In this document: in pieces, positions 1-64,000 of the stretch | Numbering within the stretch: position 1 is the stretch's first letter | How the letters are laid out: every line of letters starts with the position of its first letter | Assembly: GCA_025558095.1 (NCBI GenBank) | Contig: JAIVFI010000004.1 | Span: forward strand, 372,001-436,000 | Origin: Hyaloraphidium curvatum SAG 235-1 | Taxonomy: Eukaryota > Fungi > Monoblepharomycota | Length of the DNA: 64,000 nt | Direction: 5' to 3' | Notes under the pieces: generated by a model | What the model was told of the DNA's origin: nothing | The model's database searches: none | What the model saw: the letters and a program-made list of their open reading frames with translations, nothing else | Program-made: the position numbers and the translations under genes

Positions 1-338
1 CGCACAGGCGATTCAATCGACGCGGCTTTTCGACAAATCGCGTATTTATATGCATTTCTAACGCCTCATAGCTGTGGACAACTTCACGTCCTCATGCGGG
101 GGCTCCGCGAGGTCCCAAACTTGAGCATGCCGTGCATGGAGCTCTGGGAGCGCTCGCTGACCAGTAGAGGATGGAAGAAAGCCATCATCCATCGGAATGA
201 CTTTATTGAACCATGTATGGTACATTGGGAGGGAAGTACAACATCTCTTCTATCCTAGTTGGTCTCGGGGAGGAGAACCGAGCACTAGCGTAGCGTGTAG
301 TGAAGTTCCAAGATCGCGGTTCGGCGGCGGGTCTCAGA

Positions 339-399
339 GAGTCTATCCAAGGGAGCCCTTGGATAGACTCCCCTTGGATAGACTCCCTTGGATAGACTC
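339..399. repeat. 15-bp unit CCCTTGGATAGACTC: one inverted copy plus three tandem copies
   Basis: GAGTCTATCCAAGGG at 339-353, a 2-nt spacer, then its perfect reverse complement at 356-370, 371-385 and 385-399 (last two share one C). Confidence 0.95.
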
Positions 400-967
400 C
401 CCCGAACTCCGCTCGGTTTCCGATAGCGATGGCTGGAGACCCGACCGGTGCCACGAGAGAGCACCAAGCCGGACGTCCAGCGGCCTTGTCGTCTGCTTCC
501 TACTGCCTCTGGACGGCGGCGCATCGGAACATTCCTTCCCCCTCGGTTCGTGCTCCGCCGTTTCGTGGCACGAATCCTGACCAACGGCCGTGTTCTCCCC
601 CATTCTCGCTCCTATCTGGACCGGAAAAAGATCCTCGGTGCCTCCGTTGGGGCAGCCAACGGCTGTACAGTGCTTGGGGGCCTCGCGATGTAGGTGCCGC
701 GAAGCTCCTTTTCGACACCCTTGTCTGACGTCTTTGAACCCCTTCCTCCTCACTTTCCGGCCCGTCTATGGTCGCTCGCGCTCATGTTCAAGCCGGTTGC
801 GGGCTCAGTTCGTGTGTGTGACGCTCTGGTACCCCTGTCTCTCGGCGGAACGTCTGTCGCGCTTCAGGGACCGAAACCGACCCGCCACCGCCTCCTCATC
901 CCGATCGAGCTTGCATTTGGCCCTCTCCTGCTTCATTGCGGGCCGCTGATTGTCCTTCTGGGCGGAG

Positions 968-2021
968 ATGGAGCCCCAGCATGCTTCCAGCGCGCTGGAC
1001 GTGTCCCACCTCGTTTCGCTCGTTGGAAAGTTCGGAACCTATGCCTCGGCGGCCCAGCTCGGATCTGGGCGAGGCCTGCGCTGGATTGCCTACGTCAGAA
1101 AGTCGCTGGACGACGGGAGCGACAATCTGTCGCTCGTGGATCAGATCGGGATCATCCGGGACTGGGCAACCGCGCGCGGGGACATTGTCGTCGCGGTGCA
1201 CGAAGAACTGGCCAGCGGGGCACTGCCCAAGGGGCCTGGGGCGTTCGAACGGAAGGAATTGCATGCTGCATTCGTCTCCTTGCTCGCCTCGAACGACTAC
1301 GCCGGCCTGGTCGTCGTCCGGCTGGACCGGTTGTCTCGCGACATGGTTGCGACCCACAGCTACATTCAGGAGCTCACCCAGGCCCGAAAATCCTTCGTTT
1401 GCGTCAACCAGCCCGAGCTGACCTTCTTCTGGAGCGGCTCGGCGCCGTCGGCTACTTCGTGGCTGTCACTCGCAATGAACTCGCTCATGGCACAGTTTGA
1501 GCGCGAACAGGCGAGCTTTCCCCGTCTTTTGAAGGCGTAGCACCTCTAATCATTGTTCATTTTAGGTTCGCGAACGGACCAAGACATCCGTTGCTCAGCG
1601 AGTGCGCCGCGGCATCGGTGTCTCGCTCCACTCCCCGTTCGGGACGCAGTTCGAGGCGACCATGCCTGACGGCACGCGACGCCTTTCGTTCAGCTCCAGT
1701 GACCTCGTCGGACGCGCCCGTTCGAACGGGAAAGCTTCACCGTTGAATATCGTGGACCATCCGGCTGAGAGAGAGCAGTTCCTCTTGCTTGCCGCCTTCC
1801 ACCTGTCAGCTCTTCGGAAAGGCCAGAAACGGGAGCCGCGGGAGTACGCGGATCTGCTTTCCAAGCACTCCGTGAACGTCAATCATCGGAACCCAGGAAA
1901 GCTGAGAACCAACGGGAACTTGGTCAAGGCGACGATCAAGTCGATCAAGTTCTTCTCCTCCAGGGACGGCGGTAGCTTCGAAGCGGCGGTTGCGGAGCAA
2001 ATGGCAAGACTGGAAACGTGA
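968..2021 (+). CDS. Serine recombinase (resolvase/invertase catalytic domain plus short recombinase-type C-terminal domain), 2 exons, about 332 aa
   Basis: Motifs AYVRKS (catalytic Ser), VVRLDRLSRD and MAQFEREQ. Removing a 55-nt GC-AG intron (1511-1565, GCGAGC...CTAAT...TTTAG) restores the helix-E motif AQFEREQVRERTK in frame with ORF 1602-2021. Confidence 0.88.
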
Positions 2022-3354
2022 ACGGGGCGTTCACGATCTGTGCCAGGGGTGGGGAGGCGCGGAGGACGGGGCAGATGCCAAGATAGACCATATCCTCTTG
2101 TAATCCTTTCCTCGACATTACTGCATCCTTATCTGTGTTTCAAGCAGTCATTTCCATTCATTTGATTCCGTCTTTGATGCCAAGCCCGCGAAATCTAGAT
2201 GGTCTTGCCGGAAACGTACACGAGGAGGCAGACAGGTCACCATCGGCCACGGAGCTGCTCGTCGACATGGCATCGGCAATCCTGCATGTTGTGTTCTCCA
2301 TCTTCGGCAACCAGCCGCTTCTCGGGAGGGGTTCTGAAGTGTGGGCGAAAAGTTGGCCACATCTGAGGTGACCAGGGGACCAAGCGTCCCTCGCGTGAAG
2401 CCCCAAACAAGAGCAATCAAAAACGACATTTGCTCTCTTCACCAAAGAACCCGTTGCGCTTGATTCCAACAGGTAGATCGCGCCAACGGCGCGCAGCGCG
2501 TCTCGAGCGTCGACAGTCCGTGAGCAGCGAGCCCGCCATAAGATCCACGTGACACGCTGAAAGAGCTCCCTCCAACGAACATCCGACGGAGCGAAGAGCC
2601 AAGAAATGAGCACATTCGAAGGGCGAGCGCGACAAACTTCGAGCCGGCCAAATCCTGCAGCACACGAGCGACGCGGCCCATTCCGCCCGTGCCTGAGGTT
2701 TCTAAAGGTTCCCAAAAGTGCTCTCGGCGCGCGGTGCTCGAAGGCACCCGCGTCGCGTCACAGCGAGGAGATGTGCATGGTTTTCCGTGCCCCAAGAGTC
2801 CGGAAACGCGTTGCTTCAGGTTCCACTGGCCAACTGCTCCATAGAAAAGATAAAATCATCGGATAACCGTGTTTCCAGGAGGACTGCAGCCCGCGAGGCG
2901 ACTCCGCGCAAGGTCCGGGAAGAGCACCATGTCCTGGACCCCGGCGCCGCAGAACTCCACATCGAGCACCAGGGAGGCAATCGGGAGGTCTCGAGACGCG
3001 CCAGGAGAGCCGGGAATGGGCCAGAATCGCGCAAAATGGCGTGGAAACGGGCTCCGGATTCGGGTCAGTAAACATTATTTTCCTTAATAGATTTTTCAAT
3101 CTCCAGGTAATCAAAAACAAAAATCGCCGGTCCGGCCCATCATCGCCGTTCAGATCGCAGCCTTCGAATCTTCCCTCTCCCTCGCTACCTGGGAAGAGCA
3201 ATGCCTTTACCCGCCGGGATCGAATTAGGATGGCACAGTTCCGGCGCGGCGCAGTAGCGGACGCCCCAATCCTGTCGAGTCTGGAACAATCGCTTCTTGC
3301 GAAGCCACCGCAGCCATACACAGTTAATGTAGCTCCCGTGCAGAGTTCGATACC

Positions 3355-4002
3355 TTATAACGCCTTGATGATGTACTTGAGCACGATGAAAGGCGGCATG
3401 TTTTCGTGCGCCTTTCCACCTCCCTCGACGGCGGAGCGGCCATCGGATGGCGTGTTGCCTCCGAAAGGACCTTTCGACTGGAAGCCGACCGTACTGCCAC
3501 CACTGGACGCCATGTCTAGATTGCCATTGACACTCACGTCCTTGCCATCAGGTCCCATTCGCACCCTGTGCGAGTGCGAGGGCATCTCGTCGATTGTGAG
3601 CACGTGTGTCTCGGTGCCCCCCGTGGCACCTGGAGCACGTTTAGATAGGCTGTCGCGCGCCTCATTCGCTTGACCCAGCACGAACCGCGCCCTGAGGTCT
3701 GGAAGACGGGCCGCGCCAAACGGGGTTGTTCCGTCATGCTCGAGCACTTTAAGCAAGCGTGCGTAGCGGCCTTGTTCGTCCACCGTCAGCGCGCGCCCAT
3801 CACACTCGAGCCACTTTTCGGGCACGTCTTTGCCTGCGTAGGCGACGACCGTGCCGATGGGCAGCTCGCCGGGCAGGAGCGCGGCTTGAAGTGTGTTGGT
3901 GATACTGCCTTGGGGGGTTGACTGGGCGCCTGGTGGCTGCAGCACTTGGCGTAGAAGATCTACGGCCCGCTGTATATCGGCCGGGTCATGCTTCGATGCC
4001 AT
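3355..4002 (-). CDS. Phage tail collar domain protein (microcystin-dependent-protein-like), intronless, about 215 aa
   Basis: LPIGTVVAYAG..P..WLECDG, LPDLRARFVLG, GATGGTETHVLTIDEMPSHSH and the C-terminal GGGKAHENMPPFIVLKYIIK are the tail-collar signature motifs. Confidence 0.88.
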   Translation of the reverse strand: MASKHDPADIQRAVDLLRQVLQPPGAQSTPQGSITNTLQAALLPGELPIGTVVAYAGKDVPEKWLECDGRALTVDEQGRYARLLKVLEHDGTTPFGAARLPDLRARFVLGQANEARDSLSKRAPGATGGTETHVLTIDEMPSHSHRVRMGPDGKDVSVNGNLDMASSGGSTVGFQSKGPFGGNTPSDGRSAVEGGGKAHENMPPFIVLKYIIKAL

Positions 4003-4315
4003 TGTTGCTTGATGTGGGTGTGCCTTGGTATGGTGTGTGCCGCGTGGCGCACCCGGAGAAATCCACGGGAGAGACAGCGGCACGCGACCTGCGCACGCGC
4101 GACCTGCGCGGTGGCGGAAGGCGAGTCATGAGCATCGCTTCCGGCACGGCCGGCCGCATTCGGCCCAGGGTTCACCTTCGTGATTGACAGTCATGCGTTT
4201 GTGGACCCGTTTTGGGTGCAGTCAGTCGCCCAACATCACCATCACAACTCTGAAGATGTTCATGGACTCTCGACGCTGCTGGGACTAGCTTCAGCTGAAC
4301 CGCGCAATTCAAGGC

Positions 4316-5108
4316 GTGGGCCCGACCCACACGGCATCCATGCTCGAGGACTACGCCGACGAGCCCCACAAGGGCGGCTGGGTCATGACACCCGACGCCG
4401 CGCTCCGGCTGACGGCAGCGGCCAACGCCGCCGGCATCGACGTGCACATCCACGCCTGCGGCGACGCCGGCGTGCGCGTGGCCCTCGACGCCTTTGAAAA
4501 CGTCCGCAAAACCCGACCGGACCTCACCCCCCGGAACACCGTCAGCCACCTCGAATTCTGCCACCCCGACGACGTCGAGCGGTTCGCCGAGCTCGGCGTG
4601 ACGGCCAACGGCACCCCCATCTGGGGCTGCGACTACCGCGGCGAGTTCGTCGACGCCTATCCGGCCCGGGAGCGAGCGATTCCCGCGGGACTACTGCCCC
4701 TACGGCGCCGTCGTCAAGACGGGGGCCAACGTCACGTTCGGCGCGGACTGCCCGGGGTGCGAGGTGCACGAGATCGCCCCGCTGGTGCAAATGGAGGTCG
4801 CCGTGACCCGCCGCCGGCCCGGGCGCGCGGACGACAGGCCCGTGGGGCCCGACAACGGCGTGTCGGTTGCCGAGGCGCTGAGGTGCTACACCCTGAACGG
4901 GGCCTACGCGCTGCGCCTCGAAAAAGAGACGGGGAGCATCAGGGTTGGGAAGAGGGCGGACCTGGTGCTGCTGGGGGCGAGCCCGTTCGGCGTGGCGCCG
5001 CACCGGATCCACGCCATCCCGGTGCTCTTCACCATGCTCGGGGGGAGGGTCACGCACTCGGCGCTGAATGCCGGAGTAGAGGCGGCGGACGAGCAGGCCA
5101 AGATCTGA
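4316..5108 (+). pseudogene. 5'-truncated, frameshifted amidohydrolase-3 (YtcJ-like) fragment
   Basis: IHACGDAGV, SHLE, FGAD, EALRCYTLNGAY and GSIRVGKRADLVLL motifs. Frame change near 4670. N-terminal half is absent. Confidence 0.8.
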
Positions 5109-5498
5109 TCCTGGTTGTCACGATTTTGAAGACCCAAACCGCATACTGTGAAACAGATTGTGTATCGCCCGGAGACACTAAATGCTAGTAGGATCAATCA
5201 TCGGTCAATCAGCAGTGAATCAGTCAGTCCAGCGTTTTGGTCTCGTTCTGCGTAAACTCTGGGAGTGCATGCAACCGACCCATGGAGCATGCCATGAGCC
5301 CGTCCACGTTTACGTCCTTTTATCGATCATTTCAAGCCGCCGAATCTCATGTAAGTCTGAACCAGACATCTGCTATTTAGACATCGACGCCACCAAAATA
5401 CATTCCGCAGCTACAACTGAACATCTGGTAGCACCGCTTCCAGGTCGAGAATGTGCCACGCTCGCCATGCGGAACGTGTCTCCCCGTCCACCTCGTCA

Positions 5499-8400
5499 TC
5501 AAAGATCCGCTCCCGGTCCATCGATCATGCACTGGGGCACGTGAGGGTGCTCCTCTATCGTGACGTGTGCCGCGGGCACGACGCCGCTCTGATCCAGCCC
5601 CACCGGGTTGGACCCATCGAGCCAGACCACCTGCCAGCCCGCACCCAGTGTGCGGAAGAGGTGGAACATCTGCGACGATGTGCCCGCGTGGTGCAGGTTT
5701 ATTTTTTCGTTGATGTTTTCGTCGTGTCCGGCATGGCGCGCAAAGAGCCGGCGGCAGACCTCCTGCGCCGCGGGCAGCCGCTCGGCATTGTCCGACACCC
5801 ACAAAACGGTGCCGTTTAAGCGACCGTTTCTGCCAAAAAGGTCGGCGAGAGACGCGACCTCGTCTCGCCTGGCGTTTGCTGGGTCTTGGCGGCGGGGGGG
5901 CCCCAGCTCGATCTTGAAGCCCGGGTTCACCAGCACGCAGCCCATTGGATGGTCCGTGATCGAGCAGGCCCCATCCCTGTTGTCGCGGTCCGCAAAGAAC
6001 TTGCCGCACCGGACACAGGGATGCATCTGCTCGGACGACTTCAGCGGCGGCGGAGACTGCCAGGTTGCGCGGGGGACCCACGTCGGCTTTGCTTTTCCTG
6101 ATCCGCTCCTCTTCCTCGTCCGCTTCCGACGCGGGCCAGAAGATCCGCCTGCTGAGGACGTGCAACAGGTACGGATGCTGCACCGACACGCAGTAGATGT
6201 GCCTGAACCTTCCCGGCGCCCGCGACGAGGCATCCAGCGCCTCGTTCATGCTCTCCACCACGGCATCCATGGTGGCCTGCCGCCGGATCTCGTACGTAAC
6301 GTTGGGCGCCTCGTAGGTGGCCGTCAGGGGGCCCACTGCCGCGCTCGTGACGGGCCGCGACTCGCCCGGGCGCTCGTGGAGCTGCACGAGGCCGTTGAGG
6401 TCGACGAGGGTGACGGACGACCTAATCTTGAGCCGCTCCGCAAAGGCATCGTTGACGGCCGCGGCGACCGCGGCGTCCTCGCCGGAGCCGGCGCTCATCC
6501 GGTCCAGGAGGGCAAAGTGCCCCGCCGGCGCCTCGATGCAGGCCCGGAGGAGGGTCTGCGCCGCGAACCGGGCGGCGGCGCCCGAAGCTGGGTCTACCGG
6601 GAGCGCCAGATCCAGCGTGGACCTCGGCGGGGGATCCGAATCCAGGTTGCGGTCCTGGAGGTGCTCCAGGAGGATCTCCAGCAGGTCGCACACGCGGTCG
6701 ACCACGTGCCCCCGTATGTCGGCGACCTCGTGCTCCGCAAAGACGGGGTCGGGCACCCACTGCCTCGAGTTGAACCAGGTCTCCTCGTACAGGGAGTCCT
6801 TCTCCGAGGGCGTGAGGTTGTCGACCTGCCTTGCACGATCCGCAGGGACGCCCCTGCCGGCCAACCTCTGCTGGTGGATCTGCCCCACCCTGGCCGCGAT
6901 CTGCGCTGTGTTGAGTGCCGCGAAGGAGGAAAACCGGGCCAGACGGAGAAACACCCCGGCCTTCTCCTCCGCACGGCGCAAGGCCCTGCGATCCGCCGCA
7001 TTGGGTTGAAACGGAACCCACGCCGCGCCTCCGTTTTCGCCGGGCCTCTGCCAACCCGTCCCGACCCTGCGCACCAGAACGCGGTCGTCGTCCGCCACGA
7101 CCCCGAACGCGTGGTACGGCACGCCTACAACGGGTTGCTCCAGCGGGCCCGCGACCGCGATCCCCGCGCCAAAGATGCCCTGGACCCGCACATCCAGCGG
7201 TCCCACCTCCTCCCCTATGCGCTCCCACAGCTGACTGTCCGCCAGCAGCGTCCAAGCATCGGACAGCTCGTCGGACCCCCACACCGGCTTCCCCTGGAGC
7301 TCCCGCGCGCGGGCCAGCGCGGCCCTCACCTCTCCCACCCCGCCCGTCCTCTCGATCCTCGCCCAGATGCACGGCCTGTCCCCGTTTCTCCGCAGCCCTG
7401 TGCAATCCAGGACGATGCGGCCGGTGAGCGGCGTCCCCGTGCCGCGGAAGTGCGCCCCGAGCTCCCGCACCAGGTCCTCCCCGGCCCTCGCCAGCGCGCC
7501 CTCGGCGGGGTACATCCGCGGGACCACCTCGCCGGCGACGAGCACCCTCTCGGCCCTCGCGAACGCCGCTAGCGCCGCGCGGAGGACGGACCGCAGGCCC
7601 ACCGCCGAGTGCGGGCCGCGCAGCATCTGCTGGGTGGCGGGGTGCGGCAGCTCGAGGGTGCGGCAGACGCGGCGGGCGATGCGCTCCTCGGCCCCGGCGA
7701 TCTGGGCGAGGGTCAGGCGCAGGCGGTTGGAGGCGCGCCGCATGTGGTCGTGCGAGAAGCCGAGGGTCCAGGCCACGGCGTCGCTGAGGAGCTGCTCGCG
7801 GGGTTCGGCGTCGGGGGCGTAGCGTTGGAGCACCCCGTTTTGCCCTCCGAGCTGCAGGTTGATCCAGGCGCGGCGGCCGGCGGTGTCGGGTCTGCCTGCG
7901 GGCGGGGGGGGGGGGGGGGCTGGTCGGCCCGTGTCGCGCCGGACGAGGAGCCCGAAGCGCACTCACCCATGTACACCTGCGTGGACGCGCGCCGACGGAA
8001 CGCGGGGTCCATCCGGTCGAGGTAGTTGGTTCCGCCGATCACGATGAAGTTGGGCACGTCCTGCACGCCGCCGATCTGCGACAGGAGGACGCCGCGCAGG
8101 TCGTTCTTGGAGCCCTCGGCCTTGTCCCCCACGGGGGCGATGCCGTCGATCTCGTCGATGGCGGCGGCACACACGCGCCAGGGCACGAGCCCCGCGCGGT
8201 TGGCGAGCGCCCTGACCATGCCCGCGTTCTCGCCCACGTAGCCGCGCGCAAAGTCCGCCGCGCTGAGCGGCTCGCAGACGAGCTGTATGCCCAGAGAGGC
8301 GCACAACCCGCGCATGGCGTGGGTCTTGCCGGTCCCCGGCGGCCCGTGCAGCAGCGCGCCGCGGGGCATGTCCGCGTCCTTGCCGGTGTAGTCGAGCAGC

Positions 8401-9617
8401 TCGGGCAGCAGCACGTCCAGCACGTCGTCGATGCCCACCATGGCGACGATGCTGCGCGCGCCGGGCCTGGTGCCGGCGTCGCCCTCTTCGCGCCTCGTCA
8501 GCGCGCCGATGACGACCTCGTCGCGCAGCGGGGACGGGCGCTCGGGCACCGCGCCGAACGTGACCTTTGACAGCGGCTCGAGCCTGGGCGCGGCGATGCA
8601 CCACGCGGCGACCTCGGTGTGGCGGGGGTCGTACACCGGCACGCCCTCGCTGCGCACGACGGCCTGATGGGCGTCGAAGTAGTGGAACATGCGCAGGAGG
8701 TTGTGCATCTGCGCGCGAGCCCACAGCCGGGCGTCCGAAGCCCACTCGTTGCGCGCGTCGTCCCACTGCTTGCGCGCGCGGTCTGTCGGCGGGCCGCCGT
8801 CTGCGGCCAGCAGGCGCAGGCCGACGCGGTCGAGGTCGAAGGCGGCCTCGGCCTGCGCGGCGAGGTCCAGCCCGCGGTCGCCCGCGGGCTCGACGGCGAC
8901 GGCGACGTGCGGCGGCAGGATGTCGCACCTGAACGCGTCCTTGATGAGCAGCGCGGCGACGTTGACGGGCGGCTGCGGGGCGGGCGGCTGCGGGGCGGGC
9001 GGCGGGGCCATCCCGCCCAGCAGGTTCGCGAAGGGGTTCTCGGCGAGCGGGGGCGCGGGCGCGCGGGGGGCGGACGCGGCGCCGCGGCTGCGGTCGTCGG
9101 GCGGCTCGCGCACGGCGATGGGCGCGAACGGGCCGCCGGCGGGGTCGCACGCCTGCGCGGCGCGCAGCGACGCCCAGTAGCGCAGCGCGCCCGGCAGCCC
9201 CAGCGACAGCGCGCGGCGGTGCGCGCGCGCCATTGCGTGCAGCCCGAGGCCCTCGCCGGCCTCGCCGTCGTGCACGCGCAGCGTCAGCCGCGGCCGCACC
9301 GCCCACGCGGCCGCCGCGCCGCTCCATGCCGGCCAGTCCGACGGGGCCGCGCCGCCGAGGCACGCGCGCAGCGCCGCGCACCGCAGCAGCGGCGGGTCCG
9401 CCGCGAGCGCCGCGTCCGCGTAGTCCTGCTGGCCGACCGCAAGCACCTCGCGGAGCACGCTCACCGCGTGGTCTTCCTCGGCGACCAGCGGGCGCGCCGC
9501 CTTCGCGAGCACCTCCGCGTCTCTTGCGAGCTGCTCCCGCGCCGCGGCCGTGTCGAGGTCGTCCGCCGCCTCGTCGAGCAGCACCAGCCGCCGCCGCTGC
9601 TGCGCGTCGAGCTCCAT
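5499..9617 (-). CDS. Large AAA+ ATPase, at least 3 exons, with C-terminal Cys/His motif
   Basis: Walker A GALLHGPPGTGKT, Walker B IDEID, SRH GGTNYLDRMDPAFRRR. In-frame introns 7896-7966 (GTGAGT...CAG) and 6027-6081 (GTGGGT...CAG). Last exon has CxxC (CVRCGKFF..DN.DGAC..H). Start is uncertain. Confidence 0.8.
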
Positions 9618-9768
9618 GCGTGCGGTCTCAACCGGTGCTGGATGGAGCTGGCGGTGCTGAGCGGGTGCTGCTGCGATAACTCTAAAACCCCTCCCACATC
9701 CTCACTCTCGACAGCCAACGTCTAACCCCAACGTCTCAAGTGTCCAAGCGCACGTACATCCAGAGCCA

Positions 9769-11138
9769 TCAGTCGAGCACGAGCTCCCATCTGGCGACCG
9801 CCGGCTGTCCCGAAGCAGCGTCCTCGACGACCATCGGACCGTGCCTCCAAACGCCCGCCCTTGTCTTGTAGCTCAGGAGAGCCAACGAGCACTGGTGCCC
9901 GATCTTCATGCTCTTGTCCTTGAGCCGCTCGATTCCGATTCCCGTCAGGGACGCGAGGCCGGCCCAGACCAGGTTGTCGACCTCTTCCTCCTGGTGCTTG
10001 AGGGTGCAGAGCGTGTCGCCGACCGCCGCCATGACGACGGTGCCGTTCGGGGCATCGTTTTTCAGCTTGCAAACGTGGCTGTAGAAGCGCGTGGCCTCGG
10101 CGTCGCCGCCCACGAACAGGTTGAAGTTGTGCGTTTCGGGCTGCATGCCGCCGACGGTCAGCATGCGGGCCGTATGTGGCGCCGCGGGAGCCTTACCGCA
10201 CGGTCTATGCCCCCCGTGAACGCCACGATCCGGATCCCGATGTTCCACCCGATCCTGGTGGCGGCGTCCCGGGGCCCGGCCAGCCATGGGAACACCTCCC
10301 CGCGCCAGAATAGCGTGCTGTCCGCGGCGCGCGCGCCCGCCGGCCCGACCTTGAACTCCTGCGAGCCAACGTACAACACGCGCTGTCCGCGCGGGACAGG
10401 ATCCGGCGCCTTGCCCGGCGGCTGCACGGCGAGGATGGCCTGCATGCCCCGCGAGAGGGCCACCAGCGGCACCGTAAGCGTCGGCACGGGGGGCAGCTGC
10501 GCGACCAGGGTCTCCAGCATGTGGCCGATGGCGCCCGGGGCGTACAGGGTCCAGTCCGCCATTTCGTGAAGCGCGATGTGCTCCTGGAACGACCGGAGCC
10601 GGGCCTCGGGGACCGCGGCGCGCAGCGCCCTCGACACGCGCTGGAACCGCGAGGTTTCGTCGCGGGCGTCGGCGCCGGCGATCCGCGCGAGCTGCACGAG
10701 ATGGTTCGACGCGGCGGCGAAGCCGCCCCGGTCGACGAGCACGGGCAGGTACCGGTCGCGGAGGTCCACGTCCGCGCCGGGCAGCGCGTCCGCGTCGCGC
10801 CAGATGTCGTCGCGGGCGAGCCCGGCGGCCTGGCGCACGGTTGCAGCCGCGGCTGTGCCCGCCGGCACCACGACCAGGGCGGTGTCCTCGTGCAGCTCGC
10901 CCGCGGCGATGACGGCGGATCCCGCGGCGCTGATGACGTAGGGTCCCCCGTGGAAGGTTCTGGAGGTGAACGGGGGCACCTGGAGGACGGGGGCGACGCG
11001 CCCTTCGTAGGGCGGGGGCGCGTCTTTGTCCTTGGCCGGCTCGGGCAGCTCCAGCGAGGACACGAAGACGGGCGCCGCCGATGCGTTGGCGACCACGAGC
11101 CGGAAGGCCCGCGCCGGCGGCGCAGACGCGCTGTCCAT
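9769..11138 (-). CDS. Hypothetical protein, 2 exons (may be the 5' part of the AAA ATPase gene)
   Basis: ORF MDSASAPPARAFRLVV... joined through intron 10141-10196 (GTAAGG...CAG) to PETHNFNLF...WELVLD. No recognisable domain. Confidence 0.55.
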
Positions 11139-11257
11139 GCTGTAGGGAACACGTTGAGAACTGAGTTGAGACTGATGCTTGCTGGCCACGCAACGCAGCG
11201 CCTGACTGAACCCTGAACCCACCGCCACATCGTCCATCGCAGGTCGGGCACGCCGCC

Positions 11258-13756
11258 ATGGAGCGCGACGAGCTTCGGGGCGTGCGCGACGAGCCGCTGC
11301 TCGGCCCCGGCGTGGCCGATGACATGCGCCGCGCGTTCGAGGCGTTTCTCGGATGGCGGGCAGACCAAGAAGCGCGGGCCGCCCAGGGAGCGCGGGCGGC
11401 GCAGGGCGCGCGGGCGGCGCAGGAAGCGCAGGCCGCAGAGGACCAAGAGGACGCAGAGGATGCGCCCGCCGCGCCGCCGCCGCCGCCGCCGCCGCCCGCT
11501 GCGGTGGCGGCGCTGCGGCTCGCCGACGGCCGCATCCGTGACGCCCTGGCCGCCGCGGCGTCGCTGGCCGCCGGCGCCACGCGCGAAACGATCGACCTCG
11601 TCGTCGGCTCGCTGCAGCGTGCCGCGGTCCACCTGAGTGGCCCCCCCGCAGACGACCTGAGGCGCCTGGCCGAGGTGATCCGCGGCGGCGAGCTCCCATC
11701 CACCGACGAGCTGGCCGCCGCCGCCCGCGGCGCCGAGGCCGGCCTCGCCGACGCCGCCGCGGTGGTCGGCGTCGCCCTCCCCTTGCTGGCCGGCGCCGAG
11801 GCCTTCGTGCGTGGCATAAGGGACCGCGGCACGCTGGCCGCGCAGGCCGCCGCCGACCTCGCACAGAAGGTGGTCGCGGGCGACGAGGACGCGCTCAAGC
11901 GCGCATGCAAGGAGCGGAACCTGCCTCGCAGTTGCGACGGCCTCGGGGGCGCCATCCAGGACGCCGTCAACAAGGAACCCGACTCGGCCAAGAAGCAGAA
12001 GATCGCCGAGGCCGGCGCCACCGTGATCACGGCCGCGGGCGAGCTCGTGAAGGGTGCCAATGAGGACGTACGCGCAGCCGTCGAGTTCCGGGTGCAGGAG
12101 GGGGACGAGGACCGCACCCTCAAGGACGCCCAGGATGCTATCAAGGTCGCCGAGAATAACCGCGCAGATGCGAAAGCGGAACTCAAGGTGCTCGACAAGC
12201 AGCGCGACGACAAGCAGAAACAGGCTGAGCAAAAGGCGTCGGAGCAGGCGCAGAAGGCGAAGGCACTGGAGACAGCGGCGGCCGAGCAGATCGGTGCCGC
12301 GGATGCCCGCAACCGGGCCGCGGCGTCGCTTGCGGCGGCGGAGGAGGCCCTGCGCGCGCAGAAGGCGATCGCTGAGCAGGCCGCCCTCGTGGGCGAAGCC
12401 AAGGCCAAGATGGCCAGCGAGGCGGCCGGCAGGCTGGCCTTAGCCACCGAGAAGCAGAAGGCGGCGAAGGAAGCATTCGATGAAGCCGACAAGGCATGGA
12501 CCGGTGCGAAGACGGCCCTCGCAGAAGCCGCCAAAGCTACGACCACGGCGGAGCAAGCGCTCGCCAAGGCCAACGATGCCCTCATCAAGGCGCAGCGCAA
12601 GCACTCGGACGCCGAGCGCGAGCTGGCGAAGGCCCAGCGCCGCGTGCGCGAGCTCGACCACCGCCACAAGGCCCTCACCGCGGCCCTGGAGAAGATCCGG
12701 GCCGCGCGCCAACAGCTCGCGGACAGGATTGCCGAAGCCAAGCGCAAGAACTGCAACCTCTTCACCGCGCTCGCGGGGCTCGCCTCCACCCTGATCCCCG
12801 GCATCGGCCAGGCGCTGATGTTCCTCACGCCCTTGCTCGGAAACCTGTTTGGGGCCGTGCACGATGCGATCCACGCGGGCTCGCTGGAGCAGCTAGATGC
12901 GCAGATCGGCATTGTCCAAGGGCAGATCTCCAAGGTGGATGCGAAGATGGCGGGCGCGAACAACAATGTGACAACCGCCGCCACCGGGCTCGCCCAAGCC
13001 GCGGCAGGCCTCACGGACGCGGACTCGAAAAAGCAGGCTGCAGGCAGCGACGCAAAAACTGCTCGGGAAACGTGCGAAGCCGCCAGGAAAGGGGCCGTCC
13101 TTGCAGCAGACAAGCAGCGCGAGACCGACAAGGCGCTCAAAACCGCGGACGCCGACCTCACCATCGGCAAGCACGCGGATGCCCTGGCACGCAACGACGC
13201 AGCCGCGGCCGCCCAGATCAGGGAGGAGGCCGACAAGGATGCGCGCGAAAAGGCCGGAGACAAGGACCAGCTGGCGAAGGCGGCTGCTGAGGCCAACGAG
13301 GCCTGTGACAAGGCGAGGGACAAGTGCGAGGGCGCCTCGAAGGAGCTCTACGATGCCGACCAGGAGGCCACAAGGGCCCTGAACGATTTCACAGCTGCCA
13401 ACGTGAAGGCCAAGGAAGTCTTTGCCAAACGCGAGAAGCACAGCGAGGAAGCCTACCAACATGCGAACGTCCGGGACGCGGCGACCGTTCTCCGCGCCTC
13501 CGTGGCCGCGGCCAAAGACGGCATGGCGAAGCTGGCGATGGAGCAAAACGTGGTTGCCGGGGTCACCCCGCTCGCCGTGGGCCCCATCCTAGCCGGGAAC
13601 CTGCACAAAGCTGCGGTCGCGGCCGCCGACGCGTTCTCGGAGATCCCGAAGAAGCTGCCGGGCCTGCGGCCCGACATGGACGGGCTCATCCAGTGGCTGG
13701 CTTTTCCCCAGCAGCCGCAGCCGGTACCCGAGCCGGTCGTGGAGAACAGTAAGTAG
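11258..13756 (+). CDS. 832-aa Ala/Lys/Glu-rich coiled-coil protein with a central hydrophobic hairpin
   Basis: Long intronless ORF with GC3-rich codons. Heptad-like helices flank LFTALAGLASTLIPGIGQALMFLTPLLGNLFGAV. Confidence 0.8.
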   Translation: MERDELRGVRDEPLLGPGVADDMRRAFEAFLGWRADQEARAAQGARAAQGARAAQEAQAAEDQEDAEDAPAAPPPPPPPPAAVAALRLADGRIRDALAAAASLAAGATRETIDLVVGSLQRAAVHLSGPPADDLRRLAEVIRGGELPSTDELAAAARGAEAGLADAAAVVGVALPLLAGAEAFVRGIRDRGTLAAQAAADLAQKVVAGDEDALKRACKERNLPRSCDGLGGAIQDAVNKEPDSAKKQKIAEAGATVITAAGELVKGANEDVRAAVEFRVQEGDEDRTLKDAQDAIKVAENNRADAKAELKVLDKQRDDKQKQAEQKASEQAQKAKALETAAAEQIGAADARNRAAASLAAAEEALRAQKAIAEQAALVGEAKAKMASEAAGRLALATEKQKAAKEAFDEADKAWTGAKTALAEAAKATTTAEQALAKANDALIKAQRKHSDAERELAKAQRRVRELDHRHKALTAALEKIRAARQQLADRIAEAKRKNCNLFTALAGLASTLIPGIGQALMFLTPLLGNLFGAVHDAIHAGSLEQLDAQIGIVQGQISKVDAKMAGANNNVTTAATGLAQAAAGLTDADSKKQAAGSDAKTARETCEAARKGAVLAADKQRETDKALKTADADLTIGKHADALARNDAAAAAQIREEADKDAREKAGDKDQLAKAAAEANEACDKARDKCEGASKELYDADQEATRALNDFTAANVKAKEVFAKREKHSEEAYQHANVRDAATVLRASVAAAKDGMAKLAMEQNVVAGVTPLAVGPILAGNLHKAAVAAADAFSEIPKKLPGLRPDMDGLIQWLAFPQQPQPVPEPVVENSK

Positions 13757-14071
13757 CCGTCGCTGCGGCAAACCGCATGATCCCTGACGCCTTCTACAGG
13801 GCCATGGGCGGTTTGATCGGTAGGGGCCCTGTGTGCCGGAGCGAGCATGCGCTGGGGGCACCTTGGCGGGGCAGCTTTCAATGGACGGATGCTCTCCAGT
13901 AGACAACGATGCCATTGTATGGAGTTCAATCAGTAGTCAATCAGCAGTTGAATCAGTCAGTCTAGTTATCCTTGCTCTCTTCCCACGATCCGCTCCACGA
14001 CGCGGCGACCGATTCTGCCCCGCAACGCCCTCGTCCTCGAGCTGATAACCCGCAACATGATCGTCGGACCG

Positions 14072-15324
14072 TCAGGCGGCGACGCACCGCAGCTCCCCAG
14101 TTCCTTCGTCGAAAGTCACCCAGGCCCCCGCCCCCGTCGGCCCCTGATGCCTCCCTCCGCCGCGGGATTCCCACACCAGCCAGAACCACAGGTGCGCCAG
14201 TGCCTCCGCTGTCGTCACCCTCCCCCTCTGATCGACCTCCAGCATCCTTCCCACAAGGTCCCTGAACGCCACCGAGAACCCGGCGGGCAGCCCGCCCCAC
14301 CGGCCGAGCTCGATCGACGCGTAGAGGTCGCCGAAGTCGACCTCGCTGCCGTAGGCCGCGCCCCGGACGATCTCGGGGGTGCGACACAGGGGCGAGGTAG
14401 AACGGGGTCCCCGCGATCGTCTGGAAGGGCGCCTGCGCGAAGAAGAAGTTTGGCGACGAGGAGCACACCACCGTCGCGTCAAAATCGGCGACGGCCAGGT
14501 CCGATGGGTCCTCTTCCGGACGGCGGAGGAGCGCGTTCGAGGGTTTGAGATCGCGATGCGCGATGCCGTTTGGAGGTATGCGAGGGCGGACAAGATGGAG
14601 CGCAGGATGGGGCGCAGGGAGCGCTCCGGGATGGGGCCGTGCGAGTGGAGATAGGCCAGGCGCAAGTGTTCCTGCGTGCTGGACAAAGTGTGTCGTGCCA
14701 GGGCATCTCTGGTGCCCTGCAAAATACTCAGCTCGGTCCTTCAAATGTCTAAGGAAGACGTACCTCGAATGCAGGGCAGGGTTCGCACTTCACAAGGTAG
14801 TCCGGGCATGTTTCATCGTGTTGGTCTTTCCAGATCCTCTCCACAGGCCTGAAAAGCTCCATTCCGCGCTCTTTCACCTGCGCCTGGCAGTGCTCGCAGC
14901 GGAAGGCTTGGCACTTCGAAAGATGTGCCTCCACTTCCGACATGGCACCTTCCCAGCCGCAGCTTTTCCATCTCGGGCATTGCACTTTGAAGTTGAGATA
15001 CTGGCGTTTCCCAAAGGCGCTCCACTCTTCGAACTTGATCGCGCCCACCACGTTTCCCTTGCACGATGGGCAGAGCACGCGGGTGTCCCGTGGCGTCGGC
15101 GCAGGATCGTCCTTTAGGTTCTGCAACGCGTCCGACGCGCTGCTCCGCCCGCTCTTCCGCCCGCTCTTGAGCTCTTCCCAGCAGTAAGGCTCCCCGCAGA
15201 GGTGGTGCTCGCACGCCTTCTCGTCGGTCTCGAGCAGAACAGGATTGCGCCACGGGTAGCACTCGTTCAAGCAAATGGGGCAAGGGAACGCCGGCGGCAG
15301 TGGTTCGCGGCCAAAGGTCGCCAT
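14072..15324 (-). pseudogene. RING + TRAF-type zinc-finger gene joined to a degraded Ser/Thr kinase C-lobe
   Basis: CPICLNEC...CEHHLC...CPSC, then CPRWKSCGWEG..SEVEAHLSKC. Intron 14717-14763. Kinase motifs GIAHRDLKPSN, ADFD, GTPFYLAP and RDLVGRMLEVD..R.T..EALAH lie in shifting frames. Confidence 0.7.
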
Positions 15325-15745
15325 TGTCTGGAAGAACGGCCCTGCTGACCGCGCGGGGAGCAACGCGATGGCCTCTGCACCCGCGTTGATGATGATGGGG
15401 GGGAACCCGGTTCCCCGGCCCCTCACGCACAAGCTAATCGGCATCAGCTGCTCCGCATCTAGATTTAAGATCAAGGTATGCCTAGAACTAGGCTGCGGTG
15501 AGTGGGATTGTCGTTCCTGTGTGACTGCGGCGGCCCATGCAGGAGGCCCAAAAGCTGGCGTGCCCATGTCCGTCCGGCGGATGGATGCCAAGTTCGCCAA
15601 AATTTGGTGCCAAGTTCGCCATAACTAGGGTCGAGTTCTTGCTGGGCTCAGCCCTGGCGTTTCCCATGCCTTCCATTATTCGCCTTTTGCTATTCCCTAT
15701 GCGCCGCGTTGACGGCGAAGTCGAGTTGGTGAACCTCCTCCGAAT

Positions 15746-16533
15746 TCACCATGTTCTTGTAGCCTGCTCCCACGTGAGAACATTGATGCGGTCGCACGGC
15801 ACCGGATTGGACATTGCAGCATTCGGCGGGCATCGATCGTATGCTACATGACTGTTGCTTTTATGCAACAACAGACCACAAGGTAAGGTTACAGTTCTAA
15901 AAGGGCCAGAGAGCAGGCCAGAGAGCAGGTGGTGCGCCGCGAATAACCCAGGGAAGTTATTCATGCTTTGGCGGGCCTCCTTTTCCGCGGGCTCAACTCC
16001 TTGTGCACATCCTCCTCTGGTGGCACATTGGCTGTGAGCTTCCATAGACAACCGGCTCTCTTGGTTACTTACCCAATCCATTATGTGCCCTGAGGAGTAT
16101 AGCTTTATTATCTCATCCGGCCAACGGCCCGGCATCATGGCCGAGTCTCTGCTCCTTTCCACGCACAGCCGACACCCGAAACCCGGGCACGTCTTCATGT
16201 GCGCTTCGAGGTCCCCTATTTCGCGACTAGTCCATCCGTAGGCCTCGCGGCGGGGGCAGTCGACGAGCACGCCCAGGTAGGCGCTGTACCGCATTCCGCC
16301 AAGATCTTTCAAAAGAGCCGAGGCCACCACGACGCCCCTGCACTTCGGGCACACTTTGCCGTATTCAGCGAGGCAGCGTTCCGCGCACTCTGCGCAGAGC
16401 AGGTGATCGCAGGGCAACACAGGGTTGGCACGCGGTGCGGGAGGCAGTCTTCGTAGCACACCGGGCACGTGATGTCGATGGCGGCGGCCATGCCCTGGCC
16501 ATTGGGCGGCGGCGCGGCAGAGCTGGTGGGCAT
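15746..16533 (-). pseudogene. Second RING/TRAF-like zinc-finger paralogue, frameshifted
   Basis: CPVCYEDC in one frame; CDHLLCAEC..CPKC..VDCPRR..GW..EAHMKTC in another frame. Confidence 0.6.
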
Positions 16534-16949
16534 CGCCGCGGGTTCGGGTCGCGGCGCGGCCGAGTCGGCGGGCATCGCTTCGGGTAGCTGCACTTGGCGC
16601 AGAAGATCCACCAACTACTGTTGCACGTCAGCCAACACCACGTGACCATGCTTTGAACAGGAGCGAATCGGAGAATCGCCGCCTTCAAACGCGTAGTGGT
16701 CTCCGGATCGGAACGCGGTGACGCCTGCTTTCGTTTGGGCATGGGCGACGGGCGAGAGAGCGCGACAGTGGACTTGCGGACCGCTGGCAACGCGGCGCCC
16801 TCCATAGCTTGGGGCGCTGTGGACACGCTCTCGTGGGTAATGGGCGGACGGCAGAATCGCGGCAGAGCCGCCGCGTCTACATCCTCCTCGCGCACATTCG
16901 AGTGCCGCATGCCCATACGCGAGGCCTCGCACGGGGCCACTATCAACCC

Positions 16950-18151
16950 CTGCCACGCACCCGCCCTTCCTCCTCCCCGGGCGGCACTTCCATTCGGTTT
17001 CGTACGTCATCACCTCAAACGACTCCTGGCTTAGCGTGTTTCTGCAGGACGAATTCGGCCAGGGAAGGCAGCGCGTGTACAACCTCGGCCTGACGGGCGG
17101 CTGGGTCGCCCGGCAGGGAGACACGGTCGGCGTCGGGTACCACCCCCGCCGCGGCGGCATCTTCTTCACCATCAACGGCCGCCGCATCCCCATCCCGCTG
17201 GACGAGGAGGAGCTCGGGAAGCGGGACGCTGATTCCGAGGAGGACAGGGAGCCGCTGCTCGCGGGGAGCGCGGCTCTGCGGGACGAGTGGGCGCAGTACT
17301 TTGCCGTCGAGGACTCGCGGTACGCGTGGCATCCCGTGGTCGGTTCCACGGGGCCGGGCGTGGTGCTCGTCAACACGGGGCGGGACGAGTTCCTGTTCCA
17401 CGGATCCAACTTCGAGGGGGACATCGGGCACGTCGGCCATGGCGCCACCGTCGAGGCTGCCGATATGCCGGTGCCTGGTGGTACGGCTGGACCCGCAGCG
17501 CTGGGTTCCCCGTCGGGCTCCGCACAGGCTGCATCACCGAACCCTTCGACCTCTGGCCTGGACTTTATGAGGCGGCCTAGCACCTCGGCTTCGGAACGCG
17601 CCCCAGCGGCCGGTCCTTCCTCCGCAGCCGGCTCGTTCTCGACTTCGCACTCCTTCGGAACATCTCCCGTCTCGCAGGCCGACCTGGTCCTGCCGCTCGA
17701 GCTGCGCCGGGCATACCTGCAGGACCCTGTCGAGGCAATCGACGCGGCACTGGACAATGTGCGGATCCTGAACCCGCAGGCGCGCTCGATCCTTGCTAGA
17801 TCGCGCGCCCCGCGCGAGACCTTCGTCATCCCCCGCCCCGGCACAACCGCCCAAGCCCCCCCGCCCGACTACGAGGCGGCGGTCACCCCGCCTCCCGGTG
17901 CGCAGCCCCCCGCGCCGTCCCCCGAACGGCGCCCCTCGCTCGCCAGCCCGTCGCGCCCGCGGACCCCACGGCTGCGCGCGGACGACGACGAGGTGCGCGG
18001 GCACCGCCGCAACCTCTCGGGCACGCCGGCGCCCGACCCGCCCGGCGCGGAGAGGGTGTCGCTGCAGATCCGGAGGTCGATCGAGGACTTCAGGGCGCCG
18101 CGTCCCGTCCTCCTTCAGCACCTCGACCCTGCCCGACCTGCCCGGTGCTGA
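16950..18151 (+). CDS. SPRY/B30.2 domain protein (SSH4-like); 5' end unclear or damaged
   Basis: FLLPGRHFHSVSY, GDTVGVGYHPRRGGIFFTINGR and HPVVGSTGPGVVLVNTG..F motifs. PPPDY motif in the tail. Confidence 0.65.
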
Positions 18152-18275
18152 AGTTGCGCATTGATGGGACCGGAGTCACTTCGCCACGAGTCGCCGAATC
18201 TTTCCTCCCTCCCTACACGGGAAGACAGTGCCATGACAGGGCTTTGCATTCGGATGGTTACATTCCCAACGCCGC

Positions 18276-20036
18276 TCAGTTTCCCACTTGCAGCGACCCC
18301 CTCCGCTGCAACCTCGGCGCAAACACCTCGTTGGCCTTTCCCAGCGTCTCCCTGATCTCCCCCCCCGACCCCAGCATCAGCGCATCATCCGGCATCGCCG
18401 CCTCTGCCCCGCCCCCCACCCCATCCGCGGCCGCAGGGAACTCCTGCACCGAGCCGCTCCGGGCCGGCCGGACCCCCGCCTCGCGCATCTCCCTCGCAAA
18501 CGCCCCCGCGAGCTGCCGCGGCATCATCCCCTCGTTCCTCCCCACCGCATCCATGTACGCCCTCGCCTCCTCCGCCATGGCATCCAGCTTCGCCAGCTCC
18601 GCCTCCCACAGCGTGCGTGCACCGTGCTCCGCGGGCGGCCCGGCGAGGACCGTCCCGTGCCGCGCGCCCAGGACCACCCGGCCGGCGAGGTACACCGAAA
18701 AGATGGAAGAGTGGTGGCCATGCTCCAGGGACGGATCGGCGCGGCGGATGGATCGCGAGAGGGAGAGGATGCGCGAGGCGCGGAGCAGCGCGGCGGAGGG
18801 AAAGTCCAGGGCGACGAAGGTGGCGACGGCGACGGCGTCGCCCCGGATGGCCATCTGCGCGGCAAAGTCCGTGCGCTCGAGGGTGCCCAGGAGGGGCTCG
18901 CCCGAGTAGAAGGCGGAGAGATCGCCCGCCTCGAGGGCCTGGGCAAAGTCGGCGGGCACGGCGGAGCAGAAGACGTCGTAGAAGGTGGAGACCGCGCCCA
19001 GGGCGAGGGCACGCGGGTCGTCGCCGGACCGGCCGGCGGATGCTGCCTGCTTGAGTGTCAAAAGGACGTAGCAGAGGAAGGTGGTGGCCCAGTTCATGCA
19101 GACGATGGAGCCCCTGCCCGAGAAGGGGCGCGCGACGAGGTCGCGGATTGCCGATGCGCCCGCGGCGAGGTCCAGCGGCGAGGGGAAGGTGAATGTGTGG
19201 TCCTCGGCCCAGTGCTCGTGGCGGAAGCGCTGGAATGCACCGGCGGTGTCCGGGTCGTAGAAGAGCTCGTCCGAAGCAGGCACGGGCGAGGGCCGCGAGA
19301 ACCACGGCGCGAGGAGGGTCCATCCCTCGGCGTTCTGCGCCACGCCCAGGTCCATCGACGCCACGAGCACCTGCAGCCTGACGAGCTGCTCGCGGAACAG
19401 CCAGTCGATCTCCGTCTCGGGCAGCCCCGGGGCCATTCGAGCAAACAGAGCCTCGCAGCACGTTGCCGTGCGCGCCAGCAGCGGCACCATGCGCCGCGGC
19501 ACGCCGGCGAGCAGCACGGTGTCGCACAGGCAGAACAGCGCCTGCGCCGTCTCGAGGTCATCCTCGTTGCGCGCGAGCAGCAGCTCGACGGCGCGGTCCA
19601 GGCAGTACTTCGCTACGGCATTCCGCTCCATCTCGGGGATCGGCAGCCTCCTGGCGCCGGTGCACGCCATCGCGTACATGAGCGCCACGGGCCGCCGCGA
19701 GTACACCGAGGGACGGCCCTCCATGGCGGCCTCGAACGACGGCCGGTGGAGCATCGGCAGCACCTTGTACTGGTAGTCCCACAGAGAGCGCACCGCCTGC
19801 GGGATCAGCCACGCGATCGACGGCGCCTCCGGGTGCGGCACCGTCGGCAGCGTGGGCGACGGCGACGCGAGGGAGCCGGGCGGCGAGGGCGACGCCAGAG
19901 ACCCGGTTTCGGGCGGCGATTCGGCGTCCGCCTCGGCGCCGTCCGCGGCCCGCGCGGCGGCGGCCAGCGCGGCACGCCAGCTGGCGGGTACGCGGCGGTA
20001 GCCCGGCACCGGCGGAGGCCCGCACGGCTCGCTCAT
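18276..20036 (-). CDS. Fungal-specific transcription factor domain (middle homology region) protein
   Basis: PMLHRPSF, ALMYAMACTGAR, LETAQAL and REQLVRL..SMD motifs. No Zn2Cys6 cluster seen upstream. Confidence 0.7.
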   Translation of the reverse strand: MSEPCGPPPVPGYRRVPASWRAALAAAARAADGAEADAESPPETGSLASPSPPGSLASPSPTLPTVPHPEAPSIAWLIPQAVRSLWDYQYKVLPMLHRPSFEAAMEGRPSVYSRRPVALMYAMACTGARRLPIPEMERNAVAKYCLDRAVELLLARNEDDLETAQALFCLCDTVLLAGVPRRMVPLLARTATCCEALFARMAPGLPETEIDWLFREQLVRLQVLVASMDLGVAQNAEGWTLLAPWFSRPSPVPASDELFYDPDTAGAFQRFRHEHWAEDHTFTFPSPLDLAAGASAIRDLVARPFSGRGSIVCMNWATTFLCYVLLTLKQAASAGRSGDDPRALALGAVSTFYDVFCSAVPADFAQALEAGDLSAFYSGEPLLGTLERTDFAAQMAIRGDAVAVATFVALDFPSAALLRASRILSLSRSIRRADPSLEHGHHSSIFSVYLAGRVVLGARHGTVLAGPPAEHGARTLWEAELAKLDAMAEEARAYMDAVGRNEGMMPRQLAGAFAREMREAGVRPARSGSVQEFPAAADGVGGGAEAAMPDDALMLGSGGEIRETLGKANEVFAPRLQRRGSLQVGN

Positions 20037-20664
20037 CCGGGTCGGTCGGGGACTCGGAGTCGGGGCCGTGATGATGACTTCGGTCCTGCAAATCCTCAAG
20101 GATGCGCCACGCCGACGATCGCTCCGGCATCGTTGGGCGGACGGTGCCGGCTTCGGCCATTGTCGGATCGCCCATCGATTCGGCCCCTCAATCCGGCCCG
20201 GTGGCCTCTCGGCGATGGATCCGCCCATCGACCCAGCCGGTCCTGATCGTGGTGGCAAATCAAGTCTGGTTCCGTGAAAGGAGCGCCTCCAAGGCATGCA
20301 AGCTCTGCCGCGTCGCCTGGATCGAGTCCGATTGATGTTGGTGAGCACTGGACGGGCCCGCGAAAAGCTCCCTCGCAAGAGGATCTAGGATCACTTCTCG
20401 CAGATTGTCCCCCGCGGGCAACACAGCGAGCCTCCAAAGGTCCCATGCGCAGGCTTAAGTGACCATACACCAAAATCGGCAGCCTAGAAGTGACCTGCAG
20501 GTGGTTGATTTGTCCTCGACGTGCCACGCCCCAATCCGCCCAAAGGTGGCCCAAAGGGGCAATGGTGCCGTTGCGCTGACAGCGCAACATCAGCCTGGTT
20601 CCCGCACGCAATTGTTTTGTTTTGCTCGCCCCCGGGGCGGACGCTGGACGCCGGGGTTCCCGCT

Positions 20665-22758
20665 ATGGAGCCCTCGGATACGATGGAGAAGGGACGGACC
20701 TCGCCGGGCGGGTCGGCGGACGAGATGGTCCCGGCGCCGGGTGCGAAGCGGCCCTGGTATCGCCATCCTCTGTTCTACGCCGCTTGCGCTCTCGCGGTCG
20801 CAGCGGCCATCGCGATTCCCACCGCCGTCGTGCTGACGAGCCGCGACGCCCCGGTGGCGGCGGCGGGAGAGGCGGGCCCGCCGCCCACGCCGACGTCCGC
20901 CGCGGGACCGATGCCGACGGCGACGCCGTCAGCGGACGACGACGATGATGCGCCGGCGCCCACGCAGGCCGCACAAGACGCCCTGCCGCTGCTCGCGTGC
21001 CGCAGACAAAACGGCTCGCGGCTCAACGTCACGCTGGCCGATGTCGGCATCAGCGCAAACTCGAGCATCCTCAGCCGTGTGGTCTTTAACGGCACAATCA
21101 CCTCGTATCCCGCGCAGCCCGTGCGCAACATCGGCACCACACGCCCGCTGGACTACACGCCGCCCGCCGTCGGTCCGTTCGCCTCGGTGCCGCCGTGCTC
21201 GCGGCCCTCAGTCCCGGCACCCGCGGGCTTCCAGCAGTTCCAGCCGTTCCTGCCCTGCATCCTCGCCGCGGACCCCGTCGACGTGCAGAACAACTACTAC
21301 CTCTCGCGCTCGGTCGGCACCTCGCGGCCCCTGGCCGCGGCGCTGACCACCCTGTTCCACGAGGCCGAGGAGACAGTACGGGACGACCACGTCTACACGG
21401 TCACCAAAAAGACCATCTTCCCGCCGATCCAGAACCCGCCGGATCCGCACACGTTCTACCACCCTTCGCCGTCGTACTTCCCGGACCCGACGTGCGTGGA
21501 TCCGGCCACGGGGCTTAAGAACAGCACCGCGTGCCCGTACATGCACTGCCCGGGCTCGATCCAGTCGCCTTTGTCGCGCGCTTCGAGGGACGACAACGAG
21601 CTCGCGGGGGTCGTGGACGCCGTGGGCCGCCTGGCCCTGCGCGCCTACTTTTCCGGCGCAGAGTTTGCAATCCGCGGGCCGGATGCCAATTCCACCGTCT
21701 ATTCGTCTCCTCGACGCGGGGCTACTTTCACGGTCGAAAGGACGCCGGGCACCAACGGTGGCAACGACACCGTGACGGTGCGCGCCGGGGACCTGGCCAC
21801 CGACCAGGCGCGCTACGTGGCCAAGGCGCAGGAGATCCTCTCAACCTTCTTCCTCTCGCCTCGGACCTTCATGCGGCCCAACTTCTTCTTCGCCGGGCAC
21901 TCGCACGGCTGGCCGCAGGAAGGCGCCTTCTTCAGCGGCTTCACCGGCTTTATCAGCCTCGTAGATTCGATTGTGCTCCTGGAGAGCCTGCCCGCATGGA
22001 ACGCCACCAGTGCCGGCGTCGACGGGCAGTCGGGCGCTGAGATCACGCAGGGCCTGCGCAAGTGGTTTGCGGACCTATACCAGTGGCAGGTCGACAACCT
22101 CGGCACGGACAAGGACCAGGAGCGGGTCAACAACATCGGGCAATGGGTGGACGCCGTCTGGGTCTCGGTCGCGCACTATGCCGGCCTCGCTGGCGAACCC
22201 GCAAAGATCCTCTCGCTGGTACCCGCGCGGCGCCTCGTTGTTGCGATCAACACCGAGGGCGAGATGGTCCGCGAGACCCGGCGGGCCAACTCGTACGGCT
22301 ATAGCTCCTTTTCGTTGAACGCCCTGTCGGCTCTCTCGTCCCAGGCGGATCGCTACGCCGGCGCCTCGGCGCCGGGGTCCACCAAGAACCTCGGCGGCCT
22401 GTGGACCTGGTACGATGCCGTACCCGATCGCAACTCGTCTTCGCTGCAGCGCGGCGTGGACTTTTCCCTGCCCTACGTGCCCGGCGCCGAACCGTACATC
22501 GGCGCCAACGTCTCGCTGCTCACGGGGAGGCCGTTCGAGGTCGCGGGCCGGCCGTGGCCCTTCCCGACGGACAAGCTCAGGGACACGCTGGGGATCGGGT
22601 ACGTCCGCACGGCATACCATGCGCTGGGCGGCAGGGAGGGCGAGGCGAGGGCGGATGCGGGGACCAACACGAGGCGTTATCGGGTCGCTTGGGAGGAGGG
22701 CAAAGCAATGGCTTTCGAGGACTGGAACGAGATCAGCCGGCTGATGGAGCCGGCGTAG
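20665..22758 (+). CDS. Membrane-anchored alginate-lyase-family (alpha/alpha-toroid) protein
   Basis: N-terminal TM helix (FYAACALAVAAAIAIPTAVVL). YTVTKKT..P..DPH, LALRAYFSG, FFLSPRTFMRPN, NNIGQW and GEMVRETRR resemble Alginate_lyase family blocks. Confidence 0.72.
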   Translation: MEPSDTMEKGRTSPGGSADEMVPAPGAKRPWYRHPLFYAACALAVAAAIAIPTAVVLTSRDAPVAAAGEAGPPPTPTSAAGPMPTATPSADDDDDAPAPTQAAQDALPLLACRRQNGSRLNVTLADVGISANSSILSRVVFNGTITSYPAQPVRNIGTTRPLDYTPPAVGPFASVPPCSRPSVPAPAGFQQFQPFLPCILAADPVDVQNNYYLSRSVGTSRPLAAALTTLFHEAEETVRDDHVYTVTKKTIFPPIQNPPDPHTFYHPSPSYFPDPTCVDPATGLKNSTACPYMHCPGSIQSPLSRASRDDNELAGVVDAVGRLALRAYFSGAEFAIRGPDANSTVYSSPRRGATFTVERTPGTNGGNDTVTVRAGDLATDQARYVAKAQEILSTFFLSPRTFMRPNFFFAGHSHGWPQEGAFFSGFTGFISLVDSIVLLESLPAWNATSAGVDGQSGAEITQGLRKWFADLYQWQVDNLGTDKDQERVNNIGQWVDAVWVSVAHYAGLAGEPAKILSLVPARRLVVAINTEGEMVRETRRANSYGYSSFSLNALSALSSQADRYAGASAPGSTKNLGGLWTWYDAVPDRNSSSLQRGVDFSLPYVPGAEPYIGANVSLLTGRPFEVAGRPWPFPTDKLRDTLGIGYVRTAYHALGGREGEARADAGTNTRRYRVAWEEGKAMAFEDWNEISRLMEPA

Positions 22759-22811
22759 CGTACGTATCTGTGACTTGCTTAATCTATTGACTGTTGGTGC
22801 GTGTGGAAAGA

Positions 22812-23978
22812 TCAAATGATGAACTTCGAGCCGACGACGCTGTGCACCACGCGGTCCGTTCCAAAGGTGTTTTCGAGCTCCGTGAGCGCGCGGAAGCCCG
22901 TGCAGTGGCCGGGGACTACCAGCTCTACGCCCTCCTTGAGCAGATCCGAGGCCGTCGACTTGATCCAGTCCATGGGCCGGTCCGCCGTGTGGTAGCCACC
23001 CTGTCACGATCTCGGCCGTCAGTCTATGTCATCGAGGAGACTGCGACGGCAGCACGCACCATGACCCAGTGGATCTTGTCGTTCGGGAACCGCCTGCGGA
23101 CGTCCTTGACCACGTTTACGATCCCGGCGTGCGAGCAGCCTGAGAGGACGACAAGGCCCTTCTTGTGCTTGACAAGCATGTACCGCTCATCCATGATGAG
23201 GGGGTCGTCCTTCCATTGCTTCGCCTCGGGATCGTATGATGCGTGCGTGGCCAGTCCGACTTCGTACGACGTGACCCGCGGGATCGACGGCGAGCAGAAG
23301 AACGTGTCGGCCAGCAGATGGGGTTCGCCGGCGCCCGAGGTCCCGCCGAGGCGCAGGATCTCGCCGCCCAGTGCCTCCAGTTCCTCGGGCGACGGGTTCC
23401 CCTTCATCGTGAAGTAGCGCGGCGGAGCATCCGGGGTGGGGCCGGGGAGGCGGCCGCCCCGATGCCGCACAAAGTCCGGGTGAAGGGAGACGACGGGCTT
23501 GTTTCCCGCGGCCGCGCAGGAACGGACCGCGTGCGGCAGACCGCCCGAGTGGTCGATGTGCCAGTGCGAAAGGAAGATTCCTTCGATTTTGGAGAAGTCG
23601 ATCCCCAGGAGCTTCGAGTTCGTCGAAAAGACGCGCTCGTGCGGGCCCCCGTCGAAGAGTACGGTACGTTCCTTGCCATCGCGCACAGCGGTGAGAAGGA
23701 CCTGATTCCGCGGCCGCGTGAGGAATGGCGACTCGGCTCGGAGCCGGACCACGCACCGAGTAACCGTGGGCCGCATCACACATACATCCGAAGTCAAGCT
23801 CCGGGACTCCTGGGTGGCCTTCCTCCGCCGACGGTTTCGCTCCCGACGCCATGATGGTGCGAAAGATATCCGGAATGTGCTTCGCGGCCGCGGGTTGCGG
23901 CGAGAGTGCATCCGTGCAATTGTCCACGACTACGAGGAGGTGCAGCGAGTCGACTTCGGGCGGCGTGACGTCTGACAT
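22812..23978 (-). CDS. Metallo-beta-lactamase-fold hydrolase, 3 exons
   Basis: VVVDN, AHGYS, LFDGG, SHWHIDHSGG, SGCSHAGIVN, GGYH and PGHCTG motifs. Confidence 0.88.
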
Positions 23979-24253
23979 CGTGCAAGGCCTCGGGAGAAGG
24001 ACGGGATGCGCCTTGGGAGACACGACAGAGAAGGATGTGGTGGAGTGGGCGGATGTGAAATCAACCGGGAGGCACTCCACTCCACTTGCTCCCTCTCTGA
24101 TAGCCTAGCCAAACGAGTAAGGAATAGAATGCTTATAGGCAATCCGAGCTAGATTCCTTGCTGCATCGGTTCGGCTCCTCAAGGTCCTCAAGCCCGGAGT
24201 TCGACTTGGCATCCAATCATCCAAATATCGGCCACGGCCGCGACCCCGCAACG

Positions 24254-25826
24254 ATGGCCATTGACGGACCTCGGCGGCCATTTTCGCAGGCCGTCGTGCT
24301 CTGCGGCTACGGAAATCGCCTGGCACCGCTCACGGATGACGAGGCACGGCTCCCCAAGGCACTGCTGCCCGTCGCCGGCGAACCGGTTCTGAAACGCTCG
24401 CTCGACTGGCTGCTGGCAGATGGCTCCGTCGACGGTGGGATACGCGCATCGCGGCGCTGCGTTTACATTGGACGCTTTCTGACGCGGGATTGCATGCCCC
24501 CTCGAACATTGGACGTGGCCTTTGCTTTCCGTTCCTGCAGAGGCAGTTCTGGTTGTCCGCCGGGCGTCGGAGCGACCGATGCGGGATTTCGCGGCGTCGT
24601 ACAAGCCACCAACATCGAACGCCAAAGCTGCATTGAAGTTTGTGGTCGCGTCCGGGCCTGGAGACGCCGGAGACGAACACGACACCTCGTCGTCTCTCCA
24701 CGCCTTGGAGGCGGCGCTGCCGGCGATAACTGCGGACCCTTTTGCCGTGGTCTCCTGCGATTTGGTCACGGACGTGCCGTTTGCGGAACTGGTCGGCGCG
24801 GCTCGCGACGCAGCGAGCCGCAACGGCGGGACCTTGCCGGCCTTGACCGCACTCTTCTACGAGGGTGCCAAAGTGGAAAAGGGCGGCGCCAGCGCAGAGC
24901 GCGGAAATGACAAAGATCCAGGTGCTCATCTCGCTCATCATGTCGGGACGTCGCTAACTTGGTTGAATGGACTACAGAGGCCGACCAGCTCGTTTTGGCG
25001 CCGTCTTCTCCGGGGTCTCCGGCGGATCTTCTCATGCTTCTTCCCCACAATCCCGATCGCGAATCCCTCGTTTTGCAGCCTTCTCTCCTGTCACGGCATC
25101 CGCGGGTACGGGTGTCTCCGGCATATCGAGACGCACATGCCTACTTGCTCCGGCGATGGGCTGCCAATTGGATGGTCTCCCGCGCCGCCGACTGGCACAG
25201 TCTCCGCGAAGAGGCAATTCCGGCGCTCGTCAAGGCGGCCTGGAAGGGACCTGAATGGCGAGAGAAGAATGGGCTGGACAAAGGTGCGGGTCACGCGGCA
25301 CTAGTTTTCGGCTTGACTCGATCTCCACCCCACAATCCAGCCATCGTCGCCGGAGATTTCGGCATCATGCCTGTCCACGTTCGCGCGCACCTTCTTCCCG
25401 CCACATCGGAACGCTACTGCCTGCGGGCCAATCGCGCGTGGTCGCTGCTGGAAGCAAATCGCCGCTTCTTGGACGCCGCGCCGCCCGGACCAAAAGAAAC
25501 GGGCAAACCGATCGTGCTCGTCCGGAGATCCGCAGTTGGGACGGGTGCATCACTCGGATTGGATGCCAAGATTGTGAACTCCGTGCTTGGAAAGGACGTG
25601 GCCGTGGGCGAGAAGAGCAAGCTGGAGGGCTGCATCGTGGCGGACGGCGCAAAGATCGGGATCAACTGCAGTTTGACTTCATGCGATGTGGGACCGGGTG
25701 CCGTAGTGGACGACGGAAGTGAGTTGCCGCCGCTAGAGCACATGTCTCTTGCTTATGCGAGTTCCAGCGACGGCCAAGGGAGAAACCTTTTCGGCCGAAG
25801 ATGATGAAGAAGACGACGACGAGTAG
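24254..25826 (+). CDS. GCD1: Translation initiation factor eIF2B gamma subunit, multi-exon
   Basis: QAVVLCGYGNRLAPL..LPKALLPVAG.P, VVSCDLVTD, DAHAY, SLREEAIPALVK, CLRAN..LEANR and C-terminal hexapeptide (left-handed beta-helix) repeats. Confidence 0.82.
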
Positions 25827-26257
25827 ATTGCGTCCGCACAACAAGATTCCCCCGCAGAGCAGTGTCCTTTTTTCCGATTCTCCCGGTCCTTCGCCTGCTT
25901 TTTCCCCAGCTGATCCACCATCATTCTGGGGTCGTTCTTTCCGGGCATGTGCTCGTTGGCGGGATCCGTGAGGCGCGCAATGTCGGCAGCGGCGCTCCCT
26001 TCCCGGTTGCGGTCTGTGGCAACGCAGGAATCAGCCGAGCCTTAGCAGCGCGACAGAGACGAACTGATTATAGCATCGTCGAGCTCGTGCGGGACGTGGG
26101 AACCCGCGCTGTCAGCGTAGCTGACTTTGTCCTGCCCGTGCGATGAGCTGGCGCTCGACAGCGCGACGCCGGGCCCGCGAACCTGCGTAAACTTGCTGAT
26201 GGTGTCGTGCGCACCGCCGCCGCCGGCGTGCGTGCCTTTGTGGACCGTCCTGGACAT
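25733..26257 (-). CDS. Small hypothetical protein, 3 exons
   Basis: MSRTVHKG..KFTQ / DKVSYAD..DAII / NRNREGS..DRENRKKG join in frame through two GTTCG...CAG introns. 3' end is uncertain. Confidence 0.45.
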
Positions 26258-26383
26258 GGTTGCGTCCTGTTCGAATTGTCGACGATGACTCAGCGCGGTG
26301 TGCTCGCAACTCGACCATTCGGGTCAAGCTCAAGTAGCTGTGTAGAGTTGACAAAACTCTCCCCTGCTACTCACTGAAAACGT

Positions 26384-28037
26384 CTACCAATCAAGAAACC
26401 GCCTCCCGGCACGTCGTCTCCTCTTGGCCTCCTGCGCGGCGAAGCTCGCGCCGTTGTTCACGATCGTGTCCACCTCCCCGAACGAAGTCCAGCCGCCGGC
26501 CCCTCCCAAGAAACCGGCATCGCACTCCTCCAAAGCCTCCGTGAGGCTCTGGCTGTTGGCCGAATAAAACTGCTTGAACCTGGAGGATCGCGGATTCGCC
26601 TTTGACAAAAGCCGGCTGCGGAAGCGGCACCTACCAGCGCCGGTACTGGAGGATCGCGGATTCGCCCTTGACGAATGCCGGCTGCGGAAGCGGCACCTTC
26701 TTGTCGAAGATTGCGGCGTCCCGATCGTACTGCAAGATCATGCCGTAAAAGGTGGTTTTCACTATGGGTCGAGGAACAAGAAGCGGGGCGTAGCATGTAT
26801 GTGTCACGCGCATGAGGAGAGGGTAAACTGGCGTGAGGGTTTCGACAATGATGGTCTCTGTCGCTCCACTGCCAATGTGCAGGACGGACATGCCGGGTCC
26901 ACACTGTACGGCGCGCGCGCTCATGTCGCCAACGGCGATACCGAACATGCGAAGCACGTGGCGCACGCGGATCTCGAGTACTGGCTTGCCCGATTCATCG
27001 TAAGCTCCGATCATGTCATGCACCATGAAAGGAACAAGGGATGGAAAGATCGACTCCTGGTGCGTGTACTTGAAGTGGCTAACGTCGCTCCCGTTCTCTG
27101 GAAGCTCGGCGATGTGGGCCCTCACGTAGTGCACGGCCTCGCCGTGGAAAGCGTAGCCTCCTAACAAGGTTCCACGCCCGTTTGGCGCAATCTTTGGGTG
27201 CTGGTACGGTCGGAACGGAATGTCCTTTCCGCGTCGACCTTCGGCGTCGATCCAGGCAAACACGATCCCGTTGGCTTCCTCGAGCTCATAAACATTCACA
27301 TGGTTTGCGGGGCCGGGAACCGCAGCTGCCGCGCCGTCCGAGTAAGGAATCTCCTTAAGCTTGCCGCAGCCCGGCCCGGCAAATCTCTCCTTCCCGAGGT
27401 CAAATCTCCACGAGTGGAATGGGCACTCGATGCAGCCGTCCGCGGTAAGCCGTCCTTCCGCGAGGTTCGCGCCCATATGCGGGCACGCGGCATCCACGGC
27501 CCTGAACACGGGGTGCCCGTCCCTGTCCTCCTGCAGCCTGGCAACCGCGATGGTCCGCCCGCAGGCCTCGACCTGGCGGATCTCGCCCCGCTTCATATCC
27601 GCCGATCGCACGAGTCGGTACCAAGCATTCGGGTAGGGCGGAGGTAGGGCGTCGAGGATCTTTTTCGGGTACCTCTTGGGCCGAGTCCTCGGACCAACCC
27701 ATTCATAGCGGAGAGGGGCGAACAACGCCCGAAGGACCCCGCGCAGGAAGTGCAGGGCAACGATGCCCACAGCAAGGATCGCCACGGCGTAGAATAGGTC
27801 CGAGTAGTCGTGTGCCACGCGTTGCAGCGTGCTCTGCGCCCATGTCAGCGACAGGTGCGGGATTCGTTCCGACCCTGGGCCCGGCGGGGTCGCCACGGAG
27901 GAGCGGTTCGTGAAGGCCGCAAACAGCCGCTCGAGCGCGCCCGGCGCCTTGTGCGGTGCGCGGCTGGCGGGCTTGGCGGCACCGGCCGGCGCTGAAGCCG
28001 GGAAAAGGCGCTGCCACAGGGATTCGAGGGCGTCCAT
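26384..28037 (-). CDS. Rieske sterol oxygenase, cholesterol 7-desaturase (Neverland/DAF-36)-like, 2 exons
   Basis: N-terminal TM helix, PPPYPNAWY, Rieske CPHMGANL..CPFHSWRF, non-heme iron ENGSDVSHFKYTH, and C-terminal YRRW/FKQFYSANS restored by intron 26580-26634. Confidence 0.88.
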
Positions 28038-28115
28038 CGAACTTGCGGGCTGCGTGTGGCGCGCGTGGTGGAGGAGCCGTATCCCCGACTGCCTCCCACC
28101 GCGTCTACGCGTCCA

Positions 28116-29028
28116 ATGGCGGCCAAGAAAGTGCTGATCATTACCGGCGGATCCCGCGGCATCGGTGCCGCAGTCGCCCGGCTCGCCGCCCCCTCGTTCA
28201 ACGTCGCCCTCACTTCCAACGCGAACAAGGAGGCGGCCGAGGCCCTCCTCCCCTCCCTGCGCTCCCACGGCAACAAAGCGATGGCCGTGCGGTGCGACGT
28301 CGCGTCGGAAGACGACGTCGTCGGCCTCTTCCGCGCCGTCGAGTCGGAGCTGGGCCCTGTCACGCACCTGTGCAATTCCGCGGGCATCCTCGGCCCGATC
28401 TCGCGGTTGGACGCGATGGACGCGAAGCGGATCGAGGACGTGTTCCGGACCAACGTGCTGGGCACTTTTCTGTGCTGCCGGGAGGCCGTGAGGAGGATGT
28501 CGACGGCAAAGGGGGGCCGGGGCGGCGCGATCGTCAACCTGTCCTCTGCGGCGGCAAGATTAGGCTCGCCATTCGAATTTGTCGACTACGCGAGCTCAAA
28601 GGGGGCCATAGATACGTAGGTCCCATCGCGGGCGAAATGCGGGCTCAATTCGACATGGGATGATCGCCAGGCTCACGATCGGGCTCGCGAAGGAGGTTGC
28701 CCGCGAGGGGATCCGCGTGAACGCGGTCAGGCCCGGGCTGATAGCCACAGGTGGGTGGTTCGGCGGGCAGATGAACGATCGTGACGGAACGGGCACCAGA
28801 CATACACGCGAGCGCTGGCGCCCCCGACCGGGTCGAAAGATTGGCCGCCGGGGTGCCGATCGGCCGCGGCGGCACGGCCGAGGAGGTCGCGCACAGCATC
28901 ATGTACTTGCTGGACGACGTCGCTGCGAGCTATGTGACTGGTGAGCTCCGCTCTTTTCCTTCCTTATTTTGGCTGCTGAGGCGAACGATCTCACAGGTGC
29001 GATCCTCGATGTCGCTGGTGGACGATAG
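28116..29028 (+). CDS. Short-chain dehydrogenase/reductase, 4 exons
   Basis: ITGGSRGIG, NSAG, VNLSS, YASSKGA, IRVNAVRPG and SYVTG/AILDVAGGR. Confidence 0.92.
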
Positions 29029-29140
29029 AATGAACTGGTGCCAACGACGATCGGATCGTCCTTGTGATGAGGCTCCAGCAGGTTCACATGAAAGACTGGG
29101 TTGCTTCAGCTTTTGGCACCTCTTTCTCCTTCCTGCTTTC

Positions 29141-29290
29141 ACGTCGAACTTCGGGACGAAAGCCGTAGCTTGCAAAGAATGGGGTCATCTTCGTCGATGC
29201 ATAGGAAGGAAATTTGTTGTAGGCGAAATTCCGGGCGAGGCAAGAGCTCTCTCCAGTTGTTCTGGTCGTAGTTCACAAACGCTTGCTTCA
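29141..29290 (-). mobile_element. Ty3/Gypsy LTR-retrotransposon integrase remnant
   Basis: Minus strand gives AFVNYDQNNWRELLP.PEF / AYN / SYASTKMTPFFASYGFRP across frameshifts, matching the gypsy integrase C-terminal core (W..LLP.AEFAYN...ST..TPF...YG..P). Confidence 0.75.
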
Positions 29291-29876
29291 GGAACTTCTT
29301 TGCCGCAACGCGAAGGAGGCGAGTCTCAGTGAAGGAGTGGCCGCAGCCGGCACGCGAGAGCGCGAGGACGAGAAATTTGTTGTAGGGAAGGGAAACGTAT
29401 ACAGCCTCGCAGACGCAAACGGGCGTTCGGTCGCCAATCCGGTGATGGCCATCGAGCCGGAAGTGGAGGCCGGATTGCGAGAGATCTCCCGGGCGGCCGT
29501 CCCCGTCCCAAGATCAAGGCGACGGGGCGTTCGCAGGCCGTGCAGGAAGCGGCCCGGATCAAGTTTGCGGCCGTTCTGCAGGCCTGAAGGCAGGGGGCAA
29601 GGCCGGATGCGCTGGGTGATCCGTCAGGGGGAGGGGGCGATCCTGGAGCCCAACCGACGGGCGGTCCGCGCGAGCGGAGGGGACGGATATCGTTGTGGAT
29701 CACGGCAGAGATGCAGGCGATGTAGCGTATTCGACATTTTCCCTCGACCCTAGTAAGGCGCACTTCGTCCATCCAAGACCCATCGAGCGCTGCTGGGGCT
29801 GCGGACGTGGCATTGTTCGTGAGATGGCGATCCAGCGTCCGGCCGCCGGTACCCCGACCCACCGCACCGCACCGCC

Positions 29877-30571
29877 TCAGCAGACCTTGAGCCTGAGCTC
29901 GAAAGTATCGGCATTCTGTGTTGTCGTCGTGCACGTTCCCTGGCGACACTGGCAGTAAAATCCACCGTAGGTGATGTAGTGCGTCCCGGTCTTGCCCGCG
30001 TTGACACATGCGTCCTCGCAAGCGTCAAGGGTGCCATAATCTCCGGTAAAGTCGTACGTGCTGGCGAAATCGAAATCCGGTTCCGGTGCCTCGCTGCACC
30101 TGATGGTGGTCTGGTCGTTGTTGCTGCATGTCTCGCCGTACTGCGGGGCACACGCGTCAGACGGTAGCCGAGATGGGGGGTACGAGCTGGACGGGGGGGA
30201 ACCGACCCTGCGGTACAGCCCGCGCTCGTGGTACTGCGTATGGGCGACGCAGGCAACGTGCTCGGCCGGTGCGCCGGGGTAGGAGAACTCGCTGCGGCCA
30301 GGGGGAGGCACATCGGTGAGCTTCGGACCGGGCCCCGAGGCCGCGGGGGTTCCACCAGTAGACATCCTCCGCGCACTCGGCGCAGCTCCGCTTGAAGATC
30401 ACCGGGACGTCGGCGTCCGTCAGCACGGCGGCGGCGGGCGCGCTGCGATGCGTGGGGCCGGGATCAATGCGATCGGTAGACGGGGTCGGATGGCGGGACC
30501 CACGCGAGGGCCGTCGGGGCCGCGGCGAGCACCGCCAGGGCGAGCGAAACGAGGAAGGCAACGGGCCGCAT
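29877..30571 (-). CDS. Small secreted cysteine-rich protein with WSC-like C-terminus, 4 exons
   Basis: Signal peptide MRPVAFLVSLALAVLAAAPTALA, KR site, and three GT-AG introns joining in frame to ...TLDACEDACVNAG..YGGFYCQC...VC. Confidence 0.7.
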
Positions 30572-30974
30572 CGGGGCGCGGGCTTGGCTGCCGGATGGGG
30601 AGGGCAAGGGGCGTTTTTGCCGTTGGCGGCGCAACTACGGTTGGCGTTGCGCACGTCAGCCCGATTTTGCGGGCCGCTCGCCGCTCAGGGACCAGAACGG
30701 CCCAGATCGGGCGCGAGACCGCGGGCTTTCCGCGTTTTCTCGTGTGGCATGCAACTGCCTCCATGATCAACCCGAGGATGTGCGCATCGCCTTGCATTTG
30801 CTCCGAAAAGTCTCGGCGAGCCTCCCCAGCAGATTTTCAGAGTTTTCTCGCAGACAAAGACCTTATCCATCCGCCCGCGCCGCCGATCTCCAACCTGCCC
30901 GCCGCCGCCCCTCGCAATCTCGGTACGCATCGCGCCACCGCTCCCGCGCCGCGCCCGACCGACCGCCGCGCAGG

Positions 30975-31531
30975 ATGCCCGCCCACGAATCGTTCGGCCG
31001 CGCGCTGGCCGGCACCATCGCCGTATTCACCGGCTCCGCGTGGGCAAGGCCGTCGCGCTCGCCGCCGCCGAGAGCCTGGCGCTGGACGTCACGGCACCGG
31101 ATGCCGGGGACAGGATCCTGAATTCGTGCATCGAAAAGCTCGGCCGCGCGGCCGCGCTCTTTCTCTGCGCGGGGATCTACTCGTCCGCCTCGCTCGAGGA
31201 CACGACGGACGAGATGTGGGACCGCGTGCACACGCTCAACCTCAAGTCGGCCTTCAGGATCTGCCGTGCTTTTGCACCGCATGTCGAGTCGGAGCTGGGC
31301 CCTGTCATACACGTGAGCGCCGATCGGGTCGAAAGACTAGCCGCTGGGGTGCCGATCGGCCGCGGCGGCACGGCCGAGGAGGTCGCGCACAGCATCATGT
31401 ACCTCCTGGACGACGTCGCTGCGAGCTATGTTACTGGTGAGCTCCCCTCTTTCCTTTCCGTCTTTTGGCCGCTGAGGCGAACGATCTCACAGGGGCGATC
31501 CTCGATGTCGCCGGTGGACGATAGAATAGAC
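30975..31531 (+). pseudogene. Chimeric SDR pseudogene
   Basis: 5' part is a degraded, different SDR (IAVFTGSA, CAGIY, WDRVHTLNLKSAF). About 31283-31531 is a near-identical patchwork copy of 28338-28362 and 28802-29031, including the last intron. Confidence 0.8.
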
Positions 31532-31674
31532 AGCTGCAATTATTGCCGTCCTCGTCTCGGGTTCGTTCTGCCTTTTTCTGGCCTTCGGCTTTGGGAGACC
31601 ACGTGGACTTGTTTACCCGGCCGATCATGCAAGCCGAATCCCGTCCCCTCTTTTTCGTCGCCCCGACCGCCACC

Positions 31675-32626
31675 ATGTCCGGCATCGCCGCCTGGAAGTC
31701 CGACGCCGCGGCCAACGTCCCGCGGATCGCGTTCGACGGCTCGCGCCGCCGTCGCATCTTCCTCATGCGGCACGGCGACGTGTCTTACGTCAACCCCGAG
31801 GGCTCCAGAGTTTCCGACTCGAACGCCGTCCCCCTCACCCCCTGGGGCCGCGAACAGGCCACCGCGACGGGCAAGGCGCTCGCCGGCGTGTCGTTCGACA
31901 AGGCCGTGTGCTCCACGTTGCCGAGGACTCGCGAGACGCTGGAATGCGTGCTGGCGGGACAGAGGGAAGCCGGGCACACGGGGAAGCAGCCCGCGATCGA
32001 GCAGAGGACGGAGCTGGTGGAAGTGCAGGTCGGGATCACTTTGCTGCCGGCACCGCGATTGGCGAAGGGCTGATAGAAGGGGCGTTCCTCGGCAGGGAGG
32101 GAAGCACCGGCCCGTGATGTCTCCCGAGGAGGCTTTGTACGACTTGGCCTACGCGTTCCGCCACGCAACGGAGCCCGGGGCCTCGTACCACGGAGGGGAC
32201 GTGTTTGCGGACCTGTACAAACGCGTGGAGGGGTGGGTCAGCGAGCTGCTCGCGGACGACGGCTGGGAAACGGCGCTTGTGGTTGCGCACGGGGGAATCA
32301 ACCGATTCGTGCTGAGCTGGGCGATGGGCGCGGCGGACCTGAGGGCGTTTGCGTCCTGGGATCAGGTGGGGCTCTTTGAACAGTGGCGGGGTGTCGAATC
32401 TAATCCTTGGGTGCAGAACACGTCTTGCTACAACATTATTGACGTCGACCAGGCACCATCGGACGACTTCAAGTCGGGTGACAAGACGTACAGCAAGGGC
32501 GGCGTGGTCCGCAAGAGCCTCCGTGCCATGAACGTCACGGCCTTCGATCTGGCGAAAGAAAAAGACTATCTGACGTCGCTGGAGCAGATCGCGACAAAGA
32601 TGAAGAACCTCGGCACGAAACACTAG
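31675..32626 (+). CDS. Histidine phosphatase / phosphoglycerate mutase family protein, 3 exons
   Basis: IFLMRHG, PLTPWGREQA, STLPRTRET and LVVAHGGINR. Confidence 0.9.
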
Positions 32627-32656
32627 ATTATGTCCGGGCTATAGACGTAGATCGCC

Positions 32657-33908
32657 CTATTCAGACCAGGCAAAGTGCGTCCACTTCCCCAATGGCAGCA
32701 GCACCTTGCGCAGCTTGGAACCCTCCCTGTCCCCGAGCGCCTTGACCCCCGCCTCGCTTTCCACCCCGCGGCAGTTGCGCAGGTTCAGGTACTCGAGCTC
32801 GGCGCACCCACCGAGCGCCGCGACGCCGGCGTCGGTGACGTCCGTCCCGCCGGCGTCGAGCTCGGCGAGGTCGGGGCAGCCCGCGGCCAGGAGGCGCAGC
32901 GCGTCGTCGGAGATGGGGGTGGATTGAATGTGCAGGACGCGCAGGCGGCATGGGATGCCCGAGGCGCGGCGGCCGGCGAGGTAGGCGTCCCATGCATCGT
33001 CGCCTACGGAGGTGTTGCCTGCGTACAGCCGGGCGAGCTTGGGGCACGCGGCGGCGAGCGGTGCGAGGGAATCGACGGCGCGGCAACCGGAAATGTCAAG
33101 AATCTGGAGCTCGACGGGGTGCGCCGAAGCAAGGATGGCGGGGAAGGTCGGGAGTATGGAACGGCAGGATGCCAAGACCAGCGCCGTGAGGGCGGGCATT
33201 TGGGGCCTGTGGACGCCTGGAGGCGAAAGGGCACCGGAAATGCCGTCGCAGTGGGACAGATCGAGGTGGGTGAGGTCTGCGGCAGCCAAGTGAGAGGCGA
33301 CTCGCGAGGAGTCGTCAAGGGAACCCACGGTGCCCGCAGGCGACGGCCACATTAGCCACGATTTCGTCGTCCAATAGCTTGTATATCCCCTGCGTGCTGG
33401 TCGTGCCGCTGGCGGCGACCCCGCGGCCGAGCGACACCACACGAGGGGCGCGTCCGGCCCGGCGCAGGAGAACCACAAGGGCGTCCCGGGTCTCGAGCCT
33501 CCGCTCCCGCGACAGGTCCAGGATCCTCCACAGCGAGGCGTCGAGCGCCAGCGCGTCAAAGTCTTTGCACACGCGGCGGAGCCGAAGCAGCCGCACGGGG
33601 TAGAAGCGCGGCAGCGGCGAGGGGACGAGCGACCGCCTGCCGCGCGCATCGCGCTCCGAGGCGGCCGGGTCGCACGCGGCGAAGAAGAGCACGCGCAGGA
33701 GCACCTCGTGCGGCAGCGCAAGCAGCGCGGAGCCGGCGGCGTCCCCGTCCGCAGTGCCCCGCGCACCCTCCGCGGTCCCCGCGTCGCCGAGCACGCTCTC
33801 CAGCGTCGGCCGGGGAAATCCCGCCGCGGCGTCACCCTCGCCGTCGCCGTCGGCCTCCGCCGGCTGGAGCAATTTCGCCCAAAGCGCCGGCGCAGCATTT
33901 CGGATCAT
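32657..33908 (-). CDS. F-box / leucine-rich repeat protein
   Basis: LLALPHEVLLRVL..LRRVCK.F..LA.D.SLWR.LDLS, followed after an intron by cysteine-containing LRRs (LTHLDLSHC, LQILDISGC, LAELDAGGT). A further upstream exon is possible. Confidence 0.85.
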
Positions 33909-34579
33909 CTGTAAATACGGATCGGTGTTATGGCCGTTTGGGCAAAGCTTGCCCACCCCAATTTCCGCGAACGAAACGCTTGCCTAACTGCAACCGCACT
34001 CACCCCGTAACCGTTGGAGCGAGAACCAGCTAACCGGCGCGAAAGTTTCATATTTGCCGCTTTCTTTTTGCCGCCGTGGGGTGTGTGGGACGAAACACAG
34101 TGGTTTGCTGCTGGGTCTCGTTGACCGGGTGCCCCTCAGCGACGGCCAGGAAGACTGCTCAAGGCGCTGCTCAGCAGGCCTGGGTACGGCGAATGCAGTC
34201 TGCACATTGTTTTGGGATATGTACGCGGACCAGTGAGGCGCTGTAATCCGAGAACCGCGGGTTGAGCCCAGCACGGTGCTTTGGGCCTCCCGCCCTCGGC
34301 AGTTTTGCAAGCAGACAACGGAACAGATACATAGAGCGCATCAAATATGAAACATTTCCGGGTATTTCCTATTGGTTCCTGCTTTTGCCGTGGCCTGGGG
34401 GATGGGAGATTCGGCGCCCAGTTTTGTGTGCGGGGTGGGGCCGGGTGGGCAAGCTTTGGAGAAACGGCAATAGGTTGGCGTCGCGCGGACTCGCAGCGTC
34501 ACAGCTGTCTGACTCACCTCAATAAGTCTCCCGTTTCGCGACCGAAGCGAGTCGCGCCGTATCTGCACCGCCAGCTAGA

Positions 34580-35061
34580 ATGTCTGGTTGGTGCATTTCG
34601 CGGCCGGCGCGGCGGGACGTACTCTGAATGTGCTCTTTGTCCCCCAGCGAAACCCGTCACAACTGAAACTCCGAAGGCTCCGTCCTCGGCGGAGAAGAAG
34701 GAAGAACAACCGCCGCACGTCCTGGACATGCAGGGCTACGAGTGGGGCATCAATAAGGGGGTGAGTTGCTCGCACTGCCGTAGCGTGGGCCGAGCGTGAC
34801 ACTTCGTCCCTCGCCTCCTCCGCGCGCCGCTTGGCCGCCTCGTGCTCCTGCTCCTCGCCACCGCTGATCAGGGCATGGCCAGCGGCCCCGTGGGCCACGA
34901 TACAGTGGCACACAAGGACATGTCGTTCGGCTTGAACAAAGGAGGGATGGCATCCGGGCCCGTGGGGACGTTCCCGTGCTTCTTTGCGGAAGCTACTGAC
35001 ATTGTTGCCACAGGTGGGCCACGACACCGTTGCCGGACACGAGGAGATCTCCAAAAAGTGA
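34580..35061 (+). CDS. 85-aa microprotein with two G[IL]NKGGMASGPVGHDTVA repeats, 4 exons
   Basis: Exons 34580-34586, 34648-34760, 34872-34961 and 35014-35061 total 258 nt in frame. Splicing completes both repeat copies. Confidence 0.75.
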
Positions 35062-35132
35062 TGGCTGTCCTTGGCGTTGGTGGAGGAATGGACTGCAAGA
35101 GTGCGACGAGGATACTGCGGACGTCTATCTCT

Positions 35133-37334
35133 CTACATTTTTTCGAGCGGCTCAATACCCAGGAGCATCATGCCCGTCTTCATGGTGGCCAGCGTGGCCT
35201 TGCACAGGCGCAGCCGCGACGCGCTGACGTCCTTGTCCACGCTCTCGCCCAGCACGCGGCAGTCCCGGAAAAAGTCCGAAAACTTGCCCGAGAGGCCGTA
35301 GATGTACTCGCACAGCTTGTGCGGGAGCAGGTCCACCTGCACGTCGACGATCACCTCCTGGAAGCGGCAGAGCTCGACTGCCAGAGCCATCTCGGAGCGG
35401 TGCGTGAACAGGAAGGCCTTGTCGTAGTCGGCCTCAGGGTACGCGAGCACGGCCTCCACGTTCACGTCCTCCTCGGCGGCCTTGCGGAAGATGGACTCGA
35501 TCCGCGCGTGCGCGTACTCGAGGTACACCACCGTGTTGCCGTCGGCGCTCAGCATGCGCTCGTACGAGAAGCCATAGTCCTGGTGCCGGTTCTGCTTGAG
35601 GTCGTAGTACTTCATGCCGCCGTACCCGAGGATCGACGACGCGCGCTCGATCTCCTCGGGCGTCAGCTTGGGCCGGCCCGACTCGGCGTCGGCGCCCTCG
35701 GCCTGGTACGTCTTGACCACGCGCTCCTTGGCCTCGTCCAGGACGTCCACCAGGCGCACGCTGTCGCCGCTCCGCGTCTTGAGCTTCTTGCCGTCCTCGC
35801 CCAGGATCACGCCGAACCCGGCGTGCTCCACCCGCGTCACGGCGGGGTCGTACCACCCCGCGAGGCGGCCGGCGCCAAAGATGAGGTCAAAGTGCAGACC
35901 CTGGCCCTGGTCCACGACGTAGACGAGCCAGTCGCCCCCGAGGTCCGTGAGGCGGTACTTGAGCGCGGCCATGTCCGTGCTGTCGTACCCGTACCCGCCG
36001 TCCGACTTGACCAGCATCACCGGGACCTCCTGCCCCGGGACGCGGATGATGAGGGCACCGTTGTCGACCTCGCAGATGCCCTTGTCCTTGAGCTCCTGCA
36101 CCACGGCGGGGATCTTGTCGTTGTAGAACGACTCGCCCAGCAGCTCCAACCGCTTGTCGACGCCCAGGCGCTCGTACACCTGGTCGAACATCTTGGCGCT
36201 CGCCGCCACCATCCGCTTCCAGAAGGCGATGTTCTCGGGGTCCAGTGCCTGGAGCTTGACCACCTCCTGGTGCGCGCGCTTCTTGAACCCCTCGTCCGCG
36301 TCGAACCGCTTCTTGGCGTCCCGGTAGAATGTCGTCACGTCGCGCAGGCTCGCGTCCAGCTGCTCGTCCGTCACCTTGCCCTCGGCGAGGAGCTCCTTGA
36401 CGTGGGCCAGGAGCATCCCGAATTGGGTGCCCCAGTCGCCGACGTGGTTGGCCCGCTGCACGATCTCGTGGCCGCAGTACTCCAGGATCCGGGCGAGCGC
36501 GTCGCCGATGATCGTCGAGCGGAGGTGGCCGATGTGCATCTCCTTGGCAATGTTGGGGGAGGAGTAATCGATGACCACGCGGCGCTTGTGGTCGCCGGGG
36601 ATCAGGGTGGGCTTGACGCCGTGGCGGACGGTGTAGCCCAGCCGAGATTTAAGGTAGTTGGTGGCGAGGTAGATGTTGATATAGCCCGGGCCCGAGGCGG
36701 CGAGCTTGCCAATCATGAAATGCGGGCCCTTGGCCTCGATCGCGGCAATGACAGCCTGGGCCGCCGCCTGGGGCGACGCGGGTATCGGGCCGAGGTCCAC
36801 AGCAGGCGCAGGTGCAGGTGTGGCCGGGTCGGGTTCCGGCGCGGGAGGTTCCGGTGCGGGAGGTTCCGGTGCCGGTTCGGCATCCTTGGCATCGCCTTTG
36901 CCTGACAAAACGGCATAGTCAGCTCCTGAAGCTGGATCAACCCGGGCTCACGCTCATCGCCCCCGAATGGCAACGAAAACATCACGAAACCGCCAAGCCT
37001 TAACCCAAGAAGCCCCTCGCCGTCCCCGAAGCGTCTACGCACCCTTTTTCTTCTCTTTTTTCTTCTTGTCGCCGGCAGCGCCCCCGGCCGCGGTCTTCAG
37101 GCGGTTGAAAACGGCGAACGCCGAATTGCATTGGTACTGGTGGTCAAATTTCGGGTCTTCCACGAGCGCAATGACGGCATCGCCCTGGCCCAGCGCCCGG
37201 GCCTGCGGGAAGGCGGTGTGGATGGCGTCCGTGAAGAGACGCGTGAGCTCCGCCAGGATCGACACGGTGTTCTGCTCCGTGTCCGACGGCGACAGCGGCG
37301 CTGCCGTGGGATACGATGGCAGGCTCGTGGCCAT
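35133..37334 (-). CDS. RARS: Cytoplasmic arginyl-tRNA synthetase, 2 exons
   Basis: YQCNSAF, GPGYINI, VVIDYSSPNIAKEMHIGHLRSTIIGD, NHVGDWGTQFGML, KSDGGYGY, KKLKTRSG and GNTVVYLEYAHARI. Confidence 0.97.
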
Positions 37335-37500
37335 GGCGGCTGCGCGGCCGGCGTAGGCGCGAGAGTCCGGGGAGAAGAAGGTGGGAAGGAGAGAAACGGC
37401 GGACGGCGTCGGTCGCAGGAAGCCCCGGCAGGCAAGCGGCGGGAAGCCAATCGTCCGATGAATGAGCGCCCTGCCGACGAAACAGATCCGATCCAGCGTG

Positions 37501-37680
37501 CGCTCGTATGCTGCTCCACTAGCTGTTCGCGCACAAACGTGGCTACACACATATGGAATGCTACTTGCCACCAAAAAGGCGGTCCTCTCGGACTCCACCT
37601 CGATCAAGCCCACAATCGGGCACAGGCGAGGGCTCGCACCACCCGCCAATTTGTAGAGAAGAAAGATAAGAAGACCCACG
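37501..37680 (-). ncRNA. Candidate Fanzor omegaRNA (scaffold at element end, guide read from flank)
   Basis: Lies between the Fanzor 3' end and the transposon terminus. Several hairpins, including AGGTGGAGTCC-GAGA-GGACCGCCT (37577-37600). Boundaries are inferred. Confidence 0.5.
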
Positions 37681-37795
37681 GCCGGGGCCGTCCAGCCTGA
37701 CCTTCTTGGCAGAGCCGCGTCCCCGCGCCACCGCACCAGGACGCTTGGGCACGGTGGGAACGGATCCGGTCTGAAGAGTGGTGCCTGCAACGCCA

Positions 37796-40700
37796 TCAGC
37801 TCACACGCTCCAAAGCGAGCAAAATCAGCGTACCAGCGGACTTCGCGGCCGGCTTCGACGGCTTGCGCCTCCTGGTGTCAGGCTTGAACGGCCAGGGGCG
37901 CTCGCCACCGGTAGCGATCGCGAACCAGAACAGGTACCCGATGGACCGACAGCTGTTGACGTCCCTCATCCAGTACGTGCGACAGGTCGGGCAGTACTTG
38001 GCGCCCCGGATCTCGCCACGGCACCCGGGGTTGGTGATGGGGACAACGTAGGTCGTCAGGCACCTGCCGAGAGGGCGATCAATGCCGCGAAATCAGGCGC
38101 GAAGTACGAGGGAAAACTCACTTTGAACACATCTGGCTCGTCAGGTACTCGTTGATCAAAACGAGGATTCCAACGGCCGCGAGCGCGGCCCTGAACTGCA
38201 CAATCCGAGAAGCCGGACCGCCCTTGCTTGCGTGACCAAAGCGGGCGGCGCCATAGGCGAAGGTGGTCTGGGAATCGAACTTGCCCGAGTACGGGTTGCG
38301 ACACAGGTCGCGGGCGATCCAGTCGAGCACCTGCCGACGCCTCCGGATGGTACGGACGCGGTCGCGGCTGCAAAAGAAGGCGTCAGGAAGGCTGCATCCC
38401 AATCACGCAGGCTGGCCGTGAACAAACCATATCTCATCATTGCAGTAGAACTTGACGACGGAGCAGAGCTCCTTCGTGATGGCATGGGCGTACTTGCGAA
38501 ACTGCTCGCAGCTCGTCGTCCGCTGCGAAGGCAGTGCCGATTCCCAAGCCTCGATTGTCAGGCCGGAGGGGAGGGTGTGCGACTTGCGCAGCGACGCCAG
38601 TTTCCTAGAAGCGTGCTGGTAACCACACATCCGGCGATCGAGGTCCCCAGGCACGCCGAGAATGAGCTCCGGAAGCTGGCGGACGCCGGCGCGCCCAAAG
38701 CCGGCGATACCACCCCAGAACCTGTCCCCGTCGGCATCGGACCCGCCGTCGGGGTTGGGGAAAAGCGTCCAGTTCCGTTCGGCCTTCCGCAGCTTCTCGT
38801 CGCGGTTCGCATGCCCGCGGTTGGTCGGGCGGTGAGCCGAGAGCTTGGCGGCGCCGTCCGGGTGGTGTCGGCAGCGGATGTTGCGCGGCGCCGCCTGCGT
38901 CGCCCGCGCAACGCGGGCCGTCTCGTCGCAGGAGTGTTCGAGCCGGATGTCCTTGATGCGGCCCGCAGAGATGCACCCCTTGGGCACGTTGGCGCGCACA
39001 AGAATGTATGTCGATGTGGTGCCGTCCGGGTTGGTGACGACGATCTTCTCCGAAAGCTCGGGTAGGTGGGTGTTGGCGAAGTCGAACCGTCTCCCCGGGC
39101 CGGGGTCCAGGCAGCGGGCCACAAACGCGGGTGCAAGTCGTCGACCGCCCTGCATATAGAACCAGCGATTTGGATCGCAAAAGACAACGCCACCAGAAAC
39201 GGGAAGGCCCCGTTGGGCGGCATCCCACATCTCCTCTTCCGTTGCCATTGTTAGGAAGTGCGGCATTAGCTTCTCCGCGTCCGCCTTCCGGCTAAAGTTG
39301 TAGCACGGTATAGAGGTCTTCCAGTCAACAGGCGGACGAGGTATCGATGAGCACGTAGAGCGAGGGTGCGGTGGGAGAGGAGCGGAGGTTGGAGGCTGAG
39401 CAGGGGCAGGTGGAGAAGAGGGCGGAAGCGGAGAAGATCCTGCGGCACCCACAGGCGAGGCCGTCGGGATGGGAAGAGGAGGCGGAGGAGCGAGGGTGGG
39501 AGTGAAGGAGGATGGAGACTCGGAAGGTACCGATGTGGAGGAGTTCGGTGATGTTGCGGGTGGGGGTTCGGGGGGGATGGAGGCGGGAGGCGGGAGCCCG
39601 ATCCAATCCTGATCCACGTCCATCCACGTGAAAGGAGTCGAGTCGGGATCTACCAGCAAGTGCTCGGCATCGTCGGTAATGGCGGGCGGGGGGAAGAAGA
39701 CGGTCCCGCCAGCATGGAGCCAGCCGTGAGCTTGAAGATGAACACATCAGCAGCGCTGAGTGCAGCGGCAAGGATGACATACCATCAACGACGGCCATGC
39801 CCGGCGGGGGGTCCGGAGCACCGTGCGGAAGGGTGGGCACGAGGACCGCGGGCATCCCGAACGAATCTTGGGCCGAAAAGTCGTGCCAGTGGGCGTGCTG
39901 TTCTGGCTCCGTACACTCCCAACACGGCTCGGGCGATGGCGCGCTGAGGAAGACTGTTGGGAAGCAGGTTAGGCGCGGAAGCTCCGATGAAAGAACGGGG
40001 ACCTACAATCCAAGGGCGGCGTCACTTTGGGCTCAGATTCCGTCCACTGCTGCTGCGGTGCCTTCGGCTTCGAAGCCCTGGGCACGACGGCCATTGTGCT
40101 CCTCGACAATGGCAAAGGTTGGGCCACGAAGAACCATGCCAGCAATGCACGAGCAGTGCAGCGCATCGCCCGACCGGCGAAGGGTCGGCCGTGAGGCGTC
40201 CGCGTGCCCTGCCGGGGAGCGCTTCCCCTCCTGATGGAGGCGGAAAAGACGCTCGTCCTGAACAATTTTGTTGCCATTGTTGAACAGGTGTCCAAACAGG
40301 TAATCGGGGTTGATCTTGGCCACGTCCGGTGCCAAGGGGCCGAGCTTAACACCGAGCATCTTGAAGAGGTCGGGCAGATCGCTCGCGGTTATGTACAGGG
40401 CTATGGGGGTGAGGGAAATCCTGGTCAAGAGCGGCCGGATCCCGCCCGCGGCCCAGGTCCCTCCGGTGGTGCCGCCTTGGGTCCTTGACTGCTGTTGTTC
40501 ATGAAACGTATCAGAATGACGACCTCACCACGGGAGAGAACGCGTCACCCACGCTCTTCTCCCCGCTCCCTCCGGCCGCGCTGGACCATCGGCGAGCCGC
40601 CACACGTGACTTCCCCAATCGCTTCTTCACCTTGCCCTCGGGCGACAGCGGCGCCCGCTTCTTCCCCGTCGTGACGTAGCCATGGAATCGCTTGGGTGCC

Positions 40701-42974
40701 CCGTTCTTCGGCCACGGCTTGGGGTCCACTCGGATCGGTCGGCCCTTTTTCGACTTCTGCTTCCCGCCGCCGATCGTGGGGAAGTCGTCAGCAGCCTCAA
40801 CATTGCCGTCTTCCGAGTCGGAGCATTCCATGTCCGCGCAAAGCAGGTCCACGGCGGCACTTCCGCGGAACAGAGTCGCAGAGGGTCCACCACCCTCCGC
40901 CTCGTTCGCAGGGTCAACGTCCATTGCGGCCTCGGTGGTGAAGCTGGCGGCGACGCGCCGAGCGCTGTCCGCCGCACTCGATGATGAAGGTGTCGGTGTC
41001 GAGCTTTGCGGCAAGGCCGTCGGGCTTGGTTCAGATCCGGTCGAGGCAACGCTTGACGATCGCCGCATCTTGAGCCTCGCGATCTGCTCCTCCCGCAGCC
41101 GCATAGTCTGAAAGAGAGCCTCGGAGCCAAACGCGTCCGCGTCCGCGCATTTGCCCGTCTGCGCGAGGCGAAGTTCAGCTGTGCTCAGCTGACGCGCCCT
41201 CTGCCTCTCATCGAGCAGCTCCCTCTCGTAGCGCTGCAACAGCGCCTCCTTGTCCAGGCCCTCCGTCCACTCCGGCCCCCAAAAGCGGCTCTTTGTGGGG
41301 TGGATGCCAACCCCCTGCACGGAGGGGATCTCGACGGGGATGCCACGCAACTGCAGCTTGTCAGCCACATACGTCTCGACCAGTTCGTGCCGCTCCTCCT
41401 CCTGCAGTTGCCTGATCGCTTCAGGCGGCATCCGGCGGAGCTCGGCTTGGGCCCGGTCGCGCAGATCCAGCAGGTACGCCGCCTTTGCGTCCTCCTCGTC
41501 CTGCGACTTGCCGCGCGCCTTCTGCGGCGATATGGCGACGCTGCGGATACGCGTCGCCATCGCCGACCGCTTCAGCTCCACGTCCCGCTTCCTCAGCGAA
41601 AGCATCACGCGCTGTAGGACAGTCGCTGGCCATTTTGGCCGGTCGCGGGGCTCCCGCAGGTCCATGATCGTATTCAGCGAGCGTCCGGATAGCGGCAGGA
41701 GTAGCCAGGTCAGGCGAAGCCGAGCCTCCGCGTCAAACTCGGGGCTGCAGCCAAAGGCCGCGAAGCTGGTGCCGAAAAAGTTCGTATCACCCGTCCCGAG
41801 CTTGGCCAGCACGCAGCGCAAGATGTGGCCAATCTTTTGCCGCTTCACGGCGTTGTCCAGCTCCTCCTTCAGGAAGGTGCGGATCAGGTCCGAAAGCTCC
41901 TTGCGCAGCTGGATGGGGACGGTGCGGAGGCGTCCTGCGGCAAGATTCCTGAAGTAACCGAGCAGCGGGCCGCGCAGCAGGTAGTGGTGCCAGTCGGCAA
42001 ACTCGGAAGCCAGGTCCGGCCTCAGCTCGTGGTAGGCGTCGGTGACTACCGCCCGCAGAACCGCAGCCGCCGCGTTATGCTCCTCCACGGAGAGGGTGCC
42101 GGGACCGTCAAAAACCTCGCCGTCGTCGGCCATCCCGTCGCCACCGAAGCCGGCGCCCAGAGCTTCCAGCACGTGTTCAGGTCCGTCGGCTTCCCCCTCG
42201 CCGGCCAGGAAGTCCGCGAACCCGGCGTATTCACCGAAATCTCCGCCCTCCTCTTCTTCTTCCCCATCTTCGGCAGCGGGCTCGTCATCGTCCTCCGCCA
42301 ATTCCGTGACCGTGCCGAGTCCCGCGCCAGTTGCGGTGATCTCCACGCCCGGATCCGTGCCGATGTCCCCGCGCGGCTTCTTCCTCCGGCGTGTGCCTGC
42401 GTTGGCGTTTAGCGCCCCCTCGTTCAAAACCACCAGCATCGCCATGTTCGCTACGACGGAAGGTGGGAACTTGCGCAGGATGGCAGGGGGAACGGAGCGG
42501 TTGTCCAGCAGACCGTTGTATACTGCCAGCATCGCCGAGGTCCAGACGAGCTTTGCAAAGGACGCCGCACCGGTTGCGGCGCGGGAAATGAGCAGCCCCA
42601 CGCTCTTGAGCGGCTCGATCGCCCAGGGGTGGAGGGCCTCCTCGGGCAAGAACCAGGTTGTCGACATGGCGCGCTCGGTCACGTGCCGCTCGTGCTCCGC
42701 ATCCCCGACGGCCTTGTACGCATTCTCCGCAGCTTGCCGCAAAGCCGGCCGGCATCCTCGCCGGTGTCCCCGGGTTGTCGACAGGCAGAGGTGGCACCTG
42801 GGCTCCTTTGCCGCGCAACCTTCGTCCTTCGCCCCGTCTACGTCCATCGCCGTTGCTCCGGCGGCAGCACTCTCCGCTTCCGTTGCTTGAGTGCGGCAGG
42901 CGTGCGGCACAATGTAGTTGACCTGGGCGAGCAGCAGTCCGCGCCGTGATGTGAAGGCCCGGGGGATGACGAGG
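37796..42974 (-). CDS. Fanzor (eukaryotic TnpB-like RNA-guided RuvC nuclease), multi-exon
   Basis: RuvC-I CLDPG (D 39105-39107), bridge-helix region FY...R..RRRRQVLDWIA, AYGAARF..SKG, RuvC-II LINEYLTSQMCSKC (E 38148-38150), zinc finger CPTC, RuvC-III WMRDVNSCRSI (D 37961-37963) and RPWPF. In-frame introns 38368-38427 and 38064-38121. Confidence 0.88.
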
Positions 42975-43668
42975 CTGGGACAGCGAGGATGAGTAATGAC
43001 CCCGTGTGGATCTCTTGCGGAGACCTACTGGAGAGGAGCATCTGCATGCTGGGTTTCCACGTGTTCCCGGTACTTGGCCTCGAACGCAAACGTGACACGC
43101 CTGCCGTCTTTGCGGCAGATCTGGCACGTAAAGTGCTTCCCCGCGACGTGATGCCCGAGCCGCACGCCAGCGTCGTACTGGCGCTGATCCGACGACTTGC
43201 CGGCCGTAGCGCCGTTCGCGTCCTTTCTCTTCCGCTCCGGGTTCCGAGCCGGCACCCGGCCCTCGACCGCCACTGTGAAGGGACAATAAAGGCATCCGAG
43301 GGAACAGATGTCGACGCGCTTGGCGTCAAAGGCCTTTTCGAGCGCGTCCAACTTCAGGTGGAACGCGACGCTCGCGCGACGGGCGGCGTCGCTGACAGGG
43401 TTCACGAGCGAATCGAACCCCCAATAGTCCAGCAAATGGTCGCGCATCGGGTGGCCAGAAAAGATCAACTCAAACAGGACCGAGCGCCCCTCCTCTCCGT
43501 GCACAGCAGCCAAAGCCTTGTCGAAGAACGAGCCGAGGTCCGCGTCCGCCCTTTCGCTCACGCCTCTTAGCCCCTTCGTGGGCTGGAAGATCTCGTAGAA
43601 GGTCAGCGGCTGCGAGGAGTGCACCGTCAGCCCAGAATGCTGGAGCTGGAAGCCAGAACGTTGCTCAC

Positions 43669-46065
43669 CAGCGCGGGCACCGGACCACGATCCGGTATGC
43701 CCAGGAGCGCCTCGTTGGCCTTCATGGGGCCCCAGAGGAAGGTTTCGAAGAAGATGCGGCGCTGTTCAGCCTGCTGAAAGGCAATGTCCTTGGGCAAGTC
43801 CGTGCGGACAACGAGCGCCATGCGCTCTTCCAGAGTCAGGCTGGCGAGCGCAACCTCGAGCGAACGACTCCTCCGATCCCACAGGGCTTTCCCGGACGCG
43901 TTCTTGAGCGCGCCGAGGGCGTCCTCCAGGATCTTGCGCCAGTTCTGCGGCCGGCGGAGGTGGGTCTGGGCTGGGAGCTCGAAGTCCTCCACGGGTATGA
44001 GCCCGGCTTCCGGCTGGCGAACGAAGTGCCGCACTCGAGCAAGGAATACGGAATGGACGAAATCATCCAAACGAGCCGCATCACTCGCCATCAGCCGCCC
44101 ACGCAGACGGATCTCGGTCGCTGCCGTCCAGCGGTGGAAGCCTCCTTCACGGTCGACCGCCACCAGGCGCGAGACAAAAAGTCGTTCCTTCCTCGTCGCG
44201 GAGAGGGACGAGTAACTGCCGTCCGGACGACCCTGGTCCAGGTCGGAAAGCCCGGCACAGCACGCGTACTTGACAGCCTCACGCAGGTCCTTGGGCACGG
44301 TCGGCTCCAGCGCGTAGTCCAGCAGAGCGTCCAGCTGCGCCCCCGGGGCTCCGACAACGGCTGGAGCGAAAATCGGGTTCGCTAAAACAGTTGGAAAGAG
44401 CGGCGGAGGCGGCGAGAGGCCGGAAGGGGTGCCCGCAGTGGCCGGCGATGGTTCGTCGGCGACGGGCGCGGGGAGCCGACGTCGCTCGACGAAGTTCCGC
44501 AGCTTCCGGCAGAGGGCCGCGCGGACCTCCTTGCCTTTGCCTTTCTCGACTGCGGAGCATATTCCGCGGAACTGGTCGGGAGGGAGGGAGGTGAGGGTGC
44601 CGATGACGTCCTTGGAGGCGGTGGCGCGGGCGTTCTGCAGCTCGTCCAGAAACGTGTTCCACGCCGATCCGAAAGCACCTCCATTACTGAGTCCTCGTAG
44701 TCGGCCATAGAGCTGGTTCACATCGTAGGCCTTGTGGACGTCGACCTCGGCCACTCCGAGTTCCCGGGCCTGGGAAGTCAAACGGAGGTCGGCACGCGTC
44801 AATGACGACGGCGACGAGTTCCCCACCTCCTGCAGCAGGCGGGCCGCTTCTCGAGCAGCGATGCCGTCGTCCACCGCGTTCCTGGGCGCGGCCCCGGGAC
44901 CCGGTCCGGTGTCCATGCGGGTCGAGTTTGTGTCTCCCGTGATCTCGCCAGTTGCCGTTTCCGGTTGTATGCACCCGCTCGTGGAACCAAGGTTGTCGGA
45001 CCGAAGCATCTCCCGCTGAATGCGCGCCTTCTCTTCCGCGCTGAGCTTGATGCAGTGCCGAAAAGTGGGACAGAGATCGCTCTCCCCAACAATTCGTATC
45101 GCCCTCTCGACAGCGTCAATCAGATCGGCCACAGTGGAGGGACAGTCTCGCCGGACAAGGCGCTTCAACCGCCCTATCACGTGCTCACTCGCATTGAACT
45201 CGGGAGTACGGGGTCGCAGGTACACGAGGTTGAGGTTGTTGGCTTTCGCCACCGCCTGAACCGCGAGGAACGATTTGCCGGAGGTGTTCTCTACAATCGC
45301 AGTACCATTTGCGGTCTTCTTTGCCCTCAAAGGGGATCCATGGTAACCAGCATTGTCAATCACAATGTTCAGCGCGTTCTTGGGGCCCTGTCCGTCTGCC
45401 TTAACAGACCTCAAGAAAGCGCAGAATCGCTCCGTGTTCATATTGCCACGGTAGATCACATACGAGATCACCGTTCCAGCAACTGCTCCCGGACGAGGAC
45501 TTGGTGACACTGCGAGACACAGAGTCACCTTTGGACCTCTATTCCGCGGGAGGTAGACAACAGCGCGGCTTCCGCGGTCCGAGTACCCGTGGCTGCCCGG
45601 GTCGTTGAGCTCGAAAGCCGTTTCGTCCAGTGCGACCATGCGTTCCATAGGCACATTCTCGATGCGACTATGAAACAGAAGATGCCTTTCCGGTTGCCGT
45701 AAGGCCTCGGAAGACTTGACGGTGAGCCTCTTCCTAGTGACGCCATTTGCCTTCAGCAGCCGCGAAACGTGCTGCTGGGAGACGCGGATCCCGTACTTTT
45801 CTGCCAGAAAAAGAACTAGCTCCTGCTGGGTGACCCTGACCTGGCTTTTTGCCTCGTGTACGATGTCCTGGACCATCTGGTCCGTGACCTTGCGGCGGCT
45901 CCGGACCTTGCGAACTCCCTCTCTCGATGCCGGGGGCAGCGATGCCCACTTGATCCAACGAAAATAGGTCGTGCGATGTACTCCCAACGACGCAGAAATC
46001 TCCGCCGAGCTCAGCTTCCCAGTCTGCTTGAGCCGAGTTGCGATGGCGGGGCCGTCCACCAACAT
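43669..46065 (-). CDS. IS630/Tc1-family DDE transposase with long C-terminal extension (exon 1 of predicted fusion gene)
   Basis: HTH (EISASLGVHRTTYFRW), second HTH (YGIRVSQQHVSRLL..G.TRKR), catalytic ALDET (45625-45627), IDNAGYH (45355-45357) and PEFNASE (45184-45186). Confidence 0.92.
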
Positions 46066-46260
46066 TGGCGTCCGGGGCACAGGTAGTTGTGAAGAAGCCC
46101 GAGGCGCAGAGTTTGCAGATGGAGATGCCAAGGCCACTGGCTCGCTGCAACAGCTAGTAGCAGAGGCGATGTGTGCGACTACGGGAGTCCGATGAGGCGC
46201 GGATCGACGCGCGATCAAAACAACCGTGAACCCGGAAGCCAACCCCCAGACGGGCGAACG

Positions 46261-47416
46261 ATGAGCGAGTCTGCTGAAGTTGCTGCGTCTCCGGCAAAGA
46301 TTGAGTATCGTCTGGCGCGTGAGGAGGATCTGCCGACGTGCGGGGAGGTGTTCTTCGAGGCAAGTACCGCACCCATTGCATGATCTCCTGCATCTCTTTG
46401 ATATCTGCGCACGGCAGGGGCTCACCGGCTACCTGAAGAAGCTCAACTCGGCGGACAAGCTCATGATGATCCGGGAGCGCATCTTGGCGGACGTGGTTCG
46501 GTTCTACCGGCATGCTCTCCAGACGGATCCAGAGAACTTTTTCATTGCTGAAGACGTGGACGCGGACAAAATCGTCGGTTTCGCCACTGCGACAAGCCGA
46601 CCTCCGATGTTCTTTGTCGGTGCGTACGCCCGGCACGGACTGCTGATCCAGCAGTAAACTCCGTCTGGCCCTCCTCCAGGCTTTGTTTTCGTACTCCCGG
46701 ACTACGCGCACCCCAAGGCCAAGGGCGTCGGCCGCACGCTCTTCGGGCGCCTCATGAAGAACGTGCCGGAGGGTGATACTGTCGGCCTGACCGTCGACAC
46801 GGCGCAGCCCATCTCGAATAGCCTCTATGCTCAGTGGGGCGTGGTCGGGAAGCAGCCCTTGCAGTACCTCGACGGACCGCTCGACGTCTCGAAAATCGAC
46901 TTCCGCAGAACGCTCACCCCGGTCAGCATCGTGGCTTCAAATCCCACCGAGTCGCAGATCACGTTCGAGGACGCGCTGCCGAAGATCCGTGCTCTTGACG
47001 CGGATATTGTTCGGTTTGCGCGGAGGAAGGAGGATTGGGACTTCATCTACGCTGGCCGGCCCATCGCGCAACTCTACAAGGACGAAGGCGGCGCGGTTGT
47101 CGGCTACTCTTTCGCTCGGCGCGGCGCGGGCATCGGGCCCGTGGTCGTCAAGAAGCCGGAACTGCTGAACGAAGTCGTGATCGACGCGCTGATGCGTGCG
47201 CTCGAGGCCGGTCGCGAAGGGAGAGAGAACCCGGAGCAAGTCACGGTATCGTTGTGGTTCCCGTCAGGCGCCCTTCCCGAGCTCTTCGCGCTACTCCTGA
47301 AAGCGGGAATGAAGATCTCCGGCTTTCCAATGTTGCTGGCATATAACGGAGCTGCTGGAGAGCCATTCCTCTGTGATCTCTCACGGGCTCTCATGTACAG
47401 TGCGTCGATGTTTTGA
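46261..47416 (+). CDS. GNAT-family N-acetyltransferase, 3 exons
   Basis: YRLAREEDL, FFIAED..KIVGFA and FVLPDYA..KGVGRTLF. First intron is GC-AG (46360-46417). Confidence 0.78.
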
Positions 47417-47485
47417 AAAAGACGTTCTTCTAGTGCATTAGAGGAATATCGGTCTACGCGGGTATCTGACAGCTGGCACTCCACG

Positions 47486-49372
47486 TCACATCACAATCTC
47501 GTTCTCGTAGTGCCTGCAAGCCAGCGATGTCAGATTCGAATCAAGGGGATCGACGAGCAGGCATACCCCTTGAGTTCCTTGTGCGGCAGGACGATGCAGT
47601 TGCGAATCACGACCTCGTCGGCCACCTTGACTTCCGTGCCCAGCACGGTAGCCCCCGGGGCCTTTGCGTTGTTGACCGTTGCTCCTCCACTAGCTGCGGC
47701 GGCGTGCACGTCGATGTGGCCACCCTCAACACGGGCCCAACAGCCGATACGGCAGTCCTTTCCGACGATGGAGTTGAGCACGATCGAATCGTGCTTGATC
47801 TCCACGTTGTCCAGGATGATCGAGTTGTGGATGCGGACGCCGCGCCCGACCACGACCCGCTCCGCCAGGGACACGTTGGGACCGATCTTTGCCGTCGGGT
47901 GAACGATTGCACTGGGGTGAATGATGACCGGTTGGATTATCTCCGGCTCGGTGCGCGCCTTGCGCACGGGGGAAACCGGCGCCTGAGGAGCCTCCGCCGG
48001 CGGGTTGATGTAGCCAGGTTCCGGAGACTCCGGCGTGAGCTGGCTGGGAGAGTGAGTGGCCAAGACAGGAGGGCCCCCAACCGTCACGCTGCCGCCGTTC
48101 TCGCGTGCAGCGCCGAACATGTGCGGCCGCGTTTGGTTCGGCAGCGCTGCCGCCATGTGGGCCAGCGCAAACGTGGATGGCTTCCGCGCGAGACGGTGAG
48201 GCGCCGTCTTGGCCCAGTACTGCAGGTAAAGCGCGTTGGCCGGCAGCGCAGAGGCTGCGGCCTTGATCTGCATCCAAAAGTCGTTAGGCCCGATGGGGTA
48301 GACATAGAGCCGGCCCGTGCCGGCGAGCTTCTGGATCACGTCGTTCTCGAGCTGCACGGCGTCGACTTCGGCCGACGACAGGCTACCGTACGTGAAGGAA
48401 TCGTCCTCCAGCTCCTTTTCATAGCGAGCACGGCGCTCCGCGACGGCTTTGGCCATGTCGCGGAAGATGCTGCGGTCAAAGATGTAGACACCGCAGGAGA
48501 TGATGTCGGAGATGAAAGTCTCGGCTGTTTGAGGGGGTCGTTTAGAAAGGGAACAACTGCGTACTGCCAATGGACCCACGTTTCTCGACGTAGTGGAGCA
48601 CCTCGTTCGTCTGCGGGTCCGCCACAAGGGACCCATAGCGACGAACACTTTCCTTCGAGACCTTCGTGCCCATGATCGTGAACGGCTTGCCGTGGGATCG
48701 GTGGAACTCCAGCATGTCCGAGAGTGGGAACGACGAGGCAATGTCGGCGTGCAGGACAAAGACGTCTGGCGAAGAGGGTAAGCGAGATGAAGAAGACCGG
48801 CAGTCGCGCTCACAATCGGGGTTTCCACGGAGAACTTCGTCCCTGAAGTGATGCAGGCCACCGCCCGTTCCAAGAGAGACGTACTCGCGCAGGTAGCTGC
48901 ACGCAGGAGTTCCATTCGTGCCCGTTCCGTCGGCACATAGGGTGGAACCCACCGGAAGTTAATCCCAGGAAAGTCCAGCGTCACTTCGGAGAGAAAGCGG
49001 TCGAAAACGCCGTTCTCTGCAGGAGACGCGAAGCGACCGCGCAGTTGAGCGTTCGGGTTCCACGAAGCCAAAAGAGCACGAAGCGCACCGTAGAAGCCGA
49101 TAAGAAGAATGTCCCGCATGCCTTCAACTTGTGCCAAAGCGTCCACGTGGTGCCGTATCATTGGGAGCCCGGCAATCGGGAACAGAGGCTTGGGAGTGGT
49201 GAAAGACAGAGGCCGGAACCGCGTGCCTGCGCCAGTCCGTGTCAGGGCCGACTTTCGGCGAGCTGCGGCACGGAAAAGCACCGATAGAATTGCCGCCGAC
49301 AAGCAGAACCGCCTTCCGGCGGTTACTGGTCGCCGGGATATCCGGAGACGTCAGGAGGGGGGAGGTCGCCAT
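47486..49372 (-). CDS. GMPPA: Mannose-1-phosphate guanylyltransferase alpha-like, multi-exon
   Basis: KAVLLVGG..GTRFRPLS..PKPLFPIAG, YLREY..LGTGGGL.HFRD, VLHYVEK, ETFISDIISCGVY, FWMQIK and NCIVLPHKEL. Confidence 0.92.
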
Positions 49373-49620
49373 TGCTGCCCTTCTGGCGTTTTTCTCGGCG
49401 CGAGAGCCAAGGATTTAATGTGCCTGCTTTCCCTCTTGCCGCCAATCGCCGTCTGCCGAGGACGATAGCGGAGTAGGACGTCAGCTGTGAGGGTCGGTTC
49501 GTTGGGGGTCTCCGCGCCTGGGCCGAGGGCCCCATCACGACGCTGCGATGTCTTCTGTTCCTCCGATCGTTCGCGCGAATGCTCAAGAATCAGCCAGAAT
49601 ACAAAGGTCAAGCGACTACA

Positions 49621-52136
49621 TCAGTCGTCTGCATCGTCGCTGTCGTCCGCATCCGGGTTCTTTGACGAGGCCTTGGGTGCCCGATCACCTTGGTCATCGC
49701 TCCCAGAGTCCTCATCGTCATCGTCCCCGCCGTCGTCGATCTCGATTTCGTCGCCATTGGCAAAAGAAACCGGTCCGCCAGAGCCGGTTTTCGGCCTGAT
49801 CTCGTCCTCGTCCGCATCCTTTGCCGGCGCAGACGCCTGCTGCTTCTTCCACTGGTGCGCAAGCTGCAGCAGCTTCAGCGCGGGGGTCTTCTCCTTCTCG
49901 TCGTCGGGGAAGATGTAGTCCAGGTACTCCTCCCAGGTTCCGGATTCCTCCACCCGCCGCCGCTTCTTGACGACGCGCGGCATGCGGGCCTCGAGCTTCT
50001 TCAGCTCCTCCGGCGACCCGTTCTTCTTCTCAAAGTCCTTCCAAGTCTCCAGGAGGAACACCCGCTCCTCCTTGGACTCAGGCATCCGGCGCTTGACCGC
50101 CGTGTGTGCGCGGTCAAGGACGGACCGCGCCCTGTCGGCAGCAGAGAGGTCCTCGAGTCCTTTGGGACCGACGGGTGTGCTGGCCTCAAAGTTGGCAAAA
50201 GAGATCCAGACCTGTGAACAACTGTCAGCAACGAGAAATTCATAGCGGCAACGGCGCGAACCTTGACGTGCTCCGTCTTCTTGAGCAGCTTCTCGTAGAG
50301 CCGCCGCGCCTTGTCCCACTCTTCCTCGCCGACCTGGAAGTCAATGTACGCCTTCCACAGCACCTCGGGCATGTCCAATGCCGGCTGCGCGACCGCGATT
50401 TCAAACACGCCCTCGGCACGCTCAATGTCCCCGAGCATCCGCTCCATCTCGGCAAACTTGACCCAGGCGTAGCAGTTCTGGGGATTCCATTCCAGGTACT
50501 TCTGATAGAGGATCCGCGCGCGGTCGAACTCGCGCAGCTTGAGCTCCAGCTCGATGTAGCTCCGGAACAGCTTCTCCTTCGGGCACGTGCCGATCGCGAC
50601 CCCCAGCATCTTGCGGGCCGCCGCGAGATCCTTCCGCCGGACAAGGTGATTCGCGTAGAGCACCCACACCTTGGCGAACGTGAACTGCTTGTGCGGGATC
50701 AGGTTTAAGCACGCCTGGTAGACCTGTTTCGCCCGGTCCATGTCCTGCAAAGCGCAAGACTCAGGAAATGGGATGAGCGGCCGAACAAGGAGACCCACCC
50801 CAGCGTCCCGCTCCTCCCAGACGGCATAGAAAAGCCACAGATAAATGTACCGCCGCCAAAAACGCTTTTCCGTCACCGGAGGGACCTGCGCGATGGCCCT
50901 CTCGTAGACCTCGCGGACCCGTTCCGGGTTGCCTGCACTCTCCTCCAACCGCGCGTAGTCAAACCACGTGTCGTAGTTCTGCGGTGTCGCCTCCAAATCC
51001 TCCTCGTACTTTTTCCGCCGTTTCTCCGTGATGACGTCCTCGATTCCTTCGCGGTCCCCGTGCTGCTTCTCAAACTGGCCATAGTTCTCCTGGATCGTCT
51101 GCGACCGCGTCTTGGGTATCTTCTCAAGCGCAAACTTGTAGACGGCCCGCGTCCGCTCGTACTCCTGCTGCCGTGCCTCGAACTTGGCGAACGACACAAA
51201 AATATTGGGATCCAGGACCCTCGGGTCGTCCGTCTGCTGGGCGTCCTTGTCCATGTGATCGATACATTGCTCGTACAGGGCGCGAGCGCGGTCGACGTCG
51301 CCGATGTCCTCCTCGAACCGAGCCCATTTTACCCAATTCTTCGGTTCGGGTTGGTTAGAGACGAAGCGCTGGTAAATTTGCCGCGCCCGCTCCGTTTCCT
51401 TGTACCTAAAATCCAGTTGAGCGACAATCCAACAGAGGGTCCGAATTCGACCAACCTTCTCTCGAACTTGATGTAGGCCATCCAAGCTTCTTCGGACGGC
51501 TCCCACTGCATCCACCGCTCAAACACCTGCCGTGCACCGGCAACGTTCCCGAGCGTCTCCTCCATCAGCGTGTACTTGTACCAGAACTGGTCCACGCGCG
51601 GCAGCACGGAAACCGCGCGATCGTAGATGTTGCGCGCGTGGTTGACGTTCCTGTGCTTCATCTCCATCTCGGCATACCGCACCCAGAGAGTTATGTTGCG
51701 GTGGTCCACGTCGAGGGCGCGTTCAAAGATGGACCGGGCCCTGCGAAAAACAAGGGGTCGGTCGCGGTCCCATCAGACAATCCAGACGCATCGACAGCAT
51801 ACCTCTCATATTCGTGCTGGCTCTCTTCCCATGCTGCGTATTTGAGCCAGTGGCCGACGTGCGTCCGATTGCGGCGGATCTTGTCCTCAAACTCCTTCCG
51901 CCGCTCCCCCTTGTACTCCATCAGCTCTTGCTGGTCCATAATCTTCTGTTTCGGAAGCTTGAGCGCCGGTTCCTGGAACTGATTCGCCTCGCGAAGGATC
52001 CTGCCCGGGGGACGGCGTCTGAGTCCCGGCACCACGCAGTGCCGCGGCGCCGTTCCACGCACTGTTCCGCGGTAATCTGGACCGGCGCCGGGGCCTTGTT
52101 GGCCACCCGGCCCTGGCGAGCGCCTCGGTCCCCCAT
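49621..52136 (-). CDS. CLF1: Crooked-neck / Clf1 (Syf3) pre-mRNA splicing factor, HAT repeats, multi-exon
   Basis: [65 protein letters not shown] and [10 protein letters not shown]. Confidence 0.96.
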
Positions 52137-52447
52137 GATAGCGATTGGCGGTCGTGGAGGGGCTCTGAAGGTTCAATGACGCGGGACCGCGATTCCACGC
52201 CCCTGTCGCGGCTGGCGCAGCCCGGGCGACTGGGAGCAAATCCGGCTGAATGCCAGACGCCGCCCAGCTGGAGAGAACGCTACAACAGAGTCTCCTTCAG
52301 GGGGCTGCGCGTCAAACGAGTTCCGCGCCGCGATCAACAAGGCATCAAAACGCAACCACGACAGACTAGTGGGACCTTGACACGCTATAGGACTTCCAAG
52401 AAGGTCTTTATAGAGGAGCCAACAGAACTCTACGCGGATTACACGCG

Positions 52448-53389
52448 ATGCCGCTCCCTCGCGCGTTGAAGCTCCGCTCAGCGGACCTGGTCCCGCTCCT
52501 CGGCCTGGGCACGTGGAAATCGCAGCCCGGAGAAGTTGGAGGCGCCGTTCGCGCCGCTTTGGACCTTGGGATACGGCACATCGATTGCGCGTGGATTTAC
52601 GGAAATGAGCGAGAGATCGGAACTGTGTTGAAGGACAAGGTCGGCACTGACTTCCAGCGATCTGAGCTTTTCGTCGTCTCGAAGCTGTGGCCGATATTCT
52701 ATGGCGACCCGTCTCGTATCGTCCGCGCCGTCGAGGAAAGCGTGGGGAATTTGGGACTGGACCACCTGGACGCCCTGCTGCTGCATTGGCCGTTCTGCTA
52801 CCAGTACATCGGCGACAAAGTGACGATGCCGAAGGACAAAGCCACCGGAGCTGCGCTTTTCGATGAGAAGTGGCACATCCGGGACACGTGGCCCGAGCTC
52901 GAGAAGCTGGTTGAGCAGGGAAAGACGAGGAACATCGGAGTCTGCAATTACGGTATCACCAGACTGGAAGAGCTCCTTAAGGTGGCCAAGATCAAGCCGG
53001 CCGTGAATCAGGTCGAGCTGCACCCGTACAACCCGCAGCCCGAGCTCGTCGAGTTCTGCAAGCAGGAGGGCATAGCCGTGACCGCGTATTCCCCGCTGGG
53101 TTCCGGAGGAAAGCCTTCGCTGCTTGAAGATCCGATCATTCTCGAGGTCGCCAAGAAGCTGTCTCTGACGCCGGCCCAGGTTCTGCTCTCGTGGGGCGCC
53201 ACTCGCGGCACTGTCGTGATTCCGAAGTCGGTCAAGCCTGAGCGCATCAAGGAGAATATGCACCTGGTCGAGCTGGACAAGGACTCGATGGAAAAGATTA
53301 ACGGGATTTCAAAGCGCGTCCGCTACGTCGACCCCAAACCGTGGCAAGATGCAGCGCGGAAGGTGTGGGGCACCGGTCTTTTCGATTGA
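52448..53389 (+). CDS. Aldo/keto reductase
   Basis: GLGTWKS, RHIDCAWIYGNE, LLHWP, PAVNQVELHPY, AYSPLG and IPKSVKPERIKEN. Confidence 0.96.
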   Translation: MPLPRALKLRSADLVPLLGLGTWKSQPGEVGGAVRAALDLGIRHIDCAWIYGNEREIGTVLKDKVGTDFQRSELFVVSKLWPIFYGDPSRIVRAVEESVGNLGLDHLDALLLHWPFCYQYIGDKVTMPKDKATGAALFDEKWHIRDTWPELEKLVEQGKTRNIGVCNYGITRLEELLKVAKIKPAVNQVELHPYNPQPELVEFCKQEGIAVTAYSPLGSGGKPSLLEDPIILEVAKKLSLTPAQVLLSWGATRGTVVIPKSVKPERIKENMHLVELDKDSMEKINGISKRVRYVDPKPWQDAARKVWGTGLFD

Positions 53390-53438
53390 GGAAATGGAGC
53401 ATGCAAGATCTTTGTCACATGTTGTAACATCATCTGCC

Positions 53439-55082
53439 CTAAAGCTTGGCCGGGAGCTTCAGCGGCATTGGAAGGCCTGCAAGCACCCGCCCGCTGCGGC
53501 CTTCGTCCGGAGCCGGGACACCCCTCCACTCGACCCGGAGCTTGCCCTCGAAGAGACCGGTGTCGCGGTGGTAGATGGTCCTCACGAGCATGTCGGCGAT
53601 CAAGTTGGCGCATGTGTCCGCCTGCTCCTCGAGATGCAAATGGTGTCCGCCTGGCAAAATGACGACTTTTGCTCCGCCCCGGCCCGCTTCCCCTTCGAGC
53701 ACCGCCGACTCCTCTGCGCCAACGGCCAGTGCCCAGAAGCGTTTCTCCCATCGCAGGCCCTGGCCTTGCTCGATGTTCCTCACAAAGTAACTGGATAAGT
53801 TGTGAGTCTCCGAGACACGCAATGGACCAAAGGGCAACCCACCCTCCCGACGCGAGAATCAGCAACACCGGCACCCGAGCCCGTCCGATGCGCTTCAGGA
53901 TCTCCAGACAGGTCGCCTCAGTGGGCGGGAAGGGCTCCGTCATCGTCAACCTTTGATCTGTCCTCCACGTATAGGCCCTCTTGCGCTCGGGCTCGGCAGG
54001 AGGCTTGTCGTGGACCGGCGGCGGCTGATCCTCGGGACGGCGCCCGTCCGGCGACGAAGCAACTGTCGCGACGACGCGGACCTTTTGCTGGAAGGGGTCC
54101 GAAACCATGCTGCTGTCCTCCTCGACCTACAGGTGCCGGAAACGGCCGCGTCAGTGAGCAGTGTCGAAAGCGGCTGCTTGTGAAATAGCCCACGATCTCC
54201 ATGAGCCCACGGGCCACAAGATGCGATGCGCCCTCGTAACCAAGCGGAATCCGAGGTGCCTTGGTTCGCGCCAGTGTTGCCTCATGCACAGAGGCGTAAC
54301 GCGGCTTGCGTTTGCGTGAAAGCACCTTTTCCTCCTCGATCCGTTCCAGAATCTCCTCCGGAATCTGCTGCGCCGGCCGCGTGAAGGGCCCCACATTATC
54401 GACCAGGATCATGGCTTGAATGCGATTCGGATACGCGGTCGCGTAGAAGCAGGAGACCGCTCCGCCCATCTAAATGAGACGTAAGCAAAGGCGTTTGTTT
54501 GGGTAGAGGACGCCGGCTTACCGAGTGCCCCATGAGGACGAAGCTCCTCCAGTTCAAAGCCTGAACGCAAGCCTCGACATCAATCGCGCTGCGCGGCGGT
54601 AATCAACATCCGTGTTCTTGCGCTTTTGTCCTCTACCTACTAACGCATGTCGGCATAGTCAGACTGACCGACAGCAACGTGTCAGGAGTAATGCCACTGA
54701 GCCAATAGAGCCACGACCCACATCCTTGGAGCGGTGGTCGCTCAGACCGTGGCCGGGAAGGTCGAGACAGACGACAGTGCACTTCAACGAAGGGTTGGCA
54801 GCCTCGATATCGTGCAGCAGTGTCGGGATCAACTTGTTCCACGTGTGGCAATTGTCTAGCCTGCGTACCGTCGGAATCAACGCTTCCCAAGCGCGGAATT
54901 GACCTCTACCAGCCATGGCAAGCGAGGATTCTGATCCAAGTGCGGTCGGTGTCTTTCGCGGACTCGTTGTCCTTCGACGTGTCATCGCTGTTCGGGATGT
55001 AGCCCCAACGCCGCGCCGCGATCCTCAAGCCTTGGAAAGAGGTGAAGGAGATGTCCGAAGGGGGTGGGTACTTCTGGGCCAT
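53439..55082 (-). CDS. Alpha/beta hydrolase (serine hydrolase-like, SERHL type), multi-exon
   Basis: HGW/LDN, LDLPGHGLSDH, GHS/MGG nucleophile and PGGHHLHLE. Confidence 0.88.
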
Positions 55083-55345
55083 CCTTGACGGTGTTGCTGC
55101 CGGCGATGTGGTCCACGAGGAGAGTGGCACTGTTTCCCAGCTCCACAAGACCACCCAGTGGCGGACAAGGGCGCTAACGCGTCGTCTGAGCCAGAAAAAA
55201 GATGCCCGACGGCTTAGGCGTCTGTTTTGAGGGGCGGAAAGGCCAAGAACTGCCGGCAGATTGTGGTGTTTCCGTTTTCCGACTCGGGCGCCATCAGGCT
55301 GTGCACATCGTCACTCATCCCACTCTTTTCGAGAACTGGTGGTCG

Positions 55346-56299
55346 TTACAGCACTGGAGACATGCCTCCGTCGAGATTGACCGCGACGCCGGTGACGTAG
55401 CTCGAGGATGGCCCCAGCAAGTAGACGATCGCGTCCGCCGCCTCCTCGGACTCCCCCACCCGCCCGAGCGGGATGTTGGCCGTCTTGGCGAACCCAGCAG
55501 ACCATTCCTCGTAGCTCTTTCCGCTACCAGCGGCCATCCGCTCCACCTGCGCCGATCTCACGAGCCCGATGCAGACCGCGTTCACGCGGATGCCGTGAGG
55601 CCCGAGATCGCGCGAGAGGGCCTTCGTGAGCGCCAGACCCGCCGCGCGGGAGACCGAGGTCGGCACGGAGGATGCGCCGGGGGCTTTGCCGGCGATGGCA
55701 AGCACAGAGACGATAGATGCGCCCTTGGCCTTCTTCAGGTGCGGCAGGGCGGCGCGGGTGCACCTGATCGCGGCCTTGACCTGCAGGAACGAACCCCGTG
55801 AGCATGCTGCCGAAGCTGCACACAATGTTTCCTACCTTAAGATCGAGGTCGTCATCCCATTGCTCGTCCGTCACACTCTCGAAAGGCCGGGCAGCCGACG
55901 TGCCCGCATTGCTGCGAACCAGGGCATAGTCGCGCAGACCGTCACCCAACTGCCCCTCGCGCCGCAAATGCAACGCCCCAGCTCACTTGACGAGGTACGT
56001 AATCCCGCCGAACCTGGCCACCGTCTCCGCCACGGCCCGCTCGCACTCGTCCTTCCTCCGCACGTCCGCCTGGACCTGCAGCGCGTCCTTCCCGGTCTTG
56101 GACTTGATCAGCGCCGCGGCCTTTTCCAGCTTCTCCTTGGTCCGGCCCGCGATGGCGACTTCGGCGCCCTGCGACGCGAGCTTCACCGCGGTCGCGAGGC
56201 CGATTCCTGGGGGGCGATTCCGGGTGTTGGCGGCGGGGGAAACGCGACGGCGGCCGGCACACCTTCGGAGCCGCCGGTGATGAGCGCGACGATGGCCAT
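55346..56299 (-). CDS. Short-chain dehydrogenase/reductase, multi-exon
   Basis: ITGGSEG/IG, NAG, SRAAGLALTK, GIRVNAV, IPLGRVG and SYVTG..NLDGG. Confidence 0.9.
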
Positions 56300-56537
56300 C
56301 GTTGCGGGAATGGAGGGCGATTGGGGGCGGGGACGGGGCGCGGAGTTTTCAGTTGGGAGACGCTGTTGCGCGATCCGACGATCCGATCACGTCAGTCATC
56401 GAAGTGTGGTACAGGGGCAGTCTGGCGGGCATGATGCACGTCGTGAAGTGGGCGTCGGCAGATCTGCGACGGACCGAATCGATTGGTAGCGCGATACCAG
56501 CTTCATAGATTGATGCCATCGGGCCACCCTACCCTCG

Positions 56538-58194
56538 TCAGCTGAACGCCTCAATCACGCTCACCGCCGTCCCCGCGACGGCCACAAACAGGCCGAAAAC
56601 CAGCACCAACCAGGCGAAACCGAGGTCGTACCAAGGTGCCTTCCCTCCAAACATCCGCAGGTAGCACGCCGCCGGAAACACGATGCTCACCCCCGACGAG
56701 AGCAGCGAGCCCATGAGCGCCAGCACGGCCTCGAAGCGCGGGAACAGCAGCGAGATGAGCAGCGCGAGGAGGGAGAGGAAGGTCTTTACGGCGGGCTTGA
56801 GCCACCCGGGGGGCGGGACGGGCTGCGCGAGGGGGGCTTCGACGACGTCGTCGGTGGGGAGGGGGGTGCGCGCGGGGGAGGGGGGCGCGGAGAGGGTGGC
56901 GTGGCTGGGGCCGCGGCGGATGCGGGTGGCGGCGGGGGAGGAGGGGGGTTTGGTAGCGGAGGAGGACGAGGACCAGATGGAGAGGCTGATGGTGTACGAG
57001 ACCGGTTCCATGAGGAGGGCGAACTGCAAAGCGGGTGTGAGCTCAATCAGGGGAATGGAGGCGTCGGAGAGGCTCACCTTGGTGACGGGAATAAACACCA
57101 TGAGCCTGCGGGTCGACGAACTGTGAGCAAATGTAGCCCGTGGAATGAACGTGCACACAAACCAGGTGATGATGGTGTTGAGCAGCACGTTGTGCTCCAG
57201 CGGCAGCAGGTTCTTTGTGATCTCGTTGGACGTGTCCTCCCCGAACATCAGGTACCCGCTGCCGTCCGCGCGTCAGCAGCGATCGACCCCCAGCCCGCGC
57301 AGCGGCCACCCACGTGACGGCCATGGTCGCGTACACCGCGGCCACGATCCCGAAGCTGAGGTCCAGCACCCTCCCCACCCTCTCCCTCCCCCGCATCGCG
57401 AGGTATATGCCCGGGTACACGGCGTGCCCGCTCAGGCAGCTGATCAGGATGCCGACGACGAGCGTGAGCCTGTACGGCGTCGTCCACAGCTCCGTCGGCA
57501 TGGGGTCCAGCAGCGACCCCGGGCTCTCGCTCTTGGTGAGCCCGTCGAACACCACGGCGGAAACGAGCGTCAGGGAGCCCAGCATCCCAAACAGGCTCGT
57601 GTAGGACAGGTACGCGAGGTTGAGGAAGGTCGAGGCGTACATGACCGCCCCGACGAGCAGCTTGGCGTGCAGCGCCGGGACGCCGGGGTACAGCTGCGAG
57701 AGGTTGTCCGCGGCGACGATGAGGATGGCGACGTCGGCGACGTAGAGCTCCGTGACGAAGAGGATCGAGATGAGCGCGCGGGCGGCGGTGCCCCCGAACG
57801 CCGCGTCGGCGAGGTCCGGGAAGGAGGTGGGGACGAACGCGTGGCCGCCGTCGGCGAGGCAGCGGCAGACCATCCTCGCGGTGCGGTTCATGACGAGCAC
57901 GCAGAGCGCCAGGGCGGGGAGGCCGAATGCCCAGCCGGCCTGGCGCAGGCAGTACGGGATCGAGAGCAGGCCGAGGCCGACGATCAGGTTCACGACGTTG
58001 AACGTCGTCTGCGGGAAGGAGCACGTGCCGACGATGCCCGAGGCGGCGGGCTTGGCCTTGCCGGGGAGCAGCGCGGCCGTCTCGTCCGGCGCGTCCGCCT
58101 CGTCGTACACGGACACCTCCTCGTCCAGCGAGTCGTTGGACGCGGCGGGGACCGCGCTGACGACCACGCGGACTTCCCCCCGTTGCGACGCCAT
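56538..58194 (-). CDS. Vacuolar amino acid transporter (Aa_trans, AVT1-like), multi-exon
   Basis: QTTFNVVNLIVGLGLLSIPY..AGW, SGHAVYPGIY..M, MFGEDT and multiple TM helices. Confidence 0.9.
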
Positions 58195-58613
58195 TTTCCG
58201 GGGGTCCGACCGGGAGACGCGCAACGCGTTGTCGTGACTGGAGCTGATATAGCGGAGGAGCGGAGTCTACCGAGCACGCAATCACATCCAATCACGGCCG
58301 GTCGAGATCGCAAGACGGACCTGGAACTTACTTGATAGTTCGTGATGTATCATTCAGCACCTAGAACGGGAAGCTGGGACACCGTGGCAGGTCGGGGGCT
58401 GGGGTGACCAGGCAGGCGTTGCGTGGCCACGCGACAGCCGCCGCCCAGCCGCCGCGACGGATGCAATTCAAGATGAGCTAGTTGGTCGCATGCATTGCAG
58501 CTGGAATTCTCTGCGGATGGGCTGGAAAGGCGTGGGGGATGGAAGCGCCTCCCGGAGCGCTCGAGCCCGGCCCTGACTCTCAAGCCTCTCAACGGAACCG
58601 ACAAACACGCGCA

Positions 58614-60725
58614 ATGGACGGTCCGCCCGGGTCCGCGAGCCCAGTCGCCGTGCCGCCGCGCCGCAAGGGCAAGGAGGTCTTACGCGGCCGCGGCGCGCCG
58701 CCGGTCGATGCGCTGCGTGCGGCGCTGGCCGACTTCTTCCCGGGCGCGCCCGGCGGGGCCGGCGAGGGCGCCCCTTCGGCCCCCCCGCGCGACGGGACGG
58801 GCGTCCCCGAGCGCGAGCGCGCGTCGCTTTCCACGCTGCCGACGGAGCTCGTCGTGCTGATTGTGGAGCGCGCGGGCGGCGGCCAGCGCGAGCTGCACGC
58901 GCTGTCGCTCACCTGCCGCCGCCTGCGCGCCGTGGCGGTCCCGCTGCTGTACGCCGCGCCGCTCGTGCGCTCGACGTTCCAGTGGGCGCAGCTGGTCGTC
59001 TCGCTCAGGCGGGACCCCGCGCTGGCCGGCCTCGTGCGCCACCTCGACCTGTCGTCGATCGAATCCGGCAAGCACAGCCAGCCGGGCAGGCCGCGCCCGC
59101 CGCTCGGCGCCGCCGACATCGACGACCTGGCCGTGCCCGGCTGGATCCCGCCTGGCCTCGCGGCGCCGTGGAACGCGAACCTGCCCGGCACGCTGCACGC
59201 AAACCTGAATGGCACGCTGCACGCAAATGCGCCGCACGCAAACGCGCCGCACGCAAACGCGCCGCACGCAAACATGCCCAGGCCCGCCGCTGTGCTCGCG
59301 CACCACGCCGTCCCCGCCGTCGCGCTGCAGGCCCCCGCACCCGCGCACCCCCACGCGCACGCTGCGGAGCCCGCGGGCCCCCCGCGCCCGCCGCCGCCCT
59401 CGTCGGCGCTCACCTACCGCCTCAACTTTGCGCGCTCGTACGCCAGCGCGAGCAGCTCCCCGCCCAAGCAGCTGGGCAGCTCGCCGTCGCGCCCCGCCGC
59501 GTCTTCGTCGGGTCTCGCCGGCTTCTTCAACAACCGCGGACACGACGGCTCCTCGGCCGCCGGCGCCTCCTCGTCTGCCGGCCCTTCGTCGTCCGCAAGC
59601 GCCTCTTGGCGCTCCTCGCGCACGCACGCGCACCCGCCGCGCGCGGACCCCTCGGACCGCGACGCCGCCGACGCCGCCATCGCGCGCGCCGTCGCCCTCG
59701 GCTTCGAGTTCGAGGAGCTCGTCAACCTGCGCTCGGGCGCCGCGGGTCGGTTCCCTGGCGGCGGGCCGAGGAGGAGCGTGTCGTTCCGCTACGGGGGGAG
59801 GGAGCAGGGCAGGCCCGGCAGGCCGTCGGCGGCGGACCTCGCGTTCGCGGTCGACCTCGAGTCCGATTCCGAGAACGAATTGTCGCTCTCCGATGACGAG
59901 TGGGTGCACATTGATCTTCCCGCCTGCGTTCAAGTTGCTCATTGCCTGCACCTTAGGAGGTCGCCGCCGCGCGCTCTGCGCTCCGCACGCCAGGGTGCCG
60001 CCTCGTCGCAGCCGTCATCGCAGCCGTCGTCGCAGCCCGCTCCGGCGGCCAACGGCGACGCCCCGAGGCGCGCGCACCAGTGGACCGACGGTCCGCGGCC
60101 TCGGCAGCCGTACTTTGCCGGCGCGAGGAGGCCGCCGCACACGTACCTCTCCATCTCGGCGTCGAGCCTCGTCGAGCTCGCCAAGCGCGCGTCGGAGCTG
60201 CGCACGCTCAACCTGTCGTACTCGTCCATGGTCCCGGACAGTGGGTTTTCCGCCGCCGAACGCGCGCAGCGCTTGTCGTCTCACGCCCCGCGCCCCGCAG
60301 CCTACCTCGTCGAAACCGACGAATACGTCTCGCAGATGCAGTATTCCCCCCACAGCTACCTCACCCGCGTCCCCGTGACGGTGCACGACGCCTTCCTCGC
60401 CCTGGCCGAGAACTGCCCCCGCCTCGAGGCGCTCAGCCTGCGCGGGTGCGAGTTCGCGACCGACGCGCTGGTGCGCGCGCTGCTCGCCGCCGCGGGGGCG
60501 CTGCGGTACCTCGATCTGACGGGGTGCAGCAGGGTGTCGACGGGGGCGCAGCTGGTGTGGGAGGTGAAGGAGGGCGCGGAGGCGGCGGACAGGGGGGCCA
60601 GGAGGCGGGACGGCGGGGAAGGGGGGAAGGATGGGGACGACGCGGATTCGGATAGGGAAGGGGAGGGCAAGCCGAGCCCGCTTTGGGATGCGGTGCTGCC
60701 CAAGCTGGCCGGAGGCGCGCCGTGA
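58614..60725 (+). CDS. F-box protein with C-terminal LRRs and low-complexity insert
   Basis: LSTLPTELVVLIV..LSLTCRRL..VAVPLLY, LRTLNLSYS, CPRLEALSLRGC and LRYLDLTGC. Two probable in-frame introns. Confidence 0.8.
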   Translation: MDGPPGSASPVAVPPRRKGKEVLRGRGAPPVDALRAALADFFPGAPGGAGEGAPSAPPRDGTGVPERERASLSTLPTELVVLIVERAGGGQRELHALSLTCRRLRAVAVPLLYAAPLVRSTFQWAQLVVSLRRDPALAGLVRHLDLSSIESGKHSQPGRPRPPLGAADIDDLAVPGWIPPGLAAPWNANLPGTLHANLNGTLHANAPHANAPHANAPHANMPRPAAVLAHHAVPAVALQAPAPAHPHAHAAEPAGPPRPPPPSSALTYRLNFARSYASASSSPPKQLGSSPSRPAASSSGLAGFFNNRGHDGSSAAGASSSAGPSSSASASWRSSRTHAHPPRADPSDRDAADAAIARAVALGFEFEELVNLRSGAAGRFPGGGPRRSVSFRYGGREQGRPGRPSAADLAFAVDLESDSENELSLSDDEWVHIDLPACVQVAHCLHLRRSPPRALRSARQGAASSQPSSQPSSQPAPAANGDAPRRAHQWTDGPRPRQPYFAGARRPPHTYLSISASSLVELAKRASELRTLNLSYSSMVPDSGFSAAERAQRLSSHAPRPAAYLVETDEYVSQMQYSPHSYLTRVPVTVHDAFLALAENCPRLEALSLRGCEFATDALVRALLAAAGALRYLDLTGCSRVSTGAQLVWEVKEGAEAADRGARRRDGGEGGKDGDDADSDREGEGKPSPLWDAVLPKLAGGAP
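59219..59273 (+). repeat. 15-bp coding tandem repeat (HANAP x3)
   Basis: GCACGCAAA[T/C]GCGCC repeated three times plus a partial copy, inside the F-box gene. Confidence 0.85.
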
Positions 60726-61289
60726 TCATGCGTGGGATCCCAAGACAACCTCTTGGTGTACCATTGGTTATCATTTCTTGAACGGCCCGTGCTGTACATG
60801 CGCGATGGATGCCCGAAATGATCGGACGTGGTGGGATCGGATGATGGCGGGGAGCTGGGTGCCAGCTTCCATGCCTTTCGAACAGTACGTGGCAGAGTTT
60901 GAAACCTTTGCTCCAGATAAGCAACGAGGGACATGCTTTTGCAGACGTGCTATGTGCATTGATGGCACCAATAGAGCGCTCGACTTGACAGAATGGGTCC
61001 CATCGTGTCTTTCCGATCGTAAGCCGGGGGACATCTAAGCAACAATGCGCGCACACACAAAGCATCTTCTTCAAAGACCACAGCATCTCCGGACTGGCGT
61101 GCGAGGTCCTGTGTAGCAGAGCGGAAAGTCTCTGGACTGATGCCGCATGCCGGCCAGCTGGGCGAGGAGGAGCTCGGACGACTCCGACTCAACATCGGAG
61201 CAGTGTGCCGGATCCATCATGTTGCTGGCTGTGAGCCCGCAATCGACTGAACGTGGGCCTGCGAGTCGTTGCAATGCAGCTCCGGCCGG

Positions 61290-62819
61290 CTAGCAGTACA
61301 ACCTCTCCTCCCGCACCACGTGCCCCACGGCCTCTCGCACCGCCTCGTCCCAGTCCTCCTTCTCCAGGGTCACGCTCCCATCCCGCGAGGCGTACATCCC
61401 GGTCCTGTAGTGCCGCGATCCCGTCCCCTCGGCCAGCTGCCCGAACCAGAACGCCTCGTCTCCTGCCACGCTCCACCCCTTCACCGGATCCCCGGGCTTC
61501 CATTCCGGGCGCTGTATCTTCATCAGCCTAGGCACGGAGATCTCGAGGAGGACGGAGCCGGGGGGGAGGAACAGGCCCCAAGAGAGGCCGGCGCCGTGGA
61601 CGCCGGCGAGGATGCGGGTGCGGAAGGCGGCGCGGAGCTGCTCCGCGGGCGGGTGCGGCGCGTCGAAGGAGGCGAGGGCGGGGACGACGCGGGCGCCGTG
61701 GAGGCGTTCCAGCTCCGGGTTGAGCTCCGAGATCCAGCGCAGGGCCTGGTCCGGGTTGGTGAGGTTGCGGTCCGTGCTGCGGCCGGTGCGGAGGACGAGC
61801 AGGAGCGGGATCAGGCTCCGGTGGCAGGGGTAGCGAAAGGGCGGGGAGAAGGGCGACAGCGGTGGGGAGTCGAACGGGGTGTCTGCCGGGAGCGAAGCCG
61901 GGGGCCCGGGGAGCAGGCGGAACGGCGTGCGGAAGGTTGGGTGCAGGGCCACACGGCCGGGGGGGAAGAGGTGCGCGGGGAAGGGGCCGTCGCCAAAGAC
62001 CAGGGAGCGATAGTGCGCGACCAGCATCGCGTTGCGGTAGGCGACAAAGTCGGCGGGGAAGCGGGTGTTCCACTTGCGCATGGTCAGGAAGACGCCCCAC
62101 ACCGATCGCGCGAAGCAGGCCGGTGCGGCGGGCACATGCGGCGGCACGAAGCGTCGAATGCCGGTCTTGTTGGAGAACTGCTCGTCGACGAGGATGTTCT
62201 TTTGCGGGTCGCGCACCACGGCCGAGAAGAGGAAGCTCATCTGGCCGAACCAGTTGCCGCGCAGGGCGCCCTGGACGCGGTTCAGCATGTGCACGCGCAG
62301 GTCGCGGGGCGCGGCCGGCAGCGGCGTGCCGGGCAGCAGCTCACGCACGGTGCTGTGCAGCGCGACTGCGGCCAGCATGGTGTGGAACGCGTTCTGCAGC
62401 ACGGTGGCCTCTGCCACGGCGAGGGCGGGCAGCATCTCCGGCGCCGCCCCGCGATCGGCGGCGGGCGCCGCGCCGGCGAACTCAAAGAACGGGCCGATCG
62501 GGCCGCGGCCGCCCATTTCGCCGCAGAGCCGCGCGAACGACGGGTTGCGCGCGCCCCACGGCGGCGGCGCCTCCCGGGGAAACACCGTCCGCGGCCGCGT
62601 CGACACCGCGTCGGGCGGCGGCGCGACCGGCCGGCCGCGCGGCGTCGCGATGCAAACGCCGTCGAACCGCAGCGGCGGCTCGCACGGCGCGGCCGCCCAC
62701 GCGCGGCGCATCCGCGGGAACTCCGCGGCGGGCGCCCCCGGGGGCGGCCCGCGCAGCAGCAGCCACGCCGCGCACATCGCGGCCACTGCGAGCAGCGCAC
62801 ACCCCCGCCGGGGGCCCAT
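61290..62819 (-). CDS. Glycosyltransferase family 61 (DUF563) protein
   Basis: N-terminal signal anchor, NAFHTM, R....DRNLTN and ILAGVHGAGLSWGLFLPPGSVLLEI. Confidence 0.8.
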   Translation of the reverse strand: MGPRRGCALLAVAAMCAAWLLLRGPPPGAPAAEFPRMRRAWAAAPCEPPLRFDGVCIATPRGRPVAPPPDAVSTRPRTVFPREAPPPWGARNPSFARLCGEMGGRGPIGPFFEFAGAAPAADRGAAPEMLPALAVAEATVLQNAFHTMLAAVALHSTVRELLPGTPLPAAPRDLRVHMLNRVQGALRGNWFGQMSFLFSAVVRDPQKNILVDEQFSNKTGIRRFVPPHVPAAPACFARSVWGVFLTMRKWNTRFPADFVAYRNAMLVAHYRSLVFGDGPFPAHLFPPGRVALHPTFRTPFRLLPGPPASLPADTPFDSPPLSPFSPPFRYPCHRSLIPLLLVLRTGRSTDRNLTNPDQALRWISELNPELERLHGARVVPALASFDAPHPPAEQLRAAFRTRILAGVHGAGLSWGLFLPPGSVLLEISVPRLMKIQRPEWKPGDPVKGWSVAGDEAFWFGQLAEGTGSRHYRTGMYASRDGSVTLEKEDWDEAVREAVGHVVREERLYC

Positions 62820-62877
62820 GGACCGGGGCAGGGACGCTCCGGTGCATATGGATTTGGAGAGCCTGGCTTCCACGATA

Positions 62878-64000
62878 TCACGTCGACACCCATTTGTGCT
62901 TCACCCCGATCTTGAAGTGCTCCGGCTCGCCGTACGGCTTCACGGTCACCTTTGGCAGCCGCTTGTCCGCAGGGACATAGTGGCCGTACTCGGAGTTGGT
63001 CGCCTCGAGTTCCGCGCGCACGAGCCGCGCGATCGTCCCCTCGAGCTCCGCGACCGTGCCGGAGGCCATGCCGGCGAGGTCCTCCCGCGCGTCCAGCTCC
63101 ACCACCACGCTGAGCACGGGATCCTCGGAGGAGTCGAGCGCGGTGCCCAGGACGAATTTGCCCGTAACCCTGTGAGCGATCTCCGGGTTCTCCAGGCCCG
63201 GCCTGTCCGGAACGTCGCGCCACCGTCAGCACGAAAGCACCGCGACTCAGGAAAGCGGGTACGCACATCACCTGGTCCACGAACACGTTGGCACCGTAGA
63301 GCGAAACGGCCCAGAACGCACGACCAAAGCACCACACGAAAGGCATCCTCCTCTCTGCCCTGGCAGCGTCGGCACACCACGCAACGGCCTCCGGCAGGGG
63401 ATCGTGCCCGTTTTCGCGGCAGAAGGCGAGCACCTCCTCAAAGGAGCGGATCCCGCCGGCGTCGCCGATGTTGTACTTTACCAGCGGCGCAAGGAGGCCC
63501 AGAGCATACCTGCCCAGCGTCGGGTCGGCATACCGGGCGGGGGCGAGGGTGGAAAAGGCAAGGGTGCCGCCGGGCGTGAGCTCCATCATGCGCTGGCAGG
63601 GATCGAATTGCATGAGGCTGGGGAGGCGGTCCCGGCCAAAGAGGGCGCGGGCAAGTTCGGGACGGGAGGCGAGGAAGCGGCGAACAGAGGTCGACAGGGG
63701 CGTCTCGCAGGCGAGGACGCCGGCATCCGCGGTGCCGTAGATCGAGACGATGTGGCAGGCTGCACGGATGTCAGAATCCCCTCGATCGATAGGCACATCA
63801 CTGCACAGAACTCACGAGACTTGATGCCGGTCCGTTCCATCAGGAGGTTGCGCCAGGTTTCGCTGAATACCTCGCCAGCAAACACGCAGCGCAGGTTGTA
63901 CTCCTTCCACGGCACACCCATCCGTATCCCAGCGTCCACGCACGTCTTGAAAAAGGGAGGGTACGAGAGCACGACCACCGCCTGGTAAAGCGGCGCGAGC
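62878..64000 (-). CDS. Phenylacetate-CoA ligase family (ANL) protein, partial (5' end outside window)
   Basis: YPPFFK, VFAGEVFSETWR, SIYGTADAG, PLVKYNIGDAG and FGRA..AVSLYGANV. Confidence 0.85.

Follow-up and report, generated by a model that had tools for sequence, protein, structure and literature searches.

The question raised by this locus is whether a transposase and a Fanzor nuclease are here encoded as one protein. The window (the whole 64,000-nucleotide stretch of DNA that was analysed) comes from a fungus that is reportedly chytrid-like; the host genome is GC-rich. Our best explanation, which we consider likely to be correct as a whole, is that the region corresponds to a single copy of an 8.64-kb DNA transposon with recent activity, that its sole gene has nine exons and encodes one predicted protein of approximately 2,685 residues, a DDE transposase fused to a Fanzor, and that the tethered Fanzor would cut DNA in cis using a putative guide RNA.

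The transposon and its spliced gene

The genome holds at least five copies of the 8.64-kb transposon, which on alignment are 99.76–99.93% identical. The bounds were taken from aligning five genomic copies with unrelated flanks, and place the window copy at 37540–46180 on the minus strand (8,641 bp). Because the copies are 99.8–99.9% identical, the element appears to have moved recently. The same genome contains a sister family of at least 10 copies, with the same domain order and 36–83% amino-acid identity.

Together with the 3' terminus …ATGTGTGTAGCCA (37540–37552, minus strand), which was read from the copy alignment, the 5' terminus AGTCGCACACAT (46169–46180, minus strand) makes up a terminal inverted repeat that is short and imperfect. 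The repeats are about 12 nt long and match at approximately 8 of 12 positions (AGTCGCACACAT against TGGCTACACACAT); a longer repeat was sought at the element ends and not found. A comparison of flanks at occupied sites gave no clear TA target-site duplication in either family, the 5' dinucleotides being TA, TA, TA, AA and GA in the window family, where the 3' end always has CA, and TA in two cases and TC in six in the sister family, where it always has TA. Short imperfect repeats and the lack of a clear TA duplication are unusual for IS630/Tc1 elements.

The gene runs along the minus strand. Exon 1 (43669–46065; 799 codons, with the ATG at 46065) contains the probable helix-turn-helix (HTH) regions and the DDE_3 region followed by an extension of around 450 residues. 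After intron 1 (43610–43668; 59 nt, GTGAGC..CAG), exon 2 (43029–43609) carries two conserved Cys/His zinc-finger-like units at approximately 43046–43294, and after intron 2 (42975–43028; 54 nt), exon 3 (40553–42974; 807 codons) forms a linker with no detectable family. Intron 3 (40492–40552; 61 nt, GTGGGT..CAG), exon 4 (40007–40491) and intron 4 (39954–40006; 53 nt) follow, and then exon 5 (39783–39953), which was placed from its joints and frame arithmetic, and intron 5 (39731–39782; 52 nt), for which a homologous intron is predicted in the sister family. Exon 6 (38428–39730) has a proline-rich spacer and then the Fanzor body, including the likely RuvC-I aspartate. Exon 7 (38122–38367), between intron 6 (38368–38427; 60 nt) and intron 7 (38064–38121; 58 nt), contains the first CxxC of the TNB zinc ribbon, which intron 7 interrupts, as well as the RuvC-II glutamate at 38148–38150 (INEYLTS). 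The second CxxC (37982–37993) and the RuvC-III aspartate at 37961–37963 (RDVN) are in exon 8 (37834–38063).

The initial annotation had predicted seven GT-AG introns, and all seven are absent from the contigs of sequencing run X1 (CT..AC on the plus strand). Six occur as X1 joints exactly as predicted; the third had been given as 40489–40552 (or –40528), and here the joint exists but the intron starts at 40492. X1 is assumed to be RNA because all five genomic copies keep the introns. One X1 contig of 6,636 nt joins exons 3, 2 and 1, with introns 1 and 2 spliced in frame, and three contigs from X2, a polyA metatranscriptome, match the gene at 99% identity or better. The gene is thus transcribed and its introns are spliced, with the reservation that an eighth intron is implied by one loose contig end. 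This intron (37785–37833; 49 nt, GTACGC..TTGCAG) is not among the listed joints. One X1 contig has a 244-nt loose end at 37833, of which the adjacent 30 letters map to 37754–37783. Its removal takes out the TGA at which the protein had been thought to stop, so that the frame continues through exon 9 (37561–37784), with a basic, NLS-like tail (…SAKKVRLDG…), to a TAG at 37561–37563, which ends 20 nt before the last base of the element (37540).

It had been noted that the exons are one base out of frame, with the break near 40080–40150. The cause is indeed within these limits: exon 4 has an extra T at 40094/40095 in the window copy only, which reads CCATTGTG; the X1 contig and the remaining four genomic copies have CCATGTG. 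Phase arithmetic over the RNA-confirmed exons gives 2,623 open codons in the four other copies, while the window copy stops at codon 1,952. The earlier figure was about 2,600 residues; with the eighth intron the frame is 2,685 codons, also open in the other four. As judged from its sequence, the window copy is inactivated by the one-base insertion.

The sister family has one predicted frame of 2,697 codons with five predicted introns (two fewer, leaving out the equivalent of intron 8). It lacks introns 3 and 4, exons 3–5 being a single continuous exon. Identities by tblastn are 44% for exon 1, 36% for exon 2, 33% for exon 3, 43% for exon 4, 42% for exon 6, 81% for exon 7 and 68% for exon 8. 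The values of dN/dS are between 0.09 and 0.49 in each exon compared (exons 1–3 and 6–8), the 800-residue linker included; they range from about 0.49 in exon 3 (33–36% identical) to about 0.09 in exon 7 (81–83% identical). The two families have diverged to near synonymous saturation, and some 1,500 linker codons are still open.

Continuity of the frame could in principle be due to chance in GC-rich DNA, to an assembly artefact, or to a functionless relic. Such DNA has many long spurious ORFs, and the window copy is frameshifted. Against this, phase is kept over 8 kb across eight spliced junctions (counting the implied one), four independent copies are intact, the sister frame is open despite saturated synonymous change, the copies bear the marks of recent movement, and the gene is transcribed; we therefore regard this explanation as very improbable. 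Since the spliced contigs cover the junctions, four of five copies are open, the sister family is colinear, and dN is below dS, the sequence evidence supports the original proposal that transposase and Fanzor form a single spliced fusion gene.

It is a different question whether the working product is also single. The long frame could be real, and an internal promoter, alternative polyadenylation or splicing, or proteolysis could still yield a transposase and a free Fanzor. The contigs are compatible with isoforms, X1 tiling the gene in five pieces, and Logan contigs cannot reveal transcript starts, ends or isoform proportions. The genome also has a standalone Fanzor paralog, the two ORFs are separate in known Fanzor1-Mariner elements (PMC3627910; PMC10530073), and IS630-linked TnpBs are separate genes (PMC10691335). 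On the other side, neither family has a stop codon between the two parts, the linker codons remain open and show a dN lower than dS, the in-frame removal of introns 1 and 2 is seen on a single contig, and a Pfam search of the gene found no protease domain. Separate products are therefore unlikely, and a single protein is the preferred reading.

Domains of the predicted protein

The N-terminus had been described as an HTH-DDE transposase, which broadly agrees with the present analysis. PF13358 (DDE_3) matches exon 1 with 46.6 bits (Pfam cut-off 28.6) at approximately 45148–45642, and the triad of D147 (45625–45627), D237 (45355–45357) and E294 (45184–45186) is invariant across 13 sequences when the protein is aligned with the sister family and 11 relatives from databases. 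The HTH regions (approximately 45727–46041) align with relatives, although both domain scores fall slightly under threshold (HTH_33 at 24.3 bits against 25, HTH_23 at 20 bits against 24.6). By sequence, the N-terminus is a DDE_3 transposase of IS630/Tc1 type with a conserved triad and a probable HTH region.

Beyond this, relatives are scarce. Exon 1 has them for residues 1–350 only, among 1.84 billion representatives. C2H2-like fingers and a CCHC-like knuckle had been predicted in the region that follows. The first of these has gained support, in that C106, C109, H153, H154, C162, C165, H183 and H188 of exon 2 are invariant between the families, but a match to the knuckle part of exon 5 was sought in the sister family and not found. 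Exon 3 has no Pfam match and no relatives in a library of 5.8 billion clusters, and the linker between the zinc-finger-like units and the Fanzor module amounts to approximately 1,000 residues without relatives.

The C-terminus had been read as a Fanzor body with an intact RuvC D-E-D triad and a CxxC/CxxC finger. Single exons queried alone gave no Pfam or PDB match (DDE_3 in exon 1 apart), and PF07282 on exon 7 of the sister family alone reaches 22.6 bits (cut-off 26.3). A profile that includes the fusion exons matches LaTranC (1e-7), Spizellomyces Fanzor1 8gkh (1.8e-7) and mimivirus L79 (5.6e-7), and more weakly Guillardia Fanzor1 (7e-5) and ISDra2 TnpB (4e-3). The structures matched span Fanzor1, Fanzor2, TnpB, Cas12f and LaTranC, and are aligned on the glutamate, zinc-ribbon and RD motifs, which are all present in the protein (INEYLTSQMCSKC…CPTC…RDVN, comprising the RuvC-II E, the [TS][TS]-x-x-C4 zinc ribbon and the RuvC-III RD). 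The standalone paralog, which has a single exon, is Pfam-positive (PF07282, 32.2 bits, cut-off 26.3), its look-alikes in ESM-Atlas are PF07282 clusters, and it matches exons 6–7 at E 3e-35 and exon 8 at 1e-7. An AlphaFold2 model of this paralog, from an alignment of 11 rows only, had a pLDDT of 48 and was unusable. On the basis of the profile matches to solved Fanzor1/TnpB structures and of this paralog, there is support for a Fanzor1/TnpB-type module with RuvC D...E...D and a CxxC/CxxC TNB zinc ribbon.

The glutamate, the RDVN aspartate and the zinc ribbon of the earlier assignment thus match solved structures; its first aspartate is probably misassigned. The LDPG motif had been taken as RuvC-I, but its aspartate is N in the sister family and lies 301 residues from the [TS][TS], where the published Fanzor signature has RuvC-I D, X(125,275), then [TS][TS] (Bao & Jurka, PMC3627910). 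The aspartate at 38736–38738 (GGSDADG, exon 6) fits better. It is kept in both families and in paralogs, its position is colinear with that of the DPG in canonical ones, it is 178 residues from the TS and so within the signature, and its spacing to the RuvC-II glutamate is 176 residues, compared to 173–176 in canonical paralogs. By alignment, this is probably the RuvC-I aspartate.

Insertion sites and the conserved 3' block

Immediately beyond the 5' end of the element is a host motif, GATCGACGC (46202–46210, plus strand), which adjoins each of the five copies (a single copy shows one mismatch), and beyond it, outside the element, is a host start codon (approximately 46261, plus strand). The motif is enriched genome-wide, with 244 occurrences against 18 for a reversed control. 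Both families insert in one orientation and at a set distance from a short, partly degenerate motif located 5' of host genes: the window family at 21, 21, 21, 18 and 6 nt from GTCGATC, and the sister family exactly 26 nt from A[AC][AG]GG[GA][CT]T in 6 of 8 copies.

Near the other end, the family comparison identified a nucleotide block kept between families (37576–37609, minus strand), with a hairpin (AGGUGG-AGUCC-loop-GGAC-CGCCUU). Under the likeliest splice this block is in another frame or non-coding in the sister family. It is a candidate guide-RNA scaffold or transposase-binding site. The folding energy of the 3' end is no better than that of shuffles (z of -1.1 and 0.05).

These regularities suggest an alternative in which the Fanzor module serves targeting rather than homing: it would dock at the motif, by a fixed internal guide or a DNA-binding surface, and so set the distance of DDE integration, much as in CRISPR-associated transposons (CAST). 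The fixed distances and orientation are as expected, and a guide-target duplex would be of similar length to these distances. On the other hand, the motifs are short and degenerate, and on inspection the intervening 21–26 nt differ in each copy and match neither the element nor the flanks of other copies. The 3' block is the same in both families despite their different motifs, the RuvC triad is intact, where the effector of Cas12k transposons is inactivated, and the conserved zinc fingers are a simpler, protein-based reader of a motif. We consider this alternative doubtful. Inspection of the element and its flanks also gave no guide with complementarity to the DNA next to the insertion site. 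The insertion sites are most likely set by the zinc-finger/linker part or by a host factor, and not by a guide RNA.

A more speculative combination, to which we would give only a minor chance, is an 'all-in-one' targeted integrase. In this, RNA or the zinc fingers of a DDE transposase tethered to a putatively RNA-guided Fanzor would read the promoter-proximal motif and direct insertion, always in one orientation, to a point 21 or 26 nt from it, and the nuclease would also restore the donor copy. If this were true, each of the two families would be a natural reprogramming of a single targeting scaffold.

Possible mechanism and known systems

Returning to the preferred reading of a one-protein fusion, we propose that the DDE part would excise and integrate the element, while the tethered Fanzor, loaded with RNA from the conserved 3' end, would cut DNA in cis with transposition. 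TnpB cuts the emptied donor site, and this would also be the simplest target for the Fanzor, repair then copying the element back. In the current view, Fanzor and TnpB are nucleases with an accessory role, helping a transposase encoded by a separate gene to persist. Covalent linkage in two diverged, mobile families would mean that selection can favour physical coupling of the activities. The fusion, with its fixed-distance, fixed-orientation insertion, would provide a natural eukaryotic system in which to study how cutting, RNA guidance and integration are coordinated, and possibly a model on which to build compact tools for targeted insertion that are already functional in a eukaryotic nucleus.

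No description of a transposase-Fanzor fusion in a single gene was found in the literature searched. Since each diagnostic motif is interrupted by introns, genes of this kind escape catalogues based on ORFs and domains.

The element resembles the Fanzor1-carrying Tc1/Mariner transposons PGv-1 and PUl-1 (Bao & Jurka 2013, PMC3627910; Jiang et al. 2023, PMC10530073) in combining a DDE transposase of Tc1/IS630 type with a Fanzor1 in one eukaryotic DNA transposon, and in having the Fanzor on the 3' side, adjoining the element end. These have separate ORFs, clear terminal inverted repeats and TA duplications, whereas the window element has one spliced gene in one frame, a linker of approximately 1,500 residues with zinc fingers, imperfect repeats of about 12 nt, no clear duplication, and motif-linked insertion. 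The IS630-linked TnpB elements of prokaryotes and Klosneuvirinae (Altae-Tran et al. 2023, PMC10691335), which have been proposed to connect TnpB with Fanzor, likewise pair an IS630-family DDE transposase with a TnpB-family nuclease, but as separate genes with a separate HTH protein, symmetrical ends and neither introns nor fusion, while the window element is fused and intron-bearing.

Among solved structures, the C-terminal module best matches the Fanzor1 proteins of Spizellomyces punctatus (8gkh) and Guillardia theta (9cer), the match running through the 'PS..t' helix, the RuvC-II glutamate, the TNB zinc ribbon and the RuvC-III RD. Both are stand-alone, far smaller, and demonstrated RNA-guided nucleases, whereas the module of the window element makes up the C-terminal end of a predicted protein of 2,685 residues. 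The host of the Spizellomyces protein, SpuFz1, is also a chytrid.

In type V-K CAST, a crRNA-guided, nuclease-dead Cas12k acts with Tn7-like TnsB/C and TniQ, each component being a protein of its own. The window element is similar in bringing together a TnpB-lineage protein and a DDE transposase, and in the constant orientation and spacing of its insertions relative to a recognised site. It differs in that no site-complementary guide was found, and in that its two parts are predicted to be covalently fused and its RuvC triad is intact.

The element and its copies

The window was searched against the organism's own 31.9-Mb genome, using positions 37000-47000 as a DNA query. Four further copies of the same element (family 1) were found, on contigs C25, C36, C16 and C5. 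The copies are 99.76–99.93% identical across about 8.6 kb, and alignment of all five, whose flanks are unrelated, sets the element bounds at window 37540-46180. The window copy is 8,641 bp long and the others 8,653–8,662 bp, the difference coming from small indels close to the 5' end. The search also revealed a sister family (family 2) of at least ten copies, in which both element ends are matched at 65–71% nucleotide identity, about 7.5 kb apart. Near-identical copies with unrelated flanks, together with the existence of a second family, argue that 37540-46180 is a young, multi-copy mobile element rather than a host gene.

The element is flanked by two divergently oriented host genes: to the left an arginyl-tRNA-synthetase-like ORF, and to the right an ATG-initiated ORF starting about 80 nt away. 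Plus-strand ORFs within the element matched no Pfam family.

Splicing and the open reading frame

The initial annotation proposed that the transposase ORF does not stop after its DDE domain, and this is borne out: the minus-strand ORF is 932 codons long and extends far beyond that domain. Two public runs were aligned to window 37800-43790 (5,991 letters): X1, labelled 'RNA?' and derived from one organism, and X2, a freshwater polyA metatranscriptome. The X1 contigs show all seven joints, as CT..AC on the plus strand and thus GT..AG on the coding strand. Introns 1 to 7 lie at 43610-43668, 42975-43028, 40492-40552, 39954-40006, 39731-39782, 38368-38427 and 38064-38121 on the minus strand; six are exactly as predicted, while the third starts at 40492 and not at 40489. 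X1 must derive from RNA, because all five genomic copies keep introns 1–7. A single X1 contig of 6,636 nt links exons 3, 2 and 1 and extends beyond 37800-43790. From X2, three short contigs match at 99% identity or more, at 38644-38855, 39340-39573 and 40926-41155, which places the element, or the organism carrying it, in an environmental freshwater sample and shows that it is transcribed there.

A one-base break in the frame had been placed near 40080-40150, and its cause can now be identified. At 40094, X1 has one base fewer than the window copy, and the four other genomic copies, which read CCATGTG against CCATTGTG in the window copy, lack the same base. Codon phase and stops were counted exon by exon by script, and the sequence searches likewise used the exons individually as references. 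With introns 1–7 removed, each of the four other copies has a single open frame of 2,623 codons; the window copy meets a stop at codon 1,952.

One X1 contig has a 244-nt loose end at 37833, with the adjacent 30 letters mapping to 37754-37783. This contig end implies an eighth intron, a 49-nt GT..AG intron at 37785-37833, which would remove the TGA previously taken as the stop codon. With it taken out, the frame would run on into a tail that is basic and NLS-like and would reach a TAG at 37561-37563, whose end lies 20 nt short of the last base of the element; the four intact copies would then have 2,685 codons.

Translations of the family-1 exons are colinear with family 2 in tblastn, with identities of 44% (E1), 36% (E2), 33% (E3), 43% (E4), 42% (E6), 81% (E7) and 68% (E8). 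In family 2, GT..AG introns that keep the frame occur where family 1 has introns 1, 2, 5, 6 and 7, and there is a splice donor at the position of intron 8. Introns 3 and 4 have no counterpart there, which puts the linker and the Fanzor N-terminus in one exon of 2,930 nt. Two family-2 copies form one frame of 2,697 codons, not counting any equivalent of intron 8; another copy is frameshifted and another has a deletion.

A long frame could be open by chance in GC-rich DNA. Synonymous sites are however near saturation between the families (pS 0.54–0.69), with dN/dS values of 0.31 (E1), 0.38 (E2), 0.49 (E3), 0.32 (E6), 0.09 (E7) and 0.36 (E8), which rules out chance openness. Such low ratios at near-saturated sites indicate that selection has maintained the open frame, including the linker of about 800 residues.

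Domains of the predicted fusion protein

Pfam analysis of the 932-codon ORF identified HTH regions and DDE_3, the latter at 46.6 bits (cut-off 28.6). The residues D147, D237 and E294 show no variation when both families are aligned with eleven relatives from databases. Used as the query in an exhaustive search of 1.84 billion representatives, exon 1 returned ordinary IS630-like transposases of 200–620 residues, which match residues 1–350 only, the best (428 residues) being 46% identical. The same search gave no long fusion and nothing matching residues 350–799, although the library consists mostly of prokaryote-style gene calls, making this blank weak evidence.

The C2H2-like fingers described earlier correspond to two Cys/His units in exon 2, whose ligands are invariant between the families. 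The proposed CCHC knuckle fares less well, as this part of exon 5 has no match in family 2. For the linker (exons 3–5), no family or relative was found using Pfam or a word-indexed protein search with exon 3. Two database IS630-like transposases, P0003 and P0005, are 34% identical to exon 1; P0003 has classical C2H2 zinc fingers after the DDE domain, and P0005 a Cys-rich tail. The arrangement in P0003 is a possible simpler precursor of the zinc-finger extension.

Taken singly, exons 2–8 have no match in Pfam or PDB sequences, because the introns split the motifs. PF01385, the TnpB RuvC-I model, matched nowhere in the whole genome. Word-indexed protein searches with exon 6 and with a standalone paralog gave no matches, a scan of JGI metagenomes with exon 7 patterns gave no relatives, and exon 6 by itself matched nothing in the ESM Atlas.

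Three indirect routes agree on a predicted Fanzor identity for the C-terminal region. A genome search with PF07282 (Cas12f1-like TNB) scored 22.6 bits on the end of family-2 exon 7 alone, and was above cut-off at three other genomic loci. One of these is the standalone paralog (L021:1740-3731, equivalent to C2:397239-399230, minus strand), a single-exon gene of 664 residues scoring 32.2 bits. It matches exons 6–7 of the fusion with E 3e-35 and exon 8 with 1e-7, and is 33% identical to the Fanzor part; its look-alikes in the ESM Atlas are PF07282 clusters from eukaryotes and giant viruses. A profile was built from the paralogs and the exon pieces of the fusion. Against solved structures it matches LaTranC (1.1e-7), Spizellomyces punctatus Fanzor1 8gkh (1.8e-7) and the mimivirus TnpB-like L79 (5.6e-7), and also Guillardia Fanzor1 (7e-5), ISDra2 TnpB (4e-3) and Cas12f. 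The alignments span the E of ...EY.TS..., the CxxC/CxxC ribbon and the RD.N motif. AlphaFold2 was run on the standalone paralog, but the model (pLDDT 48) was too poor to use.

The catalytic triad first suggested holds for RuvC-II (INEYLTS) and RuvC-III (RDVN), but probably not for RuvC-I, as family 2 has N in place of the D of LDPG. The D in GGSDADG (38736-38738) fits this role better: both families and the paralogs share it, and it falls at the DPG of canonical paralogs when their profile is aligned to exon 6. It lies 176 residues from the RuvC-II E, compared with 173–176 in canonical paralogs, a spacing that fits the published signature D-X(125,275)-[TS][TS] (PMC3627910). Both LDPG and CDPNR were set aside in favour of this colinear residue.

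Other Fanzor-like loci occur in the genome. A neighbour of the standalone paralog (L023, C2:426379-428334) is 49% identical to it and lies within a frame of 1,205 codons that has a single in-frame stop, with some 550 upstream residues left unexplained. A further Fanzor1-like family, at L024 (C14) and L037-L042 (C31, C2 twice, C7, C1 and C34), has the canonical DPG RuvC-I motif and open frames of 666–1,230 codons; its final exon seems to be set apart by an intron that follows '...CWNR', and L024 has a Cys/His-rich N-terminal region.

Insertion sites and comparison with related elements

Each of the five family-1 copies is found a short way beyond the motif GCGTCGATCA, always in the same orientation and in one case with a mismatch in the motif, at distances from GTCGATC of 21, 21, 21, 18 and 6 nt (window 46181-46265, and matching flanks in L013-L016). 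Genome-wide, the motif is present 244 times, compared with 18 times for a reversed control. In each case a host ATG lies 19–59 nt beyond it on the opposite strand, and two of the adjacent ORFs, in our own reading, look like the beginnings of conserved housekeeping genes. Within the element only about 115 nt precede its ATG, so that it may borrow bidirectional host promoters. In family 2, both motif and distance are different: in six of eight copies (5' flanks of L017-L020, L025, L027, L029 and L031), A[AC][AG]GG[GA][CT]T is separated from the 5' terminus by exactly 26 nt.

The motif could be part of the element itself, but near-identical copies have different motif variants and spacers, and this was rejected. 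Guide-directed hopping was considered by comparing the spacers with the 3' flanks of other copies, with no match. No two copies have the same spacer, and no spacer matches any part of the elements, so that the site is more probably read by a protein, either the zinc fingers or a host factor, than by a guide RNA.

The 3' dinucleotide is constant within each family (CA in family 1, TA in family 2; termini 37540-37552 and 46169-46180, and the ends of L017). The 5' junction is variable, being TA, AA or GA in family 1 and TA or TC in family 2, and two family-1 copies have shortened spacers of 18 and 6 nt. Together these suggest that the step producing the 5' joint is less precise than the one producing the 3' joint.

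Near the 3' end, at 37576-37609, is a 21-nt block with a hairpin, conserved between families at the nucleotide level. In family 2 it is in another frame, or outside the coding region, under the likeliest splice. The block may serve as a guide-RNA scaffold or as a binding site for the transposase; the folding energy of the 3' ends is not better than that of shuffles. The hairpin loop is GAGA in family 1 and GUCAG in family 2. A further hairpin with a perfect 7-bp stem, GCCGCAA-AGGA-TTGCGGC, is present in family 2, and its loop region is similar to the target motif of that family.

Our analysis confirms the initial annotation with small corrections. A single-gene fusion is well supported by DNA, splicing and evolution; the full-length mRNA and protein are predicted, as are the guide RNA and the activity of the fusion. 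No mention of a transposase-Fanzor fusion was found in the literature searched, which covered papers available without subscription.

For an IS630/Tc1 element the ends are atypical, in that the termini have in common only an imperfect inverted repeat of about 12 nt, and no TA duplication is evident. The gene organisation also differs. Fanzor1 in Mariner/Tc1 elements and IS630-linked TnpBs have been described as separate genes (Bao & Jurka, 2013, PMC3627910; Jiang et al., 2023, PMC10530073, preprint PMC10312701; Yoon et al., 2023, PMC10711439; Altae-Tran et al., 2023, PMC10691335; and a 2026 review, PMC13565253), whereas here the two are predicted to form one fused gene.
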